Position numbers and translations under genes: made by a program | Source: Advenella kashmirensis | GTDB lineage: Bacteria > Pseudomonadota > Gammaproteobacteria > Burkholderiales > Burkholderiaceae_B | DNA: 32,000 nucleotides | Assembly: GCA_040395835.1 (NCBI GenBank) | Contig: JBEBPQ010000025.1 | Span: 13,174-45,173 of the forward strand | Direction of reading: 5' to 3' | Notes under the pieces: generated by a model | What the model was told of the DNA's origin: nothing | Database searches by the model: none | The model's input: the letters and a program-made list of their open reading frames with translations, nothing else | In this document: positions 1 through 32,000 of the stretch, in pieces | How positions within the stretch are numbered: position 1 is the stretch's first letter | Layout: every line of letters begins with the position of its first letter

Positions 1-500
1 GACGCGGCCTGAAGGGATGGCCGGGATCCATGCAATTGTTTCCCTTCCTCGAAGATGACATCTGCCTGGTGGTGTCGCCCGCCTTGCTGGCAAGCGATCC
101 TGTGATTGAACCGCAGGCGTTGCGATCACTCACGCTGCTGCGGGCAAAGACGCGCAAGGCGGACTGGGAAACCTGGCTGGAGCATGCGGCGATATCCGGG
201 GTCAAGCCGGCGAGCCAGATGCAGTTTGATCATGTCCATGTGGTCCTGCAGGCCGTGGCCGACGGGCTGGGGTTTGCGGCAGTGCCGGTTTCGCTGGCCG
301 CCAACGATATTGCGCAGGGCAGGCTGCGCAACCTGATGCCCGCGCTGCGCGTGCCGGTAACCCGTTACTACTATGGCGTAGCGCCCAATCCCGCGCCAGA
401 GGTGCGTGAATTCGTCAGCTGGCTGGAAGCGCAGTTGGCCGCCAGCAAACGGGAAGGTCTGGCCGATCATGCTGGCAAGGCGCCGCTTGCGTTCGTATAA
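1..500 (+). CDS. LysR-family (GcvA-like) transcriptional regulator, C-terminal effector-domain part; the 5' end lies upstream of the window
   Basis: The frame of ORF 30..500 stays open back to nt 3 (RGLKGWPGS-MQLFPF...). The segment VVSPALL...FDHVHVVLQAVADGLGFAAVP...RYYYGVAP is typical of LysR substrate-binding domains. Stop TAA at 498-500. Confidence 0.8.
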   Translation, partial: RGLKGWPGSMQLFPFLEDDICLVVSPALLASDPVIEPQALRSLTLLRAKTRKADWETWLEHAAISGVKPASQMQFDHVHVVLQAVADGLGFAAVPVSLAANDIAQGRLRNLMPALRVPVTRYYYGVAPNPAPEVREFVSWLEAQLAASKREGLADHAGKAPLAFV

Positions 501-527
501 ATCCGGTCATATCGACGCGTGGCGTTC

Positions 528-767
528 CTAGCAAATACCTTTTCTTCTCTGAACGGGATGGCAAGAGTCGTGATGGCGTCTGTAATAACGGTCACGTTGC
601 GCCTGATTGTAGCGTTGGTATTCACGGTGCCGGTAATGCTTCCGCTCATATTTGCGTTCATATTTCGGTCCACTATAGCGGTAGCCATCCCGATAGCCGC
701 CATGGCGGTCATGCACGACACAGCCCGTTAGAAATATGGCCAGAATCCCCACAAGAATCATCTTCAT
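528..767 (-). CDS. Small (79 aa) putative lipoprotein with an extremely Tyr/Arg/His/Lys-rich mature part
   Basis: SD GGAGA lies about 6 nt upstream of the ATG at 767. Signal peptide with lipobox MKMILVGILAIFLTG|C. Mature part GYRDGYRYSGPKYERKYERKHYRHREYQRY. No homolog recognised. Confidence 0.6.
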   Translation of the reverse strand: MKMILVGILAIFLTGCVVHDRHGGYRDGYRYSGPKYERKYERKHYRHREYQRYNQAQRDRYYRRHHDSCHPVQRRKGIC

Positions 768-921
768 GCTCTTTCTCCAGTTTGTATTTATGTCAATTGT
801 AAGAAATCACGCTCGATAGGGTGGTACAGATTTGTAAGCTAAATTTCAGTCGGCTACGGAACGAGGCCAGGATGCGGCGAAGCATCTTACACTCCGGGTA
901 AATTGATCTCAGGAGGTACTG

Positions 922-1212
922 ATGAAGCGCATATTTACACTGCTGCTTGCCTGCTTGGTGGCGCTGCCAACCATTTCCTTTGCCGATGACGATGATGATG
1001 ATGATTACGGTGGTCGCCGTTACCATCGGGAATACAAGGAAAAGTATTGGGACGGGCCTTGCAAGGTCGAGCGAAAGTACAAGCGTAACGGGGACTACGA
1101 AGAAAAACGCAAGTGCCGCGGACGCGATTATGATGATGGCTACTATTCCAGCGCTCCGTCACAGCCGGATTTGAATCTGGGCGGCGTGGTCCGATTGCTT
1201 AATAACTTGTGA
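922..1212 (+). CDS. Small (96 aa) secreted protein: signal peptide, poly-Asp run, then a Tyr/Arg/Lys/Asp-rich region
   Basis: Strong SD AGGAGG 6 nt upstream of the ATG at 922. Signal peptide MKRIFTLLLACLVALPTISFA|DDDDDDD. Composition (RRYHREYKEKY, KYKRNGDYEEKRK) resembles the divergent neighbour 528..767. Confidence 0.65.
   Translation: MKRIFTLLLACLVALPTISFADDDDDDDYGGRRYHREYKEKYWDGPCKVERKYKRNGDYEEKRKCRGRDYDDGYYSSAPSQPDLNLGGVVRLLNNL
985..1005 (+). repeat. Trinucleotide run gat-gac-(gat)5 encoding Asp7
   Basis: Read directly: gatgacgatgatgatgatgat, in frame in CDS 922..1212, immediately after the predicted signal-peptide cleavage site. Confidence 0.6.
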
Positions 1213-1225
1213 TGAATCGATCACG

Positions 1226-1250
1226 GCGCCTGGCTAGCGCCGCCAGGCGC
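1226..1250 (+). terminator. GC-rich hairpin downstream of CDS 922..1212 (possible terminator, no U-tract)
   Basis: 9-bp perfect stem GCGCCTGGC (1226-1234) / GCCAGGCGC (1242-1250), 7-nt loop, 14 nt after the stop codon. No T-run follows, so the intrinsic-terminator call is weak. Confidence 0.3.
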
Positions 1251-1490
1251 GATACTGATATGCGCGCCGACGTCCGGCACGGGTTTGATGCCGGTTCGGC
1301 CGCGGGAAGTTGCCAACGATGCGCTGGATATCCGGACGTCGTGCGGCGGGTTCGACTTAAATACCCAAGGTAGACGGGTTAGGTTTGGGCGTTGGTTTCG
1401 GCCGCGAGCAGGAAAACGTCTTCAGCGGTTAGGAAAAATCCGCGCGTTAATGCGCGCAATAGTGAAGCGTGAATGATGCAGCTTCTTTGG

Positions 1491-1685
1491 TCAGAGACCG
1501 ATGGCTGTGATATAGCGCGCGTATTCATCGGGTGCGGATGCCTTCAGTGTCGCCAAGCTGCGTTCAATCGACGCCAAGGCTTTCTCCGATGATTCCACAT
1601 AGCCATTCCGCTTCAACTGTTTATAGATTTCCACTTGGGTTTTCATGTCGTCGATATCAACGATGGGATGGGTCGCAGACTGCAT
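1491..1685 (-). CDS. Hypothetical small protein (64 aa)
   Basis: Internal ATG at 1685 is preceded by GGAGAACCCA. The longer ORF to 1769 has no RBS. Sequence MQSATHPIVDIDDMKTQVEIYKQLKRNGYVESSEKALASIERSLATLK looks helical and soluble. No family recognised. Confidence 0.4.
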   Translation of the reverse strand: MQSATHPIVDIDDMKTQVEIYKQLKRNGYVESSEKALASIERSLATLKASAPDEYARYITAIGL

Positions 1686-1790
1686 TGGGTTCTCCAGGCG
1701 GAAGGGATAGGGCCATGGAGGACATATTATTTCATGGATGAGTCTGTCGTATGACAATGGCCGGCCCACTGCTTTCTCCCTTCTGGCGCG

Positions 1791-2156
1791 TTAGCGCCCG
1801 TTGCCAGAGCGCCACGACATGACAAGGCCGCCCACCAGAATGACCAGCAGGACAAGATGGAAAAGCTTATCCGCGATTGTTTGCGGACCAATGCCTATGG
1901 CAATGGTGAATGCGCCGACCAGGGTACCGGCCAGTGCGATCGCTTGCACAACCGTACCGACCAACCTGTCGCGCTCGGGCCAGCGTTTGGCCGCGATCAT
2001 CCCAAGCGCCAGGACGCAAAGAATCACGCCCTCTGCGATGGCGGCACGTGCATGTCCGTATTTCGGCAGCAGGAGGCCGGAATGGACAAGCACGGCCACC
2101 CCGAACAGAATGGCTTGCACAGCCATGGCCCGCATTGGCGTGATGCCGTGTTTCAT
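1791..2156 (-). CDS. Hypothetical integral membrane protein (121 aa, about 4 TM helices)
   Basis: SD AAGGGA about 6 nt upstream of the ATG at 2156. Four hydrophobic stretches (AVQAILFGVAVLV, GVILCVLALGMIAA, VVQAIALAGTLVGAFTIAIGI, LVLLVILVGGLVM). Confidence 0.7.
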   Translation of the reverse strand: MKHGITPMRAMAVQAILFGVAVLVHSGLLLPKYGHARAAIAEGVILCVLALGMIAAKRWPERDRLVGTVVQAIALAGTLVGAFTIAIGIGPQTIADKLFHLVLLVILVGGLVMSWRSGNGR

Positions 2157-2286
2157 GTTGTTCCCTTATTGTCGTTTCGACAGCGCCTTGCCGGGCCCGG
2201 CCTATCCTGAGCAGCCAGGCCATGCCATGGCGTTGCCGAATGACACCACGACGGATCAGGAAAGATTGTCGACCACCAGCCGGGGG

Positions 2287-2445
2287 TCATTTTCCCCGGC
2301 CAAAGAAAAAAGATGCGATCGCCAGTATCAGGAATACGACAAACAGTATCTGCGCAATCGAGGACGCGCCTGCTGCGATGCCGCCGAAACCCAGCACGGC
2401 GGCGATGATGGCAATGATGAAAAATACGATGGCGTAATGTAGCAT
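2287..2445 (-). CDS. DUF1328/UPF0391-family small membrane protein (52 aa); absent from the supplied ORF track (below its size cutoff)
   Basis: Hand translation of the minus strand: [70 protein letters not shown], stop TGA (2287-2289). The motif [13 protein letters not shown].. is the hallmark of UPF0391 proteins. Confidence 0.8.
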
Positions 2446-2508
2446 AACTGTGATCTCCTTGTTCCTAGCGCCGGGAGCAAGCGGATGTCTTCATTACCGC
2501 TACCCGGC

Positions 2509-2967
2509 TCAAATGGACTCGCGTAGCACCTGGGCCAACACGAGATGAGCCTTCAGTTCGGAAAGATGTGCCTGGGCAAATGCTCGTATGTCGTTGTCCG
2601 GGCTGTTCCCGGCGGCGTCCTCAAACAGCCGGATGGCTGCTTCGTGGAGTGCGATGCCAATGCGATCCAGATAATCTTGCTCGAAATTTTTGCCGGGTTG
2701 ACTCAGTATTTCCACCTGGGCCCGCTGCAATGGCGATGGCGACGCGGGCAAGGTAATGCCTTTGTGCGAGGCAAGGTTGTTCAATGCCTTATTGAGTTGC
2801 GCGTGATCGTTTTCCATCTTGGCGGCAAAATCCCTGATTGAAGGCATGCGCGCAAGCTTTTGCGCCAGCCGACCGCTTTCAGTCACGGCTAAGCCGGCTT
2901 CGGCGGCGCTTTCCAGAAATTTGAGATCCCTTGGATCAATCGAGCCTTCCAGTTGTATGACGGACAT
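2509..2967 (-). CDS. DUF4142-domain protein (152 aa)
   Basis: SD GGGGAGA upstream of the ATG at 2967. FLESAAEAGLAVTESGRLAQKLA...IRDFAAKMENDHAQLNKALNNLASHKGITLP...DYLDRIGIALHEAA matches the DUF4142 four-helix pattern. No signal peptide visible. Confidence 0.8.
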   Translation of the reverse strand: MSVIQLEGSIDPRDLKFLESAAEAGLAVTESGRLAQKLARMPSIRDFAAKMENDHAQLNKALNNLASHKGITLPASPSPLQRAQVEILSQPGKNFEQDYLDRIGIALHEAAIRLFEDAAGNSPDNDIRAFAQAHLSELKAHLVLAQVLRESI

Positions 2968-3013
2968 GGTTATCTCCCCGTCTTGGCATCAGGATAGGTT
3001 GCGTGACCAACGC

Positions 3014-3217
3014 CTACCTTTCCTGCCAGGACCAGAATTCATCGACTTCCCGTTCCACTTCTTCGCGGGTTCTGCCATATTTTTCCTGAAGCAGTCCACA
3101 TAGTTTTTGCGCGTTCCCGTTTATCTGGGTAATGTCGTCGTCGGTCAGTTGTCCCCATTTCTCCTTAACCGAGCCTTTCAGTTGTTCCCATTTTCCTTCA
3201 GCGATATCTTTATTCAT
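3014..3217 (-). CDS. CsbD-family general stress protein (67 aa)
   Basis: Perfect SD AAGGAGG upstream of the ATG at 3217. MNKDIAEGKWEQLKGSVKEKWGQLTDDDITQINGNAQKLCGLLQEKYG is the canonical CsbD motif. Confidence 0.9.
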   Translation of the reverse strand: MNKDIAEGKWEQLKGSVKEKWGQLTDDDITQINGNAQKLCGLLQEKYGRTREEVEREVDEFWSWQER

Positions 3218-3550
3218 GATTACCTCCTTGCTGTGTCTTGATCAATGGAAATGGCCGCTTGTTGATGGCCATGACTCATCGTAACAATAAAAACGGCGCG
3301 ATTCGTCTTTTTGTTACATATGCTTAAGAAGGCTATGCATATGAAATATCCTTGAAAAACAGGCGGTTGAGGGAGAATTCAAAGCAATACCGCTGTGTTG
3401 GCAAACAGATCGGGCCGAATTGCCGGAAGTTGGCTTTATCTTTTTTGTATTGAACATCGATGCTTACAAACAATCGGCGTGGAAGGTTTGAAATCGACTG
3501 AACGCGACCGCACAATGGACTCGTGATATCCAACATCAAGGAGATCAGAA

Positions 3551-3733
3551 ATGCCAGCAAAGTCGCAAAGTCAGCAACAAGCAGCGGGGGTGGCGCTTGC
3601 CGCCAAGAAAGGAGAAAAAAAGGTGAAAGCATTGAAGGGCGCTTCCAAGTCCATGTATGAATCCATGTCAAAAAGGGAACTGGAAGAGATGGCCAGCACC
3701 AGCCGCGTCGGTAAACCCAAGCATAAAAAATAG
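3551..3733 (+). CDS. DUF3008-like small basic protein (60 aa)
   Basis: SD AAGGAGA upstream of the ATG at 3551. MPAKSQSQQQAAGVALAAKKGEKKVKALKGASKSMYESMSKRELEEMAST matches the DUF3008 pattern as I remember it. Confidence 0.7.
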   Translation: MPAKSQSQQQAAGVALAAKKGEKKVKALKGASKSMYESMSKRELEEMASTSRVGKPKHKK

Positions 3734-3796
3734 CAGGATGTTGTCCTCACGGGCAGGTGCCGGCAATGTTTATAATTTTTTACGTAAGGAGCCAAT

Positions 3797-4648
3797 ATGA
3801 CGCAGACTATCCCCGCACAGGAACAGGCTGTGCAGCCGGGCCGGGAATTCAAGATGGATCCCGCTCCGATTTATGATGACCCGGGGTATCTCCCCGCCGG
3901 AAAACTCCAGGACAAAGTCGCCTTGATCACCGGTGGCGATAGCGGTATCGGGCGAGCGACCGCCGTCGCTTTTGCCAAAGAAGGCGCAAGCATCGCGATT
4001 GTCTATCTGGAAGAGGACAGGGATGCGGACGAAACGGCCAACTGCGCTCAACGCTACGGAGCTCAAGTGCTGTTGCTCAAGGGCGATATCGCGGATGTCG
4101 ATTTTGCCAAGCAATGCGTGATAGATACTTTCGAGCATTTCGGCACGATCGATATTCTGGTGAATAATGCCGGGGAGCAACACAGGGTAGAAGAGCCCGA
4201 GGAGATCAGCTATGAGCAGCTACTGCGCACTTTCCAGACCAATTTCTTCAGCTTCGTCACTATTACGCAGGAAGCGCTGACCGTAATGCGGGAGGGCGGC
4301 TCGATCATCAATACGTCGTCTGTGACCGCCTACAAGGGTAGCCCTGAGCTCATCGATTATTCTGCGACAAAAGGCGCGATCACGGCCTTTACCCGCTCCT
4401 TATCGATCAAGATCGCGGACCGTGGCATCCGGGTCAATGCCGTGGCTCCCGGGCCGATCTGGACACCCCTGATTCCCGCTTCGTTTTCAGCGGAACAGGT
4501 TGAGCAATTTGGCAAGGACACGCCGATGGGTCGGCCAGGTCAGCCCTTTGAGCTTGCGCCCGCCTATGTTTACCTCGCCTGCAGCGATTCCAGCTATGTT
4601 TCCGGCCAGACGCTTCATGTGAACGGGGGCACGGTGCTAAACGGGTAG
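3797..4648 (+). CDS. SDR-family oxidoreductase, YghA/YdaD (general stress protein 39)-like
   Basis: SD AAGGAG (3786-3791). A TATAAT hexamer at 3771-3776 could be a -10 box. Cofactor motif TGGDSGIGRA, NNAG, catalytic S...Y(KGSPELID)YSATK, C-terminal YVSGQTLHVNGG. The N-terminal extension (QPGREFKMDPAP) is typical of the YghA/YdaD subgroup. Confidence 0.9.
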   Translation: MTQTIPAQEQAVQPGREFKMDPAPIYDDPGYLPAGKLQDKVALITGGDSGIGRATAVAFAKEGASIAIVYLEEDRDADETANCAQRYGAQVLLLKGDIADVDFAKQCVIDTFEHFGTIDILVNNAGEQHRVEEPEEISYEQLLRTFQTNFFSFVTITQEALTVMREGGSIINTSSVTAYKGSPELIDYSATKGAITAFTRSLSIKIADRGIRVNAVAPGPIWTPLIPASFSAEQVEQFGKDTPMGRPGQPFELAPAYVYLACSDSSYVSGQTLHVNGGTVLNG

Positions 4649-4710
4649 GCCCATGAAATATAATGCGTGGGAGTGTCGTGCCGCGCCGTCTTCGGGTACC
4701 TGCAGGTTAC

Positions 4711-5265
4711 TCAGGGTTGAGCCGCGGCATCGGCGTTGCGGGGAACTGGCGCCGCTTGCCCGACTTTTTCCGCATAGCGAGAGATTCGGCTCAAGGCATA
4801 CCGCGCGCTGCGCTGCCTCAGCTTGCGGTTGCCTCCTGAAAATCGCCGGCTTTCGGTAAAAACCACAGGCGCGCTTGTGCTACCGAACAAAATGCCCATG
4901 CAAATCATTGCGTACCGGCGGGGACGCACGGCTCAATATTGTCCACCACGTCAGTGTTGGCTATGGCAAGGTTTGCCCGGCTTTTGGACAAGGCTCCAAG
5001 CGCCATTTCCCTGGCGACCCGTTCGCTGGTCAGGTTGAATGCCTGGATCGTCTCCAAACTGACCCCAAGGCAGGCCTGTTTGACGGCGACCCGTGTATGT
5101 CACGAAAGCGCAATCGAGCAGGCTTCGCGCGTTTGGGACCTCTGAAAAGCTTGAAGCAATCAAGCCGGGAGTGCACGATTCCGCGGTGACGAGTACGAGC
5201 TTGTTACGAGACATCCGCTTGGCCACAACGTGTGCGGGGAGCATGATGGATTCCTCTTTGGACAA
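4711..5265 (-). pseudogene. pncC: Decayed cinA C-terminal-domain / pncC (nicotinamide-nucleotide amidohydrolase) gene
   Basis: Three minus-strand frames together rebuild a PncC-like protein. (1) LVLVTAESCTPGLIASSFSEVPNARSLLDCAFVTYT, then a frameshift near 5090. (2) VAVKQACLGVSLETIQAFNLTSERVAREMALGALSKSRANLAIA...PAGTQ, then an in-frame TGA (4905-4907) where the conserved Trp of GTVWFAW sits. (3) FAWAF, another frameshift near 4865-4885, then FTESRRFSGGNRKLRQRSARYAL (compare E. coli PncC CFSGDRDAVRRQATAYAL). Confidence 0.65.
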
Positions 5266-5315
5266 TATTGCGTATCGGGTTGCGGATCGCTGCAGTTCCC
5301 CGACATGCTTGCCAT

Positions 5316-5948
5316 TTAGACGGGTTTAACGCCTCCGTATATCAATTTGATGCCGAATCCGATAAGTACCAGACCGACGAAGCGCTCCAGGGTGGTTTTC
5401 ATTTTCATATAGCCTAGTCTCACGGATGGCCGGGAGAAAGCCACGGAGACGATAAGCCGCCAGCTTACCGATGTCATGACGATTCCCAGCCAGATCGCCA
5501 GCTTGGTTGGCCAGGTTGTGGATGGGTTGATTGTGACGGAAAAAATACTGGCGAAGAACAGAACGGTTTGCGCATTGGCCAGATCGGTAATGATGCCGCG
5601 ACGAAAATGTGTGCGATGGGCCACTGCCGAGACTATCCCCGTGGAGGCACTGGTGGCCGGTTGACTGGCGCAGCAGATCATGTTCCAGCCGTACCAGATC
5701 AGGTATGCGCCGCCCAGGATCTGGATGCCGGAGAAAAGCAGATAGCTGGTGGACATGAGGGTTGTCATGCCCAATAGACCCAGGGCGGCATAAATCGCGT
5801 CCCCCGCGGCCACGCCAGCACCGGCAGCCATGCCGGCAGACTTCCCCTGGGACAGGCTGGTTTGCACGATCAGGAACAGGTTCGGCCCCGGGCTCATGAA
5901 CGTGAGGGCAAAAAGGCCAACTGCAACGATAACGGCGTGAAACGACAT
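5316..5948 (-). CDS. LysE/RhtB-family amino-acid exporter (210 aa)
   Basis: The N-terminal motif FMSPGPNLFLIVQTSLSQGKSAGMAAGAGVAAGD and a six-TM pattern are typical of LysE-family translocators. Confidence 0.9.
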   Translation of the reverse strand: MSFHAVIVAVGLFALTFMSPGPNLFLIVQTSLSQGKSAGMAAGAGVAAGDAIYAALGLLGMTTLMSTSYLLFSGIQILGGAYLIWYGWNMICCASQPATSASTGIVSAVAHRTHFRRGIITDLANAQTVLFFASIFSVTINPSTTWPTKLAIWLGIVMTSVSWRLIVSVAFSRPSVRLGYMKMKTTLERFVGLVLIGFGIKLIYGGVKPV

Positions 5949-6288
5949 GCGGATAATCCTCTAGGGAAGCTTGACGGCTGCGGGCGCCGCCCGGGAATGA
6001 TTATAGTAACGCAATCGAGCCGCCTGCCGCAGCGGATGCCCGGCGCTGTCGATACAAAGGTATTGGATGTGCTCTGCCTGGATGGTACTGCGTTGCGCCG
6101 GGGTGCGGTATGATTGCATTCCAGAGGCGCATTGTCGCCATCTTCATAGCGTGAAATCAGGTTGTCGTCTGCGTAGCATGGGGTGCAGCCGGGCACAGGA
6201 CGCAAGCCTTCGCTGGCGCGCTGGCCGATGACTGCCTGTCGTGGTGAAGGGATTGGCGGGTTGTTCAACTTATTTTTTAATAATTCCA

Positions 6289-7782
6289 ATGTATAAGAAA
6301 TTGCTTGCCCTGGTTTTTGCCTTGATTGGCATGGTCTTGTGCGTGAACGCATTCGCACAATATAACGTCGGATCGATCCCCAATCCGAAGAGTCGGGGCG
6401 CCGCACATTATGTGAGCGACCCGGACGGCTACCTGAGCGCCGCCACGATCGCGGACCTGGATGCGATCAGCGGCGGGATCGAGAACGCCAATGGTAGCGA
6501 ATTCGCCATCGTGGTCGTGAGTGATTACCAAGGGGCCAGCGATTTTGATTTCGCCCTCGATCTGTTCGGCCATTGGGGTATCGGCAAGCAAGGCAGCAAT
6601 AATGGCCTCTTGTTGTTCCTGGCGATGAACCGGCATGAATATCGGTTTATCAGCGGCTATGGCGTAGAGGGTATTTTTCCCGACGCGCGGCTCAAACAGA
6701 TCGGGGAGCAATTCCTGGTGCCTTACCTGCGGGCCGGCAATACGGATATGGCGGTGCTGTCCGCGGCAAAGGCGGTTGAAAGTGTCTTTCTTTCACCGGT
6801 GAACGAATTAGAGCTGGCGGGGTTGAAAGCATATCAACCCACATTCTGGAATTTGCATGCCGATGTGCTGCAACAATGCGGTGGTGTATTTGCGATTTTC
6901 GCGATCGGCCATCTGTGGATGACGGCAGCCCGCAAGCGGGTGTTGAAGCGGTTCGCGATTAAAAGCGGCCGATACCGGGGCAATGCGATCTGGTATGCGT
7001 TTTTTACTTTCCTGTTTCTTTTATTCCTTACCCTGTTTGTATTCGTGTTTTTCGAGGCGGTTGAGCAGGCCTACCAGTTCAAGCATCTTCCGTATTTTCT
7101 GATGGCTTTCGGCTCATTGGTATTGGCGTATCAATATTACGGATGTCGATTTTTTCTGCAGCGGGCGACTAAAGATAAAAAGATTGCCATGGACATGCAG
7201 GTATCATTCACCAGCCTGAGCCTGTTGCCATTACTGCTTGCCCCCTTTGCCTACCTGGGATACGCCGATCTGGGAAAAACTAGGAAAAATGCACGCTTGC
7301 GGGCCACACCTCCGTCGGAGCCGGGCGATTGGCTGCGTCTCAACCGGGACGATCTGACATCCGAACAATTAAAGCAATACCTGAGCAAGCAGCAATTGCA
7401 GGAGGAACGGCTGGACGCCAAATCCTATGAGATCTGGCGTGAGCGGGCTAGTGGAAAAATCAGTATTCATGCCTTCGATGGCACCAATATCGGGTTATAT
7501 GGGGTTTGTCCACAATGTCATGGCCAGACGTTGGCGCAGCCGGCGTTGAAAACCATCAAGGCGCCAACCTATACGGAAAAAGGGCAGGGAGAGCGGATCC
7601 AGGCTTGCAAGTCCTGTGATTATAAAAAATCGCTGGGTATGATTGTGCTACCGGTTCTGCAGAGCAGTTCCTCCAGTTCCAGCTCCGGTTCCAGTTCAGG
7701 AGGCGGCGGGGGTGGCAGCAGTTCCGGCGGCAGTTTTGGCGGCGGCTCGAGCGGCGGCGGCGGAGCCGGCGGCCGATGGTAG
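6289..7782 (+). CDS. TPM-domain (YgcG-like) membrane protein with multi-TM core, CxxC...CxxC module and Ser/Gly tail
   Basis: Preferred start is the ATG at 6289 (MYKKLLALVFALIGMVLCVNAFA| signal peptide); the track starts at a GTG at 6241. TPM pattern: VSDPDGYLSAATIADLDAISGGIENANGSEFAIVVVSDYQG...GLLLFLAMNRHEYRFISGYG. Then 4-5 hydrophobic helices, CPQCHG-x27-CKSCDY, and a Ser/Gly tail. Confidence 0.85.
   Translation: MYKKLLALVFALIGMVLCVNAFAQYNVGSIPNPKSRGAAHYVSDPDGYLSAATIADLDAISGGIENANGSEFAIVVVSDYQGASDFDFALDLFGHWGIGKQGSNNGLLLFLAMNRHEYRFISGYGVEGIFPDARLKQIGEQFLVPYLRAGNTDMAVLSAAKAVESVFLSPVNELELAGLKAYQPTFWNLHADVLQQCGGVFAIFAIGHLWMTAARKRVLKRFAIKSGRYRGNAIWYAFFTFLFLLFLTLFVFVFFEAVEQAYQFKHLPYFLMAFGSLVLAYQYYGCRFFLQRATKDKKIAMDMQVSFTSLSLLPLLLAPFAYLGYADLGKTRKNARLRATPPSEPGDWLRLNRDDLTSEQLKQYLSKQQLQEERLDAKSYEIWRERASGKISIHAFDGTNIGLYGVCPQCHGQTLAQPALKTIKAPTYTEKGQGERIQACKSCDYKKSLGMIVLPVLQSSSSSSSSGSSSGGGGGGSSSGGSFGGGSSGGGGAGGRW
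7663..7773 (+). repeat. Low-complexity Ser/Gly-coding tract (37 codons)
   Basis: SSSSSSSSGSSSGGGGGGSSSGGSFGGGSSGGGGAGG, encoded by reiterated agc/agt/tcc and ggc/ggt/gga codons at the 3' end of CDS 6289..7782. Confidence 0.6.
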
Positions 7783-7832
7783 CGGTGGCCGGCTCGGGGC
7801 TTGATAACGCCTGGCGCACTTATGCCCGCGGG

Positions 7833-9503
7833 TCAGGCACGTGCCACATGAAACCGGCTGGCCGCGCTCAATACCGCGAGTAAAGAAGCGGTAACGATAC
7901 TTGGGTGGCGGCCTGCGCCAAAGCGAGACCCGGGAATACCTGGCCACGCGGCTTCCACGACCGCCATCGCCCAGGCATTCGATCCATGTCCAAGGCTATG
8001 CTCCTCATAATCGTCGATCCGCAGCGGCAATCCCAGTGCGGCAACCGCCGCATCGATAGGGCCGTTGCCCACGCCCCGGCATCGCTGCCTGACGCCACCT
8101 GGTGCAACGAACGCCAGTTCTATGCCCTGGCGCTGGTCGGGCGAATCGAACAAGCGATGATCCAAGTATGTGTAGCCGTTGTCGTCGCCGGGCGCCAGGC
8201 GATAGGTATGGGAGAATATCTGCCAGATTTCCTCGCTGCCCAGTTCGGTTTCGCTGGCGTCGGCCAGGCGTTGTACGATTGCGCTGAACTCGATCTGCAT
8301 GCGACGCGGCATGGCAATGCCATGGTCGCGATGCAACAGGAACGCGATGCCGCCTTTGCCCGATTGGCTGTTGACGCGTACGATACTGTCATAGGTGCGT
8401 CCCAGGTCTCGCGGATCGATGGGCAGGTAGGGTACTTGCCAGAATCCCTCCGGATCCCTGGCGGCGAAACCCTTGGCGATCGCATCCTGGTGGGAACCGG
8501 AGAAGGCGGTAAAAACCAGATCGCCGACGTAAGGATGGCGCGGGTGAATCGGCAAGGCCGTGCATTCCTCGGCGATACGCGCGACCGCGGCGATATCCGA
8601 AAAATCCAGCCCTGGCGCAATACCTTGCGTGTAGAGATTGAGCGCCAGCGTGACGACATCCACATTGCCACTGCGTTCTCCATTGCCAAACAGGCAGCCT
8701 TCGACGCGTTCCGCGCCGGCCAGCAGGGCCTGTTCCGCGCAGGCGACGCCGGTTCCCCTGTCATTATGCGGATGCACCGATAATACAATGTGTTCGCGTC
8801 GCTCCAGCCTGCGATCCATCCATTCGATCTGATCGGCAAAGACGTTCGGGGTGGACACCTCTACCGTGGTGGGCAGATTAATGATCATGGGCCTGTCCGC
8901 GCCTGCATCCCAGGCGCGGATGGCGGCATTGCATACGGCAAGGGATACTTCCAGTTCGGCCATGCAGAAAGTTTCTGGCGAGTACTGCAGAATCCACTCG
9001 GTTTCAGGATGCTTTTCAACCAGTTGCTTGAGCAGATGAATATGTTGCTCGACCATGGCGATGATCTGCGGCACGCTCATATTGAAGACAATTTGCCGCC
9101 ATACCGGAGCGACCGCATTGTAGAAATGGATGATCACGCGCTTGGCGCCCGCGACGCTGCGGACCGTGTCGATGATCAGGTCTTCTCGAAGCTGGGTCAT
9201 GACCATGGGGGTGACATCATCGGGGATCAAGTTTTCGTCGATCAATTGCCGCACAATATCGAAGTCGGTTTTCGAGGCGGCGGGAAAACCGACTTCGATT
9301 TGCTTGAAGCCTACGCGGACCAGTTCGTGGAACAGGCGCAGTTTCCTGTCGTGATTCATCGGCTCAAACAGCGCCTGGTTGCCATCGCGCAAATCGGTTG
9401 ATAGCCAGCAAGGCGCCTGCAAGATGCGGCGGGCGGGCCATTGACGGTCCGGCAGCGCGATAACAGGGGCGGGGCGATATTTGGTTTGCGGTTGCGTAAT
9501 CAT
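7833..9503 (-). CDS. leuA: 2-isopropylmalate synthase (long, LeuA type 2 form)
   Basis: MITQPQTKYRPAPVIALPDRQWP...WLSTDLRDGNQALFEPMNHDRKLRLFHELVRVGFKQIEVGFPAASKTDFD, HPHNDRGTG, and a C-terminal LeuA dimerisation/regulatory domain. ATG at 9503 has SD GAGG 5 nt upstream and matches the N-termini of beta-proteobacterial LeuA. The track start at 9554 lies inside the leader hairpin. Confidence 0.95.
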   Translation of the reverse strand: MITQPQTKYRPAPVIALPDRQWPARRILQAPCWLSTDLRDGNQALFEPMNHDRKLRLFHELVRVGFKQIEVGFPAASKTDFDIVRQLIDENLIPDDVTPMVMTQLREDLIIDTVRSVAGAKRVIIHFYNAVAPVWRQIVFNMSVPQIIAMVEQHIHLLKQLVEKHPETEWILQYSPETFCMAELEVSLAVCNAAIRAWDAGADRPMIINLPTTVEVSTPNVFADQIEWMDRRLERREHIVLSVHPHNDRGTGVACAEQALLAGAERVEGCLFGNGERSGNVDVVTLALNLYTQGIAPGLDFSDIAAVARIAEECTALPIHPRHPYVGDLVFTAFSGSHQDAIAKGFAARDPEGFWQVPYLPIDPRDLGRTYDSIVRVNSQSGKGGIAFLLHRDHGIAMPRRMQIEFSAIVQRLADASETELGSEEIWQIFSHTYRLAPGDDNGYTYLDHRLFDSPDQRQGIELAFVAPGGVRQRCRGVGNGPIDAAVAALGLPLRIDDYEEHSLGHGSNAWAMAVVEAAWPGIPGSRFGAGRHPSIVTASLLAVLSAASRFHVARA

Positions 9504-9531
9504 GAGTACCTCGAATAGGGGAATGGAACGG

Positions 9532-9674
9532 AAAACCTGATTCCCCTGCTTCATGGAAGCGGTTCGAGGTCGGGGTCAGGGGGAATCAGGATGGGTCGCG
9601 GCGCGCCAGGCGCCCGGACCCCGACCAGCAGCCAGGGTGGATAGCGATAGCGAAAGTGGATGTGGAGCGTGCAT
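9532..9674 (-). promoter_or_regulatory. Candidate leuA leader: two interleaved, mutually exclusive inverted repeats, a T-run, and a 32-codon upstream ORF
   Basis: On the minus-strand RNA: GGTCGGGGTC (9617-9626 rc) pairs with GACCCCGACC (9568-9577 rc). CCTGATTCCCC (9580-9590 rc) pairs with GGGGAATCAGG (9536-9546 rc), which is followed directly by TTTT (9532-9535 rc), 28 nt before the leuA ATG. The uORF 9674..9576 encodes MHAPHPLSLSLSTLAAGRGPGAWRAATHPDSP. Confidence 0.3.
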
Positions 9675-9789
9675 TTGCCGGATTTCTTTGCGATATTGAT
9701 GGGTACACGGCACTATAACGTGACAATGTGCTGTCCATCTATATAATAAAAGACAATAATTTTATCAAAATGGACATTCAGGAGTGAAG

Positions 9790-10593
9790 ATGCAAGACGC
9801 CCAGGCCTCCATGTGCGCCCTTCATGGCGAGTGGCCGTCCGAAGATGAGGGAGGGTGCGCGGTGACGGCGGTCGCCGCGGATTATCCGGCAGGCCATGTG
9901 GTGGATTTTCACCGCCATCGCCGGCATCAGTTGCTTTATACGGCCAGTGGCCTGATGGTGGTCGAGGCGAGCACGGGCCGGTGGGTGGTGCCGCCGGCCA
10001 CGGCGGTCTGGCTGCGGCCCGGTGTTGCGCACCGCCTGTTCATGCGTAGTCGGGTACAGGTTTATGGCGTGTTCGTCAGCGCGGCGTCGGCAGAACCCTT
10101 ATCCATGGTCGATAGCGTACTGCGCATTTCACCGCTGATGCGGGCATTGATCGGCGAACTGGCCGGCGCTGCCATGGACGAACAGGATTCCCGCCGCAGA
10201 ACGTTGCAAGCATCGCTATTGCTGGAGGAACTGGCTGTCCAGCGCGCTTTGCCATTTCATCTGCCTTGGCCGGACGATGCCAGAATATTGCGGGTGTGCA
10301 ATGCGCTGGCCGACGATCCGGCGCACTCGTTTTCGGCTGAGGACTGGGCGAAATTGCTCGCCATGAGTCCCAAAACGTTCTATCGGCGCTTCCAGAAAAC
10401 CAGCGGCATGGCGTTCGGGCGCTGGCGTCAGCAGTTGCGTCTCCTGTCGTCTCTGCCCATGCTGCTTGACGGGACGGGGATTCTTCAGGTCGCACTCGGT
10501 TGTGGCTATGCCAGCCATAGTGCCTATGCAGTGGCATTCAAAAAACACTTTGGTGTTTCGCCATCGGGGTTTCTTGCGGCATCGCGCGGTTAA
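9790..10593 (+). CDS. AraC-family transcriptional regulator with N-terminal cupin-type sensor domain
   Basis: SD AGGAG (9780-9784) 5 nt before the ATG at 9790 (the track uses a GTG at 9784). Cupin-like HVVDFHRHRRHQLLYTASGLMVVE...AVWLRPGVAH. C-terminal AraC HTH: SAEDWAKLLAMSPKTFYRRFQKTSGMAFGRWRQQLRL...GYASHSAYAVAFKKHFGVSPSGF. Confidence 0.9.
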   Translation: MQDAQASMCALHGEWPSEDEGGCAVTAVAADYPAGHVVDFHRHRRHQLLYTASGLMVVEASTGRWVVPPATAVWLRPGVAHRLFMRSRVQVYGVFVSAASAEPLSMVDSVLRISPLMRALIGELAGAAMDEQDSRRRTLQASLLLEELAVQRALPFHLPWPDDARILRVCNALADDPAHSFSAEDWAKLLAMSPKTFYRRFQKTSGMAFGRWRQQLRLLSSLPMLLDGTGILQVALGCGYASHSAYAVAFKKHFGVSPSGFLAASRG

Positions 10594-10611
10594 ACAAGGC
10601 GGGGCGCCGGC

Positions 10612-12231
10612 CTATGGCAGGGCGTAGGCCACGCCATCTCTGCCTGGATCGGCGGCGCCATCGAGATTGCCTGATTCATCAATGTGTATTGCGTGGACCC
10701 AGGCGATCGTATGCCCGAATGGATTCCTGGAGACTGTGTAGCCGAGGTCCTGCACCGCGCGACCGACCGAACGGGGGATACGATTGGAGATATCGACGAT
10801 ATTGCTGGTCGATGAGAAGCGAGGCGCTGCCACGGCCTGCTGAATCGGCATATCGAAATCCACGACATTCAGGATGGTTTGCAGTACGCCCATGGCGATT
10901 TGGGTGCCGCCCGGCGCACCCAGCACGATTTCCGGCCGATTGTTCTTGAAAACGATGCTTGGGCAGGACGAGGTGAAGCGCGATTTCCCGGGCGCGATGC
11001 TGCCTGCCCGGCCTGGTCGGGGATCGAAAACCCCCATGCAACCGTTATACATGAAGCCGAGTCCCGGCGTAATCACGCCCGATGGCATGCCCAGGGAGTG
11101 GGTGATCGCCACGCAATTGCCGTCGTTGTCGACCACGGACAGGTGGGTGGTGTCTCTGGGTACGGGAGGCGCTGCGTCGAACCTGGGGACATCGACCTTA
11201 TGTCCCTGGACAATCGCGTCGGCGCATGCCTTGGCGTACGGCTTTGATAGAATCCGGTCCAGTGGCACGTCAACGAAGGCCGGATCGCCGATATGCCGAT
11301 CCTTGTCCAGCGTTGCCTGTTTCATCGCTTCGCAAACCACTTGCATATATTCAGGCGTGTTATGCCGATACGCGCGCAGATCGAAATTTTCCAGGATGTT
11401 CATCATCTGGACCAGCATGGCGCCGCCGCCCGGCGGCTGGTTGGTGGTGATACGCCGATCGCGGTAGGTGCCGATCAGCGGCGCGTTCCGGGTTGTGTCA
11501 TAGGCGGCCAGGTCGTCCAGGCCAAGGATGCCGCCCTGGCTTTGCAAGTCGGCGATCATTTGCCGCGCGATGTCGCCGCGGTAGAAAATGTCGGTGCCAT
11601 CGCGCGCGATGGCCGCCAGCGTATCGGCGTAATCCCGATTGCAAAGGGGGGTGCCGATTGTCTTGGGCGAGCCGTCTTCCCGGCAGTAAAGCCGGCGACC
11701 ATCGTCGGTATAGGCCAGGCGCTCGCGATTGGCGACGCGCCCTGACAGCGGCTCGTCGATCCAGAACGCATACATGGCCGGACGCACGAAATATCCATCG
11801 CGAGCCCAGCCAATGGCCGGCGCCACCACTTCATGCCATGGCAGCCGCCCATGCCGCTCATGCATGTGCTTTAGCCCAAGCAGGGTTCCGGGTACGCCGA
11901 TGGATTGAGCGCCAATATCATTTAGCCGCCCCTTGATTGAAAAACCGAAGCCATCGCGGGACTCTCCCTCCAGCAGGTGTGCCCACATTTCGGGGCGCGC
12001 CTTGGATGGCGCGGGCGCATGGAAGTCGATATATTCGTGGACATTCTGGCCCGGCAGATAGAGGGCAGCGGTGCCAAAGCCGGCGATGCCGCACATGAGC
12101 GGGTCTACCACGGTTTGGGCCAAGGCGCAGGCGACCGCCGCGTCCACGGCGTTGCCGCCGGTCCGCAAAATATCAATGCCGGATTCTGCCGCTTCCGGCT
12201 GTGGACAAACGACCATTCCTTGTCGGGGCAT
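10612..12231 (-). CDS. ggt: Gamma-glutamyltransferase-family protein (539 aa), no signal peptide visible
   Basis: N-terminal GMVVCPQPEAAESGIDILRTGGNAVDAAVA. Autoprocessing/nucleophile region PRDTTHLSVVDNDGNCVAITHSLG (compare E. coli TTHYSVVDKDGNAV). C-terminal GAPGGTQI...GAADPGRDG. Confidence 0.9.
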   Translation of the reverse strand: MPRQGMVVCPQPEAAESGIDILRTGGNAVDAAVACALAQTVVDPLMCGIAGFGTAALYLPGQNVHEYIDFHAPAPSKARPEMWAHLLEGESRDGFGFSIKGRLNDIGAQSIGVPGTLLGLKHMHERHGRLPWHEVVAPAIGWARDGYFVRPAMYAFWIDEPLSGRVANRERLAYTDDGRRLYCREDGSPKTIGTPLCNRDYADTLAAIARDGTDIFYRGDIARQMIADLQSQGGILGLDDLAAYDTTRNAPLIGTYRDRRITTNQPPGGGAMLVQMMNILENFDLRAYRHNTPEYMQVVCEAMKQATLDKDRHIGDPAFVDVPLDRILSKPYAKACADAIVQGHKVDVPRFDAAPPVPRDTTHLSVVDNDGNCVAITHSLGMPSGVITPGLGFMYNGCMGVFDPRPGRAGSIAPGKSRFTSSCPSIVFKNNRPEIVLGAPGGTQIAMGVLQTILNVVDFDMPIQQAVAAPRFSSTSNIVDISNRIPRSVGRAVQDLGYTVSRNPFGHTIAWVHAIHIDESGNLDGAADPGRDGVAYALP

Positions 12232-12240
12232 ATCGGGTCC

Positions 12241-13224
12241 TTATTTTTTGACGTTGAGATCGAGATCGCCAATGGCGTCTTGCCACTTGGCGGTATCGCG
12301 AACGGTCTGCTCAATCAGTTCGGATGCCGGGCCCGGCATGGCGCGCACCTGCACGGCGCTGAATTTTTGCTGTGCCGCGGGGTCTTGCAGGAACGTTTGC
12401 GTGGCCGCATGCAGCTTGCCGATGATGGCTTCTGGCGTGCCTGCTTTTGCTGCGACGCCGCTCCAGCCTATGTTCTCGAAACCCTTCAGTCCCAATTCGG
12501 CCGCAGTCGGCACATTGGGCAACTCAGGAACGCGCTTGTCGTTGAACACCAGAAGGGGAACGAGTTTTCCTTCCTTGATCAGCGGTAAGGCGCTGCTCAG
12601 GACAGGCGCCACGATCTGGGTGTTGCCGCCGACCGTTGAGACGATGCTGTCGGGTTCGCCTCGATAAGGAATATGCAGCATGCTGAATCCGGCCTGCTTC
12701 ATCAGCATCTCGACGACCAGGTGAGTGGAATTACCGTTGCCGGACGAAGCAAAGGTGATTTTCTCGGGGTCGGCGGTGGCGGTTTTTTGCAAATCCGCGT
12801 AAGTCTTGATACCGGAACGCGGACTCGCCACAAGGACAAAGGGAACGGTCGTCAGCATGCCGACGCCCGCAAAGTCCTTTTCCGGCGAGTAGGACAGGGG
12901 CTTGTATACGAATTTGTTCAAGACCATTTGCGACACGCCGGCCAGAAACAGGGTATAGCCATCGGCGGGCTGCGACAACATCGCCTTGGCGGCGATGACA
13001 CCGCCGGCGCCGGGCCTGTTTTCCACCACGACGGGCACTTTGAGGGTTTTGCCCACGCTTTCCGCCCACATGCGCGCCAGATTGTCAGTGCCGCCACCGG
13101 CCTGCTGCGACACGATGATTTTGATCGGGCGCGCGGGAAAATCATCCGCGGCCAATGCCGGGTTGCCGCAGGCAGCGATAAGCAGCGCGGGCACCAGCGT
13201 GCGGAAACTAGAGTAAACTCTCAT
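12241..13224 (-). CDS. Bug-family (TctC-like) tripartite tricarboxylate transporter substrate-binding protein
   Basis: Signal peptide ...LIAACGNPALA|ADDFPARPIKIIVSQQAGGGTDNLAR, GAGGVIAA, ASSGNGNSTHL: hallmark Bug-family motifs. 9-nt gap to ggt downstream. Confidence 0.9.
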   Translation of the reverse strand: MRVYSSFRTLVPALLIAACGNPALAADDFPARPIKIIVSQQAGGGTDNLARMWAESVGKTLKVPVVVENRPGAGGVIAAKAMLSQPADGYTLFLAGVSQMVLNKFVYKPLSYSPEKDFAGVGMLTTVPFVLVASPRSGIKTYADLQKTATADPEKITFASSGNGNSTHLVVEMLMKQAGFSMLHIPYRGEPDSIVSTVGGNTQIVAPVLSSALPLIKEGKLVPLLVFNDKRVPELPNVPTAAELGLKGFENIGWSGVAAKAGTPEAIIGKLHAATQTFLQDPAAQQKFSAVQVRAMPGPASELIEQTVRDTAKWQDAIGDLDLNVKK

Positions 13225-13247
13225 GTTTTATCCTTGTTTGAATATTT

Positions 13248-13261
13248 ATAGATATATCTAT
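13248..13261. promoter_or_regulatory. Perfect 14-bp palindrome ATAGATATATCTAT in the bug / LysR divergent intergenic region (candidate LysR box)
   Basis: Read directly. It is flanked by a partial direct copy TTATAGATA (13263-13271) and sits between the Bug start (13224) and the LysR start (13325). LysR operators are typically AT-rich dyads of T-N11-A type. Confidence 0.35.
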
Positions 13262-13324
13262 TTTATAGATACGCAGGTATATAAATATGCATTTTCATTA
13301 TGAAATTTTGCCAATGAGGTATGA

Positions 13325-14290
13325 GTGAATACTCATGATATGCCTAGCAATAACGCTGCTTGGGCACGGCGCTTGAAAATACGTCACCTGGAGTATTTTC
13401 TGATTCTCAAACAGGCTGGCACGCTTTCGGAGGCGGCGCGAATGCTGCATATGACACAGTCAGCCATGTCGCATTGGCTCACGGAACTGGAAGCATTGCT
13501 GGGCGTGCGACTCGTCGAACGGGGCCGCAGGCTGCGTCTGACCCCGGAAGGCGAAGCCCTGTTGCGCCTGGCTACGCGCGTGCTGGGAGATATTGCAAGG
13601 ACGCAGGACGAACTCGATTTGCTGGCGCAGGGCGCGCCAGGCAGCTTCCATGTCGGTAGCGTCACCGCCGGGTTGGCCTATCTGATTCCCAATTCGATTT
13701 GCACCTTTCAGAAACAGGCGCCAGAGATTGCCATTCATATGACCGAGGGCGCTTTCTCATTGCTGCTGGAGCGACTGGAGGCCAGGGAGCTGGATGTGGT
13801 CGTTGGTTCCATTGATGCCAGAGCATACGCGCCCGGCCTCACGCACGAGGTGCTGTTCGAGGACCGCATTGTCGCCATCGTGGGACTGCATCATGTTTTG
13901 CGAGAGGAACCGCAGATATCCTGGGCGGATCTTGTCCGATACCCCTGGATCATGCCGGAAAAAACGACCTTGATGCGAAACCGCCTGGATACTGTCCTGC
14001 TGGAAAATGGTGGCGCTGGTGTCCGTCCCCGTATAGAAACCGCCTCCATCGTGACCATCGAAACCATTTTGAGACAGACCGATTATGTCGCGGTGTGTTC
14101 CGCGTCCCTTGGCGCGCATTTGCATGCGCTGGGCTTGGTGCACGCCTTGCCGCTGACTGCCGGTTTCGGTCCGGTAGGCGTGGTTTATCACGAGCGGGAT
14201 CCTCACCCTGTGATGGGGCGGTTCCTTGCGGAGCTGCGCTTGCAAGCCAATAGATTGCTTGAAAATACCGGTGCCGCTAGCCTTGGCTGA
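13325..14290 (+). CDS. LysR-family transcriptional regulator
   Basis: GTG at 13325 with GAGG 5 nt upstream (alternative ATG at 13340). wHTH LKIRHLEYFLILKQAGTLSEAARMLHMTQSAMSHWLTELEALLGVRLVER. Divergent from the bug-ggt operon. Confidence 0.9.
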   Translation: MNTHDMPSNNAAWARRLKIRHLEYFLILKQAGTLSEAARMLHMTQSAMSHWLTELEALLGVRLVERGRRLRLTPEGEALLRLATRVLGDIARTQDELDLLAQGAPGSFHVGSVTAGLAYLIPNSICTFQKQAPEIAIHMTEGAFSLLLERLEARELDVVVGSIDARAYAPGLTHEVLFEDRIVAIVGLHHVLREEPQISWADLVRYPWIMPEKTTLMRNRLDTVLLENGGAGVRPRIETASIVTIETILRQTDYVAVCSASLGAHLHALGLVHALPLTAGFGPVGVVYHERDPHPVMGRFLAELRLQANRLLENTGAASLG

Positions 14291-14372
14291 GGCGCGGAAC
14301 AGTCCGGCTGCGACCGCTATCGGCTGGCGGCAAGCGCGAGCATGGCGGCATCAACACTTTGCTCACAGGCGC

Positions 14373-16109
14373 TTACTGTTTGCCAGCGGCCGTCCGCATT
14401 TCCCTGGCGCGCATGAGAATGGCCGGGATTCTCAAGATGACGTCGCGATCTTTCTGTTTTTCCGGTTCGGGCAAATGCTCCCAGTCCACCAGCGAGGGAT
14501 GCTGGCGCCGCACATCGTCGCGTTGTTCCCCAAACCGCCAGCCATTGAGATATCTATTGGCGGACCAGCGTTCATGCTCGACTTTGGCCAGCAGTTCAAC
14601 TTGTTCCGGATTGAAGGCAACATGTTCTGACGCATCTTGTTGACTGCCCAATTGTCCTGTCATGGCCAGCTTATACGGGATGTGATCCGCCTGCATACGG
14701 CTGGCTTCCTTTGCCTCTTCCAGCAAGTCGTCCCAACCCGTCTTGAACGCGGCGCTTTCACTGGCGCTATGGCCGGTCAATTGTTGCAGGTAATCTTCAT
14801 GAATGGCCCGCGCTTGCGTATCCTGCAGTTGCCGGGTGATGAATTCTATCTGGCAAATGGATTCGATACTGCCAAAAAATGACAGGCGGGATAGCTGATT
14901 GTGTTTGGGTCTGAACAGCGCATTCAAGCCTTCATTGTGGTAATTGAGCGCAAATATCTTGAACTTGGACAATGAAGTCGCTCTCAAGATCTCAAGCGAC
15001 CATTTCAGGTTGACGCTATCTTCCTCGAAAGCGGTGATTAGCAATGGCACAATATCGGGCGTCAGGTCCTGCAGGTGGTCCTTCAGGATCGCTTCATAGG
15101 AACCGTCATATTCCTCGAAAGTGAGCTTGGCGACCTGTCTCGCGCCCGAGTACTCAGAATGGAAGGTCTTTTCCAGTTTGCTCGCGTCGGGGGCGCAGAT
15201 GACGATTTCCGGACTCGCGCTATTGAGAGTATGCAATACCTGTAGGGCATGTACGAGCAAGGCTTTCATTGTATCGCCCGCACCCAGGAAAACCAGTCGA
15301 AAGCGAGATGCCGGATCGGCCAGCTCCGCGGTATATTCGACCGGCAACTGGGCGAAGAAGTGGCGCGCGATCATTTGATGGTGGTTGAAAAAACGCAGAT
15401 CAAGGCCGCTTTCGCGCTCTTCCTGGAAATAATCCGATTGCTGCAGCATGGTCACGACTCTGGCGTTGTTGACATGCAAAAAACATTGCAGCCGGTAGCG
15501 ATCCGGTTTGGCCTGAACCAGATTGTGCAGGGCTCGCGTGACATTGATTGTTGCCTGTTCGTTATCCAGAAAGCAAATCACATACCTGGCCTTGGCGATG
15601 CCGGCTTCGATCAGGGCAGGGGGTTGGGTCGCATCTCCATTGAACAGCAGATGGCCCTGGCGCCTAACAGTGTTGGTGTTTCTGTGCGTATTACTGATTT
15701 CAAGCGCAACACCGGTCGTGTCATGATTTGTCTTCAGGTCATCGAGTAGCGCCAGCCCCTTGTTGCCGATACCGATAACCAATACCGGCTGTTTTTTAAA
15801 GAGCAGGCGCAATTGCGTGTAGTATTCGTAAAACAGCGCTTCGGCGATTTTGTACATGCCGGCCAGCAGGCCGACGGTCACGGCGATTTTCGCCAATGTC
15901 AGTTGCCAGGGCAGGGAGTCGTCTGCCAGCTTGCCGGAGACCGGATCCGCGCCCATCAGTGTCTTCAGTGTCCTGTAGATTTTGTCCGGCAGGTACATCC
16001 ATTCATTACTATCTGGATAGTAAACGCCCAATCCCACCCATGTCAGGACGATGATGGCAATCCCTGCCAGCAGAACGAGGATGCTTTTGAGACGGTGGGA
16101 CATTTTCAT
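14373..16109 (-). CDS. Membrane protein: 2 TM helices + two TrkA_N/RCK-like Rossmann modules + C-terminal RyR (ryanodine-receptor repeat) domain (578 aa)
   Basis: ATG at 16107-16109 overlaps the stop of the upstream TIR gene (ATGA). TM1 SILVLLAGIAIIVLTWVGLGVYY; TM2 WQLTLAKIAVTVGLLAGMYKIA. Rossmann 1: VLVIGIGNKGLALLDDL...GDATQPPALIEAGIAKARYVICFLDNEQATINV. Rossmann 2: LVFLGAGDTMKALL. RyR: LLAKVEHERWSANRYLNGWRFGEQRDDVRRQHPSLVDWEHLPEPEKQKDRDVILRIPAIL. Confidence 0.85.
   Translation of the reverse strand: MKMSHRLKSILVLLAGIAIIVLTWVGLGVYYPDSNEWMYLPDKIYRTLKTLMGADPVSGKLADDSLPWQLTLAKIAVTVGLLAGMYKIAEALFYEYYTQLRLLFKKQPVLVIGIGNKGLALLDDLKTNHDTTGVALEISNTHRNTNTVRRQGHLLFNGDATQPPALIEAGIAKARYVICFLDNEQATINVTRALHNLVQAKPDRYRLQCFLHVNNARVVTMLQQSDYFQEERESGLDLRFFNHHQMIARHFFAQLPVEYTAELADPASRFRLVFLGAGDTMKALLVHALQVLHTLNSASPEIVICAPDASKLEKTFHSEYSGARQVAKLTFEEYDGSYEAILKDHLQDLTPDIVPLLITAFEEDSVNLKWSLEILRATSLSKFKIFALNYHNEGLNALFRPKHNQLSRLSFFGSIESICQIEFITRQLQDTQARAIHEDYLQQLTGHSASESAAFKTGWDDLLEEAKEASRMQADHIPYKLAMTGQLGSQQDASEHVAFNPEQVELLAKVEHERWSANRYLNGWRFGEQRDDVRRQHPSLVDWEHLPEPEKQKDRDVILRIPAILMRAREMRTAAGKQ
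14400..14828 (-). other. RyR-domain region of CDS 14373..16109 (clear C-terminal copy, possibly a degenerate upstream copy)
   Basis: aa about 503-566 match the bacterial RyR consensus as I recall it (E-H-x-R-W...GW-x-[YF]G...HP-x-LV-x-[WY]-x-x-LP-x-x-EK-x-KDR). aa about 430-485 (ARAIHEDYLQQL...GWDDLLEEAKEASRMQADHI) look like a weaker related helical repeat. Confidence 0.6.
15435..15791 (-). other. First TrkA_N/RCK-type NAD-binding-fold module of CDS 14373..16109
   Basis: GxGxxG (GIGNKG), followed by an acidic residue at the end of beta-2 (ALE) and the GDAT...L..AGI..A..VI.....D..N motif characteristic of TrkA_N. Confidence 0.65.
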
Positions 16110-19100
16110 TTCATTTCTCTTGTGATATTGGCTCGAGCCCGATTCAGGATAACGCGAGTCTGGGCTTTGAGCTTTTCGTCGGGAATTTTTGACAGTTGCA
16201 GTTCCGTCATCCGAATCAGGCCATCGGCCACGAAACCGGTGGCTGCTTGACGGCTGAAATAATCAGCCATCGCCGCCCGGGCCAGTGGATGAAAACGCCA
16301 ATATTTGTCGAGCAACCGCAAGTTTGCGTCTACGTCCTTGTTTACCCATTTGGCGAGATAGTCTGCCGTCGTCTGCTTCGAGCCTGGCAACATGGGGCGC
16401 GAGTATGGATTCTGGAAAAACCATGACGCAGGCATATGTTCACCCGCGGCGAGGTCATTGACGGAGCCCGTGCTTGTATCGTATTGTTTGCCGTAGTAGG
16501 TCTCGGCCAGCGTGGCAAGCTGCCCGACCTCATTCTGGGGCACCGTAGGTACGTCCCATATATTGAGGATCGACTGGTCGGTAGTGAAATCAAGGGTCAC
16601 GACACGCTGCTCGTTCTGCAATAGGAAGACGTAATCGATCTTGCTCATGCCAAATGGCATGCTCACCGGCAGGCCGGTAGCGGCATCGAAGATGGCGATG
16701 CCTCTTTCAGTGCCCGAATCTCCCGAGTCGGTGGTAAATATAGTACGGCCGTCCTTGGAAAATAGCAGAAATTTGCCAGCGGTATCATTCTTGATCTTCT
16801 GGCCGATCGCCTGTTTTTTCTCCAGATCCCACAGCCGGATATATTTGGCATCTTCGGCCACTGCCAGTATTTTTCCATCCGGGCTTAGATCCGATTTCGG
16901 CACATTGCCGTAGGTGGGGATAGTGATCCGCTTTTTGAAGTCCTCCATATCGTAAAGATCGATCTTGTTTTCGCGAAATGCCAGCAGGTAGCGATCTTCA
17001 CCGATGAAACTGGCGCCGGTAAGGTGGCTGCGCTCCTGATACAGGGTCTGGCCGGTTTTGATGTCGATAATTTGCCACTGGCCATCGGCTTTGAGCGTCA
17101 GAATCTTCGAAAAATCTTGCGACAGCTGATAGCGCACTTTGGGCGGCAACGCAAATTCTCGGATACGTTTACCGGTCTGAATTTCCCAGATGCCCATCGT
17201 GTCCTTACTTAAACGGCCCGATGACAACACGCCCGCCTGATCGAGCAATATATTCTTCCCTTCGATCACAATCGGCTGGCCCAGTGGCGTGCCGGTGGTT
17301 GCCTGAAAAAAACGGACTTCGCGCCGTTGGTCCGCCAGATCGGTGATGGTATAGACGAAATCATGTTTTCTGCTGACGCCGAAATCCTTGATGATCTTGC
17401 CGACTTGAATAAACTTGGGCTGTTGCTTGCCATCCTCCAGATTCCACTGATCCAGGCTGGTGCCCTCCTTCTTCAGTACCAGCACTGTTTTGCTGTCGGG
17501 AACAGTCTGGACATTGACAACGTCGCTTCCCAGTTGAACTTGGTTGCGCAATAAGGACGGACCCTGATCCGTGATCAGGTTGCGGACTCCCTGTTGATTC
17601 TTTGTACTTTGTGTGAGATCGGGGGCAATCACGTCCTCTTCGGGCGGCAGGAGCTCTTTAAAATTGATTGGCGCAGTGCCCGATGTTACTTTGCGGTCCG
17701 TGTTTCGATCGAAGACAGTGTATTGCTGATATGTGGCGGCAACCGCTGTCTTGCCGTCAGGATTGAAATAAACGGCGATTATCGGATTGTCCATGGAAAT
17801 GGAGACCGGCTGCCCACCGGGCTGGTCAAGCCTGATATGGAAGAGGGACTCCGAGTTATAGAAAAACAGACTCTTTGACTCGGGATCAAAGACAGGCCTG
17901 CCATCGTCTATCGGTAGCTGGTACTCCTCCGAGGACAGGACCGTGCTATCGGTCTGGAATCGGTAGACCCTAATTTTTGTGCTGTTGTTTTCCGAGTTGG
18001 AGAAAGCCACGGTCCTGGAATCGGGTGCAATAAGCACACGCTCGAAGCCGAGGCGAGTGGACGACAGGCTCGGTACCGATTCGACCACGACTTTTCCTGA
18101 CGCGACGCTATAGACGGTTGTCAGGTTTTTGCCCGACTGTTGATTCTCGGACACCCATCCTTGCAGAACCAGCCAGTTGCCGTCTGGGCTTACGCTGAAC
18201 TGGCCGATACGCAGCTTGGCAGGCGGGCGATAGACGATTTCGGCTTCGTTGCCGTCCTGCCAACGCACCACCTGGCTTTTGGCATTAAGGAAGAAAAGCC
18301 GGTTATTCCTGTCAAAATGCATCGACGCATTAAGAATGGACGTTGGCAGATCGAACTGGCTCAGCTCCCGATACAGACGCCTGGCGACAACGTCCCAGAT
18401 CTGCAAATTCTGCTTCTTCCCGGAGGCGTCTATCTGCACCGCAAGCCAGCGACCATTCGGACTGAACACGGGCGCGCTGGAGGCTTTGGGAATGGGGGTA
18501 ATGCCGTTTTGCCGCATCAGCATCGACTGGACATACACGGCCGCCTGCGTATTTCCCAGCCGGCTTGCGGCGGCCATATAGGCCGCGCCTTCGCCCATTT
18601 CACTTTCGTTGATCTTGTTGATGCCCGATAAATACAACGAACGGGTGAGCATTTGTTGCGCGTTGTTGCGCTCATTCCAGGCGAATATGCCAAGGATGAT
18701 CGCCATGATTGCCAGCAGCCCGATGACGATCGCAATGCGTTTAACGACCCGGTGTCGCTGTTGCGCCTTGGCCAACTGATAAGCTTGATCACGTTTGGTC
18801 AGCTCGCCCAGGGGGATATCGAGCAGTCCGGCAATGATCTTGAGCTTGGCCAGATCCAACTGGGCCTTGTACTCCGCCACTTTGCGATCTATTGCCTTGC
18901 TGCCCAGTCCGTTTTTGCTTTGCCTTAGGTGATGGCGATAGGCCTCGAACGAGGTATATCCCTGCTCGGACGAGTTGGGCAGGCGCACATCCGCGGCCAG
19001 TGGCTCCTGGCGCGTTTCCTGATCGATGGCGCCATTTTCGTCGATCCGGTAGCGTAATACTTCCGGAAAACATTGCAGTTCGTCGGTATCTTCACCGTAT

Positions 19101-19522
19101 TGGGGGTCGCCGTCGAGAATCAGGGCGATGATTTTATCGGCGCGACCGATCTGCTTGAACCAGCGTATTTCCTCGGCAACGTAGGTCGACCGGGCCGAAC
19201 GCGGCGAAGCCAGGTACACCAGATGCGCCGATTGGGTCAGGGCCTGTCGCAGTGCGGTCGAGAGATTGGCGCTGGCGGAGAGTTCCTTTTCGTCCTGGAA
19301 TACCGGGTAGATTTGCGCGGGAATAGTGTCGCCCGAGCGATTTTTTGAACCAACCAGATCGGCGGGGACTTCGTAAGTCTCGAGTTCATGATGTAGCCAG
19401 TCCGCCCATTTGCGGCCTTCTTGCCGGTTATCCGAATGGCTGTAGCTGATGAACGCAATATATTTATTTGTCTCTTTATTTGTGTTGTCAATCGCGGTTT
19501 CCATAGCACCATGTCCGAACAT
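16106..19522 (-). CDS. TIR-domain / single-TM / WD40(PD40)-like beta-propeller protein (about 1138 aa), Toll-like-receptor-type topology
   Basis: The start is uncertain: ATG at 19522 (AGGA 11 nt upstream) or ATG at 19504. The track start at 19672 is a TTG with no RBS, and its first 50 aa are Arg/Cys/His junk. Domain evidence is in the sub-features below. Stop TGA at 16106-16108. Confidence 0.85.
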   Translation of the reverse strand: MFGHGAMETAIDNTNKETNKYIAFISYSHSDNRQEGRKWADWLHHELETYEVPADLVGSKNRSGDTIPAQIYPVFQDEKELSASANLSTALRQALTQSAHLVYLASPRSARSTYVAEEIRWFKQIGRADKIIALILDGDPQYGEDTDELQCFPEVLRYRIDENGAIDQETRQEPLAADVRLPNSSEQGYTSFEAYRHHLRQSKNGLGSKAIDRKVAEYKAQLDLAKLKIIAGLLDIPLGELTKRDQAYQLAKAQQRHRVVKRIAIVIGLLAIMAIILGIFAWNERNNAQQMLTRSLYLSGINKINESEMGEGAAYMAAASRLGNTQAAVYVQSMLMRQNGITPIPKASSAPVFSPNGRWLAVQIDASGKKQNLQIWDVVARRLYRELSQFDLPTSILNASMHFDRNNRLFFLNAKSQVVRWQDGNEAEIVYRPPAKLRIGQFSVSPDGNWLVLQGWVSENQQSGKNLTTVYSVASGKVVVESVPSLSSTRLGFERVLIAPDSRTVAFSNSENNSTKIRVYRFQTDSTVLSSEEYQLPIDDGRPVFDPESKSLFFYNSESLFHIRLDQPGGQPVSISMDNPIIAVYFNPDGKTAVAATYQQYTVFDRNTDRKVTSGTAPINFKELLPPEEDVIAPDLTQSTKNQQGVRNLITDQGPSLLRNQVQLGSDVVNVQTVPDSKTVLVLKKEGTSLDQWNLEDGKQQPKFIQVGKIIKDFGVSRKHDFVYTITDLADQRREVRFFQATTGTPLGQPIVIEGKNILLDQAGVLSSGRLSKDTMGIWEIQTGKRIREFALPPKVRYQLSQDFSKILTLKADGQWQIIDIKTGQTLYQERSHLTGASFIGEDRYLLAFRENKIDLYDMEDFKKRITIPTYGNVPKSDLSPDGKILAVAEDAKYIRLWDLEKKQAIGQKIKNDTAGKFLLFSKDGRTIFTTDSGDSGTERGIAIFDAATGLPVSMPFGMSKIDYVFLLQNEQRVVTLDFTTDQSILNIWDVPTVPQNEVGQLATLAETYYGKQYDTSTGSVNDLAAGEHMPASWFFQNPYSRPMLPGSKQTTADYLAKWVNKDVDANLRLLDKYWRFHPLARAAMADYFSRQAATGFVADGLIRMTELQLSKIPDEKLKAQTRVILNRARANITREMK
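16535..18475 (-). other. Beta-propeller (WD40/PD40-like) repeat region of CDS 16106..19522, predicted extracytoplasmic
   Basis: Recurrent blade motifs: FSPNGRWLAVQ, VSPDGNWLVLQ, IAPDSRTVAFS, FDPESKSLFFY, FNPDGKTAVAA, LSQDFSKILTL, LSPDGKILAVA..IRLWD, FSKDGRTIFTT, ILNIWD. The spacing suggests one large or two tandem propellers. Confidence 0.65.
18677..18736 (-). other. Predicted transmembrane helix of CDS 16106..19522
   Basis: RIAIVIGLLAIMAIILGIFAW, preceded by a basic cluster (KAQQRHRVVKR). By the positive-inside rule this places the TIR domain in the cytoplasm and the propeller outside. Confidence 0.7.
19103..19462 (-). other. TIR domain of CDS 16106..19522
   Basis: KYIAFISYSHSDNRQEGRKWADWLHHELE...IYPVFQDEKELSASANLSTALRQALTQSAHLVYLASPRSARSTYVAEEIRWFKQ...KIIALILDGDP follows the bacterial TIR_2 pattern (FISYS / F.D...L..G / ..V.L.SP....S.W...E). 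Confidence 0.75.
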
Positions 19523-19696
19523 AAGACCGACAATCCTGCTTTTTAACTGAAAGCGGCAATGAAGACAATAGGCGAGTCCCCATGACGATCGAAATGATGT
19601 ATCGGAATGTGAATAGTGACAACCATGGCATTGGCGGCGCGGGCGCCGCGTTCCCTGGTTGTCGCGCGGCAAGTGCGATTTTGCCGATGTTCGCTG

Positions 19697-20941
19697 CTAG
19701 GTATTGTTCAGACATGGTGCGACGCTGGCGGTGCGATTCCCGGGTTTGAATCCCTGGCTGTGCGCCGCTTTGACCGTTGCCAGACCAAGCAGCGTCAGAA
19801 TCAGGAGCGCCCAGGGCAGGGCAGGGGCACCGATCCGCTCAAGCACCAGCCCGCCGGCGATGCCGCCGCCGGCGACGGCCAGGTTGAAAATGGTAACGAA
19901 CATGGATTGCGCCACGTCCGCGCTGTCGCCCGCGTTATCGGCCAGCGCAGTCTGCAGCAAGGTGGCCGAGCCGCCAAAGGTGGCCCCCCAGGCGCCAACA
20001 CCGATAAGCACGGCGACTGGCCACTCGCCGCCAATGCCCAGAACGAGGGCGGCCAGGGCGAAGCCCGCCAGGCTCAGCAGCGTCAGGGTCCTTAGCTTGC
20101 GATCCACGAAGACGCCGGTAACCCATATGCCGGCGATCGACGCGAACCCAAACAACAGCAGTACGCTATCAACGCGTGCGGCCAGTCCGCTGGCGGCAAG
20201 AAAAGGAGCGATATACGTATAAAGCATATTGTGGGCCAGGATCCAGGTGAAAAGCACGAGAAGAACGGGACGAATACCGGGAATGAACAAGATTCGCCGC
20301 ACCGGTATGCGCCGCATTGTCGATTGGCCGGGATAGTCGGGTACGGCTGCGCGCACCCATAGGCACAGTAGCAATGCCAGCAGGGACATGCCCCAAAAGA
20401 CGCCGCGCCAGTCAAAGAGCGAACCCAACCAGGTGCCCAGAGGAACCCCCAGGCACAGGGCGATTGGCTGGCCAACGCCGACGACGGCCATGGCCCGTCC
20501 CTGTAGATGATGCGGCACCATGCGCCGCGCATAACCGGCAAGGAGCCCCCAGACCACGCCCGCGGCCATGCCGGCAATGAAACGGGCGGCTAGCGTCAAT
20601 CCATAACTGTCCGATAGCGCCGTCACGCTGTTGAAAATCAGCAATCCCGAAACTGCCAGAAGAAACAATGGACGCCGGTGCCAACTGCGGGTTGCGGCGA
20701 TCACGGGGATTGCGGCCAGTACGGAACCTAGTGCGTAAACAGTGACCAGTTGCCCGGCCAGGGCCTGCGAGACGGCAAGACCGGCGCTGATTTGCGGCAA
20801 CAGGCCCGCCGGCATGGTTTCGGTCATGATAGCAATAAAACCCGCCATAGTGAGCGCCAGGAGTTTGCCAATCGGCAGGTGATCGACCACCTTGGCGTCA
20901 ACGGCGGATCGTACCGGGTTATTCTTGTCTGGCGTAGGCAT
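19697..20941 (-). CDS. MFS transporter (DHA1 / SotB-YdhP-like efflux type, 414 aa)
   Basis: 12-TM pattern. N-terminal LALTMAGFIAIMTETMPAGLLPQIS...QLVTVYALGSVLAAIP and loop motif RSWHRRPL are typical of this MFS subgroup. Divergent from the HTH regulator at 21077. Confidence 0.9.
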   Translation of the reverse strand: MPTPDKNNPVRSAVDAKVVDHLPIGKLLALTMAGFIAIMTETMPAGLLPQISAGLAVSQALAGQLVTVYALGSVLAAIPVIAATRSWHRRPLFLLAVSGLLIFNSVTALSDSYGLTLAARFIAGMAAGVVWGLLAGYARRMVPHHLQGRAMAVVGVGQPIALCLGVPLGTWLGSLFDWRGVFWGMSLLALLLCLWVRAAVPDYPGQSTMRRIPVRRILFIPGIRPVLLVLFTWILAHNMLYTYIAPFLAASGLAARVDSVLLLFGFASIAGIWVTGVFVDRKLRTLTLLSLAGFALAALVLGIGGEWPVAVLIGVGAWGATFGGSATLLQTALADNAGDSADVAQSMFVTIFNLAVAGGGIAGGLVLERIGAPALPWALLILTLLGLATVKAAHSQGFKPGNRTASVAPCLNNT

Positions 20942-21076
20942 AAAAATTCCTTTGCTGATTGCGAGATCCGGCGCGTGGTTGGAAAGGGCGCTGGATGCGG
21001 TTGTAATGTTCGAGGCGATGTTTTATATTAATAAAACAAGAAATTTATTTGTATATTAGAAAAAAAGGAATGCAAT

Positions 21077-21763
21077 TTGTCAAGAAAAAACTTGGAAAAT
21101 TGGCGTGCAGAGCTAGGCTCGACCTCGGAACGGCTGTTGCTGTTGTTGAAGACGCGCGGCCCGCAGCAATCGATGGCGGCTGGCAAGTTGCTGGGTACGA
21201 CGTCCGAAGCGGTACGGCAGCAGTTCGTGAAGTTGGCGGATGCCGGGCTGGTCGAATCTTTCTCGCAAACCAGGGGCGTTGGCCGTCCCAGTCAATTCTG
21301 GAAATTGACGCAGGCGGGCCACAAGCGTTTTCCAGACAGCCATGCCGAATTGACCATGCAACTGCTCGATACCGTCAGGCAGGTGTACGGAGAAGCAGCG
21401 ATTGAACAACTGATTGATGCCCGGGAACAGGCGAGCGAAGCGCGCTATTCACAGGAAATGGCCGGACTGGAGGGGCTGAGCGCGCGCATGGAAAAGCTGG
21501 CGGACTTGCGATCCGCGGAGGGTTATATGGCGCAGGTCGAGGCGCGGGAGGATGGGGCGTTGCTGCTGGTGGAAAACCATTGCCCCATTTGCGCGGCAGC
21601 AACGGCATGCCAGGGGTTCTGTCGTTCCGAAAGAATGGTGTTCGAGCGCGTGCTGCAGGCGCGGGTCGAGCGGGTTGAGCATATCCTGAACCAGGCACGG
21701 CGTTGCGCCTATGTCGTCAGCCCGCTATCGATCAGTTCGCCTGAAAACCAGAAAAAGCGCTAA
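21077..21763 (+). CDS. ArsR-like winged-helix transcriptional regulator with C-terminal Cys-containing domain (COG2345-like)
   Basis: TTG start at 21077 with SD AAGGAA 6 nt upstream; no in-frame ATG precedes the HTH. SERLLLLLKTRGPQQSMAAGKLLGTTSEAVRQQFVKLADAGLVE...GVGRPSQFWKLTQAGHKRFPDSH. C-terminal ENHCPICAAATACQGFCRSE. Confidence 0.8.
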   Translation: MSRKNLENWRAELGSTSERLLLLLKTRGPQQSMAAGKLLGTTSEAVRQQFVKLADAGLVESFSQTRGVGRPSQFWKLTQAGHKRFPDSHAELTMQLLDTVRQVYGEAAIEQLIDAREQASEARYSQEMAGLEGLSARMEKLADLRSAEGYMAQVEAREDGALLLVENHCPICAAATACQGFCRSERMVFERVLQARVERVEHILNQARRCAYVVSPLSISSPENQKKR

Positions 21764-21806
21764 GCGCCGCGCCGAATCGAGCGGGGCCGAACCGGTAGCT
21801 TGCGTG

Positions 21807-22736
21807 CTACTTGAACAGTTTTTCGGTGAACGGCCATTGGTCGCGACCTATCATTTGGGCCGCGTATTCGAATAAGTAATCCTTGAATGCGCGGGCAGCC
21901 AGAGAAAGCCCGAAACTTTTCGAATAGACAAAAGTCCACCCCAGCGTGAGATCGTCAACCGGCACTGCGGTTATCCGGTGTTCGCGTACGGCGTGGGAAA
22001 TGGACGAATAGGGAAGGACCGAGTAATAGCCACCGGCAATCACGCAACTGACCATGGTGGAAACGGCGTTGGTCTCAAAGGCAATCATGGTTTCCCGGTT
22101 GCACAGGCGCGCCATGGTTTCGATTTTTTTTCGTATCGGATTGTCGCTTTTGGTGGAAATGAGCGGAAAGGCGAAAATTTCATCCGGCATGATCACCTTC
22201 CTGTCACTGAAATCGGCATCAGGCGGCCCCACCAGGAATAAGCGTTCATTGACGAACGGAGCAGCAACCACTTGTGCGGAAGGGTCAAGCTCGAAGACGA
22301 GGGCGCAATCAATATTGCCGCTTTTGACATCCTCGACGAGGGGGCCGGTGACGCTTTCCAGCATTTCCAGCGCCACCTTGGGGTGGGCCTTCTGAAACCC
22401 GCTGACGACGGGCACGGTAATGATATCGCGCAAGGACATGCCGATGCCCACGGAAAGTCGTCCCACTGGCATTTGCGAATATGCCGTTTGCAAATCATTG
22501 CGAAGCTGGGCGATCTCTCCCAGAATGGCGGGCGCGCGCTGTCTGAGCATTTCGCCTGCCTCGGTCAGCTTAAGTCCCTTATCCGAACGGATGAAAAGGG
22601 CCGTGCCGATCTCATCTTCCAATTGGCTTATTTGCCGAGATAATGCGGGTTGCGATACATACAGCGCGTTGGCCGCGTTGGTGAAGCTTCGCACTTCGGC
22701 AATCTTGATAAAGTAGGAAATTTGTCTCAAGTTCAT
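21807..22736 (-). CDS. LysR-family transcriptional regulator
   Basis: MNLRQISYFIKIAEVRSFTNAANALYVSQPALSRQISQLEDEIGTALFIRSDKGLKLTEAG is a canonical LysR wHTH. Confidence 0.9.
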   Translation of the reverse strand: MNLRQISYFIKIAEVRSFTNAANALYVSQPALSRQISQLEDEIGTALFIRSDKGLKLTEAGEMLRQRAPAILGEIAQLRNDLQTAYSQMPVGRLSVGIGMSLRDIITVPVVSGFQKAHPKVALEMLESVTGPLVEDVKSGNIDCALVFELDPSAQVVAAPFVNERLFLVGPPDADFSDRKVIMPDEIFAFPLISTKSDNPIRKKIETMARLCNRETMIAFETNAVSTMVSCVIAGGYYSVLPYSSISHAVREHRITAVPVDDLTLGWTFVYSKSFGLSLAARAFKDYLFEYAAQMIGRDQWPFTEKLFK

Positions 22737-22818
22737 AAGCTTCTGCCTTGTCTCGCGCCGTTATCGTCGTTTGTTAGCCGGAAATTGTATCGGCTATCCG
22801 GTTTCGGCGTCGAAAATT

Positions 22819-22848
22819 CAATTGCAATCGACAATTCGATTGCAATTG
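22819..22848 (-). terminator. 13-bp perfect inverted repeat 6 nt after the MFS stop codon (terminator and/or LysR operator)
   Basis: CAATTGCAATCGA (22819-22831), caat, TCGATTGCAATTG (22836-22848). On the minus strand it is followed by AATTTTCG. It lies between the MFS stop (22855) and the LysR start (22736). Confidence 0.4.
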
Positions 22849-22854
22849 CTTCGA

Positions 22855-24246
22855 TCAACCGCTGGCACGGGTGACAAGCATGGTGCGGTCCGGCCCCGGC
22901 TCGGCGTTGCCTCCCGTGCTTTCCAATTGTTCCAGCGAACGGTTCCTGGTTTCCAGTCCCCAAAAGAGCACTGCGATGAATACCGATAACAGGCTGATCC
23001 CCACCAAGCCGATCACTCCATATATGCCGAAGTGGGTATAAAGCACTGCGACAATAAACGGCGTGGCCATGGTTACCGCGCGTCCCACCGTATGGGCAAA
23101 GCCGATGCCGCGCAAACGAAAGGCGGTGGGGAACAGTTCGCCCAGATAACCATAAAAGCCGAATGCAAAGAATGCATATAGCGCGGACAGGAAGAGAAAG
23201 CCAATCAGCGGTGTCAGTATCGGATCGCGAGTAAATGGATAAACCAATGCGAACGCAAGTGCGCAGGGTACCGACAGCAGGATGCCCATGCGTCGGCCCA
23301 ATCTGTCTGCTAGCAGGTAGCCGACAATAGCACCGACGGGACCGCCGAAAGACATGAAGGTCAGGAACTCAAGTGATGATGCCACCGACAAGCCTTCCTT
23401 GACAAAGAAGGTTGGCAACCAGGTCACGAAGCTGAATGCAGTCGTGTTGACGACGATGCAGATAATGCTGGCGACCAGCGTCCTGGAGCGGATCCCGGGT
23501 TTGAAGAGACTCGATAGCGGCGCCTGTTCGCGTGAACCGTTGGGGGTGGCGGGCACTTGCGGTAGCGGCTGGCCGGTCTGCTGCGCGACCTTGTGTTCGA
23601 TTTCCCTGAGAATGGCGTCCGCCTCCTGATCGCGTCCCTGTAGTTCGAGCCAACGTGGCGATTCGGGCATGCTTTTGCGGGCGAACCACAGGGCCAGCGC
23701 GCCTACGGCGGCCACTAGGAACATGGCTCGCCAACTGAAGTGCGGGATCAGGTATTGGCTGAGCACGGTCTGCAGGAACATGCCGAAGTTAATGAGACAG
23801 GACATCAGGGCATACCAGCGTCCCCGGTACGTAGGCGGGATGAATTCGGAAAGCATCCCCGTTGCTGCCACCAGCTCGGCGCCCAGGCCCAAACCCATGA
23901 TAAAGCGAAAAAAGATCAGCCATGACATGGATGGTGCGAATACCGCCGCCAGGGAAGCCAGTCCGAAGATCAGCAGATTGGTCTGATAGGTGAATTTTCT
24001 GCCGTATTTGTCTCCGAGCACACCGGCCATCCAGGCGCCGATCGTCATACCGCCGAAGGTGGCCGAAATGAACCAGGCGTTCGTGGTGACGTCGGACCAG
24101 CCTTCCTCAACCAGTGCTGCCAGCACGCTGCCGCCAAGATAAATGTCGAATGAATCAAAAAGTCCGCCCAGACCGATCAGATAGAGCATTCTTCGATGAA
24201 ATGCAGTAATCGGCAATCGGTCCAGGCGTGCGCCCGCGTTAACCAT
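22855..24246 (-). CDS. MFS transporter, sugar-porter/metabolite:H+ symporter type (463 aa)
   Basis: ATG at 24246 with SD GGAGA. The track's upstream 39 aa are Arg-rich and overlap the cupin gene. Motifs GDKYGRKF, PESPRWL, ADRLGRRMG. Confidence 0.9.
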   Translation of the reverse strand: MVNAGARLDRLPITAFHRRMLYLIGLGGLFDSFDIYLGGSVLAALVEEGWSDVTTNAWFISATFGGMTIGAWMAGVLGDKYGRKFTYQTNLLIFGLASLAAVFAPSMSWLIFFRFIMGLGLGAELVAATGMLSEFIPPTYRGRWYALMSCLINFGMFLQTVLSQYLIPHFSWRAMFLVAAVGALALWFARKSMPESPRWLELQGRDQEADAILREIEHKVAQQTGQPLPQVPATPNGSREQAPLSSLFKPGIRSRTLVASIICIVVNTTAFSFVTWLPTFFVKEGLSVASSLEFLTFMSFGGPVGAIVGYLLADRLGRRMGILLSVPCALAFALVYPFTRDPILTPLIGFLFLSALYAFFAFGFYGYLGELFPTAFRLRGIGFAHTVGRAVTMATPFIVAVLYTHFGIYGVIGLVGISLLSVFIAVLFWGLETRNRSLEQLESTGGNAEPGPDRTMLVTRASG

Positions 24247-24289
24247 GTCTGTCTCCGTTATTTGTAATATTGGGTTTGTCCGGTCTGGA

Positions 24290-24850
24290 TTATTCGGTTT
24301 GCGTTGCCTGCTTTTCCTGCACAAACGCCAGCGCCTGATCGGTAAACTCCGCCGTGGGCGCATCGCCCGAGATCACAAACATCAGGATATGCTCCTGGTC
24401 AGGTTCATCGAATGTGATATTTTCAAAGCGGCGCACAACGCCGGCGGGGAAGGAGACCACATCCAGCGGGCCTACATCGACATACTGGGGGTCTGCTTCA
24501 TTCCAGGAGCAGCGCCACTTTCCTGTCATTGGGATAAAGGTTTCATTGGTATCATGATTATGCATCAATGGCCCATTGCCCGGCTTGCAGCGGCAGTAAC
24601 CGAGGTTAAAGCCTTCCCGGATCTTGATTGCGGCATTGCGTGCGGCCTCGGCGCCGACGGGCGAACCTGCCTGATGCGTTTCCTGTGGAGGTTGAAAACC
24701 GACCGCGTTGATCAGGGTGCGCCTGGAACCTTCTATCTTGCTATCGGGCAGGCCGCCATCAAAGCCTTTCATATCCTTGAAATAGGCGATTCTCCCGCGC
24801 ATTTGCTCGTAGCTCAGCTCTGTGGTTTCGATTTTCTGGCTTGTCTTCAT
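24290..24850 (-). CDS. Cupin-domain protein (186 aa)
   Basis: ATG at 24850 with SD GGAGA 5 nt upstream. Cupin motif 1, G-x5-H-x-H-x3-E-x6-G, reads G(NGPLM)HNH(DTN)E(TFIPMT)G. The track's N-terminal extension overlaps the hydrolase gene. Confidence 0.8.
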   Translation of the reverse strand: MKTSQKIETTELSYEQMRGRIAYFKDMKGFDGGLPDSKIEGSRRTLINAVGFQPPQETHQAGSPVGAEAARNAAIKIREGFNLGYCRCKPGNGPLMHNHDTNETFIPMTGKWRCSWNEADPQYVDVGPLDVVSFPAGVVRRFENITFDEPDQEHILMFVISGDAPTAEFTDQALAFVQEKQATQTE

Positions 24851-24905
24851 CAGTGTCTCCTGCGATAAATTTTTTAGGATGGGGAAGGGAAGAGGATTGA
24901 GGCGG

Positions 24906-25709
24906 CTAAGGTCTGGTTTCGACGCCGATAATCTCGTTGAAGCGCTCCGTGTTAAGAATATAGGGGTAATGTCCGCCCTGTGAGAGACTGTATATCCGCG
25001 CGTTGGGATAGCAGCGGCGCAGCTCGAGCCTAGAGTCCATATCGATGATGGCATCGTCTTCGCAGTCAATGATGGCGATTGGATCGGCTTTAAGGGTAAT
25101 CGGTTGGCATGCGTTTGCCAGCGTTAGCAATCGCGCTTGCAACTGGCCGGCGTTGTCCGGCTGGCGTAGAAAGGCCAGCAGCATGTCGGATAATTCCGAG
25201 GAGCCGTTTGACGCGACATTGGCTTCGATTCGTTGGCGCCACAAGGCAAGCAGATCCAGCGCGGAGAGGGTATTCGCGTTGACCGGATTAAATAGCGGTG
25301 TGGCGAGAATGCGTTGCGCCTGTATGAAACTGTTGCCAATGATGAGTTTCCTGACGGAAAGCGGGTGCGTTTCATAGAACTTTTGTGCAATATAGCCGCC
25401 CAGCGAGGTGCCGAAGAGGTATACCTGGGGAATTTCCAGTTGCGCAAGCAATTGCTCGAGCGAATGCACAATCAGCCCGGGATCGGAGATGGCGGGATAA
25501 TTAGCCGAGATGACCCGCATCTGGGCATGCAGAGGCAGGACCTGCTTGTAGAAGGATTCGGCGGTACCGAGTGCGCCTGGAAGCAGCAGCAAGGGTGTGG
25601 CGTCGGAAGAAGCCGCGCCGGTATCGATGAGTGTCCATTTCAGATTCGCAACCATCCTCTCCTGGGGTTGGCATTGCGCTCGCAATTGCTTGATACGTTC
25701 TGGCAGCAT
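24906..25709 (-). CDS. Alpha/beta-fold hydrolase (267 aa)
   Basis: ATG at 25709 preceded by GGAAGGGA (the track start at 25727 is a TTG). PLLLLPGALGTAESF oxyanion region. Nucleophile elbow GTSLGG. C-terminal GGHYP (His of the triad). Confidence 0.85.
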   Translation of the reverse strand: MLPERIKQLRAQCQPQERMVANLKWTLIDTGAASSDATPLLLLPGALGTAESFYKQVLPLHAQMRVISANYPAISDPGLIVHSLEQLLAQLEIPQVYLFGTSLGGYIAQKFYETHPLSVRKLIIGNSFIQAQRILATPLFNPVNANTLSALDLLALWRQRIEANVASNGSSELSDMLLAFLRQPDNAGQLQARLLTLANACQPITLKADPIAIIDCEDDAIIDMDSRLELRRCYPNARIYSLSQGGHYPYILNTERFNEIIGVETRP

Positions 25710-25961
25710 GATTTCCCTTCCATTCAAATTCCAGGAAAAGTGTAGGGAAAAGCGGGAGATTGGGCTAATACCGAATATGCATGCGCGCGATACATGTAAA
25801 TTATGTCGTTGCGCAGTACGCTACCAAGAGATGTAAGTCGAGGCGGCGCGCCGGAAAACCGATTATGATTGACGAGCGTTCCGGAGACCCAGCAAGCAGG
25901 GCATCGCCCCGGCCGGGTCATCCGGGAAAATATATCGACGACTCAAGCCTCGGGACAGAAA

Positions 25962-26543
25962 ATGGATTCACATATTGCCGCAGTACCTTTGGAGAAATCA
26001 TATCGGCTGATCAATCATGGACCCACCGTGTTGGTGTCGGCGCATCATGCCGGGGTCGATGATGTGATGGCCGCGGCCTGGGCGTGCGCGCTGGATTTTT
26101 CCCCGCCAAAGGTGATGGTGGTGCTGGACAAAATGACACGGACCCGCCAACTGGTCGAGGATAGTGGCATGTTTGCCATCCAGGTGCCCACGGTGGCGCA
26201 ATTGCAGCTTACCCACGAGCTAGGTACCGTAAGCCTGGCAGAGGAGTCGGACAAGCTGGCAAAATCGGGGGCGCGATTGTTTCGCATGACTGGCCATGAT
26301 TTGCCGCTGGTTGCCGGTTGCGCCGGCTGGCTGGCCTGCAAGGTGCTGCGCGAACCCCATAACCAGCAGGCATATGACCTCTTTATCGGCGAGGTGATGG
26401 GCGCCTGGTCGGATACGCGGGTATTTGCCGGCGGGCATTGGCATTTCACGGAGGCAGATCCGGCGTGGCGCAGCCTGCACTACATTGCCGGCGGCCAATA
26501 TTACGCGATCGGCGAATCGCTTACGGTGCCTGCAAAAGCGTGA
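25962..26543 (+). CDS. Flavin reductase-family protein (FMN-binding split barrel, 193 aa)
   Basis: From the ATG at 25962: INHGPTVLVSAHHAGVDDVMAAAWACALDFSPPKVMVVLDKMTRTRQLVEDSGMFAIQV...AYDLFIGEV is the flavin reductase-like domain pattern. Confidence 0.85.
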   Translation: MDSHIAAVPLEKSYRLINHGPTVLVSAHHAGVDDVMAAAWACALDFSPPKVMVVLDKMTRTRQLVEDSGMFAIQVPTVAQLQLTHELGTVSLAEESDKLAKSGARLFRMTGHDLPLVAGCAGWLACKVLREPHNQQAYDLFIGEVMGAWSDTRVFAGGHWHFTEADPAWRSLHYIAGGQYYAIGESLTVPAKA

Positions 26544-26697
26544 AGCGCGCCGCAACCCCGCTGGCAGCGCAGCGTAACGGCGGCACGGCATGGGGATTAT
26601 GGACGTCATCAGAAATTATGATTAGACGTCATGGCATCGGACGGCTTATTGTGACATTTCATGACAAACCATAAACACAATGATCCGGGAGACAATC

Positions 26698-28014
26698 ATG
26701 AAACTCAAGCTGACCCCGTGGGTGGGCATGCTGCTTGCGGCCGCCACCTCTGTTCATGCGGGCACCGTGACCGTCATTACTTCCTTTCCCAAGGAACTGA
26801 CGCAGGCCTATAAATCGGCGTTTGAAAAAGCCAATCCTGATATCAAACTGGAGATCCTGAATAAAAACACGGTCTCTGGCATTGCCTATGTTAAGGAGAC
26901 GGAAGAGGGCAGGAGGCCCGAGGTATTCTGGGCCAGCGCGCCGGACGCCTTCGAAGTCCTGGGTGCCTCCGGCCTGCTGGAAAAGGCGCCGGATGTCGCC
27001 AACCCCGACGTACCGGACAAGATTGGCAGCTTCCCCATCAATGATCCCGGCGGCCTGTTCTACGGTCAGGCACTGGCCGGCTACGGGATCATGTATAACA
27101 CGCGCTTGCTTAAAGCCAGGAAATTGACGCCACCGCAATCCTGGAACGATTTGCTCGGACCGGAATGGTTCGGCAATGTAGGCATGACATCTCCATCTCG
27201 CTCGGGGACACAGCATTTGACCGTGGAAACCATCTTGCAGGGAGAGGGCTGGGAGCAGGGGTGGAACACCATAATCCGGATGGCGGGCAACAGCAAGGTT
27301 TTGACCGACCGCTCTTTTGGCGTTCCCGATGGCATCAATAACGGGCAGTTTGGCGCGGGGCCCGTTATTGATTTTTTCGGCCTTTCCAGCAAGTATTCGA
27401 AATTCCCGGTGGAGTTTGTCTATCCGGAAGAGACGGCCATTGTGCCGGCGAATATTGCTTTGATAAAAGGCGCCAAGAATACGCCCGAAGGCAAGAAATT
27501 CATTCAGTTCGCGCTCGGCAAGGACGGGCAGGCCTTGCTGCTCAAGCCCGAGATTTCCCGCTTGCCGGTATTGCCATATGCCAGCATGGACAATATTCCG
27601 GAAGGCTATCCCGATCCGCAAAAGCTGGCCGAGCGCAGCAAGGTGCATTTCGATACCGATCTGTCGCAGAAGCGCTATTTCATCGTCCAATCGCTGTTTG
27701 ACCAGACAATCACTTTCCGTCACAAGGATTTGCAGAACGCAACCTCGGCAATCCTGAATGCGGAAAAGAAACTCGCGCAAGCGCCTAGCGATAAAGGTAA
27801 AGCCATGCTTGATGAGGCGAAGAAACTGGCATGGACGCCGTTGATCAGCGATAGCGAGGCGTTATCCGATGATATCCAGAAAGTTTTCCAGGGAGACAAG
27901 AAAGATGTGAGTGTCAGTCAGGCGCTCTCAAAGCTTCAGGGCGACTGGAATAGCAAGGCCGCTGCCAACTATAAAAAGGCGGTTGAGCTGGCGAACCAGG
28001 CCGCATCGCTGTAG
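26698..28014 (+). CDS. ABC transporter periplasmic substrate-binding protein (Fe3+/polyamine-type, COG1840-like) with a roughly 100-aa helical C-terminal extension
   Basis: SD GGGAGA 6 nt before the ATG at 26698. Signal peptide MKLKLTPWVGMLLAAATSVHA|. GTVTVITSFPKELTQAYKSAFEKANPDIKLEI...EVFWASAPDAFE...SGT. Lys/Ala/Glu-rich tail from about aa 330. Confidence 0.85.
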   Translation: MKLKLTPWVGMLLAAATSVHAGTVTVITSFPKELTQAYKSAFEKANPDIKLEILNKNTVSGIAYVKETEEGRRPEVFWASAPDAFEVLGASGLLEKAPDVANPDVPDKIGSFPINDPGGLFYGQALAGYGIMYNTRLLKARKLTPPQSWNDLLGPEWFGNVGMTSPSRSGTQHLTVETILQGEGWEQGWNTIIRMAGNSKVLTDRSFGVPDGINNGQFGAGPVIDFFGLSSKYSKFPVEFVYPEETAIVPANIALIKGAKNTPEGKKFIQFALGKDGQALLLKPEISRLPVLPYASMDNIPEGYPDPQKLAERSKVHFDTDLSQKRYFIVQSLFDQTITFRHKDLQNATSAILNAEKKLAQAPSDKGKAMLDEAKKLAWTPLISDSEALSDDIQKVFQGDKKDVSVSQALSKLQGDWNSKAAANYKKAVELANQAASL

Positions 28015-28079
28015 TCGCCGATTTGCGCTTTTCCTACTCTCGGGCATGATGTCGGCATCATGCCCGCTCGGATGATGAC

Positions 28080-29780
28080 ATGCCTACACACTCAATGAAA
28101 TTCCCCCCGGGTCTGGTGCTGATCGCCTTGCTTGTTTTCGGCTTTCTGCTGACATTTCTGGTTGTGCCCGTCAGCAATGTGTTTTACACCGCGTTCTCCG
28201 ACGCGGACGGCAGTTTCACGCTCGGTCATTTTGGCGCCTTTTTCGAACAGCCATTGCTGAACGAGTCGTTCTACAACAGCCTGTACGTCTCGATCATGTC
28301 GGTGGTCTTCGCGTCGCTGATCGCTGTGCCGCTGGCTTACCTGACAGTTCGATTCCGGTTCCGGGGGGCGCTGATTATCCAGACACTCGGCGTGCTCCCC
28401 TTGATCATGCCGCCCTTTGTCGGCGCCGTCGCCTTGCAATTGATCTTCGGCACCTCAGGTTCGGTCAACCTGATATTGCAGGAGTGGTTCGATATCACGC
28501 TGCCGATCATGGACGGGTTGAACGGCGTGATTTTTGTCGAATCCATCCATTATTTTCCGTTTATCTTGCTGAATCTGACCGTCGCCATGCGCAACATCGA
28601 TGGCGCCATGGAAGAAGCCGCATTGAACCTGGGCGCGCGCGGCTGGCGTTTGTTTCGCCGTATTATTTTCCCGCTGGCATTGCCGGGCTATGTTGCCGGC
28701 GCTTCGCTAGTCTTTGTCAAGGTTTTCGACGATCTGGGTACACCGCTGGTGCTGGGGATTACCAATATGCTGGCGCCGCAGGCCTATTTGCGCATCACGC
28801 AAGTGGGCATCGACGATCCGCTGGGTTATGTTATCAGTGTTCTGATGATTGTATTTTCCATTCTTGCGCTGTGGTTGTCGGCCGGCGTGCTCAAGAACAA
28901 GGATTACTCCACGCTGCAAAAGGGTGGCAATTCGATCCAGCGGCGCAACCTGGGCAAGGGGGAAAGCATTCTGGCCTATGGCTGGATCATCCTGGTGCTA
29001 TTGCTGGTGCTGTCACCGCATTTCGGGGTCTTGCTGCTTTCGCTGGCCACCGTATGGAGTTACGCACCGTTGCCCGATGGCTATACGTTGAGCCATTTTG
29101 CCGAAGTGTTCAGCAATTCGAATGACATGATGCTCAATACGCTACTTTATTGCGGCCTGGCCGCGGGGATCGATGTGGTGCTGGGAACGGCGATTGCCTA
29201 TCTGATTCTTCGTACGCGCCTGCCCGCGCGGCGATGGTTGGACTGGACGGCGTCGGCGGCGTTGGCGGTACCCGGAATTGTATTGGCGATCGGCTATCTG
29301 CGGACGTTCCGTGGCTGGGAAGTGCCGGGAACCGATACCATGCTGACCTCGACCTGGATCATCATCATGCTGGCTTATTCCGTAAGGCGACTGCCCTATG
29401 CCTTGCGGTCTTGCATCGCGGCCTTGCAGCAAATCAATGTCTCCCTGGAGGAGGCGGCCGCTTCCGTGGGCGCCAGGCGCCACCGGATCATCCGGCGTGT
29501 CGTCGTGCCGCTGATGGCGGGCGGGATTCTGGCCGGTTTCGTCACCAGTTTCATTACCGCCGCGGTGGAACTGTCGGCAACCATCATGCTGGTGAGCCGC
29601 GATAGCGACGCGCCCATGAGCTATGGTATTTACCTTTTCATGCAAAGCGCCTCCGGCAGGGGGCCGGGTGCGGCGCTGGGCGTGCTGGCTATTATAGTTG
29701 TGGCGCTGGGCACGTATGCGTCACATATAATCGTAGAAAAAGCTTCATCGCGCACGCGGCCGGTGCGCATAGAACAATAG
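28080..29780 (+). CDS. ABC transporter permease, duplicated (two BPD-type halves, FbpB/AfuB-like, 566 aa)
   Basis: 12 hydrophobic segments and two EAA loops (MEEAALNLGARGWRLFRRIIFPL and LEEAAASVGARRHRIIRRVVVPL). Confidence 0.9.
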   Translation: MPTHSMKFPPGLVLIALLVFGFLLTFLVVPVSNVFYTAFSDADGSFTLGHFGAFFEQPLLNESFYNSLYVSIMSVVFASLIAVPLAYLTVRFRFRGALIIQTLGVLPLIMPPFVGAVALQLIFGTSGSVNLILQEWFDITLPIMDGLNGVIFVESIHYFPFILLNLTVAMRNIDGAMEEAALNLGARGWRLFRRIIFPLALPGYVAGASLVFVKVFDDLGTPLVLGITNMLAPQAYLRITQVGIDDPLGYVISVLMIVFSILALWLSAGVLKNKDYSTLQKGGNSIQRRNLGKGESILAYGWIILVLLLVLSPHFGVLLLSLATVWSYAPLPDGYTLSHFAEVFSNSNDMMLNTLLYCGLAAGIDVVLGTAIAYLILRTRLPARRWLDWTASAALAVPGIVLAIGYLRTFRGWEVPGTDTMLTSTWIIIMLAYSVRRLPYALRSCIAALQQINVSLEEAAASVGARRHRIIRRVVVPLMAGGILAGFVTSFITAAVELSATIMLVSRDSDAPMSYGIYLFMQSASGRGPGAALGVLAIIVVALGTYASHIIVEKASSRTRPVRIEQ

Positions 29781-29790
29781 GGTGGGTCAG

Positions 29791-30876
29791 ATGAAAAAAG
29801 TAAGTGTAGAATGCCGCAACATTCGATTGTCCTATGGCGCGACAGAAGTATTGAAAGATATCGATATCCTGATCGAACCGGGAGAGTTCTTTGCCTTGCT
29901 TGGGCCGTCCGGTTCCGGCAAGTCGACGCTATTGCGCCTGATCGCGGGTTTCAACCAGCATGATTGCGGGCAGTTGCTGGTCGATGGAAAGGATATCAGC
30001 AGCATACCGCCGCATCGGCGCAATATTGGCATGGTGTTTCAGAACTATGCCTTGTGGCCACACATGACGGTGTGGGACAACGTGGCTTTTGGTCTGGTGG
30101 AGCGCCGGCTACCGGCCGCGCAGATTCGCGAGAAGGTGGCGGCGGCCCTGGAGCTGGTGAATCTGTCCGCATTCGCCCGGCGGCGCCCCAACGAACTTTC
30201 CGGCGGGCAGCAGCAGCGCGTTGCGTTGGCGCGCACCATCGTGATCGAGCCGCAAGTCTTGTTGCTGGATGAACCGCTGTCCAATCTGGATAAAAACTTG
30301 CGGGTCCAGATGCGGCGGGAACTGCTGGCGCTGCAGCGACGCTTGGGTATCACCACGATTTTCGTGACACATGACCAGGAGGAGGCGATGACCACGGCGG
30401 ACCGCATGGCGGTGCTGGACAAGGGCGTTGTGCAGCAAGTCGGCAGCCCATCGACGTTGTTCGATTTCCCGGCCAACCGTTTCGTCGCCAATTTTGTCGG
30501 CACGATGAATGTGCTTGAGGGGCTGGTGAAACACCGCAGATATGACGGTGTCACGTTGAGCGTGGATGGGGTGGGTGATCTGAGCATTCCGGTCCAGGAT
30601 GAGCCGCCCGCCGGTGATCGGCTGGCGGCCAGTTTCCGGCCGCATTCGGTGCGGATCGACGCGGCCGGCAGCCATGCCGATGCGCAATACCTTTGGTTGC
30701 CAGGCGTGGTCCAGGAGCGGGAGTTCCTGGGAGAGTTCATTCGCTATCTGGTGCGAGTTGGAGACCAGAGCGTCACCGCCGATCAGTCTCATTTCGCCGG
30801 CTTGAGCCAGTTCCAGATCGGCGCACCGGTATCATTGGGGCTGGAGCCGTCCCAGATCCGGCTGCTCAATACCTGA
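29791..30876 (+). CDS. ABC transporter ATP-binding protein (FbpC/PotA-like, with C-terminal TOBE-type domain)
   Basis: Walker A GPSGSGKST, Q-loop, signature LSGGQQQRVALAR, Walker B LLLDEPLS, H-loop THDQ. ATG at 29791 (the track uses a GTG at 29782). Confidence 0.9.
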   Translation: MKKVSVECRNIRLSYGATEVLKDIDILIEPGEFFALLGPSGSGKSTLLRLIAGFNQHDCGQLLVDGKDISSIPPHRRNIGMVFQNYALWPHMTVWDNVAFGLVERRLPAAQIREKVAAALELVNLSAFARRRPNELSGGQQQRVALARTIVIEPQVLLLDEPLSNLDKNLRVQMRRELLALQRRLGITTIFVTHDQEEAMTTADRMAVLDKGVVQQVGSPSTLFDFPANRFVANFVGTMNVLEGLVKHRRYDGVTLSVDGVGDLSIPVQDEPPAGDRLAASFRPHSVRIDAAGSHADAQYLWLPGVVQEREFLGEFIRYLVRVGDQSVTADQSHFAGLSQFQIGAPVSLGLEPSQIRLLNT

Positions 30877-30881
30877 ACGAT

Positions 30882-31775
30882 ATGGAGATCTACCAGATAC
30901 GCGCATTTGTCGCCGTTGCCCGGGCCGGCAACCTGACGCGGGCTGCGGAGGCGCTGGCGTTGACCCAGCCCGCGGTCACCGGCCAAATCAAGGCGCTGGA
31001 GCAGGACCTCGGCATCGCTTTATTTGACCGTTCCGCCGGCAAGTTAAGTTTGTCCAAGGCTGGCGCGCAATTGTTCGATACTGCCGAGGAGTTGCTGAAT
31101 ATGGCGACAAGGTTGAAGGCGGAGGCGCGGCAACTGCAGGGGGAATTGCAGGGCGATATGATACTCGGTATTCCCGGGGAGCAGGCGCAATTCCTGCGAT
31201 TGGGCGAACTGGCATCGGAAGTCGTGCATACGCTTCCGCTGGTCGAACTCAAGACCACGATTCTGCCTTCCGAGGAGCTTATTGATCATATTCGCCTTGG
31301 AAAACTGACGACCGCCATGGTTATCGCCACCCATCCGCCAGCCGATGCGTTCTGGATGCCGCTCAGGACGGTGCGCTACCGGATCGCGCTGCCCAATAGC
31401 TTGAACACGCAGGCGGGCCAGGGAGGGTGGAAAGAGTTGTCTCAAATGCCTTGGCTGGATGGCATTCCCGGGTCGCATATCCATTTGCTGCTGCGGGCAC
31501 TGTTTGAACGCCATGGACTTGCGCCACGCATCGTGATGCAGAGCGCCGACATGTCGAATGCTGATGTCCTGGTTCGTGCCGATGCCGGCTGCGCCCTGTT
31601 GCGCGAGGACATCGCGATTGCAGGCGCCGCGCGCAACGAATTCGTGGTTTGGGGGCATACGATGGCCGAGGCGACGTTGGGATTCGTGGCCTCGCAAAAT
31701 CATATTACCGATCCGTTCGTTGTCGCGCTGATTTCGATTGTCCGGAAACTGTGGACGGAATCCACTTTCAAATGA
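30882..31775 (+). CDS. LysR-family transcriptional regulator (297 aa), 5 nt downstream of the ABC ATPase gene
   Basis: The ATG at 30882 gives MEIYQIRAFVAVARAGNLTRAAEALALTQPAVTGQIKALEQDLGIALFDR. The track's 63-aa N-terminal extension overlaps the ATPase gene and is Arg/Pro-rich. Confidence 0.9.
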   Translation: MEIYQIRAFVAVARAGNLTRAAEALALTQPAVTGQIKALEQDLGIALFDRSAGKLSLSKAGAQLFDTAEELLNMATRLKAEARQLQGELQGDMILGIPGEQAQFLRLGELASEVVHTLPLVELKTTILPSEELIDHIRLGKLTTAMVIATHPPADAFWMPLRTVRYRIALPNSLNTQAGQGGWKELSQMPWLDGIPGSHIHLLLRALFERHGLAPRIVMQSADMSNADVLVRADAGCALLREDIAIAGAARNEFVVWGHTMAEATLGFVASQNHITDPFVVALISIVRKLWTESTFK

Positions 31776-31828
31776 ACCCGACCATCTGAGCCGCGCCTGG
31801 CGGTTGCGATGCGCGGCCGGTTGCGCGC

Positions 31829-32000
31829 TTACTGCAGGGCAACCGCCATGTAGCTGGCGAGGACATTTCCTTCGGCGTCAAGCATATCCAGCCGGTTGCC
31901 ATGGATTTTGTATCCGGCAACGGTCTCAAGCGCGCGCAGAAATTCGCTTTCCTGCTGCATGGTGTCCTGGCAGGCCATCATCGTGCTGACCAGGCCTTTG
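31829..32000 (-). CDS. META-domain (HslJ-like) protein, C-terminal 56 aa; the 5' end lies beyond the window
   Basis: Hand translation of the minus strand: KGLVSTMMACQDTMQQESEFLRALETVAGYKIHGNRLDMLDAEGNVLASYMAVALQ, stop TAA (31829-31831). T.MaC.....E..fl.aL..v..y.i.g..L.l is the META-domain pattern. Confidence 0.7.
   Translation of the reverse strand, partial: KGLVSTMMACQDTMQQESEFLRALETVAGYKIHGNRLDMLDAEGNVLASYMAVALQ

What the first reader, a model, noticed from the sequence alone, without database searches (positions are those of the whole stretch)
14373..19522. Translationally coupled TIR-TM-beta-propeller + 2TM-RCK(x2)-RyR gene pair: candidate undescribed TIR-based signalling / abortive-infection module
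**Linkage.** Two long minus-strand genes overlap by ATGA, so they are very likely co-transcribed and co-translated.

**Gene 1** has:
- a TIR domain (FISYSHSD...VFQDEKEL...LVYLASPRSARSTYVAEEIRWF)
- one TM helix
- about 650 aa of SPDG/NPDG-type propeller blades

**Gene 2** has:
- two TM helices
- two TrkA_N/RCK Rossmann modules (GIGNKG...GDATQPPALIEAGIAKARYVI)
- a C-terminal RyR domain (EHERWSANRYLNGWRFG...HPSLVDWEHLPEPEKQKDRD)

**Background.** Bacterial TIR domains are NAD+-consuming enzymes. They either deplete NAD+ or make cADPR-isomer signals read by a partner effector (the Thoeris paradigm). RCK/TrkA_N modules are nucleotide- or ion-binding gates of membrane transporters.

**Topology.** By my topology reading, the TIR, Rossmann and RyR parts all face the cytoplasm.

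**Novelty.** I know these TIR systems: Thoeris ThsA/ThsB, TIR-STING and TIR-SAVED CBASS effectors, short pAgo TIR-APAZ, TIR-Avs/NLR-like, and TIR retron effectors. None of them pairs a membrane-anchored, propeller-fused TIR with an RCK-RyR membrane protein.

**Working hypothesis (inference).** An envelope or periplasmic cue sensed by the propeller activates the TIR. The NAD+-derived product, or the NAD+ drop, is then read by the RCK-RyR membrane protein, which alters membrane permeability.
Basis: partly seen in the sequence, partly recalled or inferred. Interest (0 to 1): 0.92.

Follow-up and report, generated by a model that had tools for sequence, protein, structure and literature searches.

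The report
Membrane TIR sensor with RyR-domain channel partner
Two overlapping bacterial genes encode a membrane receptor with an inside-facing TIR enzyme and an outside-facing propeller sensor, plus a channel-like protein whose RyR domain keeps the pocket that phage proteins use to bind TIR-made cyclic ADP-ribose; this looks like an undescribed Thoeris-like signalling pair and a bacterial parallel to cADPR-to-ryanodine-receptor signalling.

Summary
Gene 1 (16106-19522, minus strand) is TIR, one membrane helix, two tandem beta-propellers and a helical tail. Gene 2 (14373-16109, minus strand) is a GsuK-like two-helix pore module, tandem RCK domains and a tandem RyR domain. They overlap by ATGA.

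The pair is a conserved unit. All 29 related loci in at least 10 genera of three phyla keep the same order and a tight junction. Among distant gene-2 relatives, TIR_2 is the commonest neighbouring domain, on membrane-anchored TIR proteins with at least five other kinds of sensor domain.

The TIR catalytic glutamate (E118) is invariant. The six 3'cADPR-binding residues of the phage sponge RyR Tad align without gaps to gene 2 (five identical, one Lys to Arg).

Best reading: an envelope-facing TIR receptor makes a cADPR-type signal that the partner's RyR domain reads to gate a non-K+-selective pore.

It is not Thoeris type X, whose effector I fetched: a 208-residue Ion_trans_2 protein without RCK or RyR. 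No defence-island context was found, so an anti-phage role is unproven. New variant of a known kind; high interest.

The parts
16106..19522 (-). Gene 1: TIR, membrane helix, double beta-propeller, helical tail (1138 aa; the ORF extends to a TTG at 19672)
   Evidence: ORF; Pfam; AF2 model with pLDDT 88; about 65 full-length relative clusters
18968..19465 (-). TIR domain, residues about 20-185, predicted cytoplasmic
   Evidence: TIR_2 39.8 bits. This is the most conserved part of the protein: 64% mean identity to the window across 58 relatives.
19169..19171 (-). Codon of Glu118, the candidate catalytic glutamate (YVAEE118I)
   Evidence: Invariant in 59 sequences. It aligns with the second E of Roq1 'WCLEEL', which I know as the catalytic Glu86 of Roq1 (my own knowledge). 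The alignment E-value is weak (about 1).
18737..18967 (-). Helical linker between the TIR and the membrane helix, residues 186-262
   Evidence: AF2 helices 192-261; conserved at 54% mean identity
18680..18736 (-). Single transmembrane helix (IAIVIGLLAIMAIILGIFA, residues 263-281)
   Evidence: Kyte-Doolittle score 3.06; 5 K/R before and 2 after, which implies N-terminus inside and C-terminus outside
16547..18508 (-). Two tandem WD40/PD40-type beta-propellers, residues about 339-992, predicted periplasmic; the variable sensor part
   Evidence: Pfam; AF2 strands 340-990; Foldseek matches to double propellers; only 22-27% mean identity among relatives
16109..16546 (-). C-terminal helical domain, residues 993-1138, predicted periplasmic, function unknown
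   Evidence: AF2 helices 999-1137; conserved W989, P992, E1007, W1034, P1046, P1079
16106..16109 (-). ATGA stop/start overlap of gene 1 and gene 2
   Evidence: Sequence read directly. Junctions in the related loci abut, overlap or are short, at most about 200 nt.
14373..16109 (-). Gene 2: pore-like 2TM module, tandem RCK, tandem RyR (578 aa)
   Evidence: ORF; Pfam; AF2 model with pLDDT 84; Foldseek best match GsuK
15798..16109 (-). Outer helix, short re-entrant helix, loop and inner helix (residues 1-104). The loop 'TLMGADP' replaces a K+ filter.
   Evidence: AF2 helices 5-30, 37-51 and 68-104. Full-length GsuK chains align over about 505 columns against about 430 for RCK-only chains. G53, D55 and P56 are invariant in the close clade. 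pLDDT is low for residues 52-67.
15324..15797 (-). RCK1 (TrkA_N Rossmann) with G113-x-G-x-x-G118 and E137
   Evidence: Pfam TrkA_N 48 bits. G113, G118 and E/D137 are conserved across the wider family.
14835..15323 (-). RCK2 (second Rossmann module, G276-x-G278)
   Evidence: AF2; Foldseek matches to the tandem-RCK proteins TrkA and GsuK over about 400-500 columns. Pfam gives only a faint hit.
14655..14834 (-). Divergent first RyR-like repeat (ARAIH437EDY...W459..L.E.AK.A.R471.QADH)
   Evidence: H437, Y440, W459 and R471 are invariant or nearly so across 78 family members. Foldseek aligns about 180 columns to human RyR3 Repeat12.
14376..14618 (-). Canonical RyR repeat with the ligand-pocket residues H512, W515, R530, H537, K553, D554
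   Evidence: Pfam RyR 50 bits; PDB RyR repeats E = 3e-23; ungapped alignment to phage RyR Tad H129/W132/K147/H154/K170/D171; present in every close-clade sequence that covers this region, 27 of 28
19523..19696 (-). Intergenic leader upstream of gene 1, with a weak sigma-70-like match (-35 at 19622)
   Evidence: Consensus scan only; the number of matches is no higher than in shuffled sequence

Best explanation
The two genes form one signalling module of the Thoeris type, with an unusual input and an unusual output.

1. **Gene 1 is a single-pass inner-membrane receptor.** Its double propeller and helical tail face the periplasm. Its N-terminal TIR domain faces the cytoplasm, a topology like that of a Toll-like receptor. 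(Domains are shown; topology is inferred.)
2. **A cue at the envelope activates the TIR.** The cue binds or perturbs the propellers and drives TIR clustering. The active TIR converts NAD+ into a cyclic or otherwise modified ADP-ribose. (Inferred. The catalytic Glu118 is present and invariant.)
3. **Gene 2 is a GsuK-like tetrameric P-loop channel.** It has a tandem-RCK gating ring and lacks a K+ selectivity filter. Its cytoplasmic tandem RyR domain keeps the pocket that phage RyR-domain proteins use to bind 2'/3'cADPR. (Fold and residues are shown; ligand binding is inferred.)
4. **Signal binding to the RyR domain opens the pore.** The RCK nucleotide sites may add a second input, for example the NAD+/ADP state. 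The result is ion flux or depolarisation. (Inferred.)

The biological role is either abortive anti-phage defence triggered from the envelope or a non-immune envelope-stress response. The present evidence does not decide between them.
For: **Anatomy**
Pfam, PDB sequence matches and AF2/Foldseek results agree on the domains.

**Linkage**
- ATGA overlap.
- In all 29 related loci outside the window (gene 2 at least 37% identical), a gene-1-type ORF lies directly upstream on the same strand, abutting, overlapping or within about 200 nt.
- A TIR was detected in every locus whose contig reaches that far. In two of these gene 1 is split into two ORFs. In the six loci without a TIR hit, the contig ends inside the upstream ORF.
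- Taxa: Advenella, Sphingobacterium, Dentiradicibacter, Brachymonas, Cardiobacteriaceae, Neisseriaceae, Comamonadaceae, Propionivibrio, Diaphorobacter, Desulfobulbus.
- The two proteins diverge in step: r = 0.98 over 19 loci.

**Wider family**
- Among 103 neighbours of distant gene-2 relatives, TIR_2 is the most frequent Pfam domain (10 members), ahead of RyR, SLATT and patatin.
- My iterated TIR profile found 10 TIR genes in nine loci within 0.53 Mb of flanks. With an assumed background of 0.75-5 TIR genes per Mb, 0.4-2.6 are expected.
- Seven of the ten have a TIR, one membrane helix about 20-75 residues after it, and then FGE-sulfatase, Sel1, PKD-PD40, PDZ, a 3-keto-disaccharide-hydrolase-like domain or no recognised domain. 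An eighth is TIR-TPR with only a weak late hydrophobic stretch.
- Two Vibrio-type clusters hold a TIR of the same subfamily (626 and 1312 aa, the latter with TPRs) about 1.1 kb from a convergent TrkA_N-RyR gene.

**Sensor**
- RyDEP cleaves 2'/3'cADPR and related phage RyR proteins bind it at nanomolar affinity. RyR Tad binds 3'cADPR with KD 43 nM, using H, W, K, H, K and D residues.
- Gene 2 aligns without gaps and has H512, W515, R530, H537, K553, D554 at those positions. They are present in all 27 close-clade sequences that cover the region.

**Producer**
E118 is invariant in 59 sequences and aligns with the Roq1 catalytic Glu.

**Receptor-like variation**
The TIR is 64% identical on average; the propellers are 22-27%.
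Against: - **No defence-island signal.** The window and 13 related neighbourhoods are mostly housekeeping genes. Only Diaphorobacter sits next to CRISPR-Cas. PADLOC has nothing for gene 2.
- **The pore is not proven.** There is no TVGYG filter, and the loop at residues 52-67 is modelled with low confidence.
- **The RyR domain keeps the His/Asp pair that is catalytic in RyDEP**. It could therefore degrade the signal rather than sense it.
- **Neither partner strictly needs the other.** 44 of 53 distant RCK-RyR loci show no TIR in the DNA available. Five other TIR-membrane-sensor relatives have no RCK-RyR within 5-6 kb.
- **The TIR alignment to a solved structure is weak** (E about 1).
- **No biochemistry or phenotype exists** for any member.
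Confidence: 0.55

Rival explanations
1. The TIR is itself the killing effector through NAD+ depletion, triggered by the propeller sensor. Gene 2 reads the consequence through its RCK Rossmann sites (a fall in NAD+ or a rise in ADPR/ADP) or simply adds a second, membrane-level insult. The RyR domain is not a dedicated signal receptor.
For: - RCK1 keeps GxGxxG and the acidic residue at the end of beta-2 across the family.
- GsuK, the best structural match, has been crystallised with NAD and ADP bound.
- Many TIR-membrane-sensor relatives stand alone, with no RCK-RyR nearby. This fits a self-sufficient NADase.
Against: - The RyR pocket residues shown to bind cADPR isomers are fully conserved, and they are present in every close-clade sequence that covers the region.
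- The strict 29/29 pairing and the co-divergence are more than an optional accessory would need.
- RyR domains also sit on RelA/SpoT-TPR-SLOG proteins next to these genes, a nucleotide-signalling context.
Confidence: 0.15
2. The RyR domain of gene 2 acts as a brake: a glycosidase or sponge that removes TIR-made cADPR. This would prevent self-activation or reset the system, as RyDEP and RyR Tad do for phages. The real output is NAD+ loss or an effector encoded elsewhere.
For: - The His/Asp pair that forms the catalytic dyad in RyDEP is present (H512, D554).
- Phage homologues either cleave or sequester the signal.
Against: - A brake does not need a membrane pore module and a tandem-RCK gating ring, both conserved over the whole family.
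- Most tested RyR homologues with the same dyad did not cleave the signal.
Confidence: 0.1
3. The signal path is the same (TIR product to RyR-RCK channel), but the role is housekeeping signal transduction. The module would report envelope or periplasmic conditions and tune ion fluxes or membrane potential. It would not be anti-phage defence.
For: - Neighbourhoods are metabolic or transport genes. They are stable within Advenella and within Sphingobacterium.
- There is no PADLOC hit and no mobile-element genes, tRNA or flanking repeats.
Against: - The distribution is patchy and crosses phyla, from Betaproteobacteria to Bacteroidota to Desulfobacterota.
- Pseudogenised copies exist.
- The sensor part diverges fast.
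- Distant relatives keep company with SLATT, patatin, NACHT and TIR genes. All of these are typical of conflict systems.
- 79 phage records carry a relative of this RyR domain, a family that includes proven anti-Thoeris proteins.
Confidence: 0.25
4. The adjacency is accidental and the two proteins work independently.
For: None beyond the absence of experiments.
Against: - ATGA overlap.
- 29 of 29 related loci keep the pair.
- The association recurs with other TIR architectures and orientations.
Confidence: 0.02

Closest known systems
Thoeris systems (ThsB TIR plus a signal-activated effector; types I-XI, Yirmiya et al. bioRxiv 10.64898/2025.12.03.692087)
   Same: - A two-gene operon: a TIR protein with the catalytic Glu next to a protein that joins a nucleotide-binding sensor domain to a membrane or toxic output.
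- Several Thoeris effectors are membrane-disrupting proteins.
   Different: - Here the TIR protein is 1138 aa. It is membrane-anchored, with about 800 residues predicted outside the cytoplasm. Typical ThsB proteins are small and cytoplasmic.
- The effector domains (RCK, RyR) do not occur anywhere in that paper's text or in its held supplements.
- No gene-1 sequence motif is in its held tables, one of which was cut when stored.
- There is no defence-island context.
Thoeris type X (ThsB plus 'ion channel' ThsK)
   Same: A TIR paired with a predicted ion channel. The signal molecule is unknown.
   Different: - I fetched the tested Vibrio-scaffold locus (L085).
- Its effector is a 208-aa Ion_trans_2 protein with no RCK or RyR.
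- Its TIR is a 168-aa ThsB-type protein from the cluster that includes type II Thoeris.
- PADLOC and Pfam show no shared family beyond TIR.
Phage RyR-domain proteins RyDEP and RyR Tad (PMC13232231; 10.64898/2026.06.04.730250)
   Same: - The same Pfam family, PF02026.
- An ungapped alignment with all six ligand residues conserved.
- A two-fold arrangement: a dimer in the phage proteins, a tandem repeat here.
   Different: - The phage proteins are small, soluble and counter-defensive.
- Here the domain is the C-terminal module of a host membrane protein encoded next to a TIR. That suggests the host-side receptor role from which phage sponges may derive.
GsuK / MthK / TrkA RCK-gated K+ channels
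   Same: - Outer helix, pore helix, inner helix, then a cytoplasmic RCK ring.
- Two RCK domains per subunit, as in GsuK.
- A Rossmann nucleotide motif.
   Different: - No TVGYG filter (TLMGADP instead).
- An extra tandem RyR domain.
- Operon partner is a TIR protein.
Animal ryanodine receptors (Repeat12 domain) and cADPR signalling
   Same: - A tetrameric-channel-type protein carrying a RyR repeat pair with the same pocket residues.
- A TIR/cyclase-made ADPR derivative as the proposed upstream signal.
   Different: - The pore type is unrelated: a 2TM P-loop with RCK, against the 6TM RyR pore.
- The proteins differ in size by about tenfold.
- Homology is limited to the RyR repeat.
Toll-like receptors
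   Same: An outside repeat-domain sensor, one membrane helix and an inside TIR.
   Different: - The orientation is reversed: the TIR is N-terminal.
- The ectodomain is a propeller, not LRR.
- The TIR is predicted to be an enzyme, not an adaptor.
- This is an analogy of topology only.

Membership tests
Thoeris-type TIR signalling system | TIR-domain protein with the catalytic glutamate | tested here: met
   TIR_2 is above its cutoff. E118 is invariant in 59 relatives and aligns with the Roq1 catalytic Glu, although that alignment is weak.
Thoeris-type TIR signalling system | Conserved adjacent effector gene carrying a domain able to bind a TIR-made ADPR derivative | tested here: met
   29 of 29 related loci keep the pair. 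The RyR pocket residues equal those of the 3'cADPR binder RyR Tad. Binding itself was not measured.
Thoeris-type TIR signalling system | Enrichment next to known defence genes | tested here: not met
   Pfam and PADLOC scans of 76 neighbours in 13 loci found only the Diaphorobacter CRISPR-Cas. The window has none. The sample is small.
Thoeris-type TIR signalling system | Protects against phage; TIR makes a signal on infection that activates the effector | not testable with these tools
   Needs cloning, phage challenge and LC-MS.
Thoeris type X (ThsB + ThsK ion channel) | Effector is the small Ion_trans_2-type channel found next to a ThsB of the type II/X cluster | tested here: not met
   L085: the effector is 208 aa with Ion_trans_2 only, and the ThsB is 168 aa. 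Gene 2 has TrkA_N and RyR and no Ion_trans_2 hit.
PF02026 RyR domain / cADPR-binding RyDEP-RyR Tad group | Pfam RyR match above the gathering score | tested here: met
   50.2 bits against a cutoff of 27.4; PDB RyR repeats at E = 3e-23
PF02026 RyR domain / cADPR-binding RyDEP-RyR Tad group | Ligand residues His-x2-Trp, Lys, His, Lys-Asp at the same spacing | tested here: met
   H512, W515, R530 (Lys to Arg), H537, K553 and D554 align without gaps to H129, W132, K147, H154, K170 and D171. The spacing equals RyDEP H75/W78/H100/D117.
PF02026 RyR domain / cADPR-binding RyDEP-RyR Tad group | Two-fold pair of repeats (dimer or tandem) | tested here: met
   A divergent repeat at 426-485 plus the canonical repeat. 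Foldseek aligns about 180 columns to human RyR3 Repeat12.
PF02026 RyR domain / cADPR-binding RyDEP-RyR Tad group | Binds or cleaves 2'/3'cADPR | not testable with these tools
   Needs purified protein.
RCK-gated P-loop K+ channels (GsuK/MthK) | 2TM pore module followed by a cytoplasmic RCK ring | tested here: met
   AF2 topology. GsuK is the best PDB match at E = 2.5e-8; full-length chains align over about 505 columns.
RCK-gated P-loop K+ channels (GsuK/MthK) | TVGYG-type K+ selectivity filter | tested here: not met
   The loop reads TLMGADPVSG. G53, D55 and P56 are invariant in the close clade, and the loop is shorter in distant relatives. I therefore do not file it as a K+ channel; it is a channel-like relative of unknown selectivity.
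RCK-gated P-loop K+ channels (GsuK/MthK) | Rossmann nucleotide-binding motif in RCK | tested here: met
   G113-x-G-x-x-G118 and E137, conserved across 78 family members

The most novel reading that the evidence does not exclude
Bacteria have transmembrane pattern-recognition receptors with Toll-like topology: a variable outside sensor (propeller, FGE-sulfatase/lectin-like, PKD-PD40, Sel1 or PDZ), one membrane helix and an inside TIR enzyme. These would signal through a cyclic ADP-ribose to an ion channel gated by a ryanodine-receptor repeat domain.

That would make this module:
- a host-side origin of phage RyR sponges;
- a prokaryotic antecedent of cADPR-to-RyR signalling;
- a TIR system that senses from outside the cytoplasm, unlike the Thoeris systems characterised so far.
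Probability: 0.3. Interest if true: 0.95.

Novelty: new variant of a known kind. Interest (0 to 1): 0.85.

Why it matters
**What it would add to TIR immunity.** TIR-to-effector signalling (Thoeris) is an established kind of system. This pair would add three things:
- a membrane-spanning TIR receptor whose sensor lies outside the cytoplasm;
- an RCK-gated channel as the output;
- the RyR repeat domain as the cellular receptor for TIR-made signals.

**Why the timing matters.** Two 2026 preprints found that phage RyR-domain proteins bind or cleave cADPR isomers. Both noted the homology to animal ryanodine receptors, and neither mentions a cellular RyR-domain protein coupled to a TIR. This operon family supplies a candidate for that partner. 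The profile of gene 2 and its relatives finds 3381 cluster representatives at E <= 1e-30.

**What becomes testable.**
- Whether RyR repeats are ancestral cADPR sensors on ion channels.
- Whether bacteria detect threats at the envelope with TLR-like receptors.

Tried and rejected
- **Word-indexed homologue search on gene 2, single sequence and profile.** It returned only 16-17 proteins and missed the Sphingobacterium partners. The exhaustive profile search and the genome scan showed the family is large.
- **My first TIR profile, built only from gene-1 relatives.** It missed the TIRs next to distant gene-2 relatives. Pfam and an iterated profile found them.
- **Looking for Thoeris type X on plasmids with its TIR sequence.** The two hits I inspected were type II (Macro) systems. 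The metagenome scan recovered the real type X scaffold.
- **Filing the pair as Thoeris type X.** Rejected, because both proteins differ.
- **Filing gene 2 as a K+ channel.** Rejected, because there is no selectivity filter.
- **Using P0077 (a TIR-WD40 protein carrying a RyR domain) as 'Rosetta stone' fusion evidence.** Rejected. It joins gene-1-like residues up to about 966 directly to gene-2-like residues 456-571. That would put the RyR domain in the periplasm, so it is a deletion derivative or a chimeric assembly.
- **PDB sequence search with the TIR region.** It gave only marginal Roq1 hits. It was useful for residue mapping but is not evidence of family.
- **Exact look-up of the window's gene 2 in the contig index.** It found no record, so the source organism was not identified.
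- **Rfam, tRNA and repeat scans.** They gave no island boundaries or RNA elements.
- **Promoter and terminator scans.** Matches were no more frequent than in shuffled sequence.

Full report
**1. What is in the sequence**

The two minus-strand ORFs are real. Gene 2 spans 14373-16109 (578 aa). Gene 1 spans 16106-19522 (1138 aa from the ATG; the ORF continues up to a TTG at 19672). The junction reads GAA ATG AAA TGA AAA TG, so gene 2's ATG overlaps gene 1's TGA by four bases.

Pfam places TIR_2 at gene 1 residues 24-140, above its cutoff, and finds many WD40/PD40 propeller matches from about residue 340 to 1000. In gene 2 it places TrkA_N at 109-200 and RyR at 503-558, both above cutoff. PADLOC gives only weak TIR hits for gene 1 and nothing for gene 2.

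**2. Anatomy of gene 1**

An AF2 model built on 59 relatives (pLDDT 88) shows these parts:
- a TIR fold at residues 21-180
- a helical linker at 192-261
- a membrane helix
- continuous beta-strands from 340 to 990
- a helical tail at 999-1137

Foldseek's best PDB matches are double-propeller proteins, including Apaf-1.

The only strongly hydrophobic stretch is IAIVIGLLAIMAIILGIFA (residues 263-281). It has five K/R in the 15 residues before it and two after. With no signal peptide, the TIR should be cytoplasmic and the propellers periplasmic. This is inferred from the positive-inside rule.

Glu118 (YVAEEI) is invariant in all 59 sequences. It aligns with the second Glu of Roq1 'WCLEEL', which I know as the catalytic residue of that plant TIR (my own knowledge).

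The cytoplasmic half is far better conserved than the sensor. The TIR averages 64% identity to the window, while the propellers average 22-27%.

**3. Anatomy of gene 2**

The AF2 model (pLDDT 84, pTM 0.79) has these parts:
- helix 5-30, a short helix 37-51, a poorly modelled loop 52-67, and helix 68-104
- two Rossmann modules
- a helical C-terminal domain

The best PDB match is GsuK, a multi-ligand-gated K+ channel with two RCK domains per subunit (E = 2.5e-8). Full-length GsuK chains align over about 505 columns, against about 430 for chains that contain only the RCK part, so the membrane module is included in the match. TrkA, MthK, human RyR3 Repeat12 (about 180 columns) and the Bacteroides RyR protein follow.

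There is no TVGYG filter. The loop reads TLMGADPVSG, and G53, D55 and P56 are invariant in close relatives. RCK1 keeps GxGxxG and the acidic residue E137 across the family.

The RyR part is a tandem. A divergent repeat (ARAIHEDY...W..L.E.AK.A.R.QADH, residues about 426-485) precedes the canonical repeat.

**4. The RyR domain as a likely signal reader**

Two 2026 preprints bear directly on this.
- The mycobacteriophage protein RyDEP, a PF02026 domain, cleaves 2'/3'cADPR. Related phage proteins bind these molecules with nanomolar affinity. The ligand residues are H75, W78, H100 and D117.
- RyR Tad is gp68 of Pectobacterium phage CB1. It binds 3'cADPR with a KD of 43 nM through H129/W132, K147/H154 and K170/D171. 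Mutating these pairs weakens binding about 100-fold.

I fetched gp68 and aligned it with gene 2. The alignment is ungapped and pairs H512, W515, R530, H537, K553 and D554 with those six residues. All six are present in the 27 of 28 close-clade sequences that cover the region. H512, W515 and D554 hold across most of the wider family.

79 phage records carry a relative of this domain. Phage RyR proteins are also among the best viral structural matches.

**5. Is the pairing conserved?**

A genome scan with a gene-2 profile returned 80 loci from many phyla.

*Close clade.* This clade has gene 2 at least 37% identical to the window. It comprises 29 loci in Advenella, Sphingobacterium, Dentiradicibacter, Brachymonas, Cardiobacteriaceae, Neisseriaceae, Comamonadaceae, Propionivibrio, Diaphorobacter and Desulfobulbus.
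- Every locus has a gene-1-type ORF directly upstream on the same strand. The genes abut, overlap or lie within about 200 nt of each other.
- A TIR was detected wherever the contig reaches that far. In the six loci without a TIR hit, the upstream ORF runs off the contig end.
- Identity of the two proteins to the window rises and falls together: r = 0.98 over 19 loci.

*Distant clade.* This clade has 53 loci at 24-29% identity.
- TIR_2 is the most frequent Pfam domain among 103 neighbouring ORFs (10 members). RyR (5), SLATT_1 (4) and patatin (3) follow.
- My iterated TIR profile found ten TIR genes in nine loci within 0.53 Mb of flanks. A generous assumed background gives 0.4-2.6 expected.
- Seven of the ten are built like gene 1: a TIR, one membrane helix about 20-75 residues after it, then a variable domain. 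That domain is FGE-sulfatase, Sel1, PKD-PD40, PDZ, 3-keto-disaccharide-hydrolase-like, or unassigned. An eighth is TIR-TPR, in which I found only a weak late hydrophobic stretch. Two short proteins show no membrane helix.

*Vibrio.* Two Vibrio-type clusters place a TIR of the same subfamily about 1.1 kb from a convergent 630-aa TrkA_N-RyR gene. The TIR proteins are 626 and 1312 aa, and the longer one carries TPRs.

*Limits of the association.*
- Five other TIR-membrane-sensor relatives have no such neighbour within 5-6 kb.
- 44 of the 53 distant loci show no TIR in the DNA available.

The link is therefore obligatory in the orthologous clade, and recurrent but not universal beyond it.

**6. 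Context**

The window around the pair encodes LysR regulators, a TctC receptor, gamma-glutamyltransferase, MFS transporters and LeuA. It has no tRNA, no Rfam element and no flanking repeats.

Seventy-six neighbours from 13 related loci are mostly housekeeping genes. Only the two Diaphorobacter loci adjoin a type II CRISPR-Cas. Flanks are conserved within Advenella and within Sphingobacterium.

A defence-island argument is therefore not available. What points toward a conflict role is the following:
- a patchy distribution across phyla
- split copies of either gene
- a fast-diverging sensor
- the TIR, SLATT, patatin and NACHT neighbours of distant relatives

**7. Comparison with known systems**

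A December 2025 preprint lists 29 putative Thoeris effector types and validates types V-XI. Type X is a TIR with an 'ion channel' effector and an unknown signal. RyR, TrkA, WD40, PF02026 and PF02254 occur neither in that paper's text nor in its held supplements, and gene-1 motifs are absent from them too. One of those tables was cut when stored.

I recovered one of the type X scaffolds. The effector is a 208-aa Ion_trans_2 protein and the TIR is a 168-aa ThsB. The present pair is therefore not type X.

Other searches found no paper that links a TIR with a TrkA_N-RyR protein.

**8. Verdict**

The best-supported mechanism has three steps:
- An envelope-facing TIR receptor makes an ADPR-derived signal.
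- The signal is read by the RyR domain of a GsuK-like, non-K+-selective channel.
- The RCK nucleotide sites may provide a second input.

What is shown: the domains, the linkage, the conserved residues and the recurrent association with TIR proteins. What is inferred: TIR enzymatic activity, ligand identity, pore function, topology and biological role.

It is a new variant of the Thoeris kind, of high interest because it offers a cellular RyR-domain partner for TIR signals.

Noticed in passing
window 19506-19521 and 19705-19720 (minus-strand RNA): A 16-nt inverted repeat (15/16 complementary) pairs the last codons of the upstream MFS gene with the first codons of gene 1, covering the UG of its AUG. 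The stem forms in both the MFE and centroid folds of a 236-nt stretch (z = -4.2). It could occlude gene 1's start on read-through transcripts, or it could be chance: about 0.4 such pairs are expected in 8.5 kb by my own estimate.
   Followed up: partly
P0077 (Logan contig, 4.2 kb): A 1083-aa protein joins gene-1-like residues up to about 966 directly to gene-2-like residues 456-571, which include the RyR repeat. It is a deletion derivative of the operon or a chimeric assembly, not a meaningful fusion.
   Followed up: yes
L002/L028 (Diaphorobacter aerolatus CP060783), L026 (D. caeni): In D. aerolatus gene 2 is split into two ORFs (356 and 271 aa), probably a pseudogene. In both Diaphorobacter species the pair lies a few kb from a type II CRISPR-Cas locus (Cas9, Cas1).
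   Followed up: partly
L013 4661-7995 (Sphingobacterium daejeonense); L020 1730-5047 (Brachymonas MAG): Gene 1 is split into two ORFs (323+789 aa and 208+890 aa). This is either a frameshift or a sequencing error.
   Followed up: no
L036 10716-13211; L037 3090-5804: Next to distant RCK-RyR genes lie 831-904-aa proteins with RelA_SpoT, TPRs and a C-terminal RyR domain. The L036 protein also has a marginal SLOG (LSDAT_prok) hit. This is a second nucleotide-signalling architecture that ends in a RyR domain.
   Followed up: partly
L039 3-2957; L062 5730-8561: Proteins of about 940-980 aa with a weak AAA-type ATPase hit and a C-terminal RyR domain overlap the start of the RCK-RyR gene.
   Followed up: no
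L092 and L094 (Vibrio cholerae GCA_016457135; GCA_028486965): A shared cluster reads: Lcl_C, HD_4, a Sel1/TPR protein, a TIR of the gene-1 subfamily with one hydrophobic segment near residue 264 (with TPRs in L094), DUF350, a 237-aa ORF, a convergent 630-aa TrkA_N-RyR gene, and peptidase M32. An Hcp gene lies at the edge of L094.
   Followed up: partly
L096 1306-3321 (Verrucomicrobiota CM136900): A TIR_2, ThsB_TIR and SLATT three-gene set, which looks like Thoeris type VII, lies 2.7 kb upstream of a 925-aa TIR protein with a hydrophobic segment near residue 272 (P0130). That protein has no RCK-RyR partner nearby.
   Followed up: no
L031 6092-7699; L045 5066-7864: Other distant RCK-RyR genes lie just downstream, on the same strand, of a SLATT-domain protein (gap about 180 nt) or a NACHT-TPR STAND NTPase (overlapping the start). 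These are conflict-system neighbours without a TIR.
   Followed up: no
window 21077-21763 (+): This 228-aa ORF has no Pfam match at E <= 1e-5. It sits between the MFS gene and a LysR regulator.
   Followed up: no

Follow-up and report, generated by a model that had tools for sequence, protein, structure and literature searches.

Does a bacterial TIR protein with a large repeat domain receive its trigger from outside the cytoplasm, and how might such a signal be passed on inside the cell? The window analyzed here, a stretch of 32,000 nucleotides from Advenella kashmirensis, raises both questions with one gene (gene 1, Table 1). A first-pass annotation of the DNA had read it as coding for a TIR domain, a transmembrane (TM) helix and a repeat domain, and this was borne out by the open reading frame, Pfam, hydropathy and an AlphaFold2 (AF2) model (mean pLDDT 87.6, pTM 0.72). 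The reading frame runs from 19672 down to a stop codon at 16106-16108, with AGGA 11 nt 5' of the ATG at 19522; an alternative ATG at 19504 would give a product 6 aa shorter. The public collection holds an identical protein with the same gene call (P0001). From its N-terminus, the product consists of the TIR domain, a helical linker, the TM helix, a stalk, two tandem propellers and a 140-aa helical tail. Its full-length homologues were aligned, 44 in number.

Table 1. Features of the two-gene cassette (positions in the window)
Feature	Residues	Position	Strand	Basis
Gene 1, TIR-TM-double-propeller protein	1138 aa	16106..19522	-	ORF; start context; identical public protein; 44 full-length homologues aligned
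TIR domain	~20-190	18953..19465	-	Pfam TIR_2, invariant Glu, PDB profile alignment
Helical linker, predicted cytoplasmic	191-262	18737..18952	-	AF2 helices, conservation
Single TM helix (signal anchor)	263-281	18680..18736	-	Hydropathy, conservation, K+R bias
Conserved juxtamembrane helical stalk, predicted periplasmic	282-338	18509..18679	-	AF2 helices, conservation
Beta-propeller A, ~7 blades	~341-636	17615..18502	-	DSSP strands, Foldseek, PD40 match
Beta-propeller B, ~7 blades, WD40-like	~637-992	16547..17614	-	Pfam WD40-family models, AF2, Foldseek
C-terminal helical domain	999-1138	16109..16528	-	AF2 helices, conserved residues
Gene 2, partner protein	578 aa	14373..16109	-	ORF, junction, conserved pairing
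2TM module	1-104	15798..16109	-	AF2, Foldseek, charge distribution, loop conservation
RCK1 / TrkA_N Rossmann domain	~106-241	15387..15794	-	Pfam TrkA_N, Foldseek, invariant residues
Second RCK-like Rossmann domain	~266-420	14850..15314	-	AF2 beta-alpha pattern, Foldseek
RyR Repeat12-like domain	~421-578	14376..14849	-	Pfam RyR, phmmer, Foldseek, residue identities

Judged from its sequence, the gene 1 product probably holds its TIR domain inside the cell and both propellers outside. The stretch RIAIVIGLLAIMAIILGIFAW (aa 262-282) contains the sole standout hydrophobic 19-mer of the protein (Kyte-Doolittle 3.06 against 1.18 for the runner-up, no other segment exceeding 1.2). As had been noticed earlier, it directly follows the basic cluster KAQQRHRVVKR (aa 252-262) at the end of the linker. 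Among the homologues listed, a strongly hydrophobic segment falls within aa ~200-335 in 120/120, and in 116 of the 120 the 20 aa before it carry more K+R than the sequence after it (means of 7.5 and 3.1). The conserved helix and the K+R bias support a TIR domain inside and propellers in the periplasm. Also consistent with the predicted extracytoplasmic location of the repeat domain, the ectodomain is Cys-poor (0.31 versus 0.84 per 100 aa, with a count of zero in 38 of 65 orthologues), and at 7 loci of distant relatives a C-type-lectin-like protein with a signal peptide is encoded right after the TIR-TM gene.

It is very improbable that the helix does not span the membrane, or that a linker segment crosses it too, so that TIR domain and propellers share one side and the protein is a TIR-WD40 sensor of soluble or peripheral type, comparable to the WD40 arms that STAND/Apaf-1-type proteins hold in the cytoplasm. 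Most true WD40 propellers of bacteria are cytoplasmic, Apaf-1 is the best fold match, the AF2 model has low confidence over aa 260-271, and the linker motif LAKLKIIAGxLGVPLGELT reaches a Kyte-Doolittle value of 1.6-2.1 in some homologues. However, that segment scores only 1.16 in the gene 1 product and includes the charged residues K, K, D and E, while the TM helix stays strongly hydrophobic in all homologues listed though its sequence varies, and the positive-inside bias is nearly as widespread. Were both segments to cross, the NAD+-dependent TIR domain would lie in the periplasm. The PD40/TolB-like repeat matches and the secreted lectin-like neighbors likewise fit periplasmic propellers.

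The regions on either side of the helix are conserved. In the linker (AF2 helices 192-201, 208-234 and 238-261), median identity to the query is 53% and 24/72 columns are at least 90% conserved; its motif LAKLKIIAG-L-PLGELTKRD is present even in distant relatives. The linker string quoted in the first-pass annotation corresponds to aa 216-255. Across the TM and stalk region, AF2 places helices at 270-305, 309-321 and 325-338, and the stalk also has a median identity of 53%.

The repeat region had been taken for a single beta-propeller; the fold held, the number did not. Between aa 341 and 990 the AF2 model has 57 beta-strands forming ~14 four-stranded blades, and the top Foldseek matches in the PDB are tandem WD40 propellers (Apaf-1 3sfz, E 1.6e-22, then UTP/EML tandem propellers), which argues for two 7-bladed propellers rather than one. 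The boundary between propellers A and B is approximate. Propeller A includes a PD40 match (aa 341-376), and Pfam WD40-family propeller models match aa ~760-1000, in propeller B, under whole-propeller cut-offs (e.g. Beta-prop_THOC3, E 4e-18). With a median identity of only 20%, propeller A is the most variable part of the protein; the corresponding values are 25% for propeller B and 63% for the TIR domain. By this measure the putative sensor region is the fast-diverging part of the gene 1 product. The tail is helical in the model as anticipated (999-1010 and 1052-1137, pLDDT ~90), with W1034, P1046, H1078 and P1079 conserved among the 44 aligned homologues; it gave no notable Pfam or NCBIfam match and belongs to no known family.

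As in Apaf-1 and bacterial STAND proteins, two consecutive 7-8-bladed WD40-like propellers would serve as a ligand sensor on a death or immunity effector domain. Apaf-1 is the best structural match to these propellers at a sequence identity of only ~12%; unlike Apaf-1 and STAND proteins, the gene 1 product has no NTPase module and its propellers are predicted to be periplasmic. The Toll-like-receptor topology proposed at first stands as a matter of layout, in that one TM helix joins an ectodomain rich in repeats to a TIR domain in the cytoplasm. The order of the parts is reversed, as the TIR domain is N-terminal in a type II protein, and the ectodomain is a WD40 propeller and not an LRR. The TIR domains of Toll-like receptors are, moreover, adaptor scaffolds without a catalytic role. 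The likeness is in layout only, the parts being unrelated except for the shared TIR domain.

That TIR domain appears to be of the enzymatic kind. Pfam TIR_2 matches aa 24-140 at 39.8 bits (cut-off 28) and ThsB_TIR matches at 23.4 bits (cut-off 21.2). Within the motif S-x2-S-x2-S-x-Y-V-x2-E, Glu118 (nt 19169-19171) is invariant in the 44 aligned orthologues and 18 diverse relatives, and in a PDB profile search it aligns with the catalytic Glu of the plant TIRs L6, ROQ1 and AtTIR (motif WCLxEL). On this alignment, Glu118 is an intact catalytic-type Glu.

The most informative pointer to the system's mechanism is a second gene, translationally coupled to gene 1 and strictly co-conserved with it. 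Gene 2 was overlooked in the first-pass annotation. Its start overlaps the gene 1 stop (ATGA at 16106-16109), and at 21/21 orthologue loci it lies directly downstream on the same strand. These loci span Betaproteobacteria, Gammaproteobacteria and Bacteroidota (Advenella, Propionivibrio, Dentiradicibacter, Diaphorobacter, Brachymonas, Neisseriaceae, Cardiobacteriaceae and several Sphingobacterium species), and the flanks of the cassette are unrelated from genus to genus.

The gene 2 product starts with TM1 (~10-28), a conserved pore-helix-like loop (YLPxKxYRTLxTLMGxDP) and TM2 (~70-93); AF2 predicts helices at 5-30, 37-51 and 68-104, with low pLDDT at loop aa 52-67. The positively charged termini around the two TM helices predict that the following domains are cytoplasmic, on the same side as the TIR domain. 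RCK1 matches Pfam TrkA_N at 48.2 bits (cut-off 23.8) and TrkA 4g65 in Foldseek (E 1.7e-7); it carries a G-x-G-x2-G motif (IGIGNKG) and the acidic E137, with G113 and G118 invariant and E137 kept in at least 90% of sequences. A second RCK-like Rossmann domain is indicated by the beta-alpha pattern of the AF2 model and by a Foldseek alignment of about 400 columns with TrkA and GsuK, both of tandem-RCK type. Full length, the product aligns by Foldseek to the GsuK (537 columns) and MthK channels, with further matches to BK and the TrkA ring. Like GsuK (4gx0-4gx5), MthK (6oly) and TrkA (4g65/4j9v), it is predicted to have TM1, a pore-helix-like segment, TM2 and tandem RCK domains, and it shares a dinucleotide-binding motif with RCK-gated channels (Foldseek E 1e-7 to 1e-5). 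Unlike RCK-gated K+ channels, it has TLMG(A/S)DP in place of a TVGYG-type filter, no match of the 2TM module to Pfam Ion_trans, Ion_trans_2 or ion-channel models, and an additional C-terminal RyR domain. Channel function is therefore a possibility drawn from the predicted fold, modeled from a 13-sequence alignment.

The RyR domain combines a divergent first half-repeat (~430-482) with a canonical RyR repeat (503-558). Pfam RyR matches at 50.2 bits (cut-off 27.4), phmmer finds Repeat12 of RyR1/RyR3 in the PDB (E 1e-15 to 1e-23) along with B. thetaiotaomicron 3NRT, and Foldseek aligns RyR3 R12 over ~181 columns as well as phage RyR-domain proteins. A motif H512-x2-W515-x21-H537-x15-K553-D554 (nt 14448-14576; offsets +3, +25, +42) is present in 23/23 intact partner ORFs. 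Its spacing, compared via published residue numbers, equals that of two phage proteins that, according to two 2026 preprints, bind 2'/3'cADPR: RyDEP, which is Mycobacterium phage DyoEdafos gp78 (H75/W78/H100/D117; PMC13232231), and RyR Tad, which is phage vB_PatP_CB1 gp68 (H129/W132/H154/K170-D171; doi 10.64898/2026.06.04.730250). Given the shared Pfam family (PF02026), the identically spaced His/Trp/His/(Lys)Asp contacts and the predicted fold match, the gene 2 domain seems to belong with the RyR domains that bind signal molecules made by TIRs. RyDEP and RyR Tad are small, soluble homodimers by which host 2'/3'cADPR is destroyed or sequestered, whereas the gene 2 domain has two unequal repeats in one chain and forms the C-terminal part of a membrane protein that the host encodes beside a TIR gene. 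In that setting it would be a signal receiver and not an inhibitor.

Modulation of animal RyR channels by cADPR has been proposed, and the co-encoding of a TIR enzyme with a RyR Repeat12 membrane protein recalls the SARM1/CD38-cADPR-ryanodine receptor axis. The RyR repeat is the one feature that the gene 2 product has in common with the animal channels; the domains for pore and gating are of the prokaryotic 2TM/RCK type.

The RyR domain retains the RyDEP catalytic His/Asp pair (PMC13232231), so it might degrade a messenger rather than sense it. This bears on a different scheme, in our view rather unlikely, in which the TIR domain is its own effector: the triggered sensor would deplete NAD+ in abortive infection, as SARM1 and the TIR effectors of CBASS/Pycsar do, and the partner would be accessory. 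Its RCK sites would read a fall in NAD+ or a rise in ADPR and tune ion flux, and its RyR domain would be a RyDEP-like glycosidase or sponge clearing basal cADPR-type by-products, preventing self-activation. The intact catalytic Glu, the RCK1 dinucleotide-binding motif with a fold match to NAD/ADP-binding GsuK, and one distant 2TM-RCK-RyR gene adjoining a NUDIX hydrolase are in keeping with it. However, of eight phage RyR homologues tested, six bound signals and only DyoEdafos RyDEP cleaved them (PMC13232231), and a plain NAD+ depleter needs no strictly co-inherited membrane partner. Distant relatives of the TIR domain, moreover, pair with proteins of recognized sensor-plus-output architecture, the pattern of signal-producing TIRs: 12/59 loci have an adjoining RyR + TPR-S + nucleotide-cyclase protein and 11/59 have SLOG-like and SLATT/DUF4231 membrane proteins. 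Sensor and effector modules of the SLOG and SLATT kind have been described before in TIR and CBASS systems. Proteins of 2TM-RCK-RyR type occur at two of the distant loci (L069 and L074) and, separately, in Vibrio cholerae (L006). Three distant members of this family have no relative of the gene 1 TIR nearby, so the family is not exclusively TIR-linked.

We give about an even chance to the view, built from sequence comparison and models, that the pair is a horizontally mobile, Thoeris-like transmembrane signaling cassette in which a sensor in the periplasm works with a membrane effector gated through its RyR domain. Activation would come from outside the cytoplasm: the double propeller, stalk and C-terminal helical domain of gene 1's type II inner-membrane protein would sense a ligand, and binding may cluster or re-orient the receptors. 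Stalk, TM helix and linker would relay the signal, allowing the N-terminal TIR domains to form an active assembly that, by way of Glu118, turns NAD+ into a messenger derived from ADP-ribose; an isomer of cADPR is the likeliest candidate. This product would bind the RyR domain of the gene 2 effector and gate its 2TM pore-loop-like module, perhaps aided by a change in how far NAD+/ADP-ribose occupies the RCK Rossmann site. Ion flux or membrane depolarization would then lead to growth arrest.

As in Thoeris, a two-gene operon would couple a catalytic-Glu TIR protein with a separate protein joining a nucleotide sensor to a membrane output, and the SLOG-SLATT-like partners of distant TIR relatives are a further likeness. 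The Thoeris effectors listed include TM-Macro in type II, SLATT in type VII and an 'ion channel' in type X, with signal unknown (Yirmiya et al. 2025, doi 10.64898/2025.12.03.692087). In contrast to the small, cytoplasmic ThsB proteins known so far, the gene 1 product has 1138 aa, is membrane-anchored and has an extracytoplasmic sensor of ~850 aa. The gene 2 effector would also sense through a RyR Repeat12 domain, which is unlisted there; neither RyR, TrkA and WD40 nor the gene 1 TIR motifs occur in the text of doi 10.64898/2025.12.03.692087 or in the parts of its supplements that were searched. PADLOC matched no model beyond weak TIR matches (ThsB models, E 0.02), and the literature searched contained no description of the gene 1 / gene 2 system.

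The neighborhood of the cassette leaves room for a purpose other than immunity. Its neighbors in the window are housekeeping genes (LeuA, GGT, TctC, LysR, MFS), and among 122 neighbor ORFs at 15 orthologue loci clear defense genes are limited to Cas9 at 2 loci and a single ZorD/DpdE-like helicase, so support from defense islands is weak. The pair could serve envelope or cell-contact signaling, in which a periplasmic cue (an envelope component, the osmotic or ionic state, or a neighboring cell) would act through a TIR-made nucleotide to regulate a channel or transporter for cations. In line with this are the housekeeping neighbors at most orthologue loci, the want of a PADLOC system match, the usual role of RCK/TrkA_N domains in regulating K+ transport, and stable retention across the whole genera Advenella and Sphingobacterium. 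We nonetheless consider it unlikely. The patchy spread over phyla, unrelated flanks and slightly lower GC content (53.7% versus 57.1% in the surroundings) point to a mobile accessory cassette, decay shows in several copies as split partner genes and a fused chimera, and divergence of the sensor domain is very rapid. RyR-domain proteins that act against TIR signaling are numerous in phages (PMC13232231; doi 10.64898/2026.06.04.730250), and the bacterial TIR signaling systems characterized so far are all anti-phage (doi 10.64898/2025.12.03.692087).

The likely purpose of the cassette is defense against a threat that reaches the periplasm, such as the machinery by which phages enter, damage to the envelope or a toxin from a competitor. 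The strict pairing of the TIR protein with its RyR partner suggests, in a form not yet described, an alarm system that signals from the outside of the cell to the inside.

The protein encoded by gene 1 is 1138 aa long when translated from the ATG at 19522, which has an AGGA 11 nt upstream and a second in-frame ATG 18 nt inside it. The longer ORF, starting with a TTG at 19672, was rejected as the start because the 50 amino acids it would add have no counterpart in homologues. An identical protein with the same gene call (P0001 of the public collection) is found on a 66-kb Logan contig from run SRR8834011. Pfam TIR_2 matches aa 24-140 with 39.8 bits (cut-off 28), which places the domain in the TIR superfamily by the PF13676 profile, and ThsB_TIR matches just over threshold (23.4 bits, cut-off 21.2). 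The motif S106-P-x-S109-x2-S112-x-Y114-V115-x2-E118 is invariant across 44 aligned orthologues and its core is invariant across 18 diverse relatives. Searched against the PDB, a profile of those 18 relatives recovered the plant TIRs L6, AtTIR and ROQ1 and aligned E118 on the catalytic Glu of their WCLxEL motif. Judged by its sequence, the TIR domain of gene 1 looks catalytic, of the NADase/cyclase class. A PDB phmmer search with the N-terminal 274 aa gave no match. PDB 9m0n, a TIR 'tetratricopeptide repeat protein', was considered as a solved relative and set aside, as P0090, a TIR-TM-TPR member from the public collection, does not match it. PDB searches found no solved structure for the family of either gene 1 or its partner.

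The first-pass annotation had proposed a TIR domain inside the cell, one TM helix and a single beta-propeller outside. The segments it quoted are all in place, with the basic cluster KAQQRHRVVKR at aa 252-262, the hydrophobic stretch at aa 262-282 and the linker string at aa 216-255. The sole outstanding 19-mer in a Kyte-Doolittle scan of gene 1 lies at aa 263-281 (3.06; runner-up 1.18). Among the matches listed, a strong hydrophobic segment of variable sequence occurs at aa ~200-335 in 120/120 homologues, with a mean of 7.5 Lys plus Arg in the 20 residues before it versus 3.1 after, the count being higher before it in 116 of the 120. Given this score, this retention and this positive-inside bias, the segment is predicted to span the membrane. 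Cys is scarce past the helix (0.31 versus 0.84 per 100 aa), and 38 of 65 orthologues are free of Cys over the ~850 post-helix residues. The linker motif LAKLKIIAGxLGVPLGELT, whose hydrophobicity is borderline in some homologues (1.6-2.1), was weighed as a second TM helix and rejected: it scores 1.16 in gene 1 and contains four charged residues, and with a second crossing there the NAD+-dependent TIR domain would be periplasmic. That gene 1 encodes a type II signal-anchor protein, N-terminus in and C-terminus out, is a well-supported prediction.

An AlphaFold2 model of gene 1, made from 44 full-length homologues (mean pLDDT 87.6, pTM 0.72), gives the order of parts listed in the table, with lower confidence at aa 260-271 of the TM helix. 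Both the model and Foldseek agree with the earlier expectation that the repeat region folds as a propeller, yet there are two propellers and not one, and the blades, which were to be counted from a predicted structure, number 14. Many WD40-type propeller models of Pfam match aa ~760-1000, and a PD40 repeat matches aa 341-376. Tandem WD40 propellers lead the Foldseek comparison with the PDB, Apaf-1 first (3sfz, E 1.6e-22), followed by UTP, EML and WDR tandem propellers. Conservation is uneven along the chain (see the table), in what is, at the level of sequence, the pattern of a constant signalling end and a putative fast-changing recognition end. The likeness to Toll-like receptors drawn in the first-pass annotation holds for the overall layout, which is analogous, but not for the parts. 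Toll-like receptors have an N-terminal LRR ectodomain, a type I TM helix and a C-terminal TIR domain, whereas gene 1 has its TIR domain at the N-terminus and a WD40-like double propeller in place of LRRs, for which profile and structure searches of gene 1 gave no match. Gene 1 is not a Toll-like receptor.

Features of gene 1, its partner and the proteins encoded beside distant TIR-TM genes (nucleotide positions of the first two ORFs in the window; L numbers are homologue loci)
Feature	Position	Strand	Median identity to query	Basis or remark
Gene 1 ORF	open from 19672 to stop at 16106-16108	minus		ORF scan
TIR fold	aa ~20-190	minus		AlphaFold2
Cytoplasmic helices	aa 192-261	minus		AlphaFold2
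Periplasmic helices	up to aa 338	minus		AlphaFold2
Repeat region, 57 beta-strands (14 four-stranded blades and a closure strand)	aa 341-990	minus		AlphaFold2
C-terminal helical domain	aa 999-1137	minus		AlphaFold2
TIR domain			63%	
Linker and stalk			53%	
TM helix			58%	
Propeller A			20%	
Propeller B			25%	
C-terminal helical tail			34%	
Partner ORF, 578 aa	14373-16109	minus		start overlaps gene 1 stop, ATGA shared
RyR-cyclase proteins	L049:7494-9776, L054:6406-8889, L031, L032, L039, L051, L053, L062, L063, L067, L077, L078			
VTGHRDL proteins (examples)	L087:14002-16554, L072:16390-18165, L055:8166-9977, L083:1054-2859, L042:15581-17401			
Lectin-like proteins	L087:12373-13953, L060:12404-13996 and 5 further loci			

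The partner encoded by gene 2 combines TrkA_N (Pfam, aa 109-200, 48 bits) with an RyR domain at aa 503-558, the latter assigned by the PF02026 profile (50.2 bits, cut-off 27.4). Its phmmer matches in the PDB are the Repeat12 domain of RyR1/RyR3 (E 1e-15 to 1e-23) and 3NRT, a 'putative ryanodine receptor' of Bacteroides thetaiotaomicron. The AlphaFold2 model of the partner (13 sequences, pLDDT 83.3, pTM 0.78) runs from TM1 through a short helix and a conserved loop to TM2, which continues into a long helix, then two Rossmann domains and a five-helix C-terminal domain. Foldseek placed ~400 columns of it on the tandem-RCK gating ring of TrkA (4g65, E 1.7e-7) and 537 columns on the full GsuK channel, with full-length MthK and BK also matched, and ~181 columns of the C-terminus on RyR3 Repeat12. 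Crystals of GsuK have been obtained with NAD and with ADP; RCK1 of the partner retains G-x-G-x2-G and the acidic E137. Against viral models the top matches were phage RyR-domain proteins and a phage K+-channel protein. In the model, the tandem RCK/KTN domains follow a predicted 2TM pore module, the arrangement of MthK/GsuK-type channels. The inter-TM loop is conserved as YLPxKxYRTLxTLMGxDP (TLMGADP in this protein). As that loop has no TVGYG-like K+ selectivity filter and Pfam gave no ion-channel (Ion_trans_2) match at E<=0.1, the 2TM module is called channel-like only, and the partner is not demonstrably a K+ channel. In 13/13 partner homologues positive charge marks the N-terminus and the segment following TM2, with a neutral to acidic loop between them; therefore, the RCK and RyR domains are predicted to be cytoplasmic, on the side of the TIR domain. 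A third search with the partner alignment, its reach limited by a word pre-filter, returned no further homologues.

According to two 2026 preprints, phage RyR-domain proteins act on Thoeris signals, the Repeat12 domain in them binding 2'/3'cADPR (PMC13232231; doi 10.64898/2026.06.04.730250). In the first, six of the eight phage homologues tested bound such signals, two of these being characterised as nanomolar-affinity sponges, and RyDEP (Mycobacterium phage DyoEdafos gp78) contacts its ligand through H75, W78, H100 and D117 (PMC13232231). RyR Tad, gp68 of phage vB_PatP_CB1, binds 3'cADPR, 2'cADPR and cADPR, with contacts at H129/W132, K147/H154 and K170/D171 (doi 10.64898/2026.06.04.730250). 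Matched by the published numbering rather than by direct alignment of the RyDEP or RyR Tad sequences, H512, W515, H537 and D554 of the partner (along with K553) have the same offsets from the first His (+3, +25, +42) as the residues of both phage proteins. H512, W515 and D554 do not vary in the partner alignment, H537 and K553 are each kept in at least 90% of sequences, and the strict pattern H-x2-W-x21-H-x15-K-D occurs in all 23 intact partner ORFs. In the partner, the candidate for the signal-binding domain of a Thoeris effector is the RyR domain: it has all the published cADPR-contact residues at matching spacing, and the binding data are those of the phage homologues. The two-fold Repeat12 fold, which phage RyR proteins form by dimerisation, is probably completed within one chain in the partner by a divergent first half-repeat at aa ~430-482.

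The His/Asp pair that is catalytic in RyDEP is likewise present in the partner RyR domain. This pair would suit the main rival explanation, in which the same parts work differently: the TIR domain depletes NAD+ and the partner is a regulator or a remover of the signal. We regard that arrangement as improbable and prefer the reading in which the partner is an effector gated by a cADPR-type messenger. Relatives of its RyR repeat (window 14436-14603) were found in 74 phage genomes, including those of Pseudomonas, Aeromonas, Arthrobacter, Erwinia and Klebsiella phages, and are annotated mostly as hypothetical proteins. DyoEdafos was not among these tblastn matches at E<=1e-3, and phage LKA5, considered as the RyR Tad phage, is not that phage. 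A link between RyR and TIR is not treated in Kaur et al. 2021, and searches for literature linking TPR-S, RyR and TIR, or on RyR gene neighbourhoods, found nothing relevant.

Based on a scan of one genome per GTDB species, at least 519 loci encode a relative of gene 1. Among the best 80 of these, the partner gene directly follows the TIR gene on the same strand in all 21 loci with a full-length orthologue, mostly with gaps of -4 to +27 nt; as in Thoeris, a TIR gene forms a conserved operon with a separate gene, here one for a putative effector. Paired loci occur in several Advenella species, Propionivibrio, Dentiradicibacter, two Diaphorobacter species and Brachymonas as well as in Neisseriaceae, Cardiobacteriaceae and about ten Sphingobacterium genomes. 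The flanks vary by genus, for example malic enzyme and an ABC transporter, GH31 and thiamine genes, or LysR and MFS genes in the window, and the GC content of the cassette is 53.7% vs 57.1% for its surroundings. As a unit, the two genes are mobile and pass between phyla. Some copies have the partner split, as in one Sphingobacterium MAG and in D. aerolatus CP060783 (loci L005/L016), where two ORFs of 356 and 271 aa lie at L016 13077-14959, suggesting decay. P0061, a 1083-aa protein on a 4.2-kb Logan contig (equivalent to window ~14376-19522), is a TIR-TM-propeller chimera whose C-terminal helical domain is exchanged in frame for the RyR repeat of the partner (its final ~115 aa); this reflects either a natural gene-fusing deletion or an assembly artefact. 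Scans for promoters and terminators gave signals at chance level.

The genes around the cassette in the window are housekeeping genes, as are most of those around it at the orthologue loci. Between the MFS and LysR genes there, a 228-aa ORF at 21077-21763 (+) has no Pfam match at E<=1e-5. PADLOC gave only weak TIR matches for gene 1 (ThsB, E 0.02-0.03) and none for the partner. For 122 neighbour ORFs from 15 orthologue loci, once generic ABC-ATPase matches (mad3, AriA) were disregarded, it returned only Cas9 at two loci, both in Diaphorobacter, and one ZorD/DpdE-like helicase. The Cas9 gene is ~3.5 kb downstream of the cassette in D. aerolatus and D. caeni (L021). The housekeeping surroundings and the sparse PADLOC matches are in keeping with a non-immune signalling role for the pair, a role that we consider quite improbable. 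With neither a ThsB/ThsA model match nor a defence-island location, the locus resembles Thoeris in its proposed mode of working but does not fit the existing models or the genomic context of those systems. The text and part of the supplements of Yirmiya et al. 2025 (doi 10.64898/2025.12.03.692087) set out 29 putative Thoeris types; among them, type X pairs an 'ion channel' effector with a signal listed as unknown, and type VII has SLATT as its effector. The type X TIR protein described there is a short ThsB, in a different cluster from gene 1. The terms RyR, TrkA and WD40 and the motifs AFISYSH and FQDEKEL of the gene 1 TIR domain do not appear in these portions of the publication, to which that absence is confined. 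The locus is best described as TIR nucleotide signalling of a new form, with a predicted periplasmic sensor and a putative RyR-domain membrane effector.

At the 59 more distant loci among the best 80, only the TIR-linker-TM module aligns and the ectodomains are TPR, other WD40 or unknown. In 12 of the 59 the adjacent gene codes for a protein of ~760 aa that has an RyR domain at its N-terminus as well as TPR-S/MAP3K_TRAF_bd and an adenylate/guanylate-cyclase domain. Its RyR domain keeps the His, Trp, His and Asp, and it could be a second RyR-based output in which the signal is relayed to a cyclic nucleotide. Eleven distant loci encode proteins of 600-850 aa with an N-terminal VTGHRDL motif near TIR-TM genes; these have YAcAr/SLOG matches below threshold and DUF4231/SLATT_3 and SLATT_1 membrane modules, with one DUF4231 match over the cut-off. 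Both SLOG and SLATT are established among the sensor and effector modules of TIR and CBASS systems. That RyR-cyclase and SLOG-SLATT partners recur within one TIR clade suggests that membrane TIR receptors form a large unstudied family. Seven distant loci have, 110-300 nt downstream of the TIR-TM gene, a gene for a ~530-aa signal-peptide protein with a weak C-type-lectin match; such proteins may be periplasmic co-receptors, and their position is in keeping with an ectodomain that works in the periplasm.

Proteins of the 2TM-RCK-RyR type are also encoded at two of the distant loci (L069, L074) and, separately, in Vibrio cholerae (L006). In the V. cholerae cluster (L006/L007, 1-12887), a 626-aa TIR-TM protein is encoded with DUF350, Lcl_C lectin-like, HD_4, TPR and AAA proteins, and a 630-aa TrkA_N-RyR protein is on the opposite strand; the cluster may represent the system in a larger, multi-gene form. 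The 2TM-RCK-RyR family comprises 657 clusters of 50% identity at E<=1e-30 and is not always linked to TIR, as no relative of the gene 1 TIR was found near three distant members with 27-31% identity (L091:3-539, L092:3-1205, L093). Beside them lie a NUDIX hydrolase gene, a nucleotide cyclase gene that runs over the start of the family member, or genes for FGE-sulfatase and patatin; these three are single cases, each of which involves nucleotide or conflict-system genes.

Given the anatomy, topology signals, gene pairing and residue conservation observed here, we infer a pathway in four steps. A ligand would bind the variable periplasmic propellers, and the receptors would then cluster; through the conserved stalk, TM helix and linker this would be relayed across the membrane so that the TIR domains assemble. 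From NAD+ the TIR domain would make a messenger derived from ADPR, with a cADPR isomer the likeliest candidate. Acting on the partner RyR domain, with possible input at the RCK nucleotide site, the messenger would open the 2TM module, and the membrane would depolarise or growth would stop. The first-pass observation is borne out, and its interpretation, supported in part, is substantially extended. Tentatively, the pair may be a bacterial outside-in immune receptor in which periplasmic propellers switch on a TIR cyclase whose cADPR-type product gates an ion channel through RyR Repeat12, a counterpart and possible evolutionary source of the Toll-like receptor layout and of the cADPR-RyR link of animals.

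The locus joins three current questions, namely how TIR systems perceive their triggers, which host proteins employ the RyR fold that binds cADPR, and whether channel gating by an RyR repeat occurs at all. To our knowledge, every bacterial TIR signalling system characterised so far detects infection in the cytoplasm. A periplasmic TIR sensor would instead raise a nucleotide alarm from events at or beyond the inner membrane, such as the action of a phage's DNA-ejection machinery, damage to the envelope or a competitor's attack, which is the logic of animal Toll-like receptors. The gating of animal RyRs by cADPR has been debated for decades. If the partner is a messenger-gated effector, it would be the missing host-side use of the RyR Repeat12 domain, giving a reason for RyR-domain sponges and glycosidases in phages and providing a simple bacterial model for cADPR-type gating through an RyR repeat.

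Follow-up and report, generated by a model that had tools for sequence, protein, structure and literature searches.

The window, a 32,000-nucleotide stretch of Advenella kashmirensis DNA, carries two overlapping genes on its minus strand (Table 1). The upstream gene encodes a protein with a cytoplasmic TIR domain, one transmembrane (TM) helix and β-propellers, and the downstream gene a membrane protein in which two TM segments precede tandem RCK and tandem RyR domains. The maximal reading frame of the former spans 16106..19672, but translation likely starts at Met51 or Met57 (19522 or 19504) and not at the TTG at 19672; the resulting protein of about 1,132–1,138 residues is in the range of its orthologues (1,102–1,190). 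The TIR neighbour named in the initial annotation is genuine. Besides TIR_2, its N-terminal domain matches the Pfam family ThsB_TIR, and the catalytic-Glu motif STYVAEEI (E168 in open-reading-frame numbering), which aligns to SSTWCLEEL of Roq1, retains E168 in all 22 orthologues compared. Hydropathy analysis gave no second hydrophobic segment, and because Lys and Arg residues precede the TM helix, the propellers are placed in the periplasm. Conservation is highest in the TIR domain (0.78) and lowest in the propellers (0.46–0.47). The ATGA shared by the stop codon of the TIR gene and the start codon of its neighbour suggests translational coupling; a scan for promoters and terminators found nothing above chance.

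Table 1. Features of the gene pair, with positions in the window, residue ranges and the basis of each assignment
Feature	Residues	Position	Strand	Basis
Whole gene, 2-TM / tandem RCK / tandem RyR membrane protein	578 aa	14373..16109	-	ATG start
TM1	5-30	16020..16097	-	Hydropathy up to 2.65; AF2 helix 5-30
Periplasm-facing re-entrant segment	31-67	15909..16019	-	AF2 helix 37-51; hhalign
TM2 / inner-helix equivalent	68-95	15825..15908	-	Hydropathy (moderate); AF2 helix 68-104
RCK1 / TrkA_N Rossmann module	109-260	15330..15785	-	Pfam TrkA_N, E 1.6e-12
RCK2-like second Rossmann module	269-420	14850..15305	-	AF2 β-α-β pattern; Foldseek
Cryptic RyR repeat 1	426-490	14640..14834	-	hhalign against repeat 2
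RyR repeat 2	496-578	14376..14624	-	Pfam RyR; PDB matches; BLASTP to RyR Tad
ATGA overlap, TIR gene stop / RCK-RyR gene start		16106..16109	-	Sequence
Partner gene, TIR / single TM / periplasmic β-propellers		16106..19522	-	Pfam TIR_2, PD40, WD40-type propellers
Periplasmic β-propeller (PD40/WD40-like) sensor region of partner		16523..18670	-	Pfam propeller families
Single TM helix of partner		18671..18739	-	Hydropathy up to 3.06
Cytoplasmic TIR domain of partner		19103..19453	-	TIR_2, E 8e-10

A TIR–TM–propeller gene lies directly upstream of the RCK–RyR gene in the window and in every subfamily locus that includes upstream DNA, and the partnership is kept in all of the at least 27 orthologous loci; a 4-nt overlap or direct abutment of the two genes recurs in three of them. 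A genome scan for the subfamily, with a 14-sequence alignment as query, gave its best match in Advenella (59% identity). Paired loci occur in Advenella, Sphingobacterium, Brachymonas, Diaphorobacter, Neisseriaceae and Cardiobacteriaceae. Their patchy distribution across phyla, unrelated flanks and a dip in GC content indicate that the pair is a mobile cassette. In the window it is flanked by genes for LeuA, AraC, GGT, TctC, LysR and MFS proteins, and no defence island was found there or in the same three orthologous loci, which have housekeeping flanks. PADLOC assigned 0 families to the RCK–RyR protein and gave weak, partial TIR matches (E 7e-4 to 0.04) for its partner. As in Thoeris, a TIR domain with its catalytic Glu shares an operon with a distinct candidate effector gene; a search of the systematic Thoeris survey and of the portion of its supplements covered here did not find the pair. 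Distant family members at six loci have independent TIR or DUF4062 neighbours, and distant paralogues adjoin NACHT/STAND, CHAT, DUF4062 and FGE-sulfatase proteins of conflict systems.

In the RCK–RyR protein, Pfam assigns residues 109–200 to TrkA_N and 503–558 to RyR (E 3.2e-13). The order given by the initial annotation, TM1, IYRTLKTLMGADP (residues 44–56), TM2 (WQLTLAKIAVTVGLLAGMY, residues 68–86) and TrkA_N directly thereafter, is borne out by hydropathy and Pfam, and the two Rossmann modules it described, with GIGNKG (113–118) and GAGDTM (276–281), appear as consecutive α/β modules in the AF2 monomer model (pLDDT 84, pTM 0.79). This architecture is common to 3,417 representative clusters (E≤1e-30). 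The family, with more than 3,400 clusters at 50% identity from many phyla including some archaea, is essentially uncharacterised. Ten long members contain only extra RyR repeats and one DUF3616, and none of these ten shows a Rosetta-stone fusion to TIR or true K-channel domains. The top Foldseek match of the full model is full-length GsuK (E 5e-8, 510–540 of 547 columns); compared with an RCK-only GsuK chain (E 4.6e-5, 400 columns), it adds ~110–140 aligned columns and improves the E-value 1000-fold. Further matches of the full model are TrkA, MthK, CASTOR, Slo and RyR3 R12.

The predicted membrane domain follows the TM1, re-entrant pore helix, loop, TM2 order of the pore-loop superfamily. Because the N-terminus is rich in Lys and Arg, it is placed inside the cell; TM1 contains G26, conserved in 132/133 sequences. 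A candidate pore helix (37–51) leads, where the filter would lie, into the loop LMGADPVSG...LP, and hhalign puts segment 31–67 on the pore helix and filter of K channels. Conserved residues in this segment are D42, Y45, L48, Q49, L50, F51 and P67, followed in the TM2 region by W68, L70, A73, R/K74, L76 and F93; in the model TM2 continues as a helix into RCK1. When the N-terminal model was taken in isolation, all top 50 Foldseek matches in the PDB were pore-loop channels, at E-values of 0.5–2 and with TM scores of 0.47/0.48 for KcsA and 0.43–0.52 for MthK. Comparison of the N-terminus with pore domains by hhalign gave a probability of 39% (P 3e-4, 82 in-register columns), against 0.4–0.5% and 14–15 columns for reversed controls. 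From these models, the N-terminal 105 residues are predicted to adopt the fold of a pore-loop cation-channel core, and the structural likeness to channel pore domains proposed initially was thus recovered. Ion_trans_2 was absent from searches of the full protein against Pfam at E≤1 and of nine N-terminal segments at E≤10, and the family profile of the N-terminus matched no channel in the PDB at E≤10. Since these sequence searches found no channel, the argument for a pore is drawn from structure prediction and profile–profile comparison.

The initial annotation had described a 2-TM channel core with LMGADP as a degenerate filter. The pore-loop core joined to tandem RCK domains and the loss of a canonical K+ filter both hold, but the reading of LMGADP as a conserved remnant of a filter fails: DPVS (55–58) is a four-residue insertion absent in 112/136 family members and present only in the TIR-linked subfamily, whose loop motif is TLMG[ASN]DP. 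The family-wide motif reads D-xx-Y-xx-LQLF-x-LE-SG...P-x-PW, and an acidic loop residue is conserved as D55 in this protein and E54 in the wider family. A regular-expression search found T-[VI]-G-[YF]-G at the loop neither in this protein nor in the 149 best family representatives, and no known selectivity motif was found at its filter-position loop, which is modelled with low pLDDT (56–66); judged by its sequence, the protein is without K+-channel identity. In one family member TIGYG occurs at residue 775, outside any Ion_trans_2 domain. Conservation of the pore helix and loop (0.64) and of TM2 (0.61) is on a level with that of the two RCK domains (0.58 and 0.54), so the other possibility raised initially, a channel fossil retained as a membrane anchor, is unlikely.

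RCK1 scores 48.2 bits against PF02254 (cutoff 23.8) and has an intact GxGxxG (G113, G115, G118), of which G113 is conserved in 134/135 and G118 in 130/135 sequences; E137 ends β2, and Foldseek matches the module to the RCK domains of TrkA, GsuK and MthK. In RCK2 the motif has degenerated to GAGDTM, whereas the broad-family consensus retains GxGxxG at this place. The tandem, of the kind found in TrkA, GsuK, BK and CASTOR, aligns by Foldseek with TrkA 4j9v_A (413 columns, rmsd 5.3, TMt 0.48), the GsuK RCK structure 4gvl (400 columns) and the CASTOR ring (462 columns). Two RCK domains per subunit are compatible with a 4 × 2 gating ring; an adenine nucleotide probably occupies the first Rossmann site of the ring as well. 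GsuK, the multi-ligand-gated K+ channel of Geobacter sulfurreducens (PDB 4GX0-4GX5), likewise has a 2-TM pore domain followed by two RCK domains per subunit and an adenine dinucleotide or nucleotide site in its RCK; in contrast to the protein studied here, its K+ filter is canonical and it lacks a RyR module, and the identity between the two is only ~11%. CASTOR, POLLUX and DMI1 of plant nuclei combine a pore loop with a tandem-RCK gating ring and also lack TVGYG. CASTOR is an RCK-ring Ca2+ channel in which the acidic filter residue D265 underlies Ca2+ selectivity (PMC6697748), and D55, or E54 in the wider family, occupies the equivalent loop. These eukaryotic channels differ, however, in having four extra TM segments, gating by Ca2+, unrelated filter sequences, no RyR domain and no TIR partner.

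That the protein ends in a RyR domain, as first described, is correct for its C-terminus, but this domain is not single. A second, cryptic repeat, undetected by Pfam, was matched to it by hhalign (probability 98.4%, E 1e-14; reversed control 5%) and has invariant H437 and Y440. The C-terminal repeat scores 50.2 bits against PF02026 (cutoff 27.4) and matches RyR repeats in the PDB at E 3e-23 to 1e-13 (R12 3e-23; RyR3 R12 1e-15) and a Bacteroides RyR domain at E 3e-11. Foldseek aligns ~160–183 columns to RyR3 R12, in agreement with a two-repeat RyR module, in which the pair would build the pseudo-symmetric ligand cleft of four helices. The function of RyR domains in bacteria, called essentially unknown by the initial annotation, has since been illuminated by two 2026 preprints, according to which phage RyR-domain proteins bind or cleave TIR-made 2′/3′cADPR (PMC13232231; 10.64898/2026.06.04.730250). 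The ligand is bound by H75/W78/H100/D117 in RyDEP (PMC13232231) and by H129/W132/K147/H154/K170/D171 in RyR Tad (10.64898/2026.06.04.730250). Ungapped BLASTP of repeat 2 to RyR Tad 129–171 (E 1e-9) maps the latter set without gaps to H512/W515/R530/H537/K553/D554, and RyDEP residues were mapped by identical spacing together with this direct alignment. All ligand residues of the phage proteins thus appear retained, and the putative gcADPR-type pocket is complete. The six residues are present in 23/23 members of the TIR-linked subfamily; two positions are variable in the wider family, where H537 and K553 are found in 37/113 sequences. This specific fixation of the gcADPR-contact set suggests that the RyR pocket and the TIR partner have adapted to each other.

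RyDEP of phage DyoEdafos and RyR Tad (gp68 of vB_PatP_CB1) thus share with the protein the PF02026 fold and all ligand and catalytic residues, and they bind with nanomolar affinity or cleave 2′cADPR and 3′cADPR (PMC13232231; 10.64898/2026.06.04.730250). They are, however, small, soluble, dimeric counter-defence factors, whereas the protein described here is encoded by the host and embedded in the membrane; its RyR module is joined to RCK domains and a predicted channel-like core, and it is paired with a putative signal-making enzyme. Type X Thoeris, a validated defence system of ThsB and the ion-channel effector ThsK (Yirmiya et al., bioRxiv 10.64898/2025.12.03.692087), is also a two-gene TIR system with a pore-loop-like membrane effector. 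Identity with type X was rejected: its ~160-residue ThsB_TIR is unrelated to the ~1,130-residue TIR_2–TM–propeller partner (BLASTP E 0.7), and its 208-residue effector, with TLTYGGFSP and without RCK or RyR domains, gave no meaningful alignment. Among other membrane-disrupting effectors activated by nucleotides is that of type II Thoeris of the ThsC type (Macro-TM). There, a TIR-derived ADPR-type ligand binds a cytoplasmic sensor that is attached to TM helices, and the membrane then fails, but this sensor is of the Macro type and its TM helices do not have a pore-loop/RCK architecture. Animal ryanodine receptors similarly join a pore-loop cation channel, tetrameric in animals, to a tandem RyR-repeat nucleotide-binding module (RY12, Repeat12). 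With about 5,000 residues, six TM segments and numerous further domains, but without a ring of RCK domains, they are otherwise different, and the likeness may reflect modular re-use and not orthology of whole channels.

On the basis of this architecture, the predicted folds, the conserved ligand residues and the strict gene pairing, we propose, with rather less than even confidence, that the RCK–RyR protein is the effector of a mobile two-gene TIR signalling module and acts as a RyR/RCK-gated, non-K+-selective channel. We infer the following course, from the identity of the signal and its binding by RyR to tetramerisation, conduction and biological role. The partner would resemble a Toll-like receptor: its β-propellers would lie in the periplasm, and a single TM helix would link them to a cytoplasmic TIR domain whose catalytic Glu is intact. 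An envelope or phage cue would cluster the propellers and switch on the TIR domain, which would turn NAD+ into a cyclic ADP-ribose-type signal, although it may simply degrade NAD+ without synthesising a signal. The RCK–RyR protein would be a tetramer-type pore-loop channel homologue, in which a 2-TM core with a re-entrant helix and no K+ filter sits on a cytoplasmic tandem-RCK ring like that of GsuK, TrkA and CASTOR, with the tandem RyR (RY12-like) module as its cap. Binding of the TIR product in the RyR pocket would be relayed by the RCK ring to the inner helices and open a non-K+-selective cation pore, possibly via an acidic ring of D55 (E54 in the wider family). Collapse of the membrane potential or of ion homeostasis would then lead to growth arrest or abortive infection.

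The likeliest alternative, itself improbable, casts the protein as a signal sink or regulator. Its two TM segments would be a membrane anchor and oligomerising scaffold beside the TIR enzyme, its RyR module would sequester or cleave the product, and signalling would thereby be buffered or ended, or autoimmunity prevented; toxicity would stem from NAD+ consumption by TIR. The RyDEP catalytic dyad H75/D117 corresponds to H512/D554, both invariant, and because of this dyad the RyR domain might degrade the signal instead of responding to it. Characterised RyR-domain proteins outside animals are all sponges or hydrolases (PMC13232231; 10.64898/2026.06.04.730250), so ligand binding need not imply gating, and the lack of a recognisable selectivity filter and the non-significant Foldseek E-values of the isolated domain point the same way. 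However, sponge-type phage homologues retain the dyad without catalysis, which makes it no predictor of enzyme activity. A simple anchor would drift, whereas pore helix, loop and TM2 keep the polar residues D42, Y45, Q49, E54/D55 and R/K74 and match the soluble domains in conservation. Moreover, a tandem-RCK ring that follows TM2 without a break, the arrangement of GsuK and MthK, constitutes a gating apparatus.

Next in probability, and unlikely as well, the same molecular logic could serve something other than immunity, with the TIR second messenger reporting on the envelope or environment and the channel tuning ion homeostasis or motility. Such a role agrees with the metabolic or housekeeping flanks in the window, in Advenella and at other loci, with the lack there of a defence island and of a PADLOC match for the RCK–RyR protein, and with the periplasmic position of the sensor, which most phage sensors do not share. 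Yet mobile cassettes are typical of defence genes, the sensor region of the partner is diversifying, distant family members stand beside conflict-system proteins, and phages encode RyR-domain anti-Thoeris proteins.

Less probable again is a channel gated by NAD status, in which the RCK1 Rossmann site would be the primary sensor, the TIR domain an NADase whose lowering of NAD+ or raising of ADPR gates the pore, and the RyR module would sense ATP/ADP in an accessory role like the one proposed for RyR1 RY12. The intact GxGxxG and the acidic E137 of RCK1, conserved family-wide, are consistent with this, and GsuK, the nearest structural match, is modulated by NAD+ and ADP and carries NAD and ADP in its solved structure. 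The RY12 domain of RyR1, as work of 2026 showed, is a nucleotide sensor that binds ADP and ATP (PMC13642953). Against it, the TIR-linked subfamily fixes the full gcADPR-contact set, and in longer paralogues the RyR repeats, and not the RCK domains, are multiplied. A conventional RCK-gated K+ channel of the MthK/GsuK/Kch type merely adjoining a TIR gene, to which the overall GsuK-like architecture and weak NCBIfam similarity to the RCK regions of KefC, TrkA and Kch might point, is effectively ruled out by the missing selectivity filter and Ion_trans_2 domain and by the strict co-occurrence and apparent translational coupling with the TIR gene.

The locus unites a TIR enzyme, an RY12-type module with a complete set of cADPR-contact residues and a pore-loop channel-like core in a small, clonable operon. 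Direct action of cyclic ADP-ribose on ryanodine receptors has been debated for decades, and to our knowledge direct gating of RyR by cADPR remains unproven. If our model of a RyR/RCK-gated channel is true, the module would be a new Thoeris-like variant, with an effector class distinct from the small channel-like effector of type X. The RCK–RyR protein would then be what phage RyR sponges may imitate on the host side, its partner a transmembrane TIR sensor of TLR-like topology, and the pair a simple system for testing the coupling of RY12 to a pore. A bolder version, which we consider doubtful, sees in the operon a minimal prokaryotic cADPR–ryanodine receptor axis, where a cyclic ADP-ribose isomer made by a TLR-like TIR cyclase anchored in the membrane directly gates a tetrameric, possibly Ca2+-permeable pore-loop channel via the RY12-type module. 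Were it true, the protein would become the first immune receptor with a RyR domain to be encoded by a host, and it would offer a tractable model of the way in which RY12 domains couple nucleotide binding to channel gating.

The effector gene lies at the coordinates given in the initial annotation, on the minus strand, and encodes 578 residues from an ATG start; all strings quoted in that annotation were found (IYRTLKTLMGADP at residues 44-56, WQLTLAKIAVTVGLLAGMY at 68-86, GIGNKG at 113-118 and GAGDTM at 276-281). The proposed order of TM1, TM2 and TrkA_N with RyR at the end was likewise reproduced, as the Kyte-Doolittle profile is strong for TM1 (about residues 5-30) and moderately hydrophobic for TM2 (68-95), and Pfam detects both domains (Table). 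Foldseek matches the tandem RCK over about 400 columns to TrkA (4j9v, rmsd 5.3), the GsuK RCK and the CASTOR ring; the RCK2 motif is degenerate in the effector (GAGDTM), whereas the wider family retains GxGxxG at this site. The RyR domain previously described as single proved to be the second of two: a cryptic repeat 1 aligns with residues 496-578 by hhalign (98.4%, E 1e-14; reversed control 5%). It lacks 8 residues of the GW-YG loop, and its H437 and Y440 stand where repeat 2 has H512 and W515. Given this first repeat and the concordant alignment of RyR3 Repeat12 with the effector model over ~180 columns (Foldseek), the C terminus is a tandem RY12-like RyR module. The domain architecture as read here is very probably correct.

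Features of the cassette and of comparison loci from other genomes, metagenome-assembled genomes (MAGs) or phages (L-numbers)
Feature	Location	Strand	Remarks
Effector ORF, 578 aa	14373..16109	-	ATG start
TrkA_N	effector residues 109-200	-	Pfam, E 1.6e-12
RyR repeat 1 (cryptic)	effector residues 426-490; window 14640-14834	-	hhalign; missed by Pfam
RyR (repeat 2)	effector residues 503-558	-	Pfam, E 3.2e-13
Partner ORF	16106..19672 (likely gene 16106-19522)	-	TIR_2, E 8e-10; PD40/WD40-type propellers
TIR_2-WD40 proteins	L051, L057, L070		adjoin distant members
TIR_2-CHAT-AAA	L073		adjoins distant member
DUF4062-NACHT-TPR/WD40	L044, L064		adjoin distant members
NACHT-TPR or NACHT-WD40	L058, L062		adjoin distant members
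RyR fused to AAA, 847-964 aa	L036:8532-11075, L083:8629-11523		adjoin distant members
RelA/SpoT-RyR	L078:3671-6268		adjoins distant member
Small double-RyR protein, 200 aa	L060:5582-6184		adjoins distant member
FGE-sulfatase protein	L035		adjoins distant member
'GVTGHR' proteins, 632-634 aa	L061:8449-10353, L071, L077, L082		adjoin distant members
'GVTGHR' protein, short form, 215 aa	L049:6306-6953		
Presumed type X Thoeris effector, 208 aa	L091:3369-3995		between two ThsB genes, Vibrio
gp68 (RyR Tad)	L090:42142-42693		aligned with the effector

The claim of a channel-like N terminus holds for the predicted fold, by structure prediction and profile-profile comparison, but not at the level of plain sequence. 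Pfam did not find Ion_trans_2 in the whole effector at E<=1 or in nine N-terminal segments at E<=10; likewise, a profile built from residues 1-105 across the family retrieved no channel from the PDB at E<=10. The best PDB match of the full-length AF2 model (pLDDT 84, pTM 0.79) is the full-length GsuK channel (4gx2_B, E 5e-8, 510-540/547 columns; Foldseek). As this chain outscores the RCK-only chain of GsuK (E 4.6e-5, 400 columns), the membrane part contributes both columns and score. A model of the isolated N-terminal domain, for which 40 sequences of the family were used (pLDDT 75; helices 5-30, 37-51 and 68-105), gave no single significant Foldseek match among 350,542 chains (best E 0.54); all of its top 50 matches were pore-loop tetrameric cation channels, including HCN1, MthK, KcsA, TREK-1, NaK, Kv1.2 and Kir7.1, the AMPA and NMDA receptor pores and TRPM3, with TM-scores to KcsA and MthK of up to 0.43-0.52. 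When the N-termini of 135 family members were compared with an alignment of five pores (KcsA, MthK, NaK, KvAP and Shaker, sequences validated against the PDB), hhalign matched 82 columns (Prob 39%, P 3e-4) in the register TM1, pore helix, filter, TM2; two reversed-sequence controls reached 0.4-0.5% over 14-15 columns. On the basis of the AF2/Foldseek results and the profile-profile comparison, a predicted pore-loop channel-like fold is the best reading of the N terminus.

The effector family is large: an exhaustive search of representatives returned 18,049 matches at E<=1e-3 and 3,417 at E<=1e-30, the top 150 all full-length. An ordinary K+ channel is rejected, as T-[VI]-G-[YF]-G occurs at the loop in 0/149 relatives. 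In a 136-member alignment, G26, D42, Y45, L48-Q49-L50-F51 and (L)E-SG are conserved, followed by P67-W68-x-L70-E-x-A73-R74-x-L76-x-P78, and hhalign places 'F-x-L-E | S-G' opposite 'T-T-V-G | Y-G'. The initial annotation had read 'LMGADP' as a degenerate filter. Its D55-P56, together with V57-S58, form an insertion that is missing in 112 of the 136 members and specific to the TIR-linked subfamily, so 'LMGADP' does not count as a conserved remnant of a filter. The loop has an acidic residue, E54 in most of the family and D55 in the TIR-linked subfamily, which is reminiscent of CASTOR and other pore-loop channels not selective for K+; the CASTOR filter AD265S(A)GNHA confers Ca2+ selectivity (PMC6697748). 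Within the subfamily, conservation is 0.64 in the P-helix/loop and 0.61 in TM2, compared with 0.58 in RCK1 and 0.54 in RCK2; this comparable sequence constraint on membrane and soluble domains argues against the suggested decaying fossil or mere anchor.

The TIR neighbour was correctly identified: the upstream ORF carries TIR_2 and overlaps the effector ORF by ATGA. Its TIR motif SPRSARSTYVAEEI aligns with SKNYASSTWCLEEL of Roq1, and E168 is invariant in 22 orthologues. K/R before the single TM helix (residues 312-334) indicates a cytoplasmic TIR and periplasmic propellers, a predicted topology in the style of Toll-like receptors. Conservation drops from 0.78 in the TIR to 0.46-0.47 in the propellers, the fastest-evolving region; beyond the TM helix lie about 850 residues of predicted periplasmic β-propellers and a C-terminal ~140 residues lacking a domain assignment. 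In four contexts, metagenomic or genomic, a TIR-TM-propeller gene directly precedes the effector gene on the same strand, and so it does, in a species-representative genome scan, in every subfamily locus with upstream DNA (1,102-1,190 aa; phmmer E 1e-81 to 1e-107). Paired loci occur in Advenella, Sphingobacterium, Dentiradicibacter, Brachymonas, Diaphorobacter, Comamonadaceae, Neisseriaceae, Cardiobacteriaceae and Propionivibrio, and we hold functional pairing of the two genes to be highly probable. The flanks are housekeeping genes that differ from taxon to taxon (LeuA, AraC, GGT, TctC, LysR and MFS in the window), and cassette GC is 52-54% against 56-62% in the flanks (dip at 15001-18000). 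The GC dip and the unrelated flanks elsewhere fit horizontal acquisition; the two-gene cassette is mobile and lies outside any defence island. Apparently unrelated to it are a 513-aa TPM-phosphatase-domain protein (6241-7782, plus strand) and a 228-aa ORF without Pfam match (21077-21763, plus strand).

TIR signals are targets of phage PF02026 proteins (2026 preprints PMC13232231; 10.64898/2026.06.04.730250), and the majority of homologues are nanomolar sponges (PMC13232231). RyR Tad, gp68 of phage vB_PatP_CB1, binds 3'cADPR, 2'cADPR and cADPR, with H129/W132, K147/H154 and K170/D171 as ligand residues (10.64898/2026.06.04.730250). Residues 129-171 of gp68 align without gaps with effector residues 512-554 (BLASTP, E 1e-9), which maps the ligand residues to H512, W515, R530, H537, K553 and D554. 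All six are kept in 23/23 TIR-linked members, whereas in the wider family position 537 is His and position 553 Lys in only 37/113 each; this pattern suggests a pocket tuned to the TIR partner. Judged from these residues, the RyR module probably binds a TIR product. RY12 of RyR1 binds ADP and ATP, and its prokaryotic homologues are said, in a single clause that mentions neither TIR nor RCK, to include 'putative tetrameric cation channels' (September 2026 paper, PMC13642953). ORFs similar to repeat 2 are encoded in 76 phage records, among them Pseudomonas N4-like, Aeromonas and Arthrobacter phages; the majority are annotated hypothetical and one 'Anti-CRISPR protein'.

PADLOC did not recognise the effector. 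A systematic Thoeris survey distinguishes 29 putative types, one of them a validated type X whose effector is an 'ion channel' and whose signal is reported as unknown; RyR, TrkA, WD40 and propeller are not mentioned in its text or in the supplements examined (10.64898/2025.12.03.692087). The pairing of a TIR with a channel-like effector thus has a precedent in type X, but sensor (TIR-TM-propeller), receiver (RY12-type) and gating apparatus (tandem RCK) of our cassette differ. The presumed type X effector, a 208-aa membrane protein with 'AIYLSVANAFTLTYGGFSP', lacks RCK and RyR and shows no similarity to ours, and its ThsB is unrelated to the partner TIR, which rules out identity of the two systems. 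That effector has no Pfam annotation but contains a pore-loop-like 'TLTYGGFSP' motif, and it too may be a P-loop channel in degenerate form.

We propose, as the most likely course, that a periplasmic cue would switch on the partner TIR, whose cADPR-type signal would dock in the RyR pocket, shift the RCK ring and open a non-K+-selective pore, leading to membrane failure. Conduction through the modelled pore appears evenly balanced, and the complete chain from cue to membrane failure is tentative, somewhat short of an even chance. In a first rival, the RyR module would act as a sink or hydrolase, carried by a scaffold that does not conduct. Gating by NAD status via RCK1, as in GsuK, is a second; RCK1 retains GxGxxG and E137. 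The third is envelope signalling outside immunity.

Distant members (23-30% identity) come from Planctomycetota, Chloroflexota, Acidobacteriota, Armatimonadota, Ignavibacteria, Actinomycetota and Methanomassiliicoccaceae and have no fixed partner; the proteins that recur beside them (Table) are hallmarks of prokaryotic conflict systems. In an Anaerolineaceae MAG, a 901-aa TIR_2-CHAT(caspase-like)-AAA_16 protein (L073:3455-6157) starts 3 nt past the stop codon of the distant member and is an independent TIR linkage of other architecture. 'GVTGHR' proteins, long and short, recur beside distant members, share an N-terminal 'GVTGHR(D/F)L' motif, have no Pfam match and may be SLOG-like; their genes often overlap the channel gene's stop codon, and TM helices are present at the C terminus of the long forms. 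Longer paralogues gain RyR repeats only. Judging by members of 754-758 aa in archaeal MAGs of Methanomassiliicoccaceae (L069, L086), the architecture may extend beyond bacteria. The other RyR architectures beside family members suggest a wider bacterial network of RyR-based nucleotide sensing.
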